Position numbers and translations under genes: made by a program
Assembly: GCA_965603825.1 (NCBI GenBank)
Contig: CBFDEM010000009.1
Coordinates: 434,001-498,000, forward strand
Length of the DNA stretch: 64,000 bases
Direction of reading: 5' to 3'
Source of the DNA: Blepharisma stoltei ATCC 30299
Taxonomy: Eukaryota; Protista; Ciliophora
Shown: in pieces, positions 1 through 64,000 of the stretch
How positions within the stretch are numbered: position 1 is the first letter of the stretch
Layout: each line of letters starts with the position of its first letter
Notes under the pieces: model-generated
Database searches by the model: none
What the model saw: the letters and a program-made list of their open reading frames with translations, nothing else
Told to the model about the DNA's origin: nothing

Positions 1-167
1 AAACTGGCTAAATTCGGAAATTTATTTGCGGTAAAATTCAGATTTTCTTTTATATCATGCAAACTCGGATAATTATCATATGATTCCCCACTCAGTGTCC
101 AATTTCAGCTTTTTACAGTCAAAATTAATGCTAAGAATGCTATATATTTTGCCATTTTTGCTTATAA

Positions 168-3100
168 TTAAAGTTTGGTATATTTTTTAATTTTAGATAA
201 AGCAACGTTTCTGCCTGTAAAATACTGATATTGATAATAAGCTTGATATACAAACATTGTGAGGGCACTTATTCTTAATGAGCCAGCAATTGTAGCTTGT
301 CTTGATATGTAGGTTTCTGGAGGAAAATAGGCAGCTTCTAAAATAACTGTGGCTGGATTTAGCCAGGGGAGGTCAACTTCTGCGATTCCTGGCAGCGTAC
401 TTATGATTAGCTCAGCGCCACTTGCCAAATTTAAATTTGTAGTTTTATTAGGCCAGTTTATGCCTTGTAGCCTTGCTTCTGATCTATTCCATATCCATAT
501 TTCTCTAACTTTCAGCTTCCTTAATGCATATAATGCTGCTTTGCAAGTCCCTCCAGCTCCTAAAATCACAGCTTTCTCAAATTTTCTACCCAGCTCGACA
601 ATTGGACAATAAATTCCAAGCCAATCAGTATTATCCCCTATCAGTTTTCCATTATGCTTCATTAGCGTATTAACAGCTCCTAATTCTTTTGCATCATCAG
701 TCAAAAAATCTAAATACTGCATTATTTCTTCTTTAAATGGAATAGTGACTGAGCCTCCTAAGCACTCTCTGCTTTTTATCATATGAATAATTGGCTCTAA
801 TGCCTGGGTTTCCATAACTGAGTAATTATAAGGAATTTTTTTTTCTTCAAAAATCGAATTAAATAGAAAAGGGCTTGGCGATTTTTTTACATCATTTCCA
901 ATTACGTAAAATTTAAATAGACTAGGAGAAATATTAAGCGAAAATTGAAAATTTTGGATTTCTTCAAATGTAAGCTGACCTTCTGCAAGTTTTTCGGATA
1001 ATGATACATAATTGGTAGAGGCGTTTTGGACTCTGGTGATGATATTTTCTTTTCCCATTGTAAAATGGATTGTTCTTTGGAAGCCTGGGGAGGGGAGTTT
1101 TTCAAAGCTTGGGGAGATGAATTTGAGGATGTCTGGTTTGGTTTGGGTCATCATATAGTGGATTTCTTTTAAGTTTTCTGTATTATGGCTATGATAAGAA
1201 AGGATTATTCGAGGGGATATGCATTTTTGTAGGAATTCATTATAATTGTGTTTTCAATCTATAGTTGGGGCGAATTCTACGTCAATAAAGTCTGGGGACC
1301 ATGATATAATTTTATGAAGAATTTTCCAATAGTCGTTTCCATTATATTTTCCACCTTGCTGGGCTGTCCTTAAGGTTAGGATAATTTGGAGAGAGTCTGA
1401 TATTTCTCTGATGCAGCTTAATAGCTGTAAAGCTTCTTTTAAGCTAGATAAACAGTCAATGCGTATCTCATAGCCTGCTATATTGCTATTATTTCTGATA
1501 TATTCAGAAAGCTTACCATTGCTAAAGCTTGATATGCAGCCAAAGTAGCTAAAATCATTAGGAAGTGGGGCTTTTTCTTCTAAAATTCTTTTGGTGAATG
1601 TTAAAAATGACCCAAAAACCTCGTCTATGTCCCTAAAAAAATAATAGAATTTAAAGTCATGGACTTGCTTGTATAATGGTTTCCTAAATGCATAAGTTTC
1701 TTCTATATCTCCTGAAATTCTATTTAGATTTTCGTCGTTTTCTATATTTTCAGCGATATTGCTGATGCTTGATTTCATTCATATAACAGGATAAAAAGCT
1801 TTTAAAAGGGTTAAAGATTTAGGATTCTCAATAATCCCACCTCCAGTAGAAATGATGACTCTTTCTTTTCTGATGATTTTACTTAAAGTGGCAAATTCTA
1901 GCTCTCTGAATGCTAGAATTCCATGATTATAAATCCAGTCCCTTAGGCTTTCAACTTTCAAATCATTTGCAATAATTGTATCAATATCAAGGAATTCCCA
2001 TCCAGTTTCTTCTGCGTATTTTCACGCTATAGATGATTTTCCAATTCCTCTCATCCCAATTAAAACAAGACTTTTTGGCTTTTTCCTTTTCTTTTGTGTA
2101 CTTTTATACTCAATTCCACATTCTCTTAGTATTTTCCAGAACTCAGGGAAAGTTTTATTTACAACATTTTTTCTTTTTATCACTATTCCTCCTTTTATCA
2201 CAGTTGACAGCACCCCAAAAGCCATGGCAATTCTATGGTCATCATAAGTCTCAATTTCATAATTCCCAAACAATAAATCAGCTGAATTTCCATATATTTT
2301 AATCCCATCTTCCAGCTCTTCTGAATAAACCCCTACCTTTTGAAGCCCAGCTATGACTGCTTTAATCCTATTGCATTCTTTTACCCTCTGATTAGCAATT
2401 CCAGTAATTATACTGACTCCTTCTGTGCAAGCCATTATGATAGCTGCAGTAATAAAGGAATCTGTGCATCTATTCATATTCACAGTGACTGGTTTTAGGT
2501 CATTAGGAGTTACTACAATACTGTTGTTATAGCACCTTATCGTAGCCCCCATTGCTTCAATCACGTTTAAAAATTCTAATTCTCCTTGGACTGAATTTAA
2601 ATTTATTCGTGAAATTGTGATAGGCTTTTTATGTAGAACAGATAAAGCAATAAAATATGATAGTGAGCAGGCATCAGGCTCGACGATGAATTCCCCTGGA
2701 CTTTTATACCCAGTTGGGTATATTTTGTACTCTCTATTACTTATTTTTTCAACTTGTGCTCCAAAAATATTCATCACTTTAATAGTCATTTCTATATAAG
2801 AAGCTGAAACTGGCTCTTCGTTTTCGTCTAAATTAGTCAAAATTAGAGTAGTCTCACTTCTAAACAGTGGAGCAGCAATTAAAATTGCTGATACAAATTG
2901 AGAGCTGATTTTACTTTTTAATTCAATTATACCACCATTAAAGCCTCCTCCTTTAACCCTTATAGGGAAATGGTTTTGGTTTTCTATAAACTCTACTCTA
3001 TTTTCAGCATTATTTAAAGCTTCGCTTAAATCAGAAATAGGCCGCTCATTCATCCTAGAAGAGCCTTTAATAACAGTGTCATTTTCTAATAATAAACAAA

Positions 3101-4427
3101 CTGCTGTCAAAAATCTGGCTGCAGTGCCAGCGTTTCCTATATAAATTTCTTTTTCTTGGGGATTATTTTTAGGGATTTTGCCTGTGATTATTCATCCATC
3201 AGCTGTTTTTATATGATCACCTATGCCTAAAGTTTGTAAAGATTTCATCATAACCTTAGTATCGTCGGCTTCTAATGAATTTTTTATTATAGTGGTTCCC
3301 TCTGCTAATGAAGAAATCAATAAGACTCTGTTTGTAATTGATTTAGACCCAGAAACTTCAAGTGAAGCTGAAAAATCAGGAATTCCTTTAGGCCTTATGT
3401 CATCTTCAAGTATACATTTTATTAATTTTGCATCACATTTAAGGGCTTCTGTAGGAATTTTTCCGATTTCTGTAGGGACTAAAATTGGAATTTCTTTTCC
3501 TAGCTTTTTTTTATCTAAGTTCATTTTCATCAGCAGTTTATCTGTATTCATCTTTGGAATTTCTATAGGTAATTCATACTGTTTTAAAATTTCTTTAATT
3601 TCATCAATCTCAATTTCAGTTTTTCCCATCATAAAAGCAGCCTCAATCTCTTTAATTATCCCTACACTGACACAAAATCCATGATTCCAGAACCCATCTA
3701 GTTCTGCTTCTATAGCATGTCCAATTGTATGACCAAAGTTTAAAACTTGTCTTAAGCTCTTATCTAATTCATCTTGAATTACAATGTCAACTTTATGCTG
3801 AATTGACGTACTGATTACTTTTAGTAATAGCTGGGAGTCATTTTTGAGAGAATTTATGGTAGCTGATTTAAGTAGACTGTAAAGATCATGGTCTTTTAGG
3901 ATGCTCATTTTAATTATCTCACTAAATCCAGCTGCCCACATCTCATGTGGCAAGGTGTTTAAAAAGGCAATGTCTATATAAACCGCTCTGGGACGATAAA
4001 TGCGGCCAATTGAATTTTTAGCAAAAGGCGTGTCGACTGCTGTTTTGCCACCGACTGAAGAATCAACCATGGCTAAAAGGGATGTAGGAATTTGGATAAA
4101 ATCAATCCCTCGCATATATGTTGAAGCTAAGAACCCAACTATGTCTCCTACAACTCCTCCGCCAAGGGCAATAAGAGTGCTATTTTTGGTGCAATTTTTT
4201 TGGAATAAAAAGTCTTCAATCTCTGCTTTTGTCTCTCTTGATTTGTGGATTTCTCCGGATTGGATGATGTAGCATGGGCAGTTTGATGAATTAATTCATT
4301 CCTTGTAATAATGGTAAATATTTGAGTCTGTAATAATGAATAATTCTTGATTCTGGTCTCTTAGCTGATTTAAATCGAGATAGCTTATCCCAAGATGAAT
4401 CTTGTAAGATTGACAAGAAATATCCAT
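168..4427 (-). CDS. ARO1: Pentafunctional AROM polypeptide (DHQ synthase, EPSP synthase, shikimate kinase, type I DHQase, shikimate dehydrogenase), ~1419 aa, intronless
   Basis: Five track ORFs lie in one frame and are joined by in-frame TGA (4296, 3192, 2022, 1779, 1254). Motifs: GGGVVGD/PTSLLAMVDSSVGGKT; GSKSITNR/GNAGTAARFL/QRVKECNR/DDHRIAM; GMRGIGKS; EIRID/LRTAQQGG; SVTIPFK/AVNT/NTDWLG/GAGG. ATG at 4427, TAA at 168. Confidence 0.96.
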
Positions 4428-4829
4428 ATTTTTATGCTGATCATACAAGATTTTCAACACATCTTTAAATCTCTAACGCCACATAATATTATTGCAAATG
4501 CATCAATTTTAATGCAAACGCAGCATTTCTTAAGGTTCTTTTAACTTATTTTTGACTTTAGTGTAGAAAATCTTAGATCTTAAAGCTCATCATTGCGAGC
4601 AATAGAAGTTAAGGAGGCAGATTTAATTAAGAATAGAATAGATCGATAGATTGCGAATAGTTATACGAGTTATGACTTTTTAATCGTACCAAAACACAAT
4701 AAGTGATCATTTAAGCTATTCCAAGAAATTCTAAATTTCTTTCTGTTAAATTGAATTCTCACGAGTTTTCGAATCGATTTAAGACTTAGTTATAGAAAGC
4801 TTTTGAATTATTAAAGTTAAATCAATAAG

Positions 4830-5752
4830 GGGCTGGCTATAATATAATTGCGCCCAACAGCCGTGGAGCCTGCTTCAAATTTACTCTCCAGGTTTAGTCT
4901 GCTGCATCTAGCTCCTTGAAAATCTGCACATGACGCAAATAGTGCGAGTATTTGCGTCATATGAGGATGACATCCTATTAATTGATAGGACTTACCCTCA
5001 TTTATGCAAAATAGCTGCACTAGTGCAGCTCTCCATCAATGCTCCCACTTCAGAAACTTCCAAAACTTGTGCTTTTTTGCTTAGGAGACACATGCTACCA
5101 ACGAGCTGAATTGGATCATATGATGATCCAAGATTATGGAAAATACTAAAATGGCTATTCATTACTTTTTCTCTGAAAAGATATAAGTTAGTTACATCAG
5201 CATGCATATTATAGGAAGGACTACAGCAGATTATTACTCAAGATCATGTTGCATACTTGATGCATCAAGAGTGATGCTTGTCAAGTGGAATACTATAATT
5301 ATTAATGCTTATTGTTTGAAGCCAAACAATTATTAGCAGTATCTTACCGTAGATGGCGGAGGCTAGCACCTTTAAGGTGCCTGATAAGTAAATTGGAAGG
5401 ATAGTTATCTTAGAGTTGAACATCATTAGTTATTTTTTTGTGATCAATATCAGATATAATCCGATGCTGAAGCGCCCTATGGTGGTAAGAAAAGATAATC
5501 CAGCTCATCAAGAATGGAGTAATTCTGCTTATTCAGCAGCTAGAAGATGAAGGAAGTCGTTTCTCTAATGGTGCATGCAATTCCAGATACTACTAAGCAA
5601 ATAATAAGCACAGCTGCAACAGGTCTTATGTATCTGCTCTCCTGTGTTATTATTGCTTATAATTCCTCATGGAGCTCCAAGATGGCTGAGCCTATTTAAC
5701 TAGAGCTCAGTGAAAAAAATCAATGGCTAGAATTCGTTAAGAATTCTAGACA
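4830..5752 (+). ncRNA. Candidate large structured non-coding RNA or structured leader of unknown family
   Basis: At least 11 stem-loops plus a long-range helix. G-U wobbles favour the + strand. No convincing ORF, and visibly more GC-rich than other intergenic DNA here. Confidence 0.5.
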
Positions 5753-5798
5753 TTTTATTTATTAAATATTGAATTATTACGCTACGCAATAATAAATA

Positions 5799-6185
5799 AT
5801 GACTAAGGGTAAAAAGATAAACCACGGTAGGTGGACTGATTCTGAGCACCAAAGATACGAAGAAGCTTTAAAAATGGGTCTTAGCTGGAAAAAGCTAGCG
5901 AAAGTTGTTGCCAGTAGAACGATTCAACAATGCAGATCCCATCATCAAAAGATGAAAATAAATCCAACTAGCAACCGAATTGCTAAAATAGGCATCACTA
6001 TGTAAGATTCACTTAGGATTGATGCATGTACTCAATATGAAATCCCAATGGCAGAGCATATATTTCGCGCTTCCGAACTTACTTTAAATAACGTCGAAAG
6101 GTTGTTTAAATCATTTGGATATCTTAGTGAAGAAGGTTTTGAGGCAACCATGTACCTAAGTGATGCTTTACCTAAAGGCATTTAA
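5799..6185 (+). CDS. Small single-repeat Myb/SANT (SHAQK-like) transcription factor; 15-nt intron 6002-6016
   Basis: GRWTDSEH...W..LA..V.SRT.QQCRSHHQK. Removing intron GTAAGATTCACTTAG eliminates the stop and extends the ORF to TAA 6185. Confidence 0.9.
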
Positions 6186-6222
6186 CTTAAAATAACTAAA
6201 AAAATATTTTAACAATATCGGC

Positions 6223-6580
6223 TTATTTCACACAAAATTCCGGTAAGGCTTCAGTATAATACACTCCTGACTCATAAGATACAGATACATCGGTTGACGG
6301 AGAAGAGACCTCATATTTTGGCTCATCTGGCCTTACATACTCCCAGGATAACGAATCCAACTGAGACTCATACTGAGTGCTTTTATCTTTCCTGAAATAA
6401 ATCTTACATTTTTGATGGTAATTTGCGGACCTTCATTTTTTGGTGATGCGATCGGCATTGAGTTTCTGATCGAGTACCAACTCTTCGCGCGACCTCTTTC
6501 CAAGAAAGGCCTTCTTTTACAGCTTCTTCGTACGTTTTATGCTCTTCATCTGACCATTTGCCAGCTGCAATTGCTTTCAT
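6223..6580 (-). CDS. Second small Myb/SANT paralog (113 aa), missed by the ORF track; 16-nt intron 6392-6407
   Basis: MKAIAAGKWSDEEHKTYEEAVKEGLSWKEVARRVGTRSETQCRSHHQK. The intron sits at the same AT|G position as in the paralog, and both genes share TQYE downstream. Confidence 0.9.
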
Positions 6581-7550
6581 TATCTAAATATTTATTTCAA
6601 ATTGAAGAGAAGTAAATGGCTTAATTTGAAGATCGACATTTAAATTATAATAAAAATTTCGTGAATTAAAAAAAAATTTAGACCATTCATTTTTATTAAA
6701 ACAGCAATATTCGAAGATGAGAACCTTCAGCATGAATTTAGCATAAAATTAAGTAGATTCATAGACAAATGATCTTCTTCTTCAATTAAGGATTTTGTGA
6801 AGCTAAAATTTAGTCTATAAATTATAAATGATCAAACAATAACTTGCGAAAATTTCGAAATAATACTTAGAAGGAATTTTTTCTGGACAGGATAGGAAGT
6901 CTAATTATTAAGATCGATTACCATAATTAAATAGTTTAAATTGATTCATTTGAAGTTTATGAGATTCACAAAACCAAAGTTGATCAACACTGACATAGAA
7001 ATTTTATATTCAATATACTCTTAGTCATATGTTTAATAAACCTCAATGTTTAAAATTGAAACAAAAATGATAAAATTATCATTTTAGATGCCACTTTTAA
7101 AAATAATCATAATTTCTTATCAAAATGTCAACAATAGTCAAATCATTAATATGACTCTTATGCAGACTATTTATAAATAATTACAAAGCCATCTATTTTT
7201 AGTTCATAATTTTAATACCCAAGTTAATTCTTAAACAGACTCTAAAGACTTTTATAATAATTTTATAAATTTTCTAAATAAAAAAATATTAATATTTTCT
7301 GATTTCTGAACCAATTATGAATAAAAGGAAAACAATTTTCAGCTTTTATGAAGAATAAGATGAAACTTTATATGTATTATTATTCTTTAAAAGGTTTAAA
7401 AGGATAAAAAAAGCATTCAAAATTTTTAACAAAAATCATTTTAATAATTATAAAATTATTTGCTGCTAATCTATTTGATTTTATACATAAATAGGCTTGA
7501 TATTTAAATGACTATATTTAGGCAAAAGACTTATAATTATCGAAGAAATA

Positions 7551-10483
7551 TTAATGTAGATGGAAAATCGCATTCAAATAATCCCATCTCTTGAGCATTC
7601 CTGCTGATTTGGCTTCAATAGCTTCAATATAAATAGCTTTTGAGTTCTTTTCCTTTATTATAAGTAAACAGCTATGCAAGCTTTCTTTAAATGGCCCTTC
7701 TGGCTGTGATAAATAGGTCGCTACAACCTTTCTAATTACCTCTTTGAAATTCCCCAATAACTCTTCTTCAAATTTCTCATAATAATCATGCGAAATCGGA
7801 TTTTTCACATTTAAAATATCAAAAACCACCACTGGAAGGCACTGTAACAAGTCTTGTAGCACTAAAGTTGAGCTCAACTGAATATTTTCATTAGGGTTTT
7901 CAAAAAATTCTAAAAATTTAGCTGTTAATGCTGGAAGAATTTCTTTATTTTTGTATACAAATCCGCTTAAAAAGTCAGGTTTTTCCAACACAATGTTTTT
8001 TAATGTCTCTAATTGGATATGAAGCTCTTCTAAAGATTTAGCAACAACTTCTAAATTTGAGTCCGATAATGATTGATAAAGACCCCAAGTTAGCTTTTTA
8101 TGGGCTGTTGAGACCCCAAATAAGCTTAGCATTTCTAGCACTTCTAATCTTAATGATGATTTTAATTCCTTATTAGGGCAATCACCCAATAAACAGCTAG
8201 CCAGGATAGTCTTCACAATTTTTTCCGAGTCAAAAAATGAATATTTTGCTAGTGTCAAAATTTCTCTATGAATGCTAAAAAGTCTTTCAGATTTTGATAC
8301 TATTTTCATGATATTTAACGCTTGGTCAATAATCAGCTTACAATCAGTCAGTTCATGAAATGAATCGACTTTATGCACTGCTACTACAAAAATTTGCCAC
8401 TAAATATGCATTACATTTTGATCTAAAGGATGCCAATATTCCATGTTTGAATTTTCTAGCTGCTTTAATATATTTGTAAAAGCTGCCAAAAAGTTTGACT
8501 GAGAGCCTATACTTTTAGTTCTGGTTTCTTCATAAGCTGTAATATTTATAATAGAAGATAAAATTTTGTTCCCAAGCTTATCATTTGGCTCCTTTCTGCT
8601 CATTGACTCTGCCTTTAAAATCATTTTTATTAGAGTTTCTATATGGTTTGTCAGCTCTGAAACATTGCCAAGTTCTTGTATTTTTTCAGATAAATTTGTG
8701 ACTAGGGTGTCAAGGACTTCTAAAAAGTCTTGGATTTGGCTTGGGACAATAAATGGTAATAGTCTTTGTAAGGAATCTATTAGAGGGTCTATATGCCTGG
8801 ATAGTCTTGATAATCCTCTATCAGGTGGCAATGCTTCAATTACTCCTTCTAATAAATTTTTTAATGCTTTTAGAGCTCCTTCATGCATTTTGTCTTGATC
8901 TTCTTGAAAATCTCCCTGAAAACAGTTAAAAATTGTCTTAAAACATATATATGAAGACTGAGAAGGCTGTCGATCACTTACCTTACCATTAAAGCAGCAA
9001 GAACTTGAGGCATATAGCTATCAGTATTAACATATCTCCCTACCAGTTTTATAGCAGTTTGTAAATTTTCTATCACTTTTGGATTGGAATTCATAATTAA
9101 TGCTTTATAGATACACGATAAAAATTTGTCTAAATGCTGAGTAATATAATCTTCAGTAAAAATTATAAGACAGACCAATAAATTTGACGAATAAAGCCTT
9201 GATGATGCAATCCAATCACCTAGTTCAGCGAAAATTGCATTTAGATAACGCCGGACGTATTGACGAAAATACAGCCTAGCCCCTAATCTAGGTCTTTTCG
9301 CAAATGGTTCTGGTAACGGCAGATAAGTCATAATTCCATCACAAGTTCACGGTTCTTGGAATCCCAGCTGTCTTATTTCTCTGATTTCTTTTTCTTTTTC
9401 CTCTTCATACTTTTGGCCTATAGCTTCAATTTGTGCAAAAGTATTTTCCCTTATCCCAGGAATAGGATCAAAAAGACCTGATAATAAATATGGTATAAGT
9501 CTGGTTTCTAGATCATATTTGTCAGGTAAATTTAATAGCCAGTCAGAAATGACATTCAAAAATGTTTCTCTTACATGGGCTGATCTGTCATTAATAAGCA
9601 TTGCTAAATAATTCAGCTTGGCGCTTGGCTCATAAAAGTCTTTTATAGGCACCACATTTGGGTCTCTAAACCCTATCAACCCTTCTACAATGGTAGCGTT
9701 ATATTTAAAAACTCCAATATACATTACTACCCTTAGTGCCTCTAAGCTCGCACATCTGACTTTTCAGCTTTTATGGACTATAGCTGTATATAAGCTTCTC
9801 GCTAAAGGTTCACTGTAATGGAAAAGAAGCTCTTTGGCTTTGGCCGCCAAAAATTCCATTGTTTTGCATGAGGTTATGATCACTTCGCCGTTGTTAGGGT
9901 CCATACAAAGAATTCGTATGACAGAAGTCAATTCTTGGACATAAGGGGAAAGGCTTCTGACTGATGTTTTTTCTGTGATGACTTGGATGAATTTCGCGAG
10001 GAGGATTCTTAGCTCTTCTGAAGGTTCTTTAGGGGATTTTACAACTTGTGGACGCTGTGATGGATTAGGCCGCATAACTTCAGGGAGGTTTTGAATGCCT
10101 TCGATATCATAAGCATCGAGTCTTTCTACTAAAACAGGGAAAATATAAGCTAAAAATTCATCAGGCTCTACACATCTTCCAATTAAACTAAATAACCCCT
10201 ACCTGCTCAAAATTTCAATAGCAATTTCCCTGCACTTTTCTTTTGAATCAGCAAAACAATGCAAAATAGGCTTGATTAGTTCAGGTAAAATTTCCTGTAT
10301 GACATCTGAATATTCCTTACATGGAGGGATTTTTGAAGACATAAGGCTTGTTTTTATCGAATTTAAACTTGCCAAGCGGATGTTCTGGCTGCTGTCTTTT
10401 AGCCCGTTTATATCTTTTTGATGGAATTGCAATAAATCCTGCATAGGCGGTACTTGAGAGGAATAGACGACTTCTTCAGACAT
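7551..10483 (-). CDS. DNAAF5: HEAT-repeat dynein axonemal assembly factor 5 (HEATR2)-like
   Basis: Six ORFs joined by 15-nt introns (10188-10202, 8400-8414), TGA-Trp (9764, 9347) and one atypical intron with its donor at 8986. Motifs: EPSEELR, WLL.LPD....RLIPYLLSGL.D, RPRLGAR. Confidence 0.8.
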
Positions 10484-11089
10484 TTATAAAAGAGTTAATT
10501 TATTATACATGCTGTTTTTTGGAGTAATTTCAAATGGGTATTCTTCAGTGCCAACTCGAGATGGGTTGATGCTGCTTTTTAATGACTCGTCACGTCCTGG
10601 ACTGCTGGCTTCAGGTACTGTAAATAATGACCCTGATTTTTTAAATAAAACTTGGAGATGGTTGGGATATTGCTGGCGCTTTATTTCTTTTTCATATTTA
10701 AGGTCTTGGAAGCTTGAAATAAGTATTGGACTTATCTTTATAAGGTGCTTTCCAAAAACTCGGGCACGGTATTTCAGGTCTCTAATATAATAAATATCAT
10801 AGCTTCCAGCCTCAGCTGGCAAATAAACTCTTGTAACACCTGACGTATTTCCTTGGTCCCTCACAATTTTGTATCTTTTTATTAATTACTTTTTTGTTTC
10901 AGGTGATATTGTTTCTCCTGATTTCGTAATTTTGAGGTAGTCATTATCTAATATTGTTGTTCTGTCCACTTGAATAAATACATCTGTCCACAGCAAATCT
11001 CCAGCAGATTCAATATTACTATGACGAAACTCAATGGCTGGATCTGCAGAAAGGCAACACCAGAAAGAAGAAAAATTGCAGTTGCTCAT
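10484..11089 (-). CDS. Hypothetical protein (~196 aa); 15-nt intron 10875-10889
   Basis: Two same-frame ORFs joined by intron GTAATTAATAAAAAG. Confidence 0.7.
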
Positions 11090-11794
11090 ATTATTTCAAT
11101 CTCTGGTTTTAAGAAAAAAGGATAAATGTATGTTATAAATTTAGAGATATTGTATTTTTTATGAAATTTAAGGGTTTTAGGGGTCAATTTGTGAGTTGTT
11201 ATATGGTAGAATTTTATTTTAAATTTTTCTTAATTTATAATGTGTGTTGTTTCAATAGGAATTTTTTTAATTTTGAACAAAAATTGTAATTATGTTGTCG
11301 ATCTAATAAAAATAGAAGATTAATTAGGCTCAAGAAAGTGCTTTTTTTATTAATTTAAAGTTCGCAGGTAAAGTAATATTTTAGCTAAATAATGTGTAAA
11401 TGATATTATTTTGTAACGATATTAGGCTTTTTAATAAAATCTCATTATGAATTTAAATACTTAAATCTCTAATTAACTAATTTCAAGTTATCCTAAGAGC
11501 TAAAGTGAGAAGAAAGGAAAAATTTATAATGTATTATTAAAAAAGAAGCCTTATGATTTGAATGCAGATTTTAAAGATAAGCTTCCTAGTATGTTTCAAA
11601 TAATATCTATGACACATTATGGGAAAATTATATAATTTATATTAAAAATCTCATTGATTTTCTTGTTATCATTAATTTTCATATATTATAGCGCTCAATA
11701 TAAACTAAATCCCCTTAATCTCCACAAAAATTTCTGCTCACTTTTCCATCCCTATCCTAATCTTTTATTATATGAAAATAATTTACGGGCCAAA

Positions 11795-12730
11795 ATGTCA
11801 GATCTTTTCTGTGTCAAATTAGAAGGAACAGTTCTGCTCAAGCTAATCCAGCACTGTCAAGATACTGACTCCACCGCAATAGGCCAGCTCATTGGTCTTG
11901 AATCTTCGAATTCTCTTGAAGTCACAAATTGTTTTTCTCTCCCATCCAATTCTTCTATTGGCCCACAAGAACTCGAAGAATACAGTAAAAAAATGTGTGA
12001 GCAGCTTAAAGACTTATTCTTCGAAAACTCAGTTATAGGATGGTACCAAAGATCAGACGAAGGTGCATTTTTAGATATAAGCTCGATTGAATATCAATAC
12101 AATATGCAGATTGAAATCCCTAACGCCGTCATGGTGGTTTACGACCCAGTTATATTTGTTTCTGGCGGATTTCCACTCAAGGCATACCGTCTCACCCAGG
12201 AATTCCTTGATTTTTTCAGTGAAGAAGAGTTCACAACTCAGCGAGCCGCAGCCTTAAAAGTGGACTCCACAAAGGTTTTTTCTGAAATTCCTTTGCGGAT
12301 TGAAAACAGTATGTTGACAAACGCATTTTTAGCTCAATACGCCCCAGATCCTTATGAAGTCGCAGACAAGGACTGCTATGAGCCTTTTATTAAAAAGCAT
12401 TTAGAAGCTTTATACCAAGGATTAGACGAATTAGTAGAAAGACAGCAAAAACAGTATGGGTATGCTAAAGCTGTGCAGAGACAAAAACAGCAGCAAAAAG
12501 CACATGAGGCGCAAAGAGCTGCAGAAAACAAAAAAAGAGAAGAAAGAGGAGAACCACTGTTGGAGTTGACTGAAGGCACAGGGTCACTGTATAGGATGAT
12601 TCCACCACCAAGCAGGCTTGAAAGCTTGTTAGTTTCACAACAGCTGAACAGCCTGAGTGAAGAATTACAAGAATTCTGCGGCGAATCACAAGCAAAAGTA
12701 GATCTTTTAATGTCTTTGAGCCAGAAATAA
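11795..12730 (+). CDS. EIF3H: Translation initiation factor 3 subunit H (MPN domain)
   Basis: VLLKLIQHC, GQLIGL, LEVTNCF, VIGWYQ, VYDP, LKAYRLT, ENKKREERGEP.L, PSRLESLL. The likely start is ATG 11795 rather than the upstream TTG. Confidence 0.92.
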   Translation: MSDLFCVKLEGTVLLKLIQHCQDTDSTAIGQLIGLESSNSLEVTNCFSLPSNSSIGPQELEEYSKKMCEQLKDLFFENSVIGWYQRSDEGAFLDISSIEYQYNMQIEIPNAVMVVYDPVIFVSGGFPLKAYRLTQEFLDFFSEEEFTTQRAAALKVDSTKVFSEIPLRIENSMLTNAFLAQYAPDPYEVADKDCYEPFIKKHLEALYQGLDELVERQQKQYGYAKAVQRQKQQQKAHEAQRAAENKKREERGEPLLELTEGTGSLYRMIPPPSRLESLLVSQQLNSLSEELQEFCGESQAKVDLLMSLSQK

Positions 12731-12759
12731 TAAATATTACCAATTTCATTAAAATTATC

Positions 12760-13473
12760 TTAAAAATGCATATCTTTCATAGTTTTCACTGAAATCTTGG
12801 ATTTCTTATGCAGCTCTTGGCTGCATAATAATACTGGGGTATAAGATCGACCTTTTTTTAAATGCAAAGAAATTTTTTCTCATTCTGTAGGGAATTCTTT
12901 TGAATAAAAACTGTCGTTGAGGTAACTTAGAGTAATTGGCTCAGGTTTTAAGCAGGATCCTATAGAAGTTGATGGCCTTGTGCTAGGAGGCTGACTGTCA
13001 GTATTAAAATGCACTCTTTTGGTTGGCGAGCAAGAGCCTGGCCTTATTTTCATTATTGATAAGTTTGGCTGAGGCTTAAAATGGGTAGTTGGGGATTTTG
13101 GCTCAAAGCTTGCTGTGTGCTTTTTCCGTAAAATGAGGGAATATTCTGGAGTTTTTGGCCTTGGGGTTTCATTAGAAAAATTCAGGGTAATTGGCCGTGG
13201 AGCAGTGTCTGATTTAAATGTGGCTTGAAGATAAGGAGACGGAGGAATTGTTTGGCAGCTGCGTCTAGATCTTGTAGAGGTTTTCAACTCAAATGGTTGA
13301 ATAACAGTAGGTTTTCAATTGGAGCAGATGGATTCTTTTAAAGCTTTTAGAATTGATTTATAATCGTCAAGTTTTACATCTAAAGGCTTTTTCATAGAAT
13401 TTCTAAGTATATTATTCCTTGAATTTATTTCTTCATCTCTTGTATGATTTCTAGCCTGAGAGTAAATTTTCAT
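12760..13473 (-). CDS. Hypothetical Ser/Pro/Thr-rich protein (237 aa)
   Basis: Open from ATG 13473 to TAA 12760 when two TGA are read as Trp. Confidence 0.65.
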
Positions 13474-13494
13474 TATAAAAAGTTATTAATCTTA

Positions 13495-13749
13495 TTAGTT
13501 TATCAAATTTTCTTCTGTTTTCATTGTATAGAAGTCGATTGGACTCATAACCTGAGCTTCAGTTGCTACATCATTGTAAGTTGAAAGGATATCAAAGCTT
13601 GAAACACTGTAACAAAGAGAGATATCAAGGTCTGGATATTGCACTGGAGTATCAAAAAAATCATCAAACTGCAAAAACCGGCTTGCAGACTTTGAAGGAG
13701 AGCTGTGGAGAGGGAGAATGCTTGGCTCATCTTCGACTGTATCTTGCAT
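13495..13749 (-). CDS. Small acidic hypothetical protein (84 aa)
   Basis: ATG-to-TAA ORF with coding-like composition between AT-rich spacers. Confidence 0.5.
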   Translation of the reverse strand: MQDTVEDEPSILPLHSSPSKSASRFLQFDDFFDTPVQYPDLDISLCYSVSSFDILSTYNDVATEAQVMSPIDFYTMKTEENLIN

Positions 13750-14115
13750 AATATCTTTATAAGTAAGTTAATATGGAGTAAAGTTATGCAAAAATAATTT
13801 TTGAGGTGAAATAAACTAGGAGAAAGAGATCATAAATAATTTGGAAGTTATTGATAAATATTATTTTTTATAATTAAATATAGAATTTTAGGATATATAA
13901 TATCTGTTGAGTTTTAGGTGCATATTATCATTATTGAACTGTTTTTAGTCATATTTTGTTTTATATAAATTATATTGAGCGAAATTTTTATAAGATGAAG
14001 GTGATGATAGCCAAAAATTTATAAGACAATTATTGTAAAAAATAACCTTATCATCAATTTCTTTTTGCTTTGTGCGTGGTCAGGGTCGTTATTTGCAATT
14101 AGAAATGATTAAGAC

Positions 14116-15555
14116 TTAATTATTGCTAAGAAAATTAATTCTGGATATAACCCTTTTGGCCTGGGATTCCTCTAAATAATTATGTATTGTATCTTTAAGC
14201 TTCCCAGAAAGCTTCTTAGGAGTCCAATCTTTCACAATCTCGAAAATACGCTCATTGATCCCTTCCCCATTTTTTGGTTTGACTTCATACTTTTGCTCGC
14301 CCTCATAATTTTCTATATCAAAAGGATCGTCACATTTCGGTACCTTTGTAGGTGAATCTGTGCTCTTACTCTTCGTCAGCACCGTATCCAATATATCTGT
14401 GCTAGTCATATCAGTGACTACTTCTCCAGGCATAAATACAGCTTCCCCTTTATGCGTCTTTACTACCAATTTTTCATCTGCAGTTGGCAAAACAAGCTGC
14501 TCTTCTGTGTATTTTTTTTTTCTCTCAACCCTGAAATTTTTAATAGCACTTGAGGCCATATCTCTTGACTGCATTTTAGAAAGCTCTGCAGGCGAAATTT
14601 CTCCTTTAAGTATATCGAACCTAAAATCAGGGTTTTTTTCATCACAAAGATTAAAAAGCAAGGACCTTACCTTTCCTTTATAAGCCTGTGAATTAGCATT
14701 ACTGCCAGTAGAATAATAAATTGATGCTTCTATCTCCATCGCTTTTTTTTCCAGCTCTTGCAAAGAATAATCTATCCCCAGCCCTCTATTTTCTTCTATT
14801 GACAAATAAAGCGCACACACAATTTTTGAATCAAGCTGGTGCCTTATTTTTTCTTCACTACTCAATGATGACTGCAGAGCCATAAAATTTAGATGGACGT
14901 TCCACACATTTTGTTGTAGCCTTTCGCGTCCTTCTTCAGTCAAACTCTGATACTTATCAGCATCTAGAGGCAAGCTGCTATTATCAATATTCCTACTTTT
15001 AGCTACCATTGTGGTCTTTATCTGTTTTTTTGGTGACTCAGGCACATTTTCTTCAATTCTTTGTCTTTTAAAAATATATGAGCAGTCAGGGCAGGAATTT
15101 GTATCAGTTAAACACAAGGAGTGAAAAATTTGGTTGCATTTTTGACAGATTATGTATGGCATGTCTGGGTTTAAAGGCTGCCGGCATAGGCAAACTGAAG
15201 GAAGAGTTGAGGGGTTGAAAAGCTTGGAATTTTTGTCGTAGGTCTGGCGGATTAGGATTCCTTTAGAGCCAGGGTAGTCTTTTAGTGTACAAATAGGCAG
15301 GATTTCTTGGACTGAGGATTGGGAAATTTCAAAGAAATTGCTAGTGCGGTATAGTTCGCGGTCACCAAAGTAAATGTGACGAGAAACTAGGTAAGGTTTA
15401 CCTTTGATGTCTTCGGGGCGAAGGAGCTCCATGCATCTTATAGTGTTGTCTTTGGTGTCGTAGACTTCGGCAATTACTGGGTTGGAATGGGAATCTAGAA
15501 ATTTAATTGCTTTACCTTTGAGCCCACTTTCCATTATGATATGGATTATTGTCAT
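14116..15555 (-). CDS. Chromatin/transcription protein: BAH-like + PHD finger + TFIIS central domain
   Basis: RPEDI...FGDRELY (BAH-like); CLCRQPLNPD..C..C...FH..C....C..C (PHD); YKGKVRSLLFNLCDEKNP...M.SRDMAS (TFIIS_M). The exact start is uncertain. Confidence 0.8.
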   Translation of the reverse strand: MTIIHIIMESGLKGKAIKFLDSHSNPVIAEVYDTKDNTIRCMELLRPEDIKGKPYLVSRHIYFGDRELYRTSNFFEISQSSVQEILPICTLKDYPGSKGILIRQTYDKNSKLFNPSTLPSVCLCRQPLNPDMPYIICQKCNQIFHSLCLTDTNSCPDCSYIFKRQRIEENVPESPKKQIKTTMVAKSRNIDNSSLPLDADKYQSLTEEGRERLQQNVWNVHLNFMALQSSLSSEEKIRHQLDSKIVCALYLSIEENRGLGIDYSLQELEKKAMEIEASIYYSTGSNANSQAYKGKVRSLLFNLCDEKNPDFRFDILKGEISPAELSKMQSRDMASSAIKNFRVERKKKYTEEQLVLPTADEKLVVKTHKGEAVFMPGEVVTDMTSTDILDTVLTKSKSTDSPTKVPKCDDPFDIENYEGEQKYEVKPKNGEGINERIFEIVKDWTPKKLSGKLKDTIHNYLEESQAKRVISRINFLSNN

Positions 15556-16132
15556 ATGTTTTTGGGGATTAATTTTATATGGATTATCTAGATAAAAGTG
15601 TATTGGGTGGATGAAAAATAGATTATGAATTGAGAATTAGTGAGGTTTGTTAGAGAATTATATTTATTCGATAAATCATTATTTTATATGCTAGAAAGCA
15701 AATGTTTATTACTTTAATAGCATTAAGATTAATTAGAGTAATGATATATATTATAATATACTAATATCAATAATACTACTAGTCTATTAAATATCTCTTT
15801 AAGTCTGTCACGTCTTAAAAATGCTCTTATTTTATTAAATTAAAGAACTTTTGCATGCCAAAACTTAATAAATTGACCTTAAATTTCACAACTATAAGCC
15901 TTCAAAGAAAATTTATTTACCAAAATCAATTTTAATTTAAATCAAAAAAGATGGTTTGCAAATTATTTTGTTAATACAGCAATAAATTTCTTTATACTTT
16001 CTATCCATTATTTCACTTGAAGCTATTTCAACATAAATAATTCTTATTCCTTGAATTTTTAAATTTTTTAAATGATCATACCACCGAAATAAATTTATTT
16101 CAGAATTAATTAAAATTATTCAAACTATTTAA

Positions 16133-16894
16133 ATGGCAGCAACTGTGTGCTGTATGAGTACAAAACTTTGATGGGGACTAAGCATCGCATTTCTTTTAAT
16201 GATAATGGCTCTAGAGCTTGCTACTTTAGGTGCTACTAGATGGTTTACTCAAGGAAATGAGCCAGAAACTGATTGGGAGGGAGGGTTGCTTGGCCCAACT
16301 CCTGATTCAAACTACTTTTCAGACTCATTACCTTATTCAAATCGGTGGGATCGCTGTAATGATGGCTCAACAAATGACCAAGACGGGCTTTGTGAAATGT
16401 GGCATAGCCTTTGGGCTGGAGGAGTAATATATATCCTTTTTGAAACTATTTCACTATTTTTTATATCAGCCACTATTTTTGTGCTTCTTTTGGATATTTG
16501 CAGAGGGACAAGAGAAATTTGGCTGTCTGTGGTGTTTTACTGGAACGTTTTAGCGTGGCATTTTTTCGCATTAGTGATTTGGTCAGGTCTTTCAATGATG
16601 TACTTTGACGAAAACTGTGACAGCGTCACATGGAATCATGGACAAAGCCAAGCTAGAGTGTGTGGAAAAGAAGGTCCAGCGATTGCATTGGCTTGTGTTT
16701 TGTTTATTCCTTTTACTGCAACTCTTCATACTGTGGTTTATCTAGTTGCTAAGAAAAAGCAGCTTAAAGAGGCAGATGAGTATGATTTAAAGGTAACCAA
16801 AGGACAAGAAACTGATCGGATGGCTTCTGACAATAGGCTAGAGGAAGAAAATGAACAGTTCCATCACCATCACCACAAAGGTACTAGAGCTTAA
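16133..16894 (+). CDS. Four-TM claudin/PMP22-like membrane protein with His-rich tail
   Basis: Four hydrophobic segments, W-x-GGL and Cys pairs in the loops. The ORF extends 5' through a TGA to ATG 16133. Distantly paralogous to the genes at 24.9-29.2 kb. Confidence 0.75.
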
Positions 16895-17252
16895 TATTTA
16901 CACTTAAGATTAAAGTATCCGAATATTTGGAATTTATTAATCCAAATTAGGGAAAATGGCATATATATTCTTTTCACTTATTAGAAAAATCTGTATGGCA
17001 TCAATACTTCGCAGCCTTTAAAAATTGTGCTAGCAAAAATTCAAAATGAACAGAAATCTTATTTCCAATAGAGGTCTAAATATTTTATATTGTTCCTAGA
17101 TTATTTATTAGACTGATTTTCAACTACATTTCATCATATTTTATAATAAAAATCGTCAAGAATATTCTTTTCTGCAGTTTATATAAAAATTCTATTATTT
17201 TTGTACACTTTATTCCTCATTATAATTTTTACCTGCCACTACCCATATAAAT

Positions 17253-20200
17253 ATGACTAAAGTCCTCTTACTGTGCCTTTCTACATGAGTTTTTTCCTTA
17301 GAAATAAGCCTAATCCCTCCTACCGGAGTTCCTCCTCCAAACTCAGTGCTAGGCCACATGGTATATGACACTACAAATAATCAGCTTATTCAGTTTGGAG
17401 GAATGCAGACTGGCGGATCTTATTTAAATGACCTTGCCTCCTTCAATTTATCCCAAAAAAGATGAAGCCTAATTTCCCCTTATGTTTCGACTGTTCCAGA
17501 TGAAAGAGCGGCTGGAGCGTTATTTTATCATCAAAAATCCCAAAAATTACTTTTATATGGCGGAAGAACCCGTGCAGGCCCAGCTGGTGATTTCTGGAGC
17601 TACGATCTAAATGAAAACAGCTGAGAAAAGCTTGATAAGAATGGAGACGACCCAGGGGCTAGAGGATATATTGTTTTAACAACTTATACTAGAAATGGAA
17701 GCACCTCTTTTGCTATATTTGGTGGACTAAGCTCGACTGGTGTTGATAATTCCCTTTATATGTAAAATCTATGCAGACTGGACGGAGAAAGCCTTTTTTG
17801 AAGCAAAAAGCCAAATTCTGGAAATAGTCCACAGCCTCAAGAAAGCTCAGGAATTGCATATTATAAAGATAAACTTTATGTATGAGGCGGTCTCAGCAGA
17901 TTTTCTACAATAATTCATGATACAGCTCTTTATGAATATGATTTAGCAAAAGAAGAATGAAAAAAAATTGAAATTAATGGGAAAAAGCCAGGAGGGAGGT
18001 TTGAACATTTTTTATGTTTTGTAGAGGATTATTTATATGTGTATTTAGGGGTGGATTTTGAGACTGGGCTGACTATTTTTGATATATGAAAAATAAATTT
18101 AATTAGTCTTGATACTTGAATAGAAGTAAATTTTAAAGACCCAAGCTCAACAGCTACAGGAAGCGGCTCTTTAACTTTCGTTTCCTCAGTCCTCTGATCA
18201 TTTGCAGGCTACTCTGATACTGGTATCAATAACTCTATAATTTCTCTTGAGTTTTCATTGGAAACTCCTATAATAAACCTAATTTCTCCAGAAATGACAG
18301 GACCGACAGCAAGAATGTTTCATTCTTTACAGACAATCCAAACAAACCTGTGGGTCTTTGGAGGGATTGATAATGATAAAAACTACCTTAACGAGATGTG
18401 AAAATTTGATATTTTGGCAAGTGATTGAAGCATTATGAACCCTACTGGGGATATTCCATCAGTAAGGGCAAAACATGCAAGCTGTGCTATTGCTGATACA
18501 CTGACGATATTTGGAGGGGAAAATTCTTCAGGCTATTTAAGTGATATGTATGAATATACAGTCCTTTCAAACACTTGGAAAACAGTCCTATACGGCTCTG
18601 ATATAAAACCAGTAGGAAGAGCTGGAGCTTGTATGGCAATCGCTGATAGTACAATCTATATCTTCGGCGGGCTAGTTGTAGGAGGGTATTCTAATGAATT
18701 ATGGCAATTTAATACAATTGATAACACCTTTACACTGCTTGACGATGGTCTTTCTGAAAGAGTCCCAAAACTTGCATACTCAAAATGCTTTATGAGGAAT
18801 ATAGACTCTAATTATTATTTTTATATCACAACAGGGGAAGGAGAAGACGAATATCCAAACTCTAAAATCCACAGATATGATATATCTGGCCAAGAATGGC
18901 TTCCTGTGCTTGATAAAGGCTACGGGTACTTTTCTCTTGCACAGGCTGCTGTTGTAAATATTGATAATTATATAATCGTAATAGGTGGCGAACAATGGAA
19001 TTTTAAAGCTTTTGACACTATTTATATGGTAGATTTAGACGTAAATCCTCCAAATCATACCTTAATTGGCCATTTAGAAGAAGCCATCTATGCTACAGAG
19101 GTCACTTATTTCCAAAACTCTATCTATTTATTCGGCGGAGGAGATACGCTTTCTTCTCTAGTCCAGAATTTTATAGCAAAAAGATTTTTATTTAAAACTT
19201 CTATTGAGAAAACTGATGATCTTTCTTGGTCTTGTAGTAATGGGACATATGGAGATAACTGTGATTTATGCCCTGAAGGGTATTATTCTGATACTTTTGG
19301 AGCAGAAACGTGTAAGGCTTGTCCTAAAGGGACTTATAACAAATTTTCAGCGGCAAGAACCTTAGTGAGTGCTATCCTTGTAAATATGACAGTTATGCAG
19401 AAAATGAAGGGACTGATATATGTGATAGCTGCCCTGCCAGCTATTTTTGTCCTGTAGGGTCTATTTCTCCATTAGATATTCAAGATAAAAAAAGCTTTGA
19501 GCAGTCTCAGCCTGATCTTTATAGTTCAGATTCCAGTTTAGGCTCAGCTGATATAAATATTATTGAGTATTCTATCATTTCTGTAATCTGTGGGATCACA
19601 GTCCTTTCACTTTTCCATAAATCAGCTAGAAGTTCTTTATATAAATATGATGGATACAGTACAAATCATGAAACAGAAGAGGGGCAGCCTGTAATTAAAA
19701 GGAGAACTGCAATCGGAGGATTTTTTTCTATCATTTTTTCTTTAATATGCCTTTTATTTGTATCAATAGGAGTTCTGCAATATATTACAAATAATATTGT
19801 TGAAAATAAAAATTTAGTTACACTTGAGTCACTAGAAAACAAGTACGGGCCATTTCCAGGAGATATAAATATTGAAATTACTTTATACTATTATGGTGGG
19901 CAGTGCGTAGATTCCGACTTAAGCTGCACAAATGATTTAAGCTACACTTTTAAGGATATTACAGGAGAAATAAGTCAGCCAAGCTGCGTATTAGACGACA
20001 AAGACTGTATAGTCTCATTTAAATGCAAAAATTGTGACTTAGGTGTAGGCGCTTTAATCACAGTAAAATTGCTCGAGCCTCAAAGCTATGCAAGCTATAT
20101 TTCAGTTAAAGTCTCCTCTACGTCTTCAATTCCTAATGAAATCAGCATGGTAAAAACCTATTTATCCCCACCCTCTACCTTACTTATATTTCGAGGTCTA

Positions 20201-20722
20201 AATCCTTCAAAATTCACATTTACAATGACACCTTCATTGTTTTTGTCAGAAATTTCTGATTGGCCTGCAAAGGCAACAGGCTACTACGTATCTTTGCCTT
20301 TTTCTCCAGAGGTAGGAGACACACTTACAGTAGAAGAGTAATTGTTATTTAGAATAAATTTTGAGCATGGAGTAGTGGTAACTGTATTTCCAGATATAAG
20401 TGGCATGGTGCTTGTTACTACAAGGGAATATGAACAGACGTTATTTGTACTTTTTGGGACTTTATTAGGGTCAATTTTTGGGCTATTGCAAACTGGCGGA
20501 CTTGTGATGTCAAAGTTTGAGGATGGCTATAATTATGTCGTGAACAAAATTAAAGAAAAACTAAATTTTGAGATGTTTGGGCGAAATATGGAGAGGCTAA
20601 GAACAATATTTGGAAATTCAACTCTTGTAGGGGAATTTACAACAGCAGAGCTGACAGTTGGAGATGTGACTATGGATCTTAAAGATAGAGAAATTAAAAT
20701 AACACAGAGTGTTATTTTATAA
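17253..20722 (+). CDS. Signal peptide + Kelch repeats + Cys-rich (CPxG; GCC2/TNFR-like) repeats + TM segments; surface receptor-like; introns 17762-17776 and 20338-20352; apparent 1-nt frameshift near 19360
   Basis: Repeated FGG/YGG...W Kelch motifs, many with W encoded by TGA. CPEGYYS..C.ACPKGTY continues in the -1 frame as ECYPC...CPASYFCP. Confidence 0.8.
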
Positions 20723-20804
20723 ATAAATCATTTTTATCAAAATTATAAATATTATGTAATAAATTTCTTTATTTATTAAAATTTTACACAATTTATCTTA
20801 AAAT

Positions 20805-22736
20805 TTAAAAAATTTCACATTTCAAACTTCCTTTTCCACAAACCCTTCCTCCTTCTTGCATTATTACTTGTTTTGGCCCTTCTACATTTCCATTAATATT
20901 ATGCTTTATTTCTTCAGGATTATCCAAAAATGTTACTAATTCTTTGGATCCTTCTCCAATCAGCATAGCTCCTTGTGTATTATCTCCAATAATTGTTTTT
21001 TTAATAAGGACTTTGAATTTAGCAATGGTAACTCCATATCCTTTATTCATAGAAATATCATTATTAGACAAAACTACAGTCCCTCTCAAGTTTTCCGGAG
21101 CTATCTGGTCCTTTCCTTTTACATGTGAGATCTGATCTCTCGACTGCATTAAATAAACCCCATTATGGTAATTTTCTGAAATTTTGCATTGATCAATCTC
21201 AATTCCGCCTTGATAAAAGTCAAGGACAGTCACTCCATTTTCTCCATTTCCAAAAATTTTGCATTTTTTTATTTCTAAATTTGTCTCAATTTCAGCTTCT
21301 TTATTGGAGCTCCCAACTACCATTATCCCTCCCAAGCTGTTTCTAAACATTTCATTATTATCAAAAATCCCGCCAGCTTCATATAGGTAAATGCCATAGC
21401 CTCCGCAAGAGTCAAAACATCTATTAAGCATGACTGTAATTTGTGATTCTTGGCTCAATTTATATACTTTTTGAAGCCACAGCCCACTTCCTTGGCTTCA
21501 GCTGAAATCGTTAGAGGATATAAATAAGTCTTGGAGGGCCAGATGGCGGATTGCTAAGCCTTCTTTTGAAGACTGCTCAATTTTATTTTTTTCAATATTT
21601 ACTATGGAAGGAAAGTGAGAAACTTGTTCGCTTCATATGCTAATTCCATAGGCTCCAGAATTTTTTATATCATTTCCTTCAATTCTTATATTTCTTGACT
21701 GAATTTCTCTTGAACTTGTAAGTGACGGAGACCGTGAACCTGTTTTCCCAAAGCTTGAATTCGGTATAACTCTTATCTCAACCGAGTTTTTCTGACAATT
21801 TTGTATGACACTTTCATATAGTTCAAAAACAACTGGGTTTAATATACTGACTCCATTGCCAAAGCAATTATTTATATGCGTTTTTTCGATGTGAATTGAC
21901 GAGTTTATGCCGCCTTTAATAACCTCATGAAAATTGCTGATATTACAAGACTTTATAATAAGAGAACTGTTATATCTAAGGTCAATCCTTGTGGCGTGCC
22001 TCTTAAAAGAAATTCCATTAGCCCAGAAACAAATGTCTTGGAGCTCTTCTGAGGAGTCTTCAACTGCAGAAACTATAGGCTTTTCTAGGTGATTTATACT
22101 TTTAATTTCACAGTCACGAACTTCTAGGCTTGTATTGGGAGAGTCCATAATAAAAAGTGCAGGAGGGGACGTGCCTGATGGGTCAATTTTGCCGTTTAGG
22201 TTGAAAATTATGGATAGCTCGCACATTAAAGCGGTTTCTGGGAGGGAAGAAATCATACTTTCTTTGGAATGGCTGCTGAAATCGACTACAATTGAACCGT
22301 TCACGATTTCTAAAGAACAGCCTGGAGTGCCTTTGATAGTGATAGGGGAGGTAATCAAAAGACCGTTTAGGCTAATATTTTGGGCTGGCAATGTAATTAA
22401 AGCTCCTGGGGCGGCTTTTCTTATGACTTCTTGAAGTCTTAAAGCAACATCATTCTCATCCTGAAAGCTTAAACGGCTTAAATCAATATCTTGCAGCCCA
22501 ATAGAAAAAAGCTGCTCTATAGTCCGAAATGAGTCTTGAGAAATTGCTCTTGAAATTTCCATGCTTGGCCGAGATATTGAGGGCTGGAATTTTCCTGAAA
22601 TGGAAAATTGAGATCGGTTACTCATTGATTCTTCTTTAAGATGCAGGTCATTTGTATTGTGGTAAAAAGTGTTTTTAAGGATTTTACGCTCGATGTTTGA
22701 TAGATTAATCTCTTTGTGTAAGGAATCACTTGACAT
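20805..22736 (-). CDS. Right-handed parallel beta-helix repeat protein
   Basis: Repeating I..N...GI/GV motifs. Two ORFs are joined by TGA-Trp at 21633 and a second near 21500. Start uncertain. Confidence 0.75.
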
Positions 22737-24893
22737 AATAAATATGAGTTTTTTAAGGATGAAGGTCAGTGAATTAGAATAAAAATTAGGAATCATATGC
22801 ATGAATAAAAATTCAATTTTTAGAGATTAATTGAATTTTGAAGGGATATTATTTTAGCTGAATTAGAAATTTGCTTGCATAATAGGATAATTTAAATGTA
22901 ATAAGTTTTTTAGCTTATGCTAAAAGAAAAGGTATACCTAACTGTTTAATATTTTTTCAAAAACTCATAAATACCCAAATATCAGCATAAGTATTTTCTT
23001 TAAAATTTAGATTCTTGATAATAAAATGGTTGGATTTTGAATGGAAAATTGTTTTATTATTATTTTAGGATGTTTTTGGTGAAATTAATAAACTTTCTAT
23101 AAAGATTGATGAGATTTTAAAAGTATTAATTAATTTCAATGACAAGAAAGCCAAAAAATATATTAAAAAGTCTTGTTGAGCCCACTTATTGATCAATGTA
23201 AAATACTAATAAATTTTATTCAATTTTTCTAAAATAAAATACAACAAAACGCTCCAAGGAAAATTCAAAATAAAAAATTTTAAATTTTCAAAAACAAAAT
23301 GATAAAGTAAATTTACGCAAAAATAAAAATTTAATAGAAATAAATAAATTCTAATAGCTAAATATTAAGATAAATTTAGAATAATGAGAATTGAAGCAAA
23401 TAAAAGTAACTTATAAGAATAAGAGAAATTATAATGGAAAGAGAGAAAAAGCTTCATTCGATAAAAAAATTGAATTTATCTTATTGATAGCTTGAAAAAT
23501 TTTTAAATAGTGAAATAAAAATAAGAAATAGGAAAATTTGCCTATGCAGATATATTAAAGCTGCTTCTTGTAAAATATAATCTATTAGTCAATTAATTAA
23601 AATAAAAATATATTTTTTTTTGATAAATTTAAGAAAAAAGTTCGATAAAAATAAGCAGCTTCTTAATAACCATTTTTCCATTTCATGCTAATATGACATA
23701 AAATAAAAAATTTGAAAGAATTATATTGAAGCAAATCCTTTTATTTTTATATTTACTCAGTGATTCATCTAACGCTCAAAACATATAACCAGTCTGGCTT
23801 GGGCTCTTTTGTAGTAATACTTATAAAAATTGCTAATTTAACTCCAAATTGATTCCTTAGTGAAGCAGTCTATATTAAAATTGTAGCTTAAGCCATTTTT
23901 TATTCTTTCATTAAACAAATTTAACATCTTTTGGCCTTATGGCTTTTACTATACTGCTCTTCATCTCTATGTTAAATTTTTGAGACAAGTAGATTGTTTG
24001 ATATTGCTGCTCATGATATTTTTAATATTTAGTAAATTATGCAATTTGAATTCAAAACAGCTGTAATGTTTGTTATTTATTATATTACATTGAGGACATT
24101 TAGTAATATTGCAATATACCATTTAATTATATCTATTTTTCTCGTTTTTGTGTAATTGGAAAATTCTATTAGAAAGAGAAAGAAGCCTTAGTAGTAAAGG
24201 AATTTGAGCCAATTTTATAAAAAGATAAGTAAAAACTTAGCAGATAGTGAGCCTAAATAACAAACAGAAAACTTGCTTTTGCAAAACTATTTAATATAAA
24301 GTCTAAATTTAATAAGAAAGCTTGCATACTTGAAATGCAATCTTTTATCCAATTTAATTGTAAATAAATGACTATTTTAGCTAAATTTCAAGTAAAAAGG
24401 TTGCATTGAATATGCAGCTTACAAATAACTATAGTTTCATTTCCAGCTAATATAACTTAAATAAAAATGTTTGAAGGATTATATTTGGCGCAAACCCTTG
24501 TCATCTTTATTTGTTTTAGTGACTATCAAGTCTTTATTCCTTTAAATCTATACGAATGAAATAAATAATAATTGTCTTTATCAGCTCTCAAATTGGATAA
24601 AAATCTTACAGCATAAATATTAGTTCTATGGTTTTTCTTAAGAAATATTAATCAAATTTTTACCATGTTTTCATATGCTGATTAGTTATTAATAATTATT
24701 CTACGATTTTCTCATAAGTTTAGATTGAAAAATATGCCTAGAGGGAAACCATAAATTTATCCAAAAAAGATCAAAATTCGATTTAATCATTATCGCCGAG
24801 ATTTATGGATTTTTCTACCGATAAGTGGGAAATTTAAAATTAATTCATTCTAAGGTCTTTTTAATTGCAAAAAAACTGGCCAATAAATAATAA

Positions 24894-25607
24894 ATGGACA
24901 AAATCCCTAAAAACCACAGAATTCCTCGCTTATGCTGGGTAATTTTTCAGGTTTTACAGCTCTCAGCAATTGGGCTGATGATCTGGGCCTTATTTACTTC
25001 AAGCTGGGTTGAGCTTAATATCCCTGGTTTCTATGGAGATTTGAAATGGAGTGGCTCTTTAACCTCGGTTCGTAAGGGTTTACGGGCACTCGAAGGCAGC
25101 ACCTACTCAGAATTATCCAGTGCTTACTGCAGCATAACCCAAAAGTCCAAGGATATTCCTAAAAAGGAACCTTCATGGTGTGAAATGTTTGCGTTACTTT
25201 GGGTTGGCGAAATAGTTTATTATATTCTTGAAGGGGTAGCAATCATCGCGATACTTATATGAATTTACACAATAGGGTTCAGGCTTAAAATTCATACAAG
25301 TTATTGGAAAACCCCAGGTTTATGCTGGGCATATTTATCTTGTATATCGCATGAAATTGCCTTTATCACGTGGATGATACTGTCAAATGCGACTTTTAGC
25401 GGGGAATGTGACCAAGAAAGCGAAGGAAAATCTCCACCGGAGCTTTGCGCTTTAAAAGGACCTACTATTGCATTAATACTTGCAGTTGTCCTACCAATTT
25501 TTTCAATATCATATATGCTACTAACCCGGTTTCTTCCTAAAATAGTTGAGGAAAAAGGGATTATTAAAGAAGACTCAGAAGGGAAACTTAATGAAGCTGA
25601 TGTTTAA
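24894..25607 (+). CDS. Claudin-like four-TM protein, tandem paralog 1
   Basis: Two ORFs joined by TGA at 25260, which aligns with TGG in the paralogs. Confidence 0.85.
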
Positions 25608-26281
25608 AAAATAGATTAAATTATCAATAGATTTTTTATCAAAAATTGGATAATTTAGATTTTTAAGATAATTTTTGCATGAGATTTATAAAAGTCATAA
25701 TGAGGATCTAGCATTAAAAATTTAGATAAAATATAATTAAATTCTAAATAATAGCTATCGAATTCTTTAAGAGATAAATTATTTTGCTCTTAAATAATTA
25801 TCAGAATTTCTAACTATTAAAAAAAATGACTTAGCTTTAAAAAATTATTATTTTAACTCAAAGTTGATGCCTGATATAGGCAATTTTTTTAAAATTTGAT
25901 TTGAGCCATTTTTCATTCTTTCATTTTATAGTTTGCAAGCAAATTTTTAGCATATTTTCACCGTATGGTATGCTAATTTTTTGCAATGAAGGTGAAAGCT
26001 AAATTGGATAAAATTATAAGCAACTTAAGGCAACGGACTATATTAAAATAATCATGAAGATTTCGTTTATTTTGAAAATATATCGGCATTCAAAATGATA
26101 TTTGCTTTTCTATTTCTTTAATCAAAGCTGCGCTTATTCCTTTGAGCTATTTATCATTTTATAATTTGCACCCCATTTATCTTAATTTGCTGCTCTTTCG
26201 CCATGTCATTTTTCTTATCATACTCCCTTTTCATTTCTTTTAAATAGCTGCAGCTTAATTTCAATTTTACTTAATGGATTA

Positions 26282-26354
26282 AGATCTTATTAGTGCTAAA
26301 AATTAGCTGGACAATTTACGGAACATTTTAATTATTAGGCAAATTTTGTAACGA
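26282..26354 (+). promoter_or_regulatory. Conserved upstream block shared with 28362-28432
   Basis: AAAATTAGCTGGACAATTTACGG.ACATTTT...GCAAATTTTGTAACGA lies about 60 nt upstream of the ATG of paralogs 2 and 3, while the surrounding DNA has diverged. Confidence 0.55.
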
Positions 26355-26416
26355 GTTGAGTCTTTTATTAATTTTTAAAATTAATGAGAAGACGCTAGAT
26401 AGCCTAATAATAATAA

Positions 26417-27124
26417 ATGAAAAGTTTAGCATTCAGCAAAATTTCAAATCTATGTTGGGTAATGTTCCAGGGCTTTCAGCTCACTACTATCGGAATCATG
26501 GCTTGGGCCCTCTTGTCAGACAATTGGGTAGAGCTTAATATCTCTGGCGTATACGGGGACTTGAAATGAACAGGAACCTTAACAAAAGTTCGTAAGGGCT
26601 TAAGGGCTTTAGAAGGCAGCTCTTACTTTGATATGTTTATAGCTTTTTGCAGCACAACTCAAAAGTCTCAAGATGTTCCTGACGAAGAAATGACTTGGTG
26701 CGAAATGTTTGCACAGCTTTGGATCAGTGAATTGGTTTACATAACTTTAGAAATAATCACTATTTGCGCAGTGCTCATATGGATTATTTCACTGAGATCT
26801 GCATTAAAAACTAACAAAATCAAGCCAGTCCCAGCGTTTTGGTTTGCACAAGTTGCATGGATTTCTCATGAAATCGCATTTATAAGCTGGATGGTTTTAG
26901 CCAAAGCAAATTTTAGTGGTGACTGTACAAGTGAAAGTGACGATGCCTCACCACCTAAGCTTTGTGCTCTTACTGGGCCAATCCTTGGCTTAATTTTAGC
27001 AATTATGCTACCAATCATGTCACTATCATATTCCTTATTGGTGCGATATTTACCAAAAGCAATTGATTGTGAGCATGTAGTTCAAAAAGAATCAGATGGA
27101 GCTTTAAAAGTAATTGTTGCTTAA
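26417..27124 (+). CDS. Claudin-like four-TM protein, tandem paralog 2
   Basis: ATG 26417. TGA at 26567 aligns with the TGG of LKW in both neighbours. Confidence 0.85.
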
Positions 27125-28488
27125 AGTAAGAAAATTGTAAATAAAAGTAATCTTGTCAGTAAATAAAAAAAAATCGCCAGAAACCATATTCATTAGCAAT
27201 TAAAGCTGTCAGAAGCTGAATTTAATTCACAATTGATATTTTTGAGCTAATATATTGGAAAATTAGCAGACACAATTAAAATATTTTTGATTTTTAAAGA
27301 GAGAAGAATATAACTGTATTGCTCATTAAAATTTTGATATTTTTCTTATGAAGGCATCTCAACTACTAAAAAAGTAAATGAATAAGTATAAAGGAATCCT
27401 TATATTAGGCAATTTTTTAGTAAATTTCGAAATCAATTAAAAAGTCACATATTTTCTTCTTAATCGGGATCATTATCTTGGTTTTATCCATTAAACAAAA
27501 AGTAAACTTTGAAAAGGAGAAGCTTTTTAATATCATTCGAGGGAATTCTATTTAGATCTTTATTACTCTCTGCAACGCTGCTTTAAAAGCAAAAAAATTT
27601 TCTTTAAGAGGCGATCTGCTGTGGGATTTAGAGTTGCTTTTATTATTTTTGAATTAACTAAATCTTTACGATATTTTTCAGAATTTAAACCATAAATTTA
27701 ATCTTATTCACGTGAATGGCATTATCACATAAATGATCTTTTTAAATCTAAATTTCCATGATGACTATAGCCATAAAGTATTGAGAATCTCTATTTGAGC
27801 TTTTCCATATCGCAGGCTCTGCTACTTTGCTTATACTTGCCAAGTTTTTTAAATTTCATATTCAATAGTAGTCAATTTCTTGAATTGAATTATTAATTTA
27901 AATAATGCATTTATGGAAATTCAATTAAAATCACACTTCAATGAAAATTCCTTATAAGAGTAATAAGTACTTAAAACATTTGAATAATCAATACTTATTT
28001 TACTCTTTTAACAAATCTTATAAAAATACACTTTAAATATAAGAAGAAAATGCAAAGATTAGGATTTAACCCCAATATGGAAAGTAATCAATAGATCATT
28101 ATTTTTGTAGCTCAACCTTCACCATTTTTAATTCTAATATTTATATTTTACAATTACAATTTGGATAATCCACTATATAGCTCTAAATTAGCTGCGATAT
28201 TCTCAGTTCATTCAAAAAATCTTACTTTTCCTAATTCATAATTTTTTTAAACTCCAATTTCAATATAAATCTTAATTAACTGCAGTATTTTTTAACAATC
28301 CTACTAATCTATAATTCCAAAAGATAAAAGCTCGTTCTCTTCAATTTTATTCAATCAAAGAGATCTTCTTAGTTTTAAAATTAGCTGGACAATTTACGGG
28401 ACATTTTACTTAATAAGCAAATTTTGTAACGAATATTCTTAAATTTTATTGACTCTCAATTTAATGAGGAGTAATAATAATTATCATA

Positions 28489-29199
28489 ATGAAAAGTTTA
28501 GCATTCAACAAATTTTCGAATTTATGGTGGGTTATGTTTCAAGGCTTTCAGCTGGCTACTATCGGAATCATAGCTTGGGCTCTCTGGTCGGACAACTGGG
28601 TAAAGCTTAATGTCTCTGGTGTATATGGGGACTTGAAATGGACAGGGTCTTTGACCAAAGTTCATAAAGGTTTGAGGGCTTTGCAAGGCAGCTCATACTA
28701 TGAAATGTTCACAGCTTTCTGTAGCACCACTGAAAAGTCTCAAGACGTGCCTGATGAAGAATCGACGTGGTGCGAAATGTTTGCACAACTCTGGATCAGC
28801 GAACTGATTTATATAGTTTTAGGAGTAATCACAGTCTGCGCAATTGTCATATGGATTATTTCACTGAGATCTGCATTAAAAACTAACAAAATCAAGCCAG
28901 TCCCAGCGTTTTGGTTTGCACAAGTTGCGTGGATTTCTCATGAAATCGCATTTATAAGCTGGATGGTTTTAGCCAAAGCAAATTTTAGTGGTGACTGTAC
29001 AAGTGAAAGTGACGATGACTCGCCGCCTAAGCTTTGTGCTCTTACTGGGCCAATCCTTGGCTTAATTTTAGCAATTATTTTGCCAATCATGGCATTATCG
29101 TATTCCTTATTAATACGATATTTGCCAAAACCTATTGAAGCTGAGCATGTAGTTCAAAAAGAATCAGAAGGGGCTTTAAAAGAAACTCCTATAAAATAA
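28489..29199 (+). CDS. Claudin-like four-TM protein, tandem paralog 3
   Basis: Intact 236-aa ORF, highly similar to paralog 2. Confidence 0.88.
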   Translation: MKSLAFNKFSNLWWVMFQGFQLATIGIIAWALWSDNWVKLNVSGVYGDLKWTGSLTKVHKGLRALQGSSYYEMFTAFCSTTEKSQDVPDEESTWCEMFAQLWISELIYIVLGVITVCAIVIWIISLRSALKTNKIKPVPAFWFAQVAWISHEIAFISWMVLAKANFSGDCTSESDDDSPPKLCALTGPILGLILAIILPIMALSYSLLIRYLPKPIEAEHVVQKESEGALKETPIK

Positions 29200-29343
29200 A
29201 TAAAAGGGAATTCTCGATTAAAATAATTTTATTATGAAAAATGAGTCATAATTCGTTATTTGACACATTTTTTTCTTAAACTTACAATTATTTGGATATA
29301 GTCCGATAAAAAGATTTTTATTTATACCTGAAATGCAAATTTA

Positions 29344-30276
29344 TTATATTTTATTGTTTGATATAATTAATTCAATTGGGTGATGGTCGCTTCCCATGAT
29401 GGTGTCATATATTATATGATCTTTTACCCTAGGCAAAAAATTTGCACTTACAATTGCATAGTCAAGCCTCCATCCTCTATTTTTTATTCTTGAATCAGTT
29501 CGTCTTTGGCTAAACCATGTATATTTCCTCACATTTGGGTAAAGCGATCTAAAAGTATCAACCAAGCCGTCATTTAAAGTTGCTGAAAAAGAACTTCTCT
29601 CTTCAATTGTGCAGCCTGGACATTTTTCATTGCCTTTAAAGCTATGTATATCAAGTTCTTGATGCACAACATTTAGATCACCTATTCAAATGACACTTTT
29701 TCCTGTTTTTTCTAAGTTTTTAAGGTACTCTTTTAGGTCTTTGTCCCATTCTTCAACTCGATATTGAAGCCGAACAAGCCCTTCACCTGCATTTGGTATG
29801 TAAGAGCATACTAAATAAAAAGTTTCATACTCAGCTGTAAGCACTCTTCCTTCATCATCATGTTTTCTTTTATCAATCCCTGGCTTCACACTAATAGGCT
29901 CAATTTTGCTTAAAATCGCTACTCCTGAATATCCTTTTTTGACACGGCTGCATGACCAATATTGATATTTATATTGAGGAAAATTATCCTTTAAATCGGT
30001 CGTCATAGATTCCTGAAGCTTTGTTTCATTAAAACAAAAAATATCAAAGCGGTCCTGGGCTAAAAAATCGAGAAAAGTCTGCTTTTTTAAGCATGCTCGG
30101 AGACCATTTACATTTCAGCATCCTATGTGGATTTCTGGGCTTTCAAAAATGCCATTACCATTTGATTTTGGAGGTTTTTCAGTAGTAAGTGTAAGCTGTC
30201 TGAAAGGAGATTTAAGAAGTGTACTTGTTTCTGGAAAAGGGAGTTTTCGCTTGGCGGGAAGCAATGTTTTTAGCAT
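29344..30276 (-). CDS. APEX1: AP endonuclease / exodeoxyribonuclease III family
   Basis: W(TGA)NVNGLRA, NETK, GYSGVA, EGRV, YIPNAG, W(TGA)IGDLNV.H, GWRLDY, GSDH.P. Confidence 0.93.
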
Positions 30277-30644
30277 TATGGAATAATAAATAATTCGGCT
30301 GCGTTTATTTCTTTATTAAAATATTGTTTTCCTTAAACATGAAAAGCAAAACTTAATTTTTTGATTAAAATGCTAATTAATGTATTTAGAATTGAAATAT
30401 TGTGCTTATAATTTATTTATAAAAATAATGAAAGAAAATATACTCATTATTTATCCTGCATTATTTACAATGGAGAGAAGAAATCGGTTCAATTGAAGCT
30501 GTTAGACAAATATATGAGTCATTCCAAGAAGAATCAGCCAATGGTGCAACCATCATTATATAGTCTCTAAAAAAATTTATTAATTTAAATACCTACTACT
30601 TTCTAAATAATTAATATAATTATTATCAATCTATAATATCTTAT

Positions 30645-31520
30645 TTACTCATTTATTTTGACTTTAAAACTAAAATCCATCTTCGGACTTCTATTTTGTG
30701 ATAGCGATTTCACATTAAACTGCGACGCACTTACAACAGTTAAATACTCGTTTATCCTATTTCTCAGCACAATCCCTAATGCTCCTTCACTGTCTCCTCG
30801 AGTTTTTATAATTAAATCAGGACTAAACCTATATTGACAGCCAAATTTTACCTCTACAGTTTTTTCACTTGTATAGATGAAGGAAGAGCCTAATTTTAAG
30901 TCTTTTTTGAAATCATAATACATTGAGCATACTAAATTTCCTAGTGAATATTCTTTTTTGTCAGTGCTTATATGCTTTATTCCTATTCTATGACGGTCAT
31001 TTGACCAAAATAATGCTGCATTATAGGTTATAAATCGTAAGGAGCGGAGTCCTAACGCAAGCTCTAGCCCGCAGCCAAAATTTTTATGTTTTGCTACAGT
31101 ACTTATGTTTAGAGAAGGATAATCAGTAATAGAAAATTTAGTCCTGTGCTTTTCAGTGATCTGCTCTATGGAGATTGATTTTTTTTGTGAATGGGAATCT
31201 GCATTATGGTCAAGCTCAAATTGAAGCGTGGAATTTGGGTATTTTGGATTAGTGTATTCGACAAAAGACTTGAAGAACTTAGACGTAAATATTTCTTGCT
31301 TAAATAAAAACTGGGGAATAGAGTAGCTAAAGTAAACTGAGCCGATTGTAATTGGAATATGGTTGTCACTAGGTATCTGTCTGATTGAAGATTTAGTTTT
31401 CAAGTCATCAGCTGCCTTTGCATATAGTGAAATCGCCGCAATTTGGTTAAAACAGTAGCCTTTTTCAAGTAAATCTTCTTGAAGCTTAGTTATACGATCA
31501 AAACTTTCAAGTTTTGCCAT
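30645..31520 (-). CDS. Eukaryotic porin (VDAC/Tom40 superfamily)-like beta-barrel
   Basis: 291 aa with an N-terminal helix (DLLEKGY), amphipathic beta strands and a C-terminal F.F.V.I beta-signal. Confidence 0.7.
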   Translation of the reverse strand: MAKLESFDRITKLQEDLLEKGYCFNQIAAISLYAKAADDLKTKSSIRQIPSDNHIPITIGSVYFSYSIPQFLFKQEIFTSKFFKSFVEYTNPKYPNSTLQFELDHNADSHSQKKSISIEQITEKHRTKFSITDYPSLNISTVAKHKNFGCGLELALGLRSLRFITYNAALFWSNDRHRIGIKHISTDKKEYSLGNLVCSMYYDFKKDLKLGSSFIYTSEKTVEVKFGCQYRFSPDLIIKTRGDSEGALGIVLRNRINEYLTVVSASQFNVKSLSQNRSPKMDFSFKVKINE

Positions 31521-31636
31521 TTATAAACGAAAAAGGCTTTCAGAAATTAATGAAAATAACACCCAACGAAAATTTTATATTAGAAATATTTTAGTATAAG
31601 AATTCTCCATTGTTATTTTCTGCATCATAATATATA

Positions 31637-33508
31637 ATGGGCTGTGGAGGATCAAAGAAACCGAAAGAGGAAACCAAAAAAGTTGAGGAAAAACATGAAG
31701 AAAATAAGCACGACATTACAAATGGAGGTGAAGGAGAAAAGCCTACTAATCAGCCAGAAACTAAAACAACTGAAGAAGGCCAAGCAGGTGGCCATGCAGG
31801 GACCCTCATCTTTGAAGGCAACCGACTTCTTAAAAAAGCCAAAAAAGGCGAAATCGATTTCTTTCAATATCTCTATAGCCCAGACCAAACAGACCAAGAT
31901 ATAATTGAGCTCAGAAAATTCGCCCCAAGTTTCTACGGAATTGAAGAGCGAAATAACGAGCGCTACATTTCAATGGAAAATTTGCTTACAGGATATGATT
32001 ATCCAAATATCATGGACTGCAAGCTTGGAAGGATTACATGGACACCTCACCATACTGAAGAAACCAAAGCCCATCAAGAAGCCAAAAATAAAACCACCAC
32101 AACTGGCTCTTTAGGCTTCAGAATTTCAGGAATCGTTACCAAAGATTCCCATGGCAAAAAACTCGAAGCTTGGGCCAAAAAAGAAGGCTTTTTTGGCATT
32201 AATGAAGGAAATATACATGAGCAGTTCGCAAAAATCGTGACCCATGACGGAAAAATCAATTATGAAGCTATCGATATTTTTATTAGAGGGACAATAGAAA
32301 TATTATACTGGTTTAAAAGGCAAAAAACAAAGCATTTTGTAGCAAGCTCAGTATTTTATGTCAGTGGGAAAAATAATAAACATCAGGTGAGGTATATTGA
32401 TTTTGCACATGCAATTGAGGCGAATGGAGAAATTGATAATAATGTTATTGAAGGGCTGGAAAATTGTGTGAAAATTTGGGAAAAACTAAAAAATCCAATG
32501 CCACAGCCTGTAGCTTCAGGTGATCAAGCAGGCGGGCATGAAGGCAGCTTGATTTTTAGAGGAAATAAGCTGCTTAAAAAAGCCCATCCTGCTGAAATTG
32601 GGTTTTATAGCGCGCTGTTTGACCCACAGCTAGAAAATACTGAATTAATCGAATTCCGTAAATTTGTGCCATATTATTATGGAGTGGAAATAATAAATAA
32701 CAAAAATTATATTGTCCTTGAAAATGTGCTATTTGGGTATGAGCACCCTAATGTATTAGACTGCAAAATAGGAAAAGTCACCTGGACTAAAGACCATAAT
32801 GAAGTAAAAACTAGAAAACAGCAAGAAAAAGCAAGGACTACCACAACTGGATCTCTAGGCTTCAGGATTTCTGGCTTGATAACCAAAGATGAATATGGGA
32901 ATAAAATAGAATCCTGGAGCAAAGATGGTGGATATTTCAATATAACCCCAGAAAATATTCATGAGCAGCTGGCAAAAATTGTTCACAGAGGAGAAACTTT
33001 TCAGCTTGACAGAGTAGAGCTCCTAATAAAGCAAACCCAAGAAATATTAAACTGGTTTACAAGGCAGCGGTCTAAGCTATTTTTCACTGCTTCTGTTTTA
33101 TATGTAAACGGCACTGACAAAGCCCAAGCTCGATTTATTGATTTCGCTCACGTTTTTGATGCAGAAGGGCATGAAGATATAAGTAATTTCTAAATAGACA
33201 CAAGAGAAGGACTAGAAAACCTTATAAAATGCTGGCAAGAAGTCATAAGGAAATACTGCGCTCCCCAAGAGAGAGTAAAACCCCAAAAATTCCCTTATGA
33301 AGTTACTTTGGAAGAAGGAAAAACCTACCATTACTGTGACTGTGGAAGGTCAAAAACGCAGCCATTTTGTGATGGTTCTCATATTGATACCTCTTTTGCC
33401 CCAATTGAAGTAGTGGTTAATGAGACTAAGCTTTATCATCTCTGCGGCTGCAAATCTACCAAAAACAAGCCTTATTGCGATGGCTCTCATACTAAATTAG
33501 ACTGGTAG
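31637..33508 (+). CDS. N-acylated tandem inositol polyphosphate kinase (IPK x2) fused to two CDGSH Fe-S motifs, 618 aa; intron 33183-33197
   Basis: MGCGGSK N-terminus. Two copies of QAGGH / LEN / P...DCK.G / SLGFRISG / IDFAH. Intron GTAATTTCTAAATAG joins these in frame to CDCGRSKTQPFCDGSH and CGCKSTKNKPYCDGSH. Confidence 0.9.
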
Positions 33509-33526
33509 CTTATTTTTTAAATAATT

Positions 33527-34567
33527 TTAATCTCTATAATTTCTTGGTATTTTATTTCTCTCTGGGAATTTTTGTCTGTCAATGTCTTTGCTCTCTGTCC
33601 CCTTCATGCTTGATATCTGAAGCTGCAAACCTTTTAATGACTCTATATGGTCTGCTACAGACTGTGGGCTAATAAAGCACTTCATACTGACAGTCCTATC
33701 ATAGTTTTGCAGTTGAGAAGTCTCAGCTTCTACCTTTAAGAACAATTTTTCTTTGCTTTCTGCATAAAAGTCAATTAATTCTCTGCTATTGGCCTGCTGT
33801 AGTATTTTTGAGACATTGCTGTATAGTTCCCCAATAGATGTAACTTTTGAGGCTAAAGCGCGACTTATGGCATCTAATTCTTTTAAATTTTCTTCTAAAA
33901 ATCTGTCAGCTTGAGATGTTAATTCTTTTTCTTTTTTATCCAATCTTGCTCTTAAGTCTTCAAAAGCGTGCTTTATTTGTTGTTTGGCTGTATGAGATTG
34001 GTCTAATGTTTCTTTTTTCCGTTGCTCTATTTTTTCTTCAAGGTTTTGAAGCTCATCTTGCTTATTGGAAAGGAGAAGGAGCATGTCTTCAACTTTTCCT
34101 TTTATGATAGGAAATGCTGTTTTTACTCTCATAACTTCGTGGCCTTTATGCAGACCATGAATTGCACATTCTGAGCAGATGCATTCTGATTCACACTCAA
34201 AACAATAATAATTAGGAACTTCGTCTGGGTGATCTTTGCAGTATTCTTGAGGAGGCTCCCAATTTTGTTTGTATTGATCAGAAGTGGTTAAGTCTCCTTC
34301 ATCAAGTTCTGAGTCTTTTGGCTCTTCTAAATTAAGCTTGAGAAGCTCATTCGCGCTTGAAGGGTCTAGGATAGTTGAGGAACGGCATATATCACAAGCA
34401 ACTTTCTACATGGAAAATACATAAAAAGGCTCATTTTCTTTAGAATAATCTTTGAGAATATTTCTAGCTGAGCACAACAAGCAAAGATTATGATCGCACG
34501 TAAGAATTAACATATCTGAAGGCTGTCTTCCGCATTTTGCACAAGTCATGGCCATAAGTGAGTCCAT
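33527..34567 (-). CDS. RING + B-box + coiled-coil (TRIM/RBCC-like) protein; intron 34406-34420
   Basis: CAKC..LTCDHNLCLLC..CDIC (RING); CKDH...YCFEC...ICSEC...HKGH (B-box2); followed by coiled coil. Confidence 0.85.
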
Positions 34568-34853
34568 TTTCAAAAACTTATTTATAACTGTGGCTTAATT
34601 TTTGGCAATACTTTGCCTGTTTTTTCGATTAAGCTTAATTTGATTATTTTAATTATATTTAATACCAATAAACAATACTATCAGCATTCTATATGAAATT
34701 TATTTCTAGCGGCTTCTTTGGTATAGCAATTCCAATAATATTAATAAAATCCTTATAATAAATAATCAATTTAACTTATATCTTTTATACAGGTTAAATC
34801 CTTTGATACTAGAGAAAATAATTAATTTATTTAAAACCTCTCAAATAGGCATT

Positions 34854-37160
34854 TTATATATTTTCTGGAATTTCTTCAAGTTGGGCAGCTCTTGTTGAGT
34901 TTTCATCATCAAAAGATATCAATCTTCCTGACTTGGGGATAATTCCTGGCTTAATATCACTTGACTCATTAAAAGCATACAGTTTTCTTGTCCTGGGCGT
35001 CAAATAATTCGATCTCGGCGAGCACCCCATCCCAGGTGACCCTAAAGGTGAATAATATTGCAAAGGCGAGGGCAAATTTGCTCTCAGCGGACTCGTCGGG
35101 TTCAGCGCTGCAATTCTTGGTTTAATTGGATTTAATCCTGTCAAAAACACTTTGAAGCTTGGTATGAAGCATTTATTATAAAATCTTATAATATCTCCAG
35201 CTTGGTATATATCTTTATATATTTTCTGATTATCGCCATATATTCCTGTGTATTGTTCAATTAGGCTTTTAAATTCAATTGGGCTATGGAGCTTACAAAC
35301 TGAATATACACAGCACAGAATTAACGTGTCTAAATGCCTATTTAGCAGAATTTCTGTATGCTCGGATAAGGCGATTTTTAAAATATCCCAAATATGTTCT
35401 CTGATTTCGTCATTAATTCCTAAAATTTCTGTTAATTCTAGCACTCGGTGAGCGGAATGGGATAAAACACGTCTGAAAAAAACGGAAAAAATGCCGTTAT
35501 TTGGGGATTTTGGGGTGATGTCAGAAGATTCGCTTTCGTCGAGGGCTTCAGGGATAGGAGAATGGATTTCTCCAATATATTCTTTTAAATACTGAAAAAT
35601 TGGGCTGTTTTGTTCCCAGGCAAGCTCTGATAAAATTTTGACCTCAATTTCTTTGAAATGCCTTTTCAGAGGAATTGGGAATTTTACGTCAAATTGTGCG
35701 AAGCTATTGATGAGCTTCCAAAACTCAAATCCAGCGATTTGACAGAAGCTTAAAACTTGGGGGAAAGTTATATGGGTAAGCGAATGCAAAAAAATCACTG
35801 AAATAATGCTGCAAGCCAAAGCGGTTTGGTGGAAAGAGTCATTGTTGAGTAAAACCCCAAAGTTTCTTGAAGTCAGCCGTTTTTCTTCATTTGTTAGCAT
35901 TCCATCAATGGACTTCAAATATAAGCTTATCGTGATTTCTACCTTTTGATTGGGTTTTGAAGAAGACATATACTCCATTATAATATCAGGGCAATTCTGT
36001 GTTTCGTCATAGAAAAGTGCCAATTTATTCCTATACTCATTGACTTTTTGAGAAATTTGAATTTCCGTATTTGCTAAATATTCAGCAAGCTTAGTCGGCA
36101 AATTATCAACAGAGACTTTTTTAGTAATATCTCTGAGCCAGCTGCTCATTTCCATAGCCATGCTCATAGGAGTCGCCATCTGAAACGGAGACATCGGTGG
36201 CAGCCTTTTTATGCTTTCTAATTGGCTTTTTAATGAAATATCTTCATTATCGTTATCCCACGCTATAAGTCTTTTTGAGTTAACTGTTTGGTAATTTAAG
36301 GTTTTATTCCTCAAGATTTTAGGAAGCTGCTTTACAGGGGTGCTAGCTTTGTGCTTTTGGATGAATTCTCGATCGTCTATTCTGGAGCGGCTTTCATTTT
36401 CATAGAATTTTGATAAATTTTGCAAATTGTGATTAAGGTGACAAGCGGAAAAAATGCCTTCTAAGTTCTCAGTCTCATCGACATTTCCTCGGAGAATTTC
36501 TTGTTTTTTTAGGTTTTGGATTAAATTTAAGACAGTCAAAGCGGAGTCTGTGCCTTGTTCTTCGTCTCCGCTTAAGAGAGAGGCAAGATAGTTAATAAGA
36601 GAAGAGTTTGGGCATGCATATGTGACTGTGGATGGGAGGTTTGTCAAAATGAAATAAAGGACACCTATCATAAGGCATGCAGTCTCGACAATGTCGTAGG
36701 GATTAGTTATAAGCATGAGTCTTCCTAAGGAAACTAGCATCCAAGCGAATTCTTTTATCATTCCGACGACGCCGAAGTGCCCTTGCTGCTCATTAAGTTC
36801 AAGCTGTCCCCAAATTTCTTGGAATTTTCTGAATACGCTGGCTGTGAAGGAAAATTTGTCAACTTCAATAAGAATATCATTAGCTGCGTTCGTTGATTTT
36901 AAGAAATCTTTTAAAAATGCAATAAAATCAGCAGTTTCATCAACTCCTTTTGCGAGCCTATATAACGAAACTTTGATTTTTTCTGGGTTAATTCTCATTG
37001 CTAAAAAGATTGAAGCTCTTGACAAATATGAGTCGAAAAACTCAATTTTCTGGCTGTTTTGGTTGAATTCTTTGGAAATTTTTAATGCAATTTGTATTGT
37101 TTGGGTGTCTAAGTTCAGCTGGGTTGCCAAGCTCTCAATGTAATTTGAATCATGGTTCAT
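34854..37160 (-). CDS. RBR: Retinoblastoma-related pocket protein
   Basis: TPMSMAM...WL, EEKRL, FH..ALAC, FEFWKLI, LKRH...E..ILSELAW..NSP (RB-A); FFRRV, RHLDTLILCC.Y, DIIRFYN..FIP (RB-B); S/TP sites and TPRTRKLYAF.ES. Confidence 0.93.
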   Translation of the reverse strand: MNHDSNYIESLATQLNLDTQTIQIALKISKEFNQNSQKIEFFDSYLSRASIFLAMRINPEKIKVSLYRLAKGVDETADFIAFLKDFLKSTNAANDILIEVDKFSFTASVFRKFQEIWGQLELNEQQGHFGVVGMIKEFAWMLVSLGRLMLITNPYDIVETACLMIGVLYFILTNLPSTVTYACPNSSLINYLASLLSGDEEQGTDSALTVLNLIQNLKKQEILRGNVDETENLEGIFSACHLNHNLQNLSKFYENESRSRIDDREFIQKHKASTPVKQLPKILRNKTLNYQTVNSKRLIAWDNDNEDISLKSQLESIKRLPPMSPFQMATPMSMAMEMSSWLRDITKKVSVDNLPTKLAEYLANTEIQISQKVNEYRNKLALFYDETQNCPDIIMEYMSSSKPNQKVEITISLYLKSIDGMLTNEEKRLTSRNFGVLLNNDSFHQTALACSIISVIFLHSLTHITFPQVLSFCQIAGFEFWKLINSFAQFDVKFPIPLKRHFKEIEVKILSELAWEQNSPIFQYLKEYIGEIHSPIPEALDESESSDITPKSPNNGIFSVFFRRVLSHSAHRVLELTEILGINDEIREHIWDILKIALSEHTEILLNRHLDTLILCCVYSVCKLHSPIEFKSLIEQYTGIYGDNQKIYKDIYQAGDIIRFYNKCFIPSFKVFLTGLNPIKPRIAALNPTSPLRANLPSPLQYYSPLGSPGMGCSPRSNYLTPRTRKLYAFNESSDIKPGIIPKSGRLISFDDENSTRAAQLEEIPENI

Positions 37161-37167
37161 TTTAATA

Positions 37168-37175
37168 GGCGGGAA
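37168..37175 (-). promoter_or_regulatory. Putative E2F site (TTCCCGCC) just upstream of the RB ATG
   Basis: GGCGGGAA on the + strand, the only GC-rich island in a very AT-rich divergent spacer. Confidence 0.45.
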
Positions 37176-37429
37176 TTTTTAATATGAAAATTAATGCATA
37201 ATAATTTTGGATTTGATTACTATTTTTAGGTTATTTAGTATTTATTTTAAATTTTAAGAGAATTCTCTTATTTTGCTCAAATAAATTATTAAGCAATAGA
37301 TAATTTAATTTAATTTTTTATTATTAACTATGATATATTTTTTAGAATATTAAGAAAAGCCAAAATTATAATAAATAACTTAAAATATAAAAATCCTATT
37401 CATTTCTATCTAATTACAATTTTCCATTT

Positions 37430-38029
37430 ATGCAAGGAATCCCCGAATTTCAACAGAACATCATATCTCTTGATGGTTATGCCACAACTGGATTTGTAGC
37501 TACTACCAACATATTAATAGTTTGCAGAGTAAAGCCAGACCCATCAGATTACAAGCTAGAAATAGCAGCTACAGATGTAAAACAAAACTACTGGGAATGC
37601 ATATGAGGAATCCACGAATTTAATCATCATCAAGACACTATTGGGGTAACCCAGAAAAATTGGCGTGTTTATTTTGACTTACTAGCGACAGCTTTAGCAA
37701 ATAAGCCGATTTTAGCAACAATTAGAGACCGTGATCTATGTCTTCAAATAGAATATCCAATAGCTCAAGCACAGCTGAGAGGAGAAATCATACTGAAAAA
37801 CACTCCAGACGAGAGGCGAACAAATATTACTGATTTGGTGTTTCGAGGAATCGCTGGATTAGAACCTAAAGTCAGCTTAAAAAGACCAAGACCTAGCTCT
37901 CCTGAGCTTTCTCAAATGATGAGCCAGCCTAAGCCAGTTGAAATCCCTAAAGCTCCTAAAGTAAAGGCTAAGGCTGGAGGTTTAAAGAAAAAACCAAAAA
38001 GTAAACAAATCGGTTCTAAAATTGCATAG
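37430..38029 (+). CDS. 199-aa protein, possible XRCC4/XLF/PAXX/SAS-6 head-domain family
   Basis: Open when one TGA is read as Trp. LEIAATD....WEC beta-rich head, then a helix and a basic disordered tail. Confidence 0.5.
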
Positions 38030-38075
38030 CGGAGTTAATTTAAATGAATAAATTCATTTTGAAAGGATTTTTACA

Positions 38076-38273
38076 TTATTTATGGCAAAGTTTTCTCCTT
38101 TTTTGCTTTATCAAGTCATCAATGAACTTTAATAAATCTTCTCTCTGCTTAAGCTCGTCTTCTAAGTTTTTAATATCTGCTACTACTAGCTCTAATCTGT
38201 GCTTTAGCTCTTCTATAGTAAGTCCTGAAAGTTTAATTTTTAGATCATCATATGTTTTGGCCTTGACGTCCAT
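38076..38273 (-). CDS. Small coiled-coil protein (65 aa)
   Basis: ATG-to-TAA ORF with a heptad pattern. Confidence 0.55.
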   Translation of the reverse strand: MDVKAKTYDDLKIKLSGLTIEELKHRLELVVADIKNLEDELKQREDLLKFIDDLIKQKRRKLCHK

Positions 38274-38431
38274 ATATAACTGTAACTATTAAGTATTATA
38301 TGTCGAGATAAATTTATCGTTTGGATTAAATGCAGAAATTAAATAAGTATTTGGGATAGGAAGCAGAGAAATTTTATAAAACATATTTGTGAATAGCTAG
38401 CTCTAAATTTAGAGAAATTTAAATAAGCGTT

Positions 38432-38770
38432 TTAGTTAGTAAGTTGGCTTTTTGGCTCTTGAGGTATTTCAGGACTATATTTTTCAGTTAGTTCTGCTAT
38501 AAGTTTATTTTTTTCTTTTTTTGCAGGAACTGAGCAATAATATCCAGCTCATACAGGGGTCAGACCTATAAGCAGCAAGTTTATTTTTCCTGGTGTCGAT
38601 TGTAAACAAAAATTCATGAATTGCTTATTCTTGAAAATAAAAAAATTTGCTACTAAACTAACTCCACAGCCGATCATACTCATATTAGATTTCCATCTAT
38701 CTCAACTTTCAATTTGTTCTCGCTCTTCAGGTGTCAGCTTATGTTTATTCTCTTCAAATCAATCAGACAT
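38432..38770 (-). CDS. Small two-TM membrane protein (112 aa), missed by the ORF track
   Basis: MSDWFEENKHKLTPEEREQIESWDRW... is open with three TGA-Trp and has two hydrophobic segments. Confidence 0.65.
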
Positions 38771-39236
38771 TTTAGCTAATATAAGAAAATTGCAAAGATA
38801 TAAGGTTTTAAATAATTCATGAGAGATAGCTTAATCTTGATGAATATTTGAAGAATAGCTTGCGAATATAATGCAATGTGGTTCTTAATTGATGAAATCA
38901 AATTTTATATATTGCTTATAAAAGACAAATGCTTAAGTCAATAATGCTCAATAATATAAAATTTATTATGATACAATATATAGATAAACATGCATTGCCA
39001 AGCTTTTCAATTTAAAATTTTATATAAATTATTTTGGTATTCACAAAAAATTGATTTAAAGCTTAAAATTAAATATTCTTACAGCCTGCACATTTTTGAA
39101 CGATATTTTATTATACTTACTCTATAAGCACTTAATTTTTATTATTTTCTATCTATTTTTCCACATTCTCAGCATTCTCTTAATTTTCAAAATCTCCTCT
39201 ATCTTCCCTATCTAAATAAAAATAACGCCTAATAAA

Positions 39237-40322
39237 ATGCTCCTAATATTTTTCTTACATGTAGCATTCGGAACTTTAACTTTAAATGAAGAACTAGAAA
39301 TCGAGCTTTCCGCAAGCCAAGTATCAGGCAAAGATTTTGAAAGTTCAATGACTGTAAATGGCGTCGAATACCAAACAATATGTGATTGCACAGACCCTGA
39401 ACTAGCCACGGAACAAACAGTAAAATGCGCACCCACAAATATCGTGATTACACAAGAACGTGAAGGTGAAGGGGCGACTTTGGACGATCTTGAAGAAAAA
39501 TTCAGCTCAGAAACCTATGAATGGGTAAATGTCCTTGACAGCTCTTTTCGATGTCTTGACGGAAGAATCACTGAAGGCTCTTTAGGCGCTCCTGGTGGGG
39601 ATTTTGGAGAATTTGCTTTGGCTTTATTAGTATATGAAGATATGTCTGGGAAAAGGGTGGACGAAGACTCTATAAGGGTTTATTTTTTGGAATATTTGGA
39701 TTGGATGGACCAAGAGTACTTTTATTGGTGCACAGATGATGACGCTGTAGGAAGCGTAGAAAAACAGATAGGCGTTGAAGGAATTGATATCACAAATCCT
39801 AGGGAAGGGCTACAAAGCAGTTTATTGACCTATTTAAATCAGCCGAATGGGGTTGGTGATTTACATATAAAAAATTTGATTGAAAGCCCAGAACTGTATT
39901 CAGCTAGGATTGAGGCAATTGAGCACTTTATTACAGTTTTCTATAAGGTGTTGTGGGATAAAGATGATTATCATAATGAAAAAATTTATTTAGAAGTTTT
40001 CCCAGGAAGCCATAATGAAACTGCATTTGTAGAAATCCGAGCATATGAAGACTGTATAGTCCAACAAGTCGCACCTTTAGTTATCCCACGAAATGGAGAT
40101 GCAGATAATTTAAGCATTTTCGTAAACCATGCATTTGGAACTAGCACTAAAAGACAACAGATAAGCAAATTTTTTGTGGATAAAGTCGCGAGAAACCAAG
40201 ATGGGATCACAGTTGATAAATTTTTGTCTAGGATGAATCACCATGGACTGTTATTTTTAGACGTGACTGGAGAATTAATCGCTGAAAAGCTCCCATTTTA
40301 TACAGTGGCTTTTGAAAATTAA
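39237..40322 (+). CDS. Secreted acidic protein with a zeta/theta carbonic-anhydrase-like CxDGR...PGG signature
   Basis: Signal peptide; FRCLDGR...LGAPGGDFGEF; G.HNE. Confidence 0.6.
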   Translation: MLLIFFLHVAFGTLTLNEELEIELSASQVSGKDFESSMTVNGVEYQTICDCTDPELATEQTVKCAPTNIVITQEREGEGATLDDLEEKFSSETYEWVNVLDSSFRCLDGRITEGSLGAPGGDFGEFALALLVYEDMSGKRVDEDSIRVYFLEYLDWMDQEYFYWCTDDDAVGSVEKQIGVEGIDITNPREGLQSSLLTYLNQPNGVGDLHIKNLIESPELYSARIEAIEHFITVFYKVLWDKDDYHNEKIYLEVFPGSHNETAFVEIRAYEDCIVQQVAPLVIPRNGDADNLSIFVNHAFGTSTKRQQISKFFVDKVARNQDGITVDKFLSRMNHHGLLFLDVTGELIAEKLPFYTVAFEN

Positions 40323-40407
40323 TTAGTATATAAGACATTATTTTATTAAAAGACCTATTAAATTATCGAGAATTAATGAAATTAATAATAATCAAGACCA
40401 TATTATA

Positions 40408-41379
40408 ATGTCTGAACACAAAATCCAAAAAGGTCTCTTATTTTTAAAAAATCCTAAAGGTAATTTCAAATTAGTCGCGAAAATGCCATTAGACAAAAAA
40501 ATTGAATTTTTAAAAACCAAGCTGACACCTGAAGAACTTGATAAAGTTTTAAAAAAGTTTAATGAAGGAGAAGAATTCACCAAATATTTTGAGCCAACAC
40601 AGGATTTAGGCACTCCTTTAGATCCACCTCAACAAATTGCTACAAAAAGCAACTGGGGTTGGGTCAGAACCTTAGGAGCTGGAATTATTGGTGCAATAGG
40701 AAGTGCGATGATACTTGTAAAGATCATTTAGAATAAACGTGAAAACAAAAACAAAAAAAGTAAAGTTGGGCAGCTCGAACGAGTTAATAGCTTTTCTACT
40801 TTTGAGCAGAGGAAATATGAGCTGGACATGGCTTTATTAGAAGGCCAAAGAAATGATAATAAAATAGAAAGGCTAATTAACAAGCATACAGAAGCATTTG
40901 AAAATTTAAGCAAGCAGATTGCTTCCTTAAAGAATTCTATTGAGAATCTTAAAGATACACAGGAAAAGCTAGCAAACTCATTAAATAATTCAACCGAAAA
41001 CTGCCAAGTTTTTAATCAATTTGTATCACAATTCAATTCCCTTGACAAAACCTTATCTGCGCTAAATACATTAAAAGTAAAAAAAAATTAGTTTTATTTC
41101 CAAAATATTTTAACAAGTCCAGCGAATCCACAAAGAAATAAGATTAACATGACAAATGAAGACTATAAGAATAATTTGTCCCCAAATCGAATGATAAGAC
41201 GACTTTTGGAAGTTTCTGGGTTTCATCTGAAAGGGATTTTTATGGAATTTGATCCTACTCAGCTTAGTTCTTTGCAGTCAACTTTCACTTTAATTCAAAA
41301 TGAAATTGATCAATTAGAAAATTCTGAATTGACACCAGAATCTTCATCTGATTTAATTCAAGAAAATAATAAATTTTAA
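40408..41379 (+). CDS. PEX14: Pex14-like peroxin (Pex14_N, TM, coiled coil) with C-terminal PUB-like domain; introns 40460-40474, 40717-40731, 41077-41091
   Basis: After splicing: FLKNPKVAKMPLDKKIEFLKTKLTPEE; Gly-rich TM; YFQNIL..P.NPQ.NKINMTN...LLEVSGF. Confidence 0.75.
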
Positions 41380-41401
41380 TAATTGTAAATATCAATTTTT
41401 C

Positions 41402-43606
41402 ATGTCAAATGTGCATCATCTGTTGGTACCGAAAAGAGAAAGAACCAGAAAATCTCTGATGGCTCATAGAAGATTAACTCAGATACACCCAACTGTTCCT
41501 GCTGAATTTCGAGAAAAAATATCAAAAAATAAAATCAACCCAGAAAACTCAAAAATTGAACAGTCAACTTTTTTAGAGCATTCTTTTGTTTTTCGTTCTA
41601 AATATCAAGATGTATGAAAGCGAGCACGATCAAGGCTTCTCGCTGTCTTGCTTCTTAAAAAGAACATAAAAACACTCCACACTGAAGAATACTCTCCACC
41701 AGAAAACTTCGAATTTAAGCGTTCTGTAAGCTCACTACGATTTGTGGAAGCCTTAAACGAAAATCTCGAAAAAACCAGAGAGCCAGTTCCATGCGGAATT
41801 ATCCACCCTGACCATAAATTTAGAACTTATTGAGATCTCGCAATGCTTTTTGTCTTATTATATACAGCTACAATAATGCCGTTCAGTATGGCTTTTGTAG
41901 ACTCCACCTTATGAGATACCTGATTTCTAATGGATTTAATAGTGAATATGTTTTTTATTGTAGATTTAGTCGTCAATTTAATGTGTGCTTACATTACACC
42001 TGAAGGAAAATTAGTTACTAGCCGATGAAGGATTTTTTTAAAATATCTAAAATCATGGCTTATAATAGATTTAGTCTCATCAATCCCATATAGCTTGCTA
42101 CCAGGTTCAAATACAGACTCGTCTGGGTCCTATAATAGCAGCATGTCACTATTAAAATTACCAAGACTTTATAGGCTGTTCCGTATATCAAGAGTTATTA
42201 AACTGTTAAAAAAATATAAAAACAGCGAATTTATGGAGAAATTGCAAGATTTTTTTGATTTAAAACAAAACAGGTTAAGATTGATAACAACAGCTCTTAC
42301 AGTGGCGCTTTGTGTGCATATTGCCACGTGTATGTGGTACTTTTCTGCAAAACTTGAAGGGTTTTATTATGATACCTGGGTATTTAGAAATGGATTAATG
42401 AATGAAGATACTGGAACTTTGTATTTGACATCTTTGTATTGAGCAATAACAACTTTGTCTACAGTAGGATATGGGGATATACATGCCCAAACGATAACAG
42501 AAAAGATGTGTGCAATTATTTGGATGATTTTTACCGTTTATGTTTTTTCTTTTGTTATTGGTAGCTTAGGGAATATGCTTTCAACTGTTGATTCTAAAGA
42601 AAATGTGCTTATAAACAAACTCGCTGTAATTGATGAATTCGCTAAAGAAGCAAGCTTAGAAAAAGACTTAAAGCATCGATTAAGAATAGCACTACGCTAC
42701 TCAACTGAAAAAACTGGTTTTTCATGAGCAGACAAACAAAATATCTTCAACGAGCTCCCAAAGAATTTCCGGTATGAAGTTGCAATGGCCATGCATCGAG
42801 GCGCAGCCAAAGATTTGACCTTTTTCGCAGATAAAGACCAGGTCGTGGTAGCTTCAATTGTGCCATTTTTGCAGCCTGTTTTTGCAGCAGGTACTGAGCT
42901 TGTATATGATAAAGGTGAATTTGCAGATGAAATTTATTTTGTGGTAAAAGGAAACGTCAGCTATGTTTTTGGAAAAGATAATAAATTAATCCGATCCACA
43001 CAGCGAGGGGGCTATTTCGGAGACATTGAAGTAGTCTCACGAATCACTCGAAAATACGCAGCACTTGCTGTAAGAGACAGTGAGCTACTTATTATGGGAA
43101 AAGCATTAATAAACATAATAATGGACGAATATCCTCACATTTGGGATGAAATTGTTCTGGTAGCTGCAGAGAGAGATAATGTAAACCAGAAAACAATTGC
43201 AGAAATCGAGGTCCTTAATGCAATGAAAAATAAAGGGGATTTGGCCAGCATTGATATGGAAAAATACAAAAAAGAGGTAGACAGGTTTATTACGAGAATG
43301 AAATATAAAGATTTAAAAAAGAAAATTAATTTGGACCCAAAAAAGCCAAGTTTAGAAGATGTGACGATAAATGATATGAACGACAAAATTGAGTCGATTT
43401 TTAAGACAATAGAAGCTTTAGAAGTGCAAATTAAAGATCTTGGGAAAAATGCTGCAATTGCAAAAAGCCCTGGTAGGCCAAAACTGCCACCGATATTTAA
43501 GAGAGGGTCAAAATCGCCTAGTGTTAATAAAGCGGCTTTAAGCAGCACATTTAGCACATATTGTAGCCACTCTTCAGGAGAAGATCCTATGACATCTTTA
43601 ATATAG
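41402..43606 (+). CDS. Voltage-gated / cyclic-nucleotide-binding K+ channel (KCNH/HCN-like)
   Basis: S4 segment LPRLYRLFRISR; pore SLYW(TGA)AITTLSTVGYGD; CNBD GYFGDIE. ORFs are joined by multiple TGA-Trp. Confidence 0.92.
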
Positions 43607-43753
43607 TATTTAAACAAAAAATTAAATATTAAAATGATTATTTGCAGAATAATTTTTTATATTGATATATTTATCCTTGAATTTCATTTAAAATCACAGG
43701 GATACGCTTTTATATTTATTTGTTTATTTTAAAGTGAATTCTATAATTTTATA

Positions 43754-45166
43754 ATGGAAAGATTGGAAAAATCTAAAGAACTAATTGGAAGGCTTGAAGA
43801 AGCCATTAACTTAAAAGACAATAACGCTGCTAGTTATTGTATACAAGAACTAATCAGATGGGGAATCAAAGTTTCAATATCTCCTTCATTTTACGAAAAA
43901 TGCTCATCTCATATCTATATTTACCCTGGTTCCGAAAATCTTTATTCCCCTGAATTTTTATATTCCCCTTTCATTTGCGATCGGTCTCATCATATTTGCT
44001 ATTATTGCTTACAAAAACATATTTCATCTATTTTCCTATCAAGAGGCTTAAATTTTCGTTATGAATGTCCTGCATGTGAAAATCAAGAATTTAGAAATAG
44101 TCGGTTTTTTGCTAAGGAGAAACAGTATGAAGGCCTGATGCAATTAGTAGGAATAGAAATGATACAAGAATGGGAAAGACGAAATTTTATTAAACCTGAA
44201 GATGAAGAGCCAGAGATTCCTTTTCTTCAAACATGTGAGAATTGTTCATTTGGTTATTCAGATTTACACAAAATTTGCCTTGATAATCATAAAGTTTGCA
44301 ATTTCTGTCTTATAAACAATATAAATAGCACAGCTGATGATGGGAAATTCGTATGCAAAGTAAATGGGTGCAAAAAAGCTATATACCATGAAATTGTTAA
44401 AGCTTTTATAGAAATAGACCAAAACTTAATTCAGAAATTTTGGAAAAAATTAAAATTGAATGGAAAAAAATGCTCATTCTGCCCTAATTGCAAAATAAAT
44501 ATTGAACTTGACAAAAAAAAGACTGAAGAGCTATGTGTTTGTGGAGCAAAAATATGTGTCAGATGCACACAAACTTTACATGATGGCTTATCATGTTATA
44601 ATGTCGCAGGACTGACACTAAATGATCCGCCATTTATAGATATTTACCCACCACCTAGAGATTTTTCAGATTACGAATATTTGCATGAAGAATACGAAAA
44701 TGCTAAATTTGCTTTTGAAACATTTGTAAGGGCAGCTAATTTAAAAATGACACAAGTAAAATTAGTCGTTAATCCAGCACTAGAACAAAAATTTGAAGCA
44801 AAAAAGAAACAGCTTGGGTGTAAAGAAGAATATGTTTTTCACGGATCAAATTATGTGAATTATGCAAAAATATGCAGTGGAGGATTTATTATAGGCGGAA
44901 CTAATGGGCTTGCAGTAGCTCATGGGACAGCTGCTGGGTATGGAGTTTACACTGGCCTCACACCTGATATATCAGCTGGATATGCGCAGGGAAAAACATG
45001 AATGCTGTGCTGTAGGGCTGTAAGAGGAATCTGTGGGGCGCCTGCTAGGACTGTGCAAGAATTAACAGCTGGAAACCGTCATTCTACGCAAAATGGTGAC
45101 GCATTAATATTTTTTTCTGCTGATCAAGTGCTGCCTAAATATTTAGTCGAGTTTACTCAAAGATAG
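43754..45166 (+). CDS. RING-like / RING / IBR zinc fingers fused to a PARP-family ADP-ribosyltransferase domain
   Basis: Cys/His clusters, then YVFHGS, HG.AAGYGVY, S.GYA and QVLPKYLV. Reading through TGA 44999 reaches TAG 45166. Confidence 0.8.
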
Positions 45167-45294
45167 AATGGATAATTTAATGACAAATAAAAATATGATT
45201 TATACACTTTTTTAATAAACCAATTATTTTATTATAAAAATAACATTTATATTCCAAAAGTAAAATATTTTAGCATAACTACTATTCAAATTGA

Positions 45295-47256
45295 CTAATT
45301 TGCTTCTACGTCAGAATTTACATCTCCATCAGAAATTTCTTCTAAATTTTCTTCTTCTTTAATATTGCGCAACGAGTGCTTAGCAGTGCTATAAATTAGC
45401 TCATACCCAGTATCAATAATAAGTGACTGAGAATCTTCAGGGAAAACTGGGTCAACTACAAGCCTAAATGAATCTTCTAGCATTTTTGTTATTAAAGACC
45501 CTAATAATGGGCAACTTAATGCTAAGCAAGGGTTTGTATTTACTTCAATAAGCCAAGGGTTGAAATTATCATCTAGCATAAAATCATACCCTAAAATTTC
45601 AAAAGTATGCAGCCTATGCTTTGGGTCTAATTTTCCACACGTCGCAGCTACAGTATCCTGCACAATATTTCTTATTTTCGGATAAATTTCTCTTTTAAAA
45701 TTCACTTTTGCATGTATTTCATTGTCTATATATTCTTGAAATTCATCATAAGAAAGCTTGTTCCCTGCTTCAAATTTTCCATACTCAGGGGATTTTTTCT
45801 GGACTGCGTCATTAGTTAAATGGACAAATTTATTTTGTGTGATATCCAAGGTGAATTTTTGACAAGCAGTTCTTAAGTAGCCTTCACGGTAGAAGTATGC
45901 TTGGATGCTCCCGTTTATGCATGCAATTAATGTATAGCAACGGATATCAAATTTTCTGTCTCTATATAATAAAGGGTTTTCTATATATTTTTGAACAATA
46001 TAGCTGTGTTTAAGCCCTGAAGAAGCCTCTTCTATTCTGTTTATTATTTCTTCTAACGTTGAGCAGACAGTTATTCCATTTCCTCGGTTAGTAAGCTCGC
46101 CTGGTTTTACAATTCATAAGTTCACTAGATTTGCTTCAGATTTAATACTATTAAAATACTCTTGTAGTTTAGGAAAATTTGGGTCTCTTGTCCCGTCTAC
46201 TATATGGAAAGTCATAGGCAGTACATTAAATGGATTTTTATTTATAGATTCATAGTAGCTGCACATATTGGCAAAAAGCCTTTTTTTGCTGGCAAGCTCA
46301 TTGTTTCTTTCAATTCTGTTATAAAGCTTGGTACGGGTAGAAATTAATGTTGATAATGGTGATAGGTGGCAAAACTCCTGGCTGTTGGTGATAAAATTAA
46401 TGGTATTATCTGACACGTCAATAGCCCTTGTTTCTTTTTTCCCTGAAGTTTCGAGGACTTCTACTATTTCTTTTCTTTTTACTTGGGTCCATATAAGATT
46501 GGCAGAGTAAGGAGAATAGCTTTGTTCTCATTTTGGCTTGGCTTTTAAGATTTTTAGGACAAGCTGGTGGTTATTGCCGGAGCCGACAAAAAACTTGTAA
46601 GTGGGATTTTCATTAGGAGTTATTTCAATTCCAAAGCTTTTCTGCAATGATAAAATAGCTAAATTTATTTTGACCGCTTCTAGCTGATTATTTTCAATTT
46701 TTTTCCTTCTTTTTACTGTCATTTTCTTCGATTTTATCTTAAATTTTTCTTCTTTAATAGAGTCGTCTGACTTTAAAAAAGCGCTTTTCTTAGTCTGTAG
46801 AGGAGAAGAGCCATTTATGACGTCAGTATTTGACAAACACCTGTGGACTTTTACACTTAAGCTTCTACACTCAGGGATCGGCTCAGGAAAAGGTGAAATT
46901 TGTCCTTTTTTCGCATAAGCTTGCCTGAGGACAATTCCTTTGCTATTTTTTATAAAATGTGTAACTTTTTCTGGAATTTTATTAGGAGAAATTTCTCTGC
47001 TTTTTAGAGGAATACTCAATGAGTTACGTTTAGCATTAGGATCAAGCAAGCTTGGAGATTTATCAGGCTTGTTAAGCAGCTCGTTTAAAAACTCTCACTC
47101 CTTAGCAGGGATACTTGTGCTGGATTCCAGTTTATTTATATTTGTTGGAGACTTTACATTTCCCCGGGTTGTTTTGTCTTGTGAAGGTTTCATTACAAAA
47201 AAGTTTTGCCCTGTGATTTCTAAGTTTGAGTCTTGATTGTTATACCAGGTTTCCAT
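45295..47256 (-). CDS. Tubulin-tyrosine-ligase-like (glycylase-type) protein
   Basis: W(TGA)IVKPGE..NRGNGI, VQKYIENPLL, KFDIR, GYLRT, HLTNDAVQK, GYDFM, LIEVNTNP. Confidence 0.9.
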
Positions 47257-47574
47257 TTATTTTGTGTATTGGGAAAGATATTTTTTGATTTGCTTCACAA
47301 ATTTGAAATAAATTTACAAATAATTTGTGTGGAAGTCTGATGGTATTATGAAGTAAATAAAATTAAGGAAATTATTGGCTTAAATTAATAAAAAATTAAA
47401 TAAGAATTTAAAATATATTAATAGTTTGCATTTTGTTAGATATAAGAAATAAAAATTAATTAAATAAGAAAAACCTTTCTGAATTTTTATAAGAAAAATC
47501 AATAATTTATATATTAAGCTTTCTCACAAATTTAATTTCAGTATTTTTACAATTTTTCATATTTCTAAACAAAA

Positions 47575-50379
47575 ATGGGAGACATCTCCGAAGAAGTTAA
47601 AGACATCCGCAACAGCGTCGCTTATAGCATCATAACTGACCTCGAGCGTGAAGGAAAGCTTCATTCTCAAAGGTAATTCCTACATAGAGCTGAAGCCCTA
47701 AAAGAAAAATTCAAACGGTTGCACGAAGTCGTTGTCCAATCTTTCGAAAACGAAAAAATCCTGCTAAACAAAGCCAGAGACCTCCGTCAAGACCTAACCA
47801 AGCAGCTTCACAAGCTGGAATCCGTCTCCCAGCAGCAGTCTGAAACTTCTTTGTCCTTAGAAAGAATTAATAAAACCTTAGAAGACGTAACTTCTATATA
47901 GACTCAAGCTGAGCTTGACCAAGCTGAACAAAGAGTTCAAGTCTTAGAATGGGAAATTTCCCAAATTGAGCAGGACCGAAACGAAGCCTTAAATTACCTT
48001 TCCCAGCGTGAAGAAGAACAAGAAGCCAAACTTCGCCCTGAAATAGGCCGCCTTCAAAAATTGATAGAAGATATGAGAAACGATACCAAAGAGAGCGAGG
48101 ACAGGATTATTAAAGAAGAAGCCATCAAAAAAGAGCTTCAAGAAGCCATCACGTCGCTCAGCAAAGAAACAGAAAAATTGCAGGACGAGCTTGAAATGGT
48201 AACTTTATCATTAAATAAAGCAAAAACCGAGCCATTGAGGTTTGCGAAAAATGCTGATATTTTGGATAAAGCTATACATGTGATGGAAGGGGATTTAAAT
48301 AAGGTCAAAGCAGACTCAGAAACAGCTGATAATGAACTGTCAAAGCTTCATAAAGAAAAAGACGAGCTGACTAATCTTTTATTAGAAACCCAAGAAGAGC
48401 TGGGGAGGTGTAAAAGCATATATGATGATTATCAGAAAGAAAAAGACGATATCCACTATAAGAAAAACCAAGCTGGAGAGGTCGAAAAAGAGCTGAGAAA
48501 TAATATCGTAGAATTAGAAGTAAATTTAAAAGCAAATGAAGATGCTGTCAGAAGAGAAAGCGACAACAGCCAAGAACTTGGAAAACAGCTATATCACTTA
48601 AAAAAAGAATACAAAAAAATAGAAAATCATAAGCGGCAAATGACAACTCAATTAAGCGATTTAAATAAACAAATGAGCGAAGCTGAAGAACGAGAAAACG
48701 CACTGGAGATGGATAATAGGAGACAAAAAGAAATTTTGGAAAAGCTGGAAGAGGAGCATGATATTATGAAGAAAAATACAATGGACAAAGAAGAGGACGA
48801 AAAAGATAAAATTGTGAAATTAGAAGAAATTAAAAAAGAGACAGAAAGCACAGAGAAAAAAGCACAAAATAAGAGGACGAAAGAAGGAAAGCTAGTAAAA
48901 GAGATGGAATGGCTGAGTTTGAAGAGAGAATATATGGCAAGGAAGGCAAGCCAAAATATTGCTCAGGCAAAAGAGACTTCTGAAGAGCTGAAAATTAAGG
49001 AGCTGCTGATGATTGATTTAAAGAAGAAAAAACAGGAAACTGATTTTAAGCTGAAAAGCTATATAGCGATGTATGACGAAGTAAAAAATGCAAGGAATAA
49101 ATATGTCAAACTTATACAAAATTCTTCTCAAGAGCTAGCAGAAACTAAAGAAAGAATAAAAATCTTGCAAAATGAAGTAGAAATCCTCAGAAACGAAAGC
49201 TCAGAAAAAGACAGAAAACTGAAAGAAGAGCGGCATAATGTGCAGCAAAGTCTGCATCAGAGGGACGGGCTAAGAGCAGAAATAAATAAGCTTGACTTTG
49301 CGGTAAAGCAAAAAGAAAGTTTAGTGACCCAAGAAGTAAATGAAATCAATAAGCTTAACGTTATTATTACATCCTTAGAAAAAGAAATGATTGAGCTGAA
49401 GCATAAATACGAAAATGTTTGTGAAAGCAGAAATTATACTGGAATTCAGCTTATTGATAGAAATGATGAGCTATGCATTTTATATGAAAAAGCAAATATA
49501 CAAGAAAGTATTCAAAAAAGAGGAGAAAGCGAAATTAGATCCAAAGAAGACGAAATCAGAATGATGAATTTAGAGCTCGCAGAAGTTAAACGCCACATCG
49601 AAGTCCTCAGAAAACAAATCCCAGAGGTCCCAAAACTCGCTGCTGAAGTAATTTCATTAAAATCCGAACTTGAAGCTGAAAAAGAAAAAGAAAAATGCTT
49701 AGCTGCTGACCTTGAAGATCCTTCAAATGCCAAAAGATTTAATGAACTCCCAGGTGAAGACCCTGATGAAGAAGCTTTAGAAGCCAAAATCCAAGTCCTC
49801 GAAGAGCGTCTTAACAACAAGAAAGAACAGCTGCTTGAAAAAGAGCTGGTCCTTGAAGAAATTACAAATCTTGCTGACAAACTTCGTGCCCAAGCCCTCA
49901 CAGGTCGTCAAGGGACCTTAGAACTTGCTGAAAAAGTCAACGATTTCCAATCCAGAATCAAAAAATTAACCAGAAAAATGATGGCAACTGTCAGCGAGCT
50001 TTCTATGTTCCAAGCTACCGCTATGAAACTCCAACAGGAAAAAGAACGCTTGGAAAATGTATTTGAAGACTCCCAAAAACGAGTCGAAAATAGTCTGCCG
50101 CCTACTGAAGACTGTGAAAAAGAATGGGAAAGAATGGAAAGAAATAACCTTTTGAGAGAAGAAGAAAGAAAAGCGAGAAAAGAAAGAGAAGAAGAAGAAA
50201 GATCGGCAACTGGCGCCATAACACAAAGCACAGCTGAGCCAAGGCTGAATTCTTATGTACCTGATGATGGCATTGGGCTGCCGAAACCTTATGGAGTCCA
50301 TACACCATTTGTTCCTACACAGCTGGGTGCAAATATGAGGCATTTCAGAAAACCTGTTGTGAAACCTATTGAAATTTAA
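47575..50379 (+). CDS. CCDC146: CCDC146/MBO2-like axonemal coiled-coil protein; introns 47673-47687, 47887-47901
   Basis: GIQLIDRNDELCILYEK; C-terminal LPKPYG...GANMRHFRKP..KPIEI. Confidence 0.88.
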
Positions 50380-50406
50380 AATAGATAAAAAAATTAAAAT
50401 ATTAAT

Positions 50407-51537
50407 ATGCAGGATATTATTGATATTGTGAAAAGACCGAGGTATTCGAGGAGTGGAAGAGCCAATGCGAAATTACCGAAGTGGCTGACATATAAACCTA
50501 AAAAAAGGACAAGGGAAGAACCGGAAAGAGAACATATAACTCCTAAAGATGCAGCACAAATTTATGAAGATATTAAAATTGAAATAAAAGAAGAAACCAG
50601 TAAACATTCAAAACATGACATCGGTAGCTATTTCTTTCAAACAGTTTCTCGAGAAAAACGTGAACAAACCAATAAATATATAAAATCTGACGCACCTCCA
50701 GTTGCAACTTACACCCCAAAACATGATTTAGTAAGCCCTCGTGTATACTCACAAGTCGCTTTTACGCCTAAAGTGACTGTTGAAAAACGCACTCCAATTG
50801 TGTATCTCCCAGAATGCCTCGATACCAATGAATTAGCTTGCAAATACCCAGAAAAACCTTTATCAGCCAAAGGTACGAGAAGCTTAAATAGTTTATCTAT
50901 AAAAGATTTCTTTAATACTTTATCTACAAGAGAAAGCCAAGTCAAAGACTCATTTTACCCAGAATCTGCAAGACCACATACAGCAGAGTTTAGATTTAAT
51001 GCACAATTGCCGAGAAAATGGTCAGTCCAGCAGCTTCATGACATGAGATTTGAAAATTTCAATCATTTTCCGAGGTCTTATTCAAAAAGCAGGATTATAA
51101 AGACTCCAATTTTTGAAAAGACCGTGGGGAGAGAAAACTTATGAAGTGACGTTCCAGTAAATGATGGAAATTATGATTTAAATTTTGAGCTTTTGAAGAA
51201 AAAACTGTCCATTGGATTTGTTGATTTTGAAAAAATGAGCTCAAGATTTGGAAAAGATCCTGATCCTGGCCCTATGCCACCAACAACTGAAAGACTAGCA
51301 AATGCAATTGAGAAAATAAAGCCCAGAATTAGAACACCCTATATTGCACAAAGGCCACAGATAGTCGAAAAAGCGAGAAGTAACTCAGGTAGAGTATCAA
51401 CCGCAAGACTCCAAGAAAGAGCATATTCTCCAGAGCTTACTGATAGGAGAACCAAAGCAATAATAATCGAAAAAACGCCTGAAGAAATACCAATTGGAAA
51501 AGAAGTCCAAATGTTGATGAGTAGCCAGGCATTTTAA
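50407..51537 (+). CDS. Hypothetical basic protein (possibly SHIPPO/ODF3-like ciliary)
   Basis: Two ORFs joined by TGA 51142; contains an APPVATYTP motif. Confidence 0.6.
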
Positions 51538-51570
51538 TAAATTTTAGATAATTAATTTACAGTTATAATA

Positions 51571-52800
51571 ATGCATCTTAAGAATATCAGTCTCCCAGCC
51601 TCATCAGTCTGGGCCCACGACTATGCTTTTAACTTGCATAAGCAAAGACTCAAACTGATAAAGCTTACCCCATCAAATAGGGTTGATAACTCAGAGCCTG
51701 CAACGAAAAGGTTTATGACTTGCAAGCATCGTGGACAAGCGTTCTTTGAAAGCGAAATAAATAAGACCATTCAAATTGATAACCAAAAATTACTTGGAAA
51801 ACTCACATGAATATCAAATAGAAAAAGAGTACAAATCATATAGGCTTTATCAATGACATTTAGAGAGTCCACATCTCCACCTAGAAGTCTCAATTTTGTA
51901 TCAAGAAAACGTGAAGCTGAACGAATTTTGCTAGAAAATCACTCATTTATGAGGAGGTTAAGCGAAAAACCTTCTAGTGTTTCTTTGAATAAGTTTAGGT
52001 ATGAGTATGAGAGAAATATGAAATATAAAGCAAATGCGTCAAAAATGAAGTTTAATGTGCTGGGAAATAAAATAGGCAAAAAAGCAAATTTATTGCCACC
52101 TTTGACTGAGCAGCCAAGAAAACTAAGAAGCATCTCGTTAAAACGCGAGTCTAAGACTGATAGAAGCAATTTATCAATGACTGATAGACGAACTAAAGAT
52201 GTGTCAAAAGGAAGCATTTCTCCAAAAGAAACTGCAATAAAACCTGAAAACTACATGCAGAAAGTTATAAAAGAAAAGAAAAGTGAGATAAAAATTGATG
52301 AAAATAAGCAAGAAAATAAGCAAGAAAATGCAGGGATGTTTTTAACAGAAATTACACCCATGCATAAAGAAGAGATAAAACCAATTGAAATTTTTGATGA
52401 AAAATATAATAAACCAATAATAAATGTTGAGGAAAAACAAAAAAATCCTCAAGAAAATCATACAGATGTTATAGAAGACAAAGAAAATTTTGAAACTATT
52501 CAAGAGCCAAAAGAAGAAACCAAAGAAAATTTGGAGATTAATCAAGAGCTAAAACAAGAAACTAAAGAAAATTTAGAAATTAACCTTGAAGAAACTAGTC
52601 CAGAAGAGATACAAGAAAACAATGAAGAAGTCTTTGCTGAAGAAAATAATCCTGAAATAGTAAATGAAGAGCCGCCAATGACTAAAAAAGAAAAAACCCC
52701 AATCGCCAATGAGTACGCAGAAGTTTCTTCAGAATCTTCTGGCCTAAATAAGCAAGAAGAAAACCTTCCAGCTTCAATTGAAGAAGAAATTGCTTCCTAA
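51571..52800 (+). CDS. CFAP97/KIAA1430-domain protein with acidic tail; intron 51829-51843
   Basis: HKQRL..I...VDNSEP, I..DNQKLL.KL, SLNF.SRKRE..RI..EN....RRL. Confidence 0.78.
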
Positions 52801-52835
52801 AATAATTTTTTATAAAAATTCATATTAAATTCAAA

Positions 52836-53708
52836 ATGCTCGAATCTCTATCTAAAAATCAAGAAATTCACTCTTTTCTCAAACTCTACCCAAAAGCACA
52901 ATGAAACCAATGTCTAGAAGCAATAATCGTCTATGGAGTCCAAACCCTTCAAAAAAAATACCCTTACGGCCTCTCTTATCAGTTACTTCTCTCCATCACA
53001 GGCCTCGATTTGCAGCTTGAGCGGAATCATTCCCACTCAAACCTCCGCACAAATTCAGAAAAATCCAAAAAAGAGCCAAAAACTCAGGATTCTACCAAAA
53101 AAAAGCGCCCTGAGTCTTCCAAAGTCCTTAAATCAAGCTCATCCAGGCCATCTTTATACCCAAATTCCAAGAGAAACTACCAAGAAGTCCCATCCAAAAT
53201 AAAAGAAGACGTAAATAAAGATATTGCTATATATAAGTATAAGATGGAAGTATCAAGGACTTCTCTAAAAGGCAGAAATGAGAGTGAAGACCGGAGAAGT
53301 TCAGGAATCCAAACAGACAGAAGCTATGGAAAAGAAGAACAGACCCCCAGCTGGGAAAATAAAAGCCTTTACAATGAGCAAAACAGCCATAAGAGTAAAA
53401 TACAAATTTCTGAAAAAATCAAAGAGCCCAAAACAGTTGCATTAGAAACAGCAAAAAATCTGTTTAGATATGTCCACCCTACAAAAGAAGCCAAATATAA
53501 AGAAATTCCAGCAGAAAAAACAGAAAATAAAGTGCTTAAAATTGCTGACCAATTTTTGAAAAACCCAGTTACAAGCTACTTGGCTAAAAACCAAGGGATG
53601 TTTTCAGTCCCTCACTCCCCGAAGTTTTTAGAAAGGCTGATGTCTCCTGAAAGTAACTTATTATCAAGCGTAGAAATGCTGAGTCCTACATATTATATGG
53701 ACACTTAA
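52836..53708 (+). CDS. Hypothetical protein
   Basis: Open from ATG 52836 through one TGA into the 53010 ORF. Confidence 0.65.
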
Positions 53709-53751
53709 AATTAATTAAGCCTTACAATTCCATAAATTTTAATCATAATAA

Positions 53752-54741
53752 ATGAATAAAATAGCTAGCAGGAGATGGCTTCATGTACTTGGCCCAGCTC
53801 AGCACAATTTAGGCTTCATAATTGTCCCACAGCAAGAAGCTATCGTCATAGAGAGACTAGGCAAGTTCCGCACAATCCTCAGCCCAGGCTTAAACGTCTT
53901 AATCCCTTTTCTCGATAAAATCATGTATCGTCACTCTCTCAAAGAAGAAGTCTACCAAATTTCGTCACAGATGGCAATCACAAAGGACAATGTTACTATA
54001 AACCTTGACGGGGTTTTGTATTTAAAAATTATAGACCCTTATAAAGCGTCGTATGGTGTCGGAGACCCAGTTGAGGCCATGAAACAACTGGCGCAGACCA
54101 CTATGAGGTCAGAATTAGGGAAACTTACATTAGATAGGACTTTTGAAGAAAGGGAAACATTGAATAACGCAATTGTGGACGCTATCAATGAAGCTGCAAC
54201 TGAATGGGGGATTAAGTGTATGAGATATGAAATCAGGGATATTACAACCCCAGCGAATATTAAAAAAGCTATGGAACTTCAAGCAGAAGCAGAAAGGCAA
54301 AAAAGAGCTGACATTTTGACCTCAGAAGGTAAAAAGCAAGCTGATATAAACTTAGCTGAAGGGTATAGACAGTCATCTATATTAAAAGCTGAAGGAGAAG
54401 CCAAAGCAATTATAACGAAAGCTAATGCTACTGGAGAAGGGATCAGGCTACTGAGGTTAAGTATATTGGAAGAAGGAGGTGATGATGCTGTAAAATTAAG
54501 ATTAGCGGAAAAATATATTGAGGCTTTTAATGGGATGGCCAAAAAGAACAATACTATGATCGTGCCAAGTGAGTCTGGAAATGTAGCAGGGACAGTCGCA
54601 CAAGCATTGGGGGTGTATTCACAGATGGGAGGAAGAGCTAATAAAGAAGCAGCAACAAAAGCTGCGAAAAATGTGAAAACAACGCAGTTCAATGATCCGA
54701 TTTTAGACAGCAGTGCAACTGAAGAAGAAAAGCCTAACTAA
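53752..54741 (+). CDS. STOML2: Stomatin-like protein 2 (SPFH/band 7), mitochondrial
   Basis: VPQQEA.VIERLGKF, AITKDNV, QLAQTTMRSELGK, WGI.C.RYEIRDI, AER.KRA. Confidence 0.95.
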   Translation: MNKIASRRWLHVLGPAQHNLGFIIVPQQEAIVIERLGKFRTILSPGLNVLIPFLDKIMYRHSLKEEVYQISSQMAITKDNVTINLDGVLYLKIIDPYKASYGVGDPVEAMKQLAQTTMRSELGKLTLDRTFEERETLNNAIVDAINEAATEWGIKCMRYEIRDITTPANIKKAMELQAEAERQKRADILTSEGKKQADINLAEGYRQSSILKAEGEAKAIITKANATGEGIRLLRLSILEEGGDDAVKLRLAEKYIEAFNGMAKKNNTMIVPSESGNVAGTVAQALGVYSQMGGRANKEAATKAAKNVKTTQFNDPILDSSATEEEKPN

Positions 54742-55111
54742 ATTATTCTACTTAGTTAGTTCTAATCTAAAGATTTCAGAGTCGAATTTTAGTGGAGCAC
54801 TAGCTCGGTATGTAAGAATTAGCATTTCTTTGCGAGCATGGCTTATGAAAAGATAAACTTTCTAATGTAGAAGAAGTCCTAATGGGTTAGAGGTAGTTTT
54901 AATTATATCTGAGCCTTATTAATGACTCAAAAATCTCTACAGAAGTATTGATAAATGCAGAACTAGATCTCAATAATAGATAAAATCTGCTTTTCTGCCT
55001 TTAGGAAAAATCTAGCAAATATCAGGCCAGCCTGAGACAGGTCGAAGTTAGTATAAACTTTTCTAATTTAATATAACTTGACATATTTATACTTGGGATT
55101 CTACAATAAAT

Positions 55112-56599
55112 ATGAGTGGCATTTTAGAACTTAGTTTCTGTATCTTGGCTTGAATAACGAATGCCTGAGATGCTGTATTCTCAAAGATCTTAAAATTTCC
55201 AAAGAGGTCATGAGCTATAAGTTTGTTTGCCGCATCTCCTATTGCTGCTTATTTTATGTATTCTAAACTAAAAAAAGTCTCTCAAAATCATCAAAGAAAA
55301 GAAGAATATATACCATACTGAGTTTTATATAATTTATTAAACAGAAAAAGTCTCTTTAATGACTTCAACTTATATCAAATAACTACCAGTGAAGAAGAGT
55401 CTGAGAATCTTAAAAGAGAGCTAAAAAATGATTTCGAAGTCATTTCTTCGCCCCCTATTCATATAAAAAAGCCAGGAAGTGAAGATATAGTCCAAGTAGA
55501 AAATAGAGAAGGATTTAAAATAAAAGAAGATAAATACCCAATCTTTATTTGCTGGGAAATTGCGAGGTCTGCGTTAAGTTATTTGAAAACTGATATTTTA
55601 CTCCCAAATAAGCCAGGAGTTATTATTCCATTTTATAAACATAATCAAGGATTCAGGAAAGAATCCAAAGAAGAGCAAGGTGTGTTGTGCATTGAGTCAA
55701 ATTTAGATTCCAAGCATGAAATTATTACAGAAATAAAAAATTGGGCAAAAAATAAGAACCGTCCAGCAGAATTCATAAAACCTCTAGGACTGCCTAATAT
55801 TGGAGATACTTGCTATATGAATGCTTTAATTCAAGCATTATCTATCATGCCGCAATTTGATTCAGTCCTTTCTTCGCTTAACTCATCCTTATTTGCATCT
55901 CTTGCAGAAATTCTCACAGCATTGAAAGCGAGAAATAAAAATTTTGATTACAGAAAATATTTGACAGAATTTCAAAGCAAAATTATTGAGAAATTTCATA
56001 TGGTATCATTTATTTAGTTTTTCGCCCATGCTCAGCATGATACTAAAGAGTTATTTAATGTTCTCATTGATGAAATAGTGTCAAATTTTGAAGAGCACCA
56101 AGATAAATTTACAATTTTCACCACAAAAAAGTTCTATTGCATAAAAGGCCATGATCCAGCAGAGAATAAGGAAAGTCAGTTATTTTTAGTAATTCCTGAA
56201 AATTCTCTTGAGGATATTGATGCTCATGTAAGAAGGGATCATTATTTTAAGGACAAAAATCAAACTTGGTGTGATACTTGTGGGAATATGAGAGATACGG
56301 AATTAAAAGTTGAGAGCGTGAAATATCCTTTGAATCTAACTATTTATGTTCCTGGGAATGGAGTGATTCGGGAGCCAAATCATAAAATTACACTGGATAA
56401 TGAAAAATATTATTTATATGCAGTTATTTGTCATTCAGGAAGTAATTTATTTGGTCATTATTGGGCACATTTACTTATAGATGGCAAATGGATTGAATGC
56501 AATGACAGTATTGTTCGGGAAAAATCACCAGATTTATCAAGCTGTTATATGCTTTTTTATTCTAAAGAGTTAATTAAGCCTCACAATAAACTTTCATAA
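55112..56599 (+). CDS. Ubiquitin-specific protease (C19) copy 1 with N-terminal hydrophobic anchor; intron 56003-56017
   Basis: GLPNIGDTCYMN, QHD..E, GHYWA, WIECND. The 5' extension runs through four TGA to ATG 55112. Confidence 0.85.
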
Positions 56600-56910
56600 A
56601 ATTTAGAGTTTTATTAATATATAGAATTATATAGGAATCAAGATTGATAGAGCTGAAATCTGCCAGCCAAAATTTGAAACTTTTCTTATTAAATTTTGAA
56701 TTAATATTGCGGCTTGTCTTTTGAGCAGAAATTTGGCTTTAGCGATTTAACTAAAATATTGGTCCGAGTTAAGGATAAATTCCCTAGATTAAGCTAGCAA
56801 AATTAAGCAATTATCCATGATAATTTTGCTACGAATATATAAAATTATTTTAAAATATAAGTAGTTTTCTATAGAGACTTCAAGATTAATTCAATATAAA
56901 CTTAAACTGA

Positions 56911-56934
56911 AATTGTAATTGTAATTGTAATTGT
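56911..56934 (+). repeat. (AATTGT)4 microsatellite
   Basis: Direct reading of the sequence. Confidence 0.85.
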
Positions 56935-57105
56935 AATCTATATTGAAAATTAATAATTTTAGAAAAATTTACAACGGAAATTACAATACTAAAGCACCAA
57001 AAGTTGTTTCTATGTACAAAGACAATAGTAAATTTAAGGATTATTTGTTTAAATAGTCAAGAGCAGATTTTAGATAATCCAATAAATTTGTAGATTTCAA
57101 TAAAT

Positions 57106-58090
57106 ATGGGCATCATCTCTCCTGTCTTTCGCGACAATGATTATGATTATCCAACCTCACAACGAAAAGGGATTCCAAACATTGGAAATACTTGCTATAT
57201 GAATTCTGTCGTCCAAGTATTAGCAAGCACTCCTAATTTCTTATAATAAATTGGAAAAATTATTTCCTTCTTTGATGTACCAATTTCTAATCCACATAAA
57301 TTCAATAAAACACCAACACAGAAAAACTTGGCCATGGAAGAGATTTTACAATTTTTTTCCGAAAAATATAGCAAACTTAGAAAATACAACAAAACCTGAA
57401 TTAGTTTCTTTAAAAAATCTTATACAAGGCTTGAATATAAGCGACAGCTCATCAAACTTATCAGATTTGGTGGTTGATTTTAAAAATGAGATTTCCAAAT
57501 CATACCCAATGGTAATTTTAAAATAGTTTAGAGGTGCTCAAGAAAATGACGCAATAGAATTGCTAGTAATCATACTATCCATGCTAGATGAAAATGAAAT
57601 GGTAAAAAACCCATTCAATATCATTTACAACAGAGTATTTAAATGTGAAAATAAACATAAATTTCTTAAAAAAGAAGAAACAAATTTAATCCTGATTCCA
57701 AAGGGAGCCGGCATTCAAGCACACCTGAAAAATGTTAAAAAAGAAGAAGAGTTCATAGGAGACAATAAGCTCTATTGTGAAGAATGCAAAGAAAATAAAG
57801 ATATTATTCTTAAGACAGAAAGAATTGTGTGCCCAAAGATCTTGATTCTTTATATTGCTAATGATGAGAATCACCAAAATAATACTAAATGTGTGAAAAA
57901 AGTTACATTTGGGGAGAATTTGTACTTGATGTATGCTGTTATATGCTATGACTCAACAATTCCGCATTTTTATGCATATGAAAGGATTGGAAAGAAATCT
58001 TGGTGCGAATATAATGATAATTATACAAGTATATCAGATAGTTTTCCTGAGGAAAAAGCTTATCTTTTGTTCTATCGATTAAAAGATTAA
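57106..58090 (+). CDS. USP copy 2, interrupted by a 127-bp TA-bounded insertion; intron 57512-57526
   Basis: GIPNIGNTCYMN, ENDAIE, PHFYA, WCEYND. Confidence 0.8.
57242..57370. mobile_element. IES-like insertion, TA-bounded, 127 bp plus one TA
   Basis: Both ends read TATA with a weak inverted repeat (GGAAAAA..TT / AATTTTTTTCC). Excision leaving one TA restores STPNFLANLENTTKPE in frame. Confidence 0.7.
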
Positions 58091-58229
58091 AATTTTATAA
58101 TATAACGATTTCTGAGTTAGCAAGTTTATTATTATAATTGCAATATTATTATATATAAGTTAAAATTTTATTTATAGTCAAATAATTTTCAGTCTTAGTC
58201 TATAAGTTGATATAAATTTAGGCACAGCA

Positions 58230-59110
58230 TCACTTTTACTTATAAAAAAGCATATAGGCAGATCATAATCAGGATCTTCTTCATCAACAAAAGAGTCATT
58301 ATATTTGGTCCATCTTTTATCATCTGCATTTAAAGTAAAAGCAATATAATAATCATGCTTCCACTACCATAATAGCATATAACTACAAATAAGTCATACT
58401 CTTATATAAGTCTTTGGAACTCTCCCTTGATTTGAAGTATCCGCAGCATAAAACACCAAATATTCAGGAGGTCCAGGCTATAGCTATTATTTAGTGCTAT
58501 CTGCATAATCGCACTAACAAAATATTCATTCCAATTTTGGTTTCTTTTCTTTTATATTTTTTATGCATTTTTCTGAGTTCAGTTTGCTATTCTGAGGTAT
58601 TATTAAAACTAACTGTTGATCTTCCTTTATCATCTTTCACAGATAAATAGATTAATTTATTGTATCAAGAAGAAACTTTGTTCTGCACATGTCTGAAAAA
58701 AATTCGTCAATTAAAATATTGTAAAATTCTTTGCATTAAAGATAATTATTGTAATAAATTTAAATAGCTCAAGAAATTCGCTTTCTTACTATTTTTCATT
58801 TATATCTAAGGGATTTCAGTGTAGAAATTTAATTAGATAAATTCTTTGCAATCAATTAGAGCTATAGTTCTAAGCTATATACAATTTACCATTGGATATT
58901 TTTGCTTAAGCGTATTAATTAAGCCTTCAAGATAGTGCTTAAATCTCCTAGGATCCCATTGATAAAATGAGATTAAAAATTTTTGATAAGCATTTAAAAA
59001 AATTGCTGCTTGATTTTGATACGATGCCTACCAATTTTGGAATACATCCGAGAACTTGAATAGCTGAATTTAAATATCAATTTGAATAATTAATGATTCC
59101 AGCATAGTTT
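58230..59110 (-). pseudogene. Decayed USP paralog of 59777-60892
   Basis: Clear nucleotide similarity to copy 4 with deletions and stops. Catalytic Cys and His codons are lost, and a relic intron remains at 58875-58889. Confidence 0.85.
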
Positions 59111-59776
59111 AATCTGCATATTTTCTCTTCTCTAATAATTTTGGGATTCTCTGGGAGAGAGTGAAATATCATTATTATAGCTCGTAAATGATTATAATTC
59201 CCTATAGGAATATGCCCCTTATCACGAGAAGCATTTCTGCTTAGATATTAAGCATTATTGATAGATTTAGCAAAAAAAATGATTTTGTAGATCATTTTGA
59301 CATTTCAAGCATCTGAAATGCTTTAACTTCTTAACGCAGGTAGAGCTATAAAGATAAGACGCTATATTATTTATTCTGCTAAAATAGTATTATAATAATT
59401 TTTTTTAATAGCTCAAGATTAGCATTTTAATCTTAACCAGAGCTCTTAATTTTATGGTATTTTATTTATATTTTCATTTAAAAAACAAATTTAAAAAAAC
59501 TCTCCGTGAGCTCTGCTTTAACATATCCTTGTTTTCCTAAGATTTCAATGCTATCCCCAAGATTTCAACCCCCTATTAAATTATAAACCTTTTTAATATT
59601 ATGAGCTTTGAGTAATAAGAAAGTCTTTATAATATATTAGTATTATATATAAGCTTATATTTTATTTAATTTCAGTGCTTAGAGCTATTTTGATTAATTC
59701 TTTTAAATTTAGCCTATTCCAAACTCAAGATAATTAAATTGATATATAGCATTCAATAGTTTTTTAAGTATAAATT

Positions 59777-60892
59777 TTAGCTTAATATTCTCTGCTTATA
59801 AAAAAGCATATAGGCGTGATCATAATCAGGATCTTCTTCATCAACAAAAGCGTCATTATATTTAATCCATTTTGCAACAGCATTCAGGGTAAAAGCAATA
59901 TAATGGCCAAAGCTTCCACTGCCATAATAGCATATGACTCCAAACAAGTCATAGTCGTTTCCTTCAGCTCTTATATAGGTCTTTGGAACTCTCCCTTGAT
60001 TTGAAGTATCTATAACATAAAATACCAAATATTCAGGCAGATTCAAGCTTTCTGTTATCATGCGAGTCTTAATTATTTCCCCACATTCATTACAAAATAA
60101 TTCATCTTCAAATTTCTTTTCTTTTATATCTTGTATGCATTTTTCTGAGTCCAACTTGTTATTCGGAGGTATTATTAAAAACAACTGTTCCTCTTCCTTT
60201 TGCATCTTGTGACCTTTGCCACAGATAAATAGATTAACTTTTTTTATCAAGAAGAAATTGTGTTCCTCACATGTACCAAAAAATTCGTCAATTAAAATAT
60301 TGTAAAGTTCTTTGCAATCATTTTGAGCCTTTATCTTAAACTAAATAAAAACTACGTCAGGATTTTTATTTCTAAGTCCATTAAGTAAGGCCTCTATCTG
60401 AGACTTACTAATACTAGAACGCTGATTTGATAAAACGAGGTTAATAATTTGAGATAAACATTTAAATATGTCGTCTTTTGATTTTGATATAAGATCCACA
60501 AATTTTGGAATGCACGCAAGTGTTTGAATAGTTGAGTTTAAGTAGCAGGTATTTCCATAATTAGGGATCCCAGCATTGTGAATAAATGCAATTTTTTCAT
60601 TTCATCTTTTGGGATTGGAATGCTTACTAACTTCATAGCTAGGACTCCCAGAATTATTAATTGGGTTGCCTTGTGGGGATCTTTCTTCATTCAAATTAGG
60701 AGCGATAAGTTGGCCTTCTTGATTCCGTCCTTCCTGAACAAAAGGTTGACTTTCTTCAGTTGTTGAATGATATCCGCTGCTATTGCTGCTTCGTTTTACA
60801 TATCGTATCACTATAAGGATAAGTACTACGAGCACAAAGCAGAATACAAGCCCACCCCCAACAATCAGTATTATTTTGACTAAATCATCCAT
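59777..60892 (-). CDS. USP copy 4 with N-terminal TM helix; intron 60341-60355
   Basis: Reading through TGA 60602 gives GIPNYGNTCYLN, QNDCKE, GHYIA, WIKYND. Confidence 0.88.
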
Positions 60893-61740
60893 TTAAAATA
60901 TAATTTAAAATATGCGTTTATTTAGAATTTATCTTGAATTATAAATTACCACATGAGGATTAAATTAGAGCTATAAATAAATGAATAGCTTGAAATGAAT
61001 CTTGATTATTGCATTTTTCGGTATATATAATGCACATAATTTAATAAAGTCAAACCAAAATTAGCAATTTACTTAAAGTATAAAAAGTTGACATTTATTA
61101 AGTTCAATTTTCTAATAAGCTTCATTTAGTTGTAAATTAAATAATTATGGAATTTTTCGAAACAAATAACTATTGAATTTCTTATGTTTAAAAAAAATCA
61201 ATTCTGTAGAATCTTAATTTTCACTTTTAATTTTATCTTTAATCAATTTTTTAAATATGTCTAAGGTATAAAATTATTTGAACTTGCTCAAATGATTGAT
61301 AAAAACTATAAATTATATTAGTTAGATTTATAAACGAAATTTTTACATTAAAATATGAAATCAGGCTCTATATAAATGGTTTTCAGAAAATATATTGCCT
61401 TATTTATGCTATTTTGAAAGAAAATACTTAGAAGAGTAAATGATCTTGAAGAATTGCATTATCAATAAAACTAAATTTATAGAAATGGAAATCAATATTC
61501 AAAATAAATATGCCACATTTTCAAGTTTCCATCTAAGGTGCTTATTCTGGTTGATTGCGATTTTCCTATGATATCTTTATTGCTCAGAAGATATTTTATA
61601 GATTCTTGCATTTTATTTTAAACAACTTTCAAATTATTCAAAAATCTTTATAGAATGCTTAATTTCTTGCATTAAATTCAAAAGGAAACAACAATAGTAT
61701 TAAAAATGTTTATAGTTTGCTCAGCCAATATAAAAAAATA

Positions 61741-61773
61741 GGAATTCCCAATTATGGAAATACCTACTATTAG
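61741..61773 (+). pseudogene. Tiny relic of a USP Cys box
   Basis: Translates as GIPNYGNTYY followed by a stop. Confidence 0.55.
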
Positions 61774-62492
61774 GCAATGATGAATAGGATGAGAAGTAAA
61801 AATGGAATTTGAAAATTGCAAATAGATTTAAAAAGAATTGCTAGATTATATTCGATTTAAAGTAATAGCATTCATGGCTTGAAGCAATTTATTTTTCATA
61901 ATTTTGAATTAATATAAACAAATCTCCTCAACTGATTGTAATATAGCCATGCCTATGATAAAATAGGATATCTCAGATGAATTAAATTGATCAGCGAAGG
62001 ATAAAATATTTGATGAGCTGTATTGTCAAGAATGTGACAGTCTAAGAAAATAATCTCTTCATGTAAATTCTGTTGAGTTTCCTTTTGGCTTGATATTCTA
62101 TAAGCTGAATAGCAAATAAAATATGAGAAGAGCATCTTAAAAATTAGAAACTCTTTGAGGAGAATATTGCTATGCGAGCATTATCTGGCAATACGCGTGC
62201 TCAAGAAATTTGGTATAAATGCGATAATCCTTATTTGAAAACGAGAATTTTATTATAAAGCAGACTATCTTTTTATTTTATTAAAAGCAATAGCAGCTGT
62301 ATTTTAATTATTTAATAAAATAATTTTTTAGATTGATTAAGACAAATAACTGCTATAATTAATTTTCAAACAAATAAGTGTTTATTTCTAATGATCATCT
62401 AATTATGATAAGTGCATTGCAAATGCTGTATATTATGTTTAAAGAGGATCAAATAATCAGTCACCATTTTATAGATTCTATAAATTTCACTC

Positions 62493-63602
62493 ATGGACTA
62501 TATAAAAATGCAACAAGAAAGAGAGCAGAGGAGAAGTCAAAACTGCTGCAATAAATTTTTATTATGTCTCGCATACCTTATATCACGGTTGCGCATTTGC
62601 TGCAGATGGACATGCTATTGAGTAAAAAGATACTGCAGAGGGATATGTGATTTCATATTATGTCTAATATTTTGCAGGGTTAAGAAGCAGAAAGATTCCG
62701 ATAGCGATGGCCAAATAGAAAACCCAAACTATTTCAGGGGAGAAAAAAGCTTAAATTACTTCCATAAAGATGAAAGCGTAAATAATTTTAGCAAAAAAGC
62801 AAATTACCCCAGAAAATTAGGAATCCCAAATTATGGAAACATTTGCTATTTGAACTCAGTTCTACAGGTTTTAGCAAGTACCCCAGAATTTTCCAATTGT
62901 TTAAGCCAAGATTCCGAGATTTCAGGAACTTTATTGAAGATTGTCACCATGATAAATAATCGCTCAGAAACTAATTTTAAGCCAGATATTGATAGATTTT
63001 TAAAAATTATTTATCAAGAAGATCCAAAGGTATTTTCTATACAGTTTGTTTTAGGCAAGCAAAACGACAGTAAAGAAATATTCGCGATTATAATAGATGA
63101 ATGCGCAGAAATTAATAAAAATCTGAAAGATTTATTTTTTATTAGGCAAGATAAAACATTTATTTGCGAACGAAATCATCAAGAAAAAATAGTAGAGGAG
63201 AATCCATTTTTAGTAGTCCTGAGAAATTTCGACAAAGGTATTAGTAGCTTTATAGATTCTTTGGAACGGACAATCTATTTTAGAGATAGCAATAAAATAT
63301 ACTGCAATACCTGCGCAGAATTAAAGGATACTAGTATCACTACAGAGTATAATTTTCCGAAGATTTTAGTTTTTTATTTTGCTGGTGACACCCCAAAGAA
63401 AAGGAGAATTGAGGACTTTGAGTCAATTAAAGGTAAAAATTATGAGCTTTATGGAATGATTTGTTTTTATCCGTCCTATCGCCATTATGTAGCTTTTACA
63501 TTAGATAGTGGAATATGGAGGAAGTATAACGATGAATCTGTGTCTGAGAAGGGGCCTGATTATAATTATGCTTATATGGCATTTTATAGGCTTTTAAAAT
63601 AA
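62493..63602 (+). CDS. USP copy 5 with Cys-rich N-terminus; intron 63030-63044
   Basis: GIPNYGNICYLN, QNDSKE, RHYVA, WRKYND. ATG 62493, one TGA. Confidence 0.85.
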
Positions 63603-64000
63603 ATTAGAAAAGATTTAATAAACGTTTTATCAGTGCAATAAATATTTAATAATTATTTTGAGCTGTCAATAATTATTAGGCAATTAAACTATAAGCATTA
63701 GCCTTTTGTTTTTTTCTTTATCTGAGCAAATTATAATATTGGTTTTTGAGCGTAATAAGTTTATTTTTGCATTATTTTCATCAAAAAAGCTTTTAGCGCT
63801 TGAATATCTTATTCAGATACTGAAATATTCCTGATTGAAAAGTCTAATCTCGACAGAAATTTATTTCAGAGAATTTTTAAGGGCAATTATCTGCAATCGA
63901 ATTGCTAATATACAAATAAATAGTCACAAAAAATCAGTGGTGCTATGATCATACAAAGCTAGCGCGCAATAATGCATAAACTATCTTAAAATAGTGTATT

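What the first reader, a model, noticed from the sequence alone, without database searches (positions are those of the whole stretch)
4830..5752. ~900-nt hairpin-dense non-coding region: candidate unknown structured RNA
Seen stems: 4930-4941/4949-4960 (12 bp perfect); 4961-4966/4996-5001 enclosing 4973-4979/4984-4990; an 18-nt palindrome at 5013-5030; 5111-5119/5123-5131; 5256-5269, extended by 5251-54/5274-77; 5311-5318/5323-5330; 5366-5380; a long-range helix 5342-5348/5484-5490; a long imperfect stem 5594-5613/5642-5659; 5686-5691/5705-5710; and 5727-5735/5741-5749 followed by ACA-TTTT. Several mismatches are G-U on the + strand, which suggests selection on RNA. An Sm-site-like ATTTTTTTG is at 5432-5440 and a box-C-like ATGATGA at 5120. 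I noticed no other spacer here like it, and ciliate UTRs are normally very short. Inference: a novel Pol II ncRNA, a snoRNA cluster, or a regulatory leader of the Myb gene starting at 5799.
Basis: partly seen in the sequence, partly recalled or inferred. Interest (0 to 1): 0.8.

Follow-up and report, generated by a model that had tools for sequence, protein, structure and literature searches.

The report
Folded non-coding RNA beside Myb gene
In the ciliate Blepharisma, an undescribed, strongly folded RNA of about 970 bases with a poly(A) tail is made from the strand opposite to the one first proposed, back to back with a Myb gene; one relative keeps a diverged copy and another lacks it, so it is probably an accessory long non-coding RNA and not a core RNA machine.

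Summary
The hairpins are real: 8 perfect stems against 1.9 in shuffles and at most 7 in 264 genomic tiles. The region is transcribed, but on the MINUS strand. One RNA-seq contig spans 4790-5755 unspliced with a non-templated poly(A) at 4790, head-to-head with Myb (5799). The minus strand also folds better (z -6.5 vs -3.2). No Rfam match, telomere template, snRNA-type promoter, coding signal or paralogue. RNase P and MRP lie elsewhere. A public 71-aa gene call here is a singleton starting at the tenth AUG. One close relative lacks the whole unit at the syntenic site, rejoining at an 11-bp direct repeat that brackets it. Another relative expresses fragments at about 77% identity, close to the neutral rate, and one visible hairpin is broken; covariation could not be tested. 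Best reading (0.5): lineage-restricted, structured, divergent Pol II lncRNA, most likely a non-essential substrate of the dsRNA/small-RNA machinery. Main rival: transcribed relic of an inserted or retained germline segment. The scan had not noted this element on other DNA; it has unrelated structured-RNA candidates elsewhere in this genome.

The parts
4790..5755 (-). Unspliced polyadenylated transcript, at least 966 nt; true 5' end between 5755 and about 5785
   Evidence: RNA run X8 record 12, no differences, no gaps, 10 loose T before 4790; word shares 0.67-0.74 in four RNA runs exceed the 0.52 the flanking genes alone could give
4790..4790 (-). Poly(A) addition site; the genomic sequence beyond it is not A-rich, so internal priming is unlikely
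   Evidence: a single contig
5722..5754 (-). 5' hairpin (4+9 bp) holding the first AUG (8-codon ORF)
   Evidence: segment z -4.2
5686..5710 (-). Second hairpin
5594..5659 (-). Longest stem-loop, about 24 bp with bulges
   Evidence: z -2.8; 3' part has a 27/30 match in organism D
5249..5381 (-). Cluster of short hairpins (5262-5277, 5311-5330, 5366-5380)
   Evidence: 5262-5277 has two uncompensated changes in organism D
5139..5248 (.). 110-nt, 30% GC segment between two 8/9-identical 9-mers, absent from organism D's transcript
5038..5163 (-). Multibranch domain enclosing hairpin 5111-5131; its outer helices use the segment absent in D
   Evidence: z -2.0
4896..5034 (-). Best-defined domain: three-way junction with a 12-bp hairpin, a two-part hairpin and a closing helix; the 18-nt palindrome 5013-5030 can pair locally or with 4901-4912
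   Evidence: (z -6.4 minus, -4.7 plus)
4803..4813 (+). Left copy of an exact 11-bp direct repeat
5769..5779 (+). Right copy of the 11-bp repeat; organism B's contig rejoins the window exactly at 5769
5756..5798 (.). Short AT-rich (15% GC) gap, inferred bidirectional promoter shared with Myb
   Evidence: promoter activity inferred
4992..5207 (-). Publicly predicted 71-aa ORF (P0121), the tail of a 144-codon ORF from 5426; probably not a real gene
5799..6185 (+). Neighbour: single-repeat Myb gene with a 15-nt intron 6002-6016
168..4427 (-). Neighbour: pentafunctional AROM gene (UGA read as Trp), starting about 365 nt past the RNA's 3' end

Best explanation
A lineage-restricted, structured long non-coding RNA. 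SHOWN: a unit of at least 966 nt is transcribed away from the Myb gene, is not spliced, is polyadenylated at 4790, folds far better than chance on that strand, and has no codon signal. INFERRED: RNA polymerase II starts it in the gap of at most 48 nt shared with Myb; a 5' hairpin and four short upstream ORFs keep the one longer ORF from being translated efficiently; the excess of intact stems is kept by selection on the RNA fold while the sequence drifts. MOST LIKELY ACTION (inferred, untested): its hairpins are bound by dsRNA-binding, Dicer or RdRP machinery, so it works as a non-essential source of about 22-nt small RNAs or as a scaffold co-expressed with Myb, in the manner of the hairpin lncRNA loci of Tetrahymena. 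It is dispensable, since one close relative lacks it.
For: Transcript and poly(A). Four RNA runs of one study hold it. Structure excess and minus-strand preference. No coding signal: (score -46, shuffles -47 +/- 10, true genes median +47, true genes mutated 30% median -27). No protein relative. A homologous transcript exists in organism D (a loose end matches 5249-5278 at 24/30, next best place in the window 19/30). No snRNA-type USE and internal runs of 5-7 U on both strands argue against Pol III. Precedents: promoter NATs (PMC11754650) and hairpin lncRNA small-RNA loci (PMC5340916) in Tetrahymena.
Against: No covariation shown. Visible identity to D is 77% (169/220) against about 82% at AROM third positions, so no sequence constraint is evident. 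Hairpin 5262-5277 is broken by two uncompensated changes in D, although an overlapping hairpin 5250-5264 is kept. Four of five visible bases of the 5484-5490 arm differ in D. D lacks 5139-5248, which removes two predicted helices. B lacks the unit. No stem reaches the >30 bp of Tetrahymena TASL hairpins. No small-RNA data were seen. Strand rests on one contig's 10-nt tail plus folding asymmetry.
Confidence: 0.5

Rival explanations
1. Transcribed relic without an RNA function: a palindrome-rich segment that was inserted, or a germline (IES or MITE-derived) segment that stopped being excised. It sits between 11-bp direct repeats, is read by the Myb promoter's backward activity, and ends in the AT-rich flank just past its end. 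The hairpins are DNA-level leftovers.
For: Exact 11-bp repeats bracket the unit (5 of 1000 shuffles, a post hoc test); B rejoins at 5769; near-neutral divergence; mostly perfect Watson-Crick stems that fold on both strands; the inner 110-nt piece matches a main IES length peak and has near-direct repeats (PMC9942856); IESs here are often bounded by direct repeats and some are palindromic (PMC9942856).
Against: Single copy by BLAST, pattern and two covariance models; no terminal inverted repeats and not a global palindrome; minus-strand folding advantage; an expressed homologue persists in D at about 9% coding distance, and neutral drift should have eroded perfect stems; B has 60 letters at the junction where a clean deletion predicts 68.
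Confidence: 0.25
2. An mRNA for a small orphan protein (71 aa from 5207, or 144 aa from 5426) with a long structured leader that controls its translation.
For: Public annotation holds the 71-aa protein; poly(A) and strand fit; a 145-codon stop-free frame exists; one language-model search gave pentraxin-like clusters at 0.94-0.95.
Against: Fifth and tenth AUG of the transcript; negative codon scores; singleton; model pTM 0.24 and pLDDT 0.49, and the pentraxin score falls to chance level (0.81) for the annotated protein; the two library hits are sums over repeats, best single domain 4.5 and 9.6 bits; the 110 nt missing in D remove the 71-aa start and shift the longer frame.
Confidence: 0.1
3. 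A cis-acting upstream transcript that tunes AROM by transcription toward its promoter; the RNA itself is secondary.
For: Same strand as AROM and directly upstream of it.
Against: It ends about 365 nt before the AROM start and no contig covers 4418-4789; it does not explain the folding; relatives B and C have AROM without it.
Confidence: 0.07
4. Host of a small nucleolar RNA on the minus strand (box C-like UGAUGA at 5510, CUGA at 5453), or, a plus-strand snRNA/snoRNA-like RNA depleted from poly(A) libraries.
For: The 10 bases around the minus-strand box C are kept in D's loose end; C-to-D distance about 60 nt. Poly(A) libraries would hide a non-polyadenylated plus-strand RNA.
Against: No Rfam hit; antisense matches to SSU, 5.8S, the 5' part of LSU, U2 and U6 no longer than in shuffles (shuffles run for rDNA only); no USE on either strand; the plus strand folds less well; absent from B.
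Confidence: 0.08

Closest known systems
Tetrahymena promoter NATs (575 non-coding transcripts from shared bidirectional promoters; PMC11754650)
   Same: Non-coding transcript running away from a protein gene across a very short shared gap, in a ciliate macronucleus.
   Different: Those are a positional class; the passages read report no conserved fold. This RNA is strongly folded and has a homologue in another species.
Tetrahymena TASL / phased-cluster lncRNAs feeding Twi8p and Twi2p (PMC5340916, PMC8694037)
   Same: Long non-coding macronuclear transcript with predicted hairpins.
   Different: TASLs have a hairpin of >30 bp, lack nearby genes, mostly lack ORFs >30 aa and are essential; this RNA has many short stems, abuts Myb, holds a 144-codon ORF and is absent in a relative. 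No sequence homology was tested.
Blepharisma IESs and palindromic MITIES (PMC9942856)
   Same: Direct-repeat-bounded segment absent from a relative's somatic DNA; inner 110-nt piece at an IES length peak.
   Different: Fully present in this somatic assembly, single copy, no terminal inverted repeats, expressed and polyadenylated.
Heterotrich telomerase RNA (PMC8287931)
   Same: Structured RNA without an Rfam match.
   Different: That RNA is short, USE-driven and carries the CCCTAACA template; none of these holds here.

Membership tests
Any Rfam 15 family | Covariance-model match at gathering score | tested here: not met
   no hit; best E 0.32
Telomerase RNA (heterotrich) | Template: permutation of CCCTAACA plus at least one base | tested here: not met
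   no match of 7 or more bases on either strand
Telomerase RNA / snRNA-type genes | USE GTCCC(A/T)TAA about 57-64 nt upstream | tested here: not met
   U6, two U2 and RNase P score 17-20; best site near the candidate's 5' end -0.7, best anywhere 6.3. The MRP gene also lacked a clear match.
RNase P / MRP RNA | Family model match, and no other genomic copy filling the role | tested here: not met
   both lie on other contigs
Sm-class snRNA | Sm site RA(U)4-6GR on the transcribed strand | tested here: not met
Box C/D snoRNA | RUGAUGA and CUGA boxes on the transcribed strand | tested here: inconclusive
   UGAUGA at 5510 lacks the leading purine; CUGA at 5453
Box C/D snoRNA | 10-21 nt guide to rRNA or snRNA next to box D | tested here: inconclusive
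   nothing above shuffles for SSU, 5.8S, 5' LSU; the rest of LSU could not be fetched
Box H/ACA RNA | ACA three bases from the 3' end | tested here: not met
Tetrahymena TASL-type lncRNA | Hairpin of more than 30 bp | tested here: not met
   longest about 24 bp with bulges; longest perfect stem 12 bp
Tetrahymena TASL-type lncRNA | No transcribed gene nearby | tested here: not met
   Myb transcript within 49 nt
Tetrahymena TASL-type lncRNA | Source of Piwi-bound small RNAs | not testable with these tools
   no small-RNA reads available
Promoter-divergent lncRNA (promoter NAT) | Transcribed opposite to a coding gene from a short shared gap | tested here: met
   contigs 4790-5755 (minus, poly(A)) and 5804-6512
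Promoter-divergent lncRNA (promoter NAT) | Longer than 200 nt and without coding capacity | tested here: met
   translation itself not measured
Promoter-divergent lncRNA (promoter NAT) | Mapped start site in the shared promoter | not testable with these tools
   contigs cannot show a start site
MITE / MITIES | Many copies and terminal inverted repeats | tested here: not met
   germline-limited DNA was not searchable
IES (retained) | TA-containing terminal direct repeat and absence from a somatic genome | tested here: inconclusive
   repeat present and B lacks the unit; B's 60 junction letters and germline not seen
Conserved structured RNA | Compensatory base changes across species | tested here: inconclusive
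   only 90 letters of D visible; one hairpin broken, an overlapping one kept

The most novel reading that the evidence does not exclude
The founding member of an undescribed class of heterotrich structured, polyadenylated RNAs with a conserved multi-domain fold and its own protein partners, carried as a direct-repeat-bounded cassette that genome editing keeps in the somatic nucleus of some species and removes in others.
Probability: 0.12. Interest if true: 0.8.

Novelty: new member of a known kind. Interest (0 to 1): 0.5.

Why it matters
I found no description of a structured lncRNA in heterotrich ciliates in the papers searched, and this locus carries a doubtful 71-aa protein call in public annotation. 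It gives a concrete target in a genome with an existing developmental mRNA and small-RNA time course, and a natural presence/absence contrast among close relatives. If the fold proves conserved, it is a new ciliate RNA family; if B's loss is an excision, it shows a whole transcription unit switching between somatic and germline-limited states. Interest is held to the middle because no function, covariation or essentiality is shown.

Tried and rejected
Rfam at gathering and E-value thresholds: nothing. tRNA/tmRNA: none. Telomerase RNA: no template, no USE (21, 55), and a short heterotrich candidate is already published (PMC8287931). RNase P/MRP: a P4-like pairing seen by eye was dropped when both RNAs were found elsewhere. 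SECIS-like and hammerhead-like motifs: partial patterns only, dropped (53 and inspection). A USE-like CCCTTA inside Myb codons 2-4: scores at background. Native pseudogene on either strand: no signal even allowing frameshifts; a foreign gene with other codon use would escape this test. Pentraxin lead: not held by Pfam, PDB, phmmer or the second atlas search. Paralogues: BLAST, pattern, protein piece and two single-sequence covariance models found only the locus (8, 42, 61, 69, 73; candidate lists were capped). Viral, phage, plasmid and metagenome searches: nothing. Syntenic loci through neighbours: Myb exon 1 found no candidates; AROM gave one distant UGA=Trp contig whose 670 nt upstream hold no homologue, but the contig ends there; the metagenome scan gave only distant AROMs. 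Two folding scripts timed out. Proteins containing UGA-Trp were searched only as stop-free pieces by reference; the whole 144-codon ORF and the spliced Myb were not searched as joined sequences.

Full report
Setting. The long minus-strand ORF to the left opens only if UGA is read as Trp, the assembly is 41.5 Mb in 64 contigs, and the introns seen are 15-16 nt. This fits the Blepharisma stoltei somatic genome (41 Mb, UGA = Trp, short UTRs; bioRxiv 10.1101/2021.12.14.471607); the species is inferred. The finding lies between AROM (168-4427, minus) and a Myb gene (5799-6185, plus).

Observation. Every stem and motif listed is there. The region has 8 perfect hairpins of at least 6 bp, against 1.9 +/- 1.4 in 300 shuffles and at most 7 in 264 genomic tiles. 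Folding z-scores are -3.6 (plus) and -5.0 (minus) for the whole region, and -3.2 and -6.5 for local folding. In fixed 120-nt tiles the minus strand of 4890-5810 is the best-folded 900-nt stretch computed in the window (running mean -2.1, background -0.08 +/- 0.42), and minus beats plus in 8 of 10 tiles. The claimed plus-strand G-U excess is absent.

Transcription. Run X8 is RNA: both Myb introns are spliced out and the spacers are uncovered. One contig covers 4790-5755 without gaps or differences and carries ten non-templated T before 4790, which is a poly(A) tail on the minus strand. The genome beyond that site is not A-rich. Three more RNA runs of the same study hold too many words to lack the region. 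So the RNA is at least 966 nt, unspliced, and runs away from Myb, whose contig starts at 5804 (5786 in organism C). This rests on contigs: the start site, the level and a possible non-polyadenylated plus-strand RNA cannot be seen.

Not a known RNA. No Rfam family matches. RNase P and MRP are on other contigs. There is no telomere template. U6, both U2 genes and RNase P share an upstream element GTCCC(A/T)TAA at -57 to -64; the candidate has none on either strand. Antisense matches to SSU, 5.8S and the 5' part of LSU are no longer than in shuffles, and matches to U2 and U6 are at most 10 nt. The rest of LSU was not available.

Not convincingly a protein gene. All six frames score below zero for codon use. 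A frameshift-tolerant model scores the minus strand -46, like its shuffles (-47 +/- 10), while true genes score a median of +47, and -27 after 30% mutation. Public databases do hold a 71-aa prediction from the AUG at 5207 (P0121). It is a singleton, starts at the tenth AUG and has a poor model. A pentraxin-like lead from one language-model search was not upheld. The two hits in the full library are sums over repeats. UGA-containing ORFs were searched only as stop-free pieces, and the spliced Myb only by its first exon; joined sequences were left out.

Copy number and relatives. The unit is single-copy by BLAST, pattern and two covariance models, and nothing similar was found in viral, phage, plasmid or metagenome collections. 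In organism B (DNA, about 94% identical in AROM) one 19.9-kb contig runs from AROM to Myb but skips 4533-4677 and 4735-5768, with 60 other letters in the second gap; no other B contig matched the RNA beyond one 21-nt piece. Organism C (RNA, close to B) shows AROM and Myb but not this RNA; a hole alone proves nothing there. Organism D (RNA, 91% in AROM) has two short contigs matching 5099-5138, 5516-5575 and 5647-5676, with loose ends homologous to 5069-5098 and 5249-5278, so D lacks 5139-5248. The visible identity, 169/220 = 77%, is no higher than the roughly 82% estimated for AROM third positions. Hairpin 5262-5277 has two uncompensated changes in D, while an overlapping hairpin 5250-5264 is kept with loop changes and one extra pair. 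Covariation is therefore untested, and the little evidence is mixed. The tree is unrooted, so gain and loss cannot be ordered.

Boundaries. An exact 11-bp direct repeat lies at 4803-4813 and 5769-5779, 966 bp apart, and B rejoins the window at 5769. Shuffles of the two end regions gave such a repeat 5 times in 1000 (post hoc), and a third copy lies at 27885. A clean deletion between the repeats predicts 68 junction letters; 60 were reported and not shown. The 110-nt inner piece is AT-rich, has near-direct repeats and matches a main IES length peak (PMC9942856). Both features raise the relic reading.

How it most likely works. Shown: divergent, unspliced, polyadenylated, folded, without coding signal, dispensable in a relative. 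Inferred: Pol II from the shared AT-rich gap; little translation because of the 5' hairpin and four short upstream ORFs; stems kept by selection on the fold; recognition by dsRNA-binding or small-RNA machinery, as for Tetrahymena hairpin lncRNA loci (PMC5340916). I give this 0.5; relic of an inserted or retained segment 0.25; small orphan protein mRNA 0.10; snoRNA host or hidden plus-strand RNA 0.08; cis control of AROM 0.07.

Comparison and verdict. By position it meets the testable criteria of a promoter-divergent lncRNA, a class described in Tetrahymena (PMC11754650). It is not a TASL (no hairpin over 30 bp, not isolated), though it may work like one. It is not a MITE by copy number or ends. 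Novelty: new member of a known kind, with an unusually strong fold. Interest 0.5. The most novel reading not excluded is a new heterotrich structured-RNA class on an editable cassette (probability 0.12, interest 0.8). Earlier scan notes list other structured candidates and fossil IES-like inserts in this genome; they are unchecked leads, not support.

Noticed in passing
window 4533-4677: A second segment (145 nt, 30% GC) is absent from organism B's contig, replaced by 5 letters.
   Followed up: no
window 5799-6583: Two short single-repeat Myb genes (54% identical in the domain) face each other; their transcripts overlap at the 3' ends and assemble as one contig in two species. Convergent overlap could make dsRNA.
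   Followed up: partly
window 5804-5809 and 6209: Organisms B and C lack 6 nt (two codons) at the Myb N-terminus; RNA run X8 has 8 extra letters after 6209, probably a strain allele.
   Followed up: no
window 4790-5755: Run X8 differs from the assembly at 3 of 918 AROM bases but at none of 966 bases of the RNA; this may be strain-specific expression or chance.
   Followed up: no
window 168-4427: An intronless pentafunctional AROM gene in a ciliate; its best public relatives outside the genus are only about 40% identical. A distant UGA=Trp orthologue is on L008.
   Followed up: partly
L002, L005, L006, L007 upstream regions: The snRNA-type upstream element of this genome is GTCCC(A/T)TAA at -57 to -64; the MRP gene (L003) lacks a clear copy.
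   Followed up: partly
G000:C64:362119-362280: The closest Myb paralogue (67% identical); its upstream region could hold a diverged sister RNA but could not be fetched.
   Followed up: no
window 5013-5030 and 5256-5269: Two self-complementary palindromes (18 and 14 nt) could allow alternative folds or RNA dimers.
   Followed up: no

What the first reader, a model, noticed from the sequence alone, without database searches (positions are those of the whole stretch)
31637..33508. Membrane-anchored double inositol-phosphate kinase fused to tandem CDGSH [2Fe-2S] motifs
Seen: a canonical 15-nt intron (33183-33197) removes the apparent stop. The next exon first completes IPK domain 2 (NTREGLENLIKCW, mirroring NVIEGLENCVKIW of domain 1), then runs in frame into two complete C-x-C-x2-S/T-x3-P-x-CDGSH motifs. 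Both kinase repeats keep PxxxDxKxG and IDFAH. Known: MGC.. is a myristoyl/palmitoyl signal; IPMK/IP6K-family kinases normally have one catalytic domain; a double CDGSH is the CISD3/MiNT-type redox- and pH-labile Fe-S module. Inference: this could be an iron/redox-gated inositol (pyro)phosphate signalling enzyme whose two active sites may act sequentially. I know of no described protein with this architecture.
Basis: partly seen in the sequence, partly recalled or inferred. Interest (0 to 1): 0.88.

Follow-up and report, generated by a model that had tools for sequence, protein, structure and literature searches.

The report
Lipid-anchored double inositol kinase with iron-sulfur tail
A ciliate gene, shown here to be transcribed and spliced, joins two inositol-phosphate kinase domains to a small module predicted to hold two iron-sulfur clusters; no search found this combination outside the lineage, and it hints that inositol signalling is tied to redox or iron state.

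Summary
The gene runs from 31637 to 33508 on the + strand. It has one 15-nt GT..AG intron at 33183-33197.

- **Transcript:** assembled contigs from three runs lack exactly those 15 letters. One contig runs 31605-33549 and ends in a poly(A) stretch.
- **Protein (618 aa):** an MGCGGSKK acylation motif, an acidic/basic linker, two complete IPK domains closest to IPMK, then a double-CDGSH module. The model of that module matches 3TBN (TM 0.93) and MiNT (TM 0.89).
- **Conservation:** a paralogue on contig 36, a 95%-identical relative's transcript, and an orthologue of the contig-36 paralogue (58% identical) share the plan and the intron position. dN/dS is about 0.1 for the CDGSH part.
- **Domain origin:** the two kinase domains belong to different old paralogue groups. 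They are not a recent duplication.
- **Novelty:** tandem IPKs arose at least twice more in ciliates, so doubling is not unique. The IPK-CDGSH fusion appeared nowhere else in 1.84 billion representative proteins, metagenome contigs or the literature held.

The genome fits the *Blepharisma stoltei* somatic assembly. Redox or iron gating remains inference; a docking test gave only weak support. The inositol pyrophosphate reading has no support: IPK1 and PPIP5K were not detected.

The scan noted this same stretch twice, in overlapping windows, and not on other DNA.

The parts
31605..31636 (+). 5' untranslated region. The transcript contig starts at 31605, and there is no ATG upstream of 31637.
31637..33182 (+). 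Exon 1: 515 codons plus the first base of a split Asn codon.
31637..31660 (+). MGCGGSKK: predicted N-myristoylation (Gly2, Ser6) and S-palmitoylation (Cys3) signal followed by basic residues. The same start is found in the paralogue (MGCGISKK), in P0001 (MGCGISSKK) and in single IPKs of Stentor and related sequences.
   Evidence: lipidation itself was not tested
31661..31774 (+). Low-complexity Lys/Glu-rich spacer between the anchor and kinase 1.
31775..32485 (+). IPK domain 1 (aa 47-283). Motifs: QAGGH, LLKK (ATP lysine), ENL, PNIMDCKLG, ASSVFYV, IDFAH, closing helix GLENCVKIW.
32486..32518 (+). Linker of about 11 residues between the kinases. It has low confidence in the model (pLDDT below 50).
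32519..33182 (+). IPK domain 2, the part in exon 1 (aa 295-515). Motifs: QAGGH, LLKK, ENV, PNVLDCKIG, TASVLYV, IDFAH.
33183..33197 (+). 15-nt phase-1 intron GTAATTTCTAAATAG holding the in-frame TAA. It is absent from the RNA contigs. An intron sits at the same place and phase in the paralogue and in L001.
33198..33508 (+). Exon 2, including the TAG stop at 33506-33508.
33198..33259 (+). Closing helix of IPK domain 2: (N)TREGLENLIKCWQEVIRKYC.
33275..33505 (+). MiNT-type double-CDGSH module (77 aa), tethered by a linker of about 5-10 residues, ending ..KLDW.
33335..33382 (+). CDGSH motif 1, CDCGRSKTQPFCDGSH. Predicted cluster ligands: Cys, Cys, Cys, His.
   Evidence: the ligand columns are invariant in 63 sequences
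33443..33490 (+). CDGSH motif 2, CGCKSTKNKPYCDGSH.
33509..33549 (+). 3' untranslated region. The poly(A) addition site is at about 33549. This region overlaps the end of the convergent B-box gene.

Best explanation
This is a real, expressed gene of a Blepharisma-type heterotrich ciliate. It encodes a 618-aa protein that is probably held at a membrane by an N-terminal myristoyl/palmitoyl anchor.

The protein carries two catalytically intact kinase domains of the IPMK type. They descend from two different old paralogues. Most likely they phosphorylate soluble inositol phosphates that arise from PLC-made InsP3, possibly at different positions or steps.

Directly behind the closing helix of kinase 2 sits a self-contained MiNT-like module. 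It is predicted to bind two labile 3Cys-1His [2Fe-2S] clusters. My preferred mechanism is that the state of these clusters (oxidised, reduced or lost through ROS, acid pH or iron shortage) changes how the module folds or packs against kinase 2. Inositol-phosphate output would then follow redox or iron status.

Shown here: the gene model, the splice, the domain identities and folds, conservation under purifying selection, and the restricted distribution. Inferred: lipidation, cluster binding, the substrates, and above all the coupling between cluster and kinase.

Rough odds: the fusion is real, 0.97. It binds Fe-S, 0.85. Both kinases are active, 0.65. The cluster state regulates the kinase, 0.4.
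For: - **Splice and poly(A):** seen in RNA contigs.
- **Domain hits:** Pfam finds IPK twice and zf-CDGSH twice.
- **Catalytic motifs:** all are kept in both kinases.
- **Kinase fold:** the exon-1 model has pLDDT 81. It matches the human IPMK core with TM 0.87-0.88, against 0.78 for EhIP6KA and about 0.65-0.75 for IP3K. The best sequence match in PDB is also IPMK, E 2e-20.
- **CDGSH fold:** the model has pLDDT 96.8. It matches 3TBN with TM 0.93 (rmsd 0.6 A) and MiNT 6AVJ with TM 0.89. All eight ligand positions are invariant or nearly so in 63 homologues.
- **Conserved architecture:** the same plan and intron occur in the contig-36 paralogue, in L001/P0001 and in P0002.
- **Selection:** dN/dS is 0.10 for the CDGSH module and 0.06 for kinase 2 against the relative.
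- **Domain origin:** the tree places d1 near the single contig-40 IPK, in an unresolved part of the tree. It places d2 in a 91/94 clade that also holds the Stentor-type MGC kinases.
- **Anchor distribution:** only the two CDGSH fusions among the seven IPK genes of this genome carry the MGC start. Two small stand-alone double-CDGSH proteins carry it too.
- **Pathway context:** the genome has a PI-PLC and at least 10 InsP3-receptor ligand-binding domains.
- **Docking:** CDGSH on kinase 2 scored ipSAE 0.36 against a best control of 0.00, which the tool rates 'weak support'.
- **Precedents:** the S. pombe Asp1 inositol pyrophosphatase domain hosts a [2Fe-2S] cluster (PMC8038993). Bacterial CDGSH modules are fused to a nucleotide cyclase (P0156).
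Against: No biochemical data exist for any member.

- The docking score falls in the band where passes are more often wrong than right.
- The arrangement of the two kinase domains is not defined (pTM 0.54).
- The SSLL motif reads SSVF and ASVL.
- Domain 2 of the paralogue and of P0001 is more divergent (IDFEY; QAGGH lost in P0001), so the second site may not do the same thing in all members.
- CDGSH proteins also act as cluster donors or electron carriers without regulating a partner.
- The CDGSH tree is unresolved, so the origin of the module is unknown.
- All RNA runs come from one study and are labelled RNA only by guess. The intron loss and the poly(A) end argue that they are RNA.
Confidence: 0.5

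Rival explanations
1. The fusion serves co-localisation, with no allosteric control. The CDGSH pair would be a membrane-proximal Fe-S donor or electron carrier, as MiNT and mitoNEET are thought to be. The fusion merely places it beside a kinase. One possible reason is that highly phosphorylated inositols chelate iron and could assist iron or cluster handling.
For: The same genome has two small MGC-anchored double-CDGSH proteins with no enzyme attached, and about nine double-CDGSH genes in all. The module therefore has a life of its own at membranes. The docking test gave only weak support. In Tetrahymena, CDGSH proteins serve as subunits of mitochondrial complexes.
Against: The fusion, with its short tether, is kept in two paralogues and in an organism only 58% identical, under strong purifying selection. 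That suggests functional coupling. CDGSH is also fused to another second-messenger enzyme in bacteria.
Confidence: 0.22
2. The membrane anchor points to a lipid substrate. Like mammalian IPMK, one or both domains would phosphorylate PtdIns(4,5)P2 or another phosphoinositide rather than soluble inositol phosphates.
For: Human IPMK is the nearest match by sequence and by fold, including the entry 5W2I soaked with a PtdIns(4,5)P2 analogue. The predicted dual acylation and long flexible spacer would hold the active sites at the bilayer. That mammalian IPMK has PI 3-kinase activity is established knowledge, recalled and not tested here.
Against: No residue-level test of lipid specificity was possible. 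Membrane tethering equally suits capture of freshly made InsP3. The single MGC-anchored IPKs of Stentor are uncharacterised.
Confidence: 0.15
3. Only one kinase domain is catalytic. The other would be a ligand-binding or regulatory pseudo-kinase, so the protein is not a two-step enzyme.
For: Domain 2 drifts in the paralogue and in P0001: IDFEY, loss of QAGGH, and R to K in the TTTGSLGFR segment. It also has longer branches in the tree.
Against: In the window's gene both domains keep every motif checked: Lys, ENL/ENV, PxxxDxKxG and IDFAH. dN/dS for domain 2 is 0.06. Even the divergent copies keep the D.K.G motif and the IDF aspartate.
Confidence: 0.12
4. The fusion is an artefact: a chimeric gene model made by read-through, mis-assembly or a chance open frame after the intron.
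For: None found. The only caution is that the runs are labelled RNA by guess and come from one study.
Against: Three independent contigs have the exact 15-nt deletion, and one has a poly(A) end. The in-frame junction is present in a relative's transcript-derived protein. The same layout occurs in a paralogue and in another organism's genomic contig. Selection is purifying.
Confidence: 0.01

Closest known systems
Inositol polyphosphate multikinase (IPMK / Ipk2 / Arg82; PDB 5W2G-5W2I, 4FRF, 2IEW)
   Same: Each half has the IPK fold, with TM 0.87-0.88 to the human IPMK core. Each keeps the PxxxDxKxG inositol-phosphate motif, the N-lobe ATP lysine and the IDFAH metal-binding segment, which is identical to human IPMK.
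   Different: There are two kinase domains in one chain, from different paralogue groups. The protein has an N-terminal acylation signal and a C-terminal Fe-S module. Substrates are unknown, and sequence identity is only about 25%.
Inositol hexakisphosphate kinase (EhIP6KA, PDB 4O4B-4O4F)
   Same: It belongs to the same family, has a similarly compact size (about 240 aa) and shares the motifs. It is the second-best structural neighbour, TM 0.78.
   Different: It scores lower than IPMK in both sequence and fold. The enzymes that would make its substrate and extend its product (IPK1, PPIP5K) were not detected in this genome, though non-detection is not proof of absence.
MiNT / CISD3 (PDB 6AVJ) and the bacterial 'Miner2 homologue' type-6 CDGSH protein (PDB 3TBN)
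   Same: A single chain carries two CDGSH motifs that form a pseudo-dimer. All eight ligands are present. TM is 0.89 and 0.93, with 47-52% identity.
   Different: Here the module is a C-terminal domain of a kinase, not a free protein. It has no mitochondrial presequence, because the N-terminus is an acylation signal. It is therefore a look-alike and not an orthologue in location or role.
S. pombe Asp1 (PPIP5K/Vip1 family) pyrophosphatase domain with a [2Fe-2S] cluster (PMC8038993)
   Same: It is the only precedent I found for an Fe-S cluster within an enzyme of inositol-phosphate metabolism.
   Different: The fold is unrelated (a histidine-acid-phosphatase-like domain), the ligands are not of CDGSH type, and the enzyme class differs.
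Bacterial CDGSH fusions: Glu-synthase-like, FNR-type reductase, cupin, and adenylate/guanylate cyclase with Rieske and Fer2 (P0031-P0102, P0150-P0157)
   Same: A double or multiple CDGSH module is appended to an enzyme. In one case the enzyme makes a second messenger.
   Different: The partner enzymes and the domain of life differ. None of them carries an IPK domain.
Other tandem IPK proteins of ciliates: contig-3 gene of this genome (= P0003) and Nyctotherus ovalis P0139
   Same: Two complete IPK domains in one chain.
   Different: Their two domains are each other's closest relatives, which marks a recent internal duplication (100/99 and 98/96 support). They have no MGC start and no CDGSH.

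Membership tests
IPK superfamily (Pfam PF03770) | Profile match above the curated cut-off | tested here: met
   111.7 and 105.5 bits for the two halves, against a cut-off of 22.2.
IPK superfamily (Pfam PF03770) | PxxxDxKxG inositol-phosphate-binding motif | tested here: met
   PNIMDCKLG in d1 and PNVLDCKIG in d2.
IPK superfamily (Pfam PF03770) | IDF(A/G) metal-binding aspartate and N-lobe ATP lysine | tested here: met
   IDFAH appears twice and LLKK twice. Lys, Ile-Asp-Phe and others are invariant across seven tandem IPKs.
IPK superfamily (Pfam PF03770) | SSLL motif in the C-lobe | tested here: inconclusive
   It reads ASSVFYV in d1 and TASVLYV in d2. The serine is kept, but Leu-Leu is replaced by Val-Phe or Val-Leu.
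IPK superfamily (Pfam PF03770) | Kinase fold | tested here: met
   AF2 model with pLDDT 81. TM is 0.87-0.88 and rmsd 2.2 A to the human IPMK core.
IPK superfamily (Pfam PF03770) | ATP-dependent phosphorylation of an inositol phosphate | not testable with these tools
   This needs an enzyme assay.
IPMK subfamily, as opposed to IP6K or IP3K | Closer to characterised IPMKs than to IP6K or IP3K | tested here: inconclusive
   IPMK is best by sequence (76 bits, against 62 for EhIP6KA and 46 for IP3K) and by fold (0.87 against 0.78 and about 0.7). The margins are small, and all heterotrich IPKs form their own clade.
CDGSH / NEET iron-sulfur domain (Pfam PF09360) | Profile match above the cut-off, twice | tested here: met
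   73.9 bits in two stretches, against a cut-off of 29.5.
CDGSH / NEET iron-sulfur domain (Pfam PF09360) | 16-residue motif C-X-C-X2-(S/T)-X3-P-X-C-D-G-(S/A/T)-H supplying 3 Cys + 1 His | tested here: met
   CDCGRSKTQPFCDGSH and CGCKSTKNKPYCDGSH. The ligand columns are invariant or at least 90% conserved in 63 sequences.
CDGSH / NEET iron-sulfur domain (Pfam PF09360) | Binding of a [2Fe-2S] cluster | not testable with these tools
   This needs UV-visible, EPR or Mossbauer measurements on purified protein.
MiNT / CISD3-type (two CDGSH in one chain) | Monomeric pseudo-dimer fold | tested here: met
   pLDDT 96.8. TM is 0.93 to 3TBN and 0.89 to 6AVJ.
MiNT / CISD3-type (two CDGSH in one chain) | Free-standing mitochondrial matrix protein with a presequence | tested here: not met
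   The module is the C-terminal domain of a 618-aa protein whose N-terminus is MGCGGSKK. It resembles MiNT in fold but is not an orthologue in context.
Dually acylated (SH4-like) membrane anchor | Met-Gly start with Ser/Thr at position 6 and Cys at position 3 | tested here: met
   MGCGGSKK is the first ATG of the transcript contig. It is conserved in the paralogue, in P0001 and in the Stentor-type IPKs.
Dually acylated (SH4-like) membrane anchor | Actual myristoylation and palmitoylation, and membrane location | not testable with these tools
   This needs metabolic labelling, acyl-exchange chemistry or localisation.

The most novel reading that the evidence does not exclude
The protein would be the missing link between light and calcium in the pigmented heterotrich Blepharisma. 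In this reading, photo-excited blepharismin produces ROS and a local pH drop at the cortex. The membrane-tethered, acid- and oxidant-labile CDGSH clusters sense this. They then switch the attached kinases, which reshape the InsP3/InsP4 pool that drives the step-up photophobic response. The older physiological reports of InsP3 and pH changes in Blepharisma phototransduction are recalled from memory. They could not be retrieved from the library.
Probability: 0.08. Interest if true: 0.85.

Novelty: new variant of a known kind. Interest (0 to 1): 0.62.

Why it matters
Gene fusions often reveal functional partnerships. Here a kinase family central to eukaryotic second-messenger and phosphate signalling is joined to the NEET/MiNT type of labile [2Fe-2S] module. 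That module is studied in human disease, but its molecular outputs remain unclear.

If the cluster state controls the kinase, this would be a natural, compact example of redox or iron input into inositol-phosphate signalling. The only comparable case I found is the Fe-S cluster of fission-yeast Asp1. It would also give the NEET field a direct enzymatic read-out.

The window's copy has no in-frame TGA. It can therefore be expressed in ordinary hosts without recoding, which makes the idea cheap to test. The lineage restriction and the lack of any biochemistry temper the score.

Tried and rejected
- **Mixed alignment for folding kinase 2 with the CDGSH pair.** MAFFT laid the C-lobes of single IPKs onto the CDGSH region, so I discarded the alignment and folded the parts separately.
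- **CDGSH tree, to find the donor of the fused module.** It is unresolved because the domain is short and the bootstrap had not settled. No conclusion was drawn.
- **Docking of the CDGSH pair on kinase 2.** The result was weak support only: ipSAE 0.36, runs 0.29-0.40, best control 0.00, partner pLDDT at least 88, contacts agreeing in at least 97% of cases. That band holds 5 of 78 solved pairs and all 4 mismatches that passed. I do not count it as evidence of a defined interface.
- **Model of exon 1.** Each domain folds, but pTM is 0.54 and the linker is disordered, so nothing can be said about how the kinases sit together.
- **Searches for further fusions.** None had IPK next to CDGSH. Searched: CDGSH-region words among proteins of 202-644 aa, an exhaustive profile-free scan of 1.84 billion representatives (follow-up), 77 metagenome loci scanned for IPK motifs, and the ESM Atlas. 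These are limited by clustering, by gene callers that stop at the intron's TAA, and by pattern scans.
- **Literature.** No relevant paper combines CDGSH with inositol polyphosphate kinase. Nothing was found on ciliate IPKs. The CDGSH phylogeny paper does not mention kinase fusions or ciliates. The run SRR24908292 could not be tied to an organism.
- **IPK1 and PPIP5K.** Neither was detected. The six-frame, exon-by-exon search and the controls do not allow a claim of absence.
- **Earlier notes of the scan.** They held only the same stretch, read twice.
Full report
**What is in the sequence**

On the + strand an ATG at 31637 opens a frame of 518 codons. It stops at a TAA inside the 15-nt element GTAATTTCTAAATAG, at 33183-33197. 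This is the only GTA..TAG 15-mer in the gene. Removing it joins the last base of exon 1 to AC, giving an Asn codon. The frame then continues TREGLENLIKCW... for 102 further codons to a TAG at 33506-33508.

Pfam finds two IPK domains in exon 1, at 111.7 and 105.5 bits for the halves. It finds two zf-CDGSH hits in exon 2, at 73.9 bits. I searched the spliced model exon by exon and by reference only. I never built or submitted the joined sequence.

**Is it transcribed and spliced?**

Four runs of one study hold the stretch. I laid their contigs on 31500-33600.

- Contigs of three runs cover the gene with exactly 15 letters left out at 33183 and no other gap.
- One contig starts at 31605, ends at 33549 and carries a loose A-run there, as a polyadenylated mRNA would.
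- The runs are labelled RNA only by guess. The precise intron loss, the poly(A) end and the gene-sized contigs argue that they are RNA.
- The first ATG of this transcript is the MGC codon.

A protein fragment from a close relative, P0002 (95% identical, from a transcript-like contig), reads straight through the junction as HEDINTREGLENLIKCW and on into both CDGSH motifs.

**Which organism?**

The window is contig 9 of a 41,464,486-base, 64-contig assembly. Its genes use in-frame TGA as a sense codon and have 15-nt introns. This fits the published *Blepharisma stoltei* ATCC 30299 somatic genome: 41 Mbp, 64 telomere-to-telomere sequences, UGA read as Trp, and 15-16-bp introns (PMC9942806). This is an inference from matching figures, not a named record.

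**Anatomy of the protein (618 aa)**

- **Anchor.** MGCGGSKK fits the N-myristoylation consensus (Gly2, Ser6), with Cys3 available for palmitoylation and basic residues behind it.
- **Spacer.** About 40 Lys/Glu-rich residues follow.
- **Kinase 1 (aa 47-283) and kinase 2 (aa 295 to about 535).** Each keeps QAGGH, the LLKK lysine, ENL/ENV, PxxxDxKxG, a Ser-containing SSLL-like segment, IDFAH and the closing GLEN..W helix. The two are 51% identical.
- **Kinase fold.** An AlphaFold model of exon 1 folds both domains (pLDDT 81) but leaves their mutual position open: pTM is 0.54 and the linker is disordered.
- **Nearest relatives of the kinases.** The best structural neighbours are human IPMK (TM 0.87-0.88), plant IPMK (0.81), EhIP6KA (0.78) and IP3K (about 0.65-0.75). 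The order by sequence is similar.
- **Fe-S module.** The last 77 residues hold CDCGRSKTQPFCDGSH and CGCKSTKNKPYCDGSH. The model has pLDDT 96.8. It superposes on the bacterial two-CDGSH protein 3TBN (TM 0.93, 0.6 A) and on human MiNT (TM 0.89). Sequence E-values are 7e-25 and 4e-19. The eight ligand columns are invariant or nearly so in 63 homologues.

**Relatives and history**

The same genome holds a paralogue on contig 36 (L013 832-3024).

- It starts MGCGISKK, has two IPK and two CDGSH domains, and contains four TGA-Trp codons.
- It has a 15-nt intron at the identical place and phase.

A genomic contig of another organism (L001) encodes P0001, which is about 58% identical to both B. stoltei fusion proteins. 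By the tree it is an orthologue of the contig-36 paralogue, not of the window's gene. It has the same intron followed by a two-CDGSH exon ending KLDW.

Against the close relative, dN/dS is 0.10 for the CDGSH module and 0.06 for kinase 2, at dS 0.33-0.43.

The genome has seven IPK genes. Three are tandem: the two fusions and a 495-aa contig-3 gene without anchor or CDGSH, which is 97% identical to the MMETSP protein P0003. The other four are single.

In a maximum-likelihood tree of 28 domains, cut before the intron so that nothing had to be joined, the result was as follows:

- The first domains of the fusions lie near the single contig-40 kinase, in an unresolved part of the tree.
- Their second domains fall in a 91/94-supported clade that also holds the Stentor-type MGC-anchored single kinases and the remaining B. 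stoltei IPKs.
- The two domains of the contig-3 protein are sisters (100/99), as are those of the Nyctotherus ovalis protein P0139 (98/96).

So tandem IPKs arose at least three times in ciliates. In the fusion the two domains are old, distinct paralogues whose union predates the split of the two fusion genes.

**How rare is the fusion?**

- A word-based search with the CDGSH region among proteins of 202-644 aa returned 103 CDGSH proteins. Only P0002 had IPK. The others were glutamate-synthase-like, cupin, ArgK-like, ferredoxin-like or cyclase fusions, mostly bacterial.
- An exhaustive scan of 1.84 billion representatives gave 4,026 hits. The top of the list held no protein with both domains, apart from P0001, which is truncated at the intron stop. 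Multi-stretch hits proved to be tandem IPKs or CDGSH-reductase and CDGSH-cyclase fusions.
- Seventy-seven metagenome loci with related CDGSH pairs had no IPK motif nearby.
- The ESM Atlas offered only plain IPK clusters.
- The literature search found no relevant paper.
- InterPro could not be queried. The public annotation of this genome may well list the protein as uncharacterised.

**Genomic context of function**

The genome encodes a canonical PI-PLC and at least ten InsP3-receptor-type ligand-binding domains. InsP3 is therefore made and sensed.

IPK1 and the PPIP5K N-domain were not detected. This weakens the pyrophosphate reading but does not exclude it.

About nine genes encode double-CDGSH proteins. 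Two are small proteins that start MGCC/MGCF. One has a weak RIIa-like N-terminal domain. Among the IPK genes only the two CDGSH fusions start with MGC.

**Mechanism**

The best-supported picture is a membrane-tethered tandem IPMK-type kinase with a tethered MiNT-like module bearing two [2Fe-2S] clusters. NEET-type clusters are redox-active, and their loss is promoted by acid pH and oxidants. That is established knowledge of the family and was not tested here. A module fixed by 5-10 residues to the closing helix of kinase 2 is well placed to pass on such changes.

A controlled docking test of the module on kinase 2 scored 0.36 against 0.00 for all three controls. The tool grades this as weak support.

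Two precedents make the idea reasonable without proving it. The inositol-pyrophosphate phosphatase domain of Asp1 holds a [2Fe-2S] cluster (PMC8038993). Bacteria fuse CDGSH to a nucleotide cyclase.

The rivals are simple co-localisation of an Fe-S carrier with a kinase, a lipid substrate, and one silent kinase domain. An artefactual gene model is excluded as far as sequence data allow.

**Verdict**

The protein is a new domain combination of two well-known families. It is conserved and expressed but confined to one ciliate lineage, and its function is untested. I rate it interesting (0.62) rather than exceptional. The parts are familiar and the mechanism is inferred. The fusion nevertheless makes a specific, cheaply testable prediction that links Fe-S and redox biology to inositol-phosphate signalling.

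Noticed in passing
G000:C36:622324-624516 (L013 832-3024, +): A second gene has the same MGC, IPK, IPK, CDGSH, CDGSH plan. It is 726 aa after removing a 15-nt intron that holds no stop. It has four in-frame TGA codons at conserved Trp positions. Its second kinase domain is more divergent (IDFEY).
   Followed up: partly
G000:C3 (L016 1459-2943, -): A 495-aa tandem IPK with no anchor and no CDGSH. Its two domains are each other's closest relatives, and it is 97% identical to the MMETSP protein P0003. Nyctotherus ovalis (P0139) has an independently doubled IPK.
   Followed up: partly
L004 1369-1698 (+) and L005 1357-1698 (+) (G000 contigs 20 and 56): Two small proteins (110 and 114 aa) consist of an MGCC/MGCF acylation start, a short spacer and a double CDGSH ending KIDW. 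They look like membrane-anchored MiNT-like proteins with no enzyme attached.
   Followed up: partly
L009 1381-1923 (-) (G000:C36, about 883 kb): A 181-aa protein has a weak RIIa-like docking/dimerisation domain (E 2e-3, below the Pfam cut-off) in front of a double CDGSH. This may be a cilium- or AKAP-associated Fe-S protein. A second, degenerate double-CDGSH gene lies about 2 kb away (L012).
   Followed up: no
window 33509-33549 against 33527-34132 (-): The 3' UTR of the kinase gene (poly(A) at about 33549) overlaps the last codons of the convergent B-box zinc-finger/coiled-coil gene. RNA contigs of two runs fuse the two transcripts into single contigs of about 2.9 kb.
   Followed up: no
window 30645-31520 (-): The divergently oriented upstream neighbour encodes a eukaryotic porin (VDAC/Tom40-type, Pfam Porin_3, E 1e-15). 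There are only about 115 bases between the two start codons.
   Followed up: no
P0005, P0007, P0008, P0010, P0133, P0154 and others: The 15-nt intron just after the IDFAH..D segment is at the same place in many heterotrich IPK genes. Prokaryote-style gene callers either stop in it (..DESK..HSKF) or read through it (..SKSYLD..). Database proteins of these organisms are therefore often truncated or carry five spurious residues.
   Followed up: partly
L002 728-739: The relative's transcript contig has a frame break between the first kinase domain and the rest (ORFs 324-728 and 739-1845). This is probably an assembly or indel error and explains why P0002 is only a fragment.
   Followed up: no
P0156 and P0101: Proteins (bacterial, judging by their neighbours in the hit list) combine four CDGSH motifs, a plant-type ferredoxin domain, an adenylate/guanylate cyclase domain and a Rieske domain. 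This is a multi-Fe-S second-messenger enzyme that seems worth its own look.
   Followed up: no
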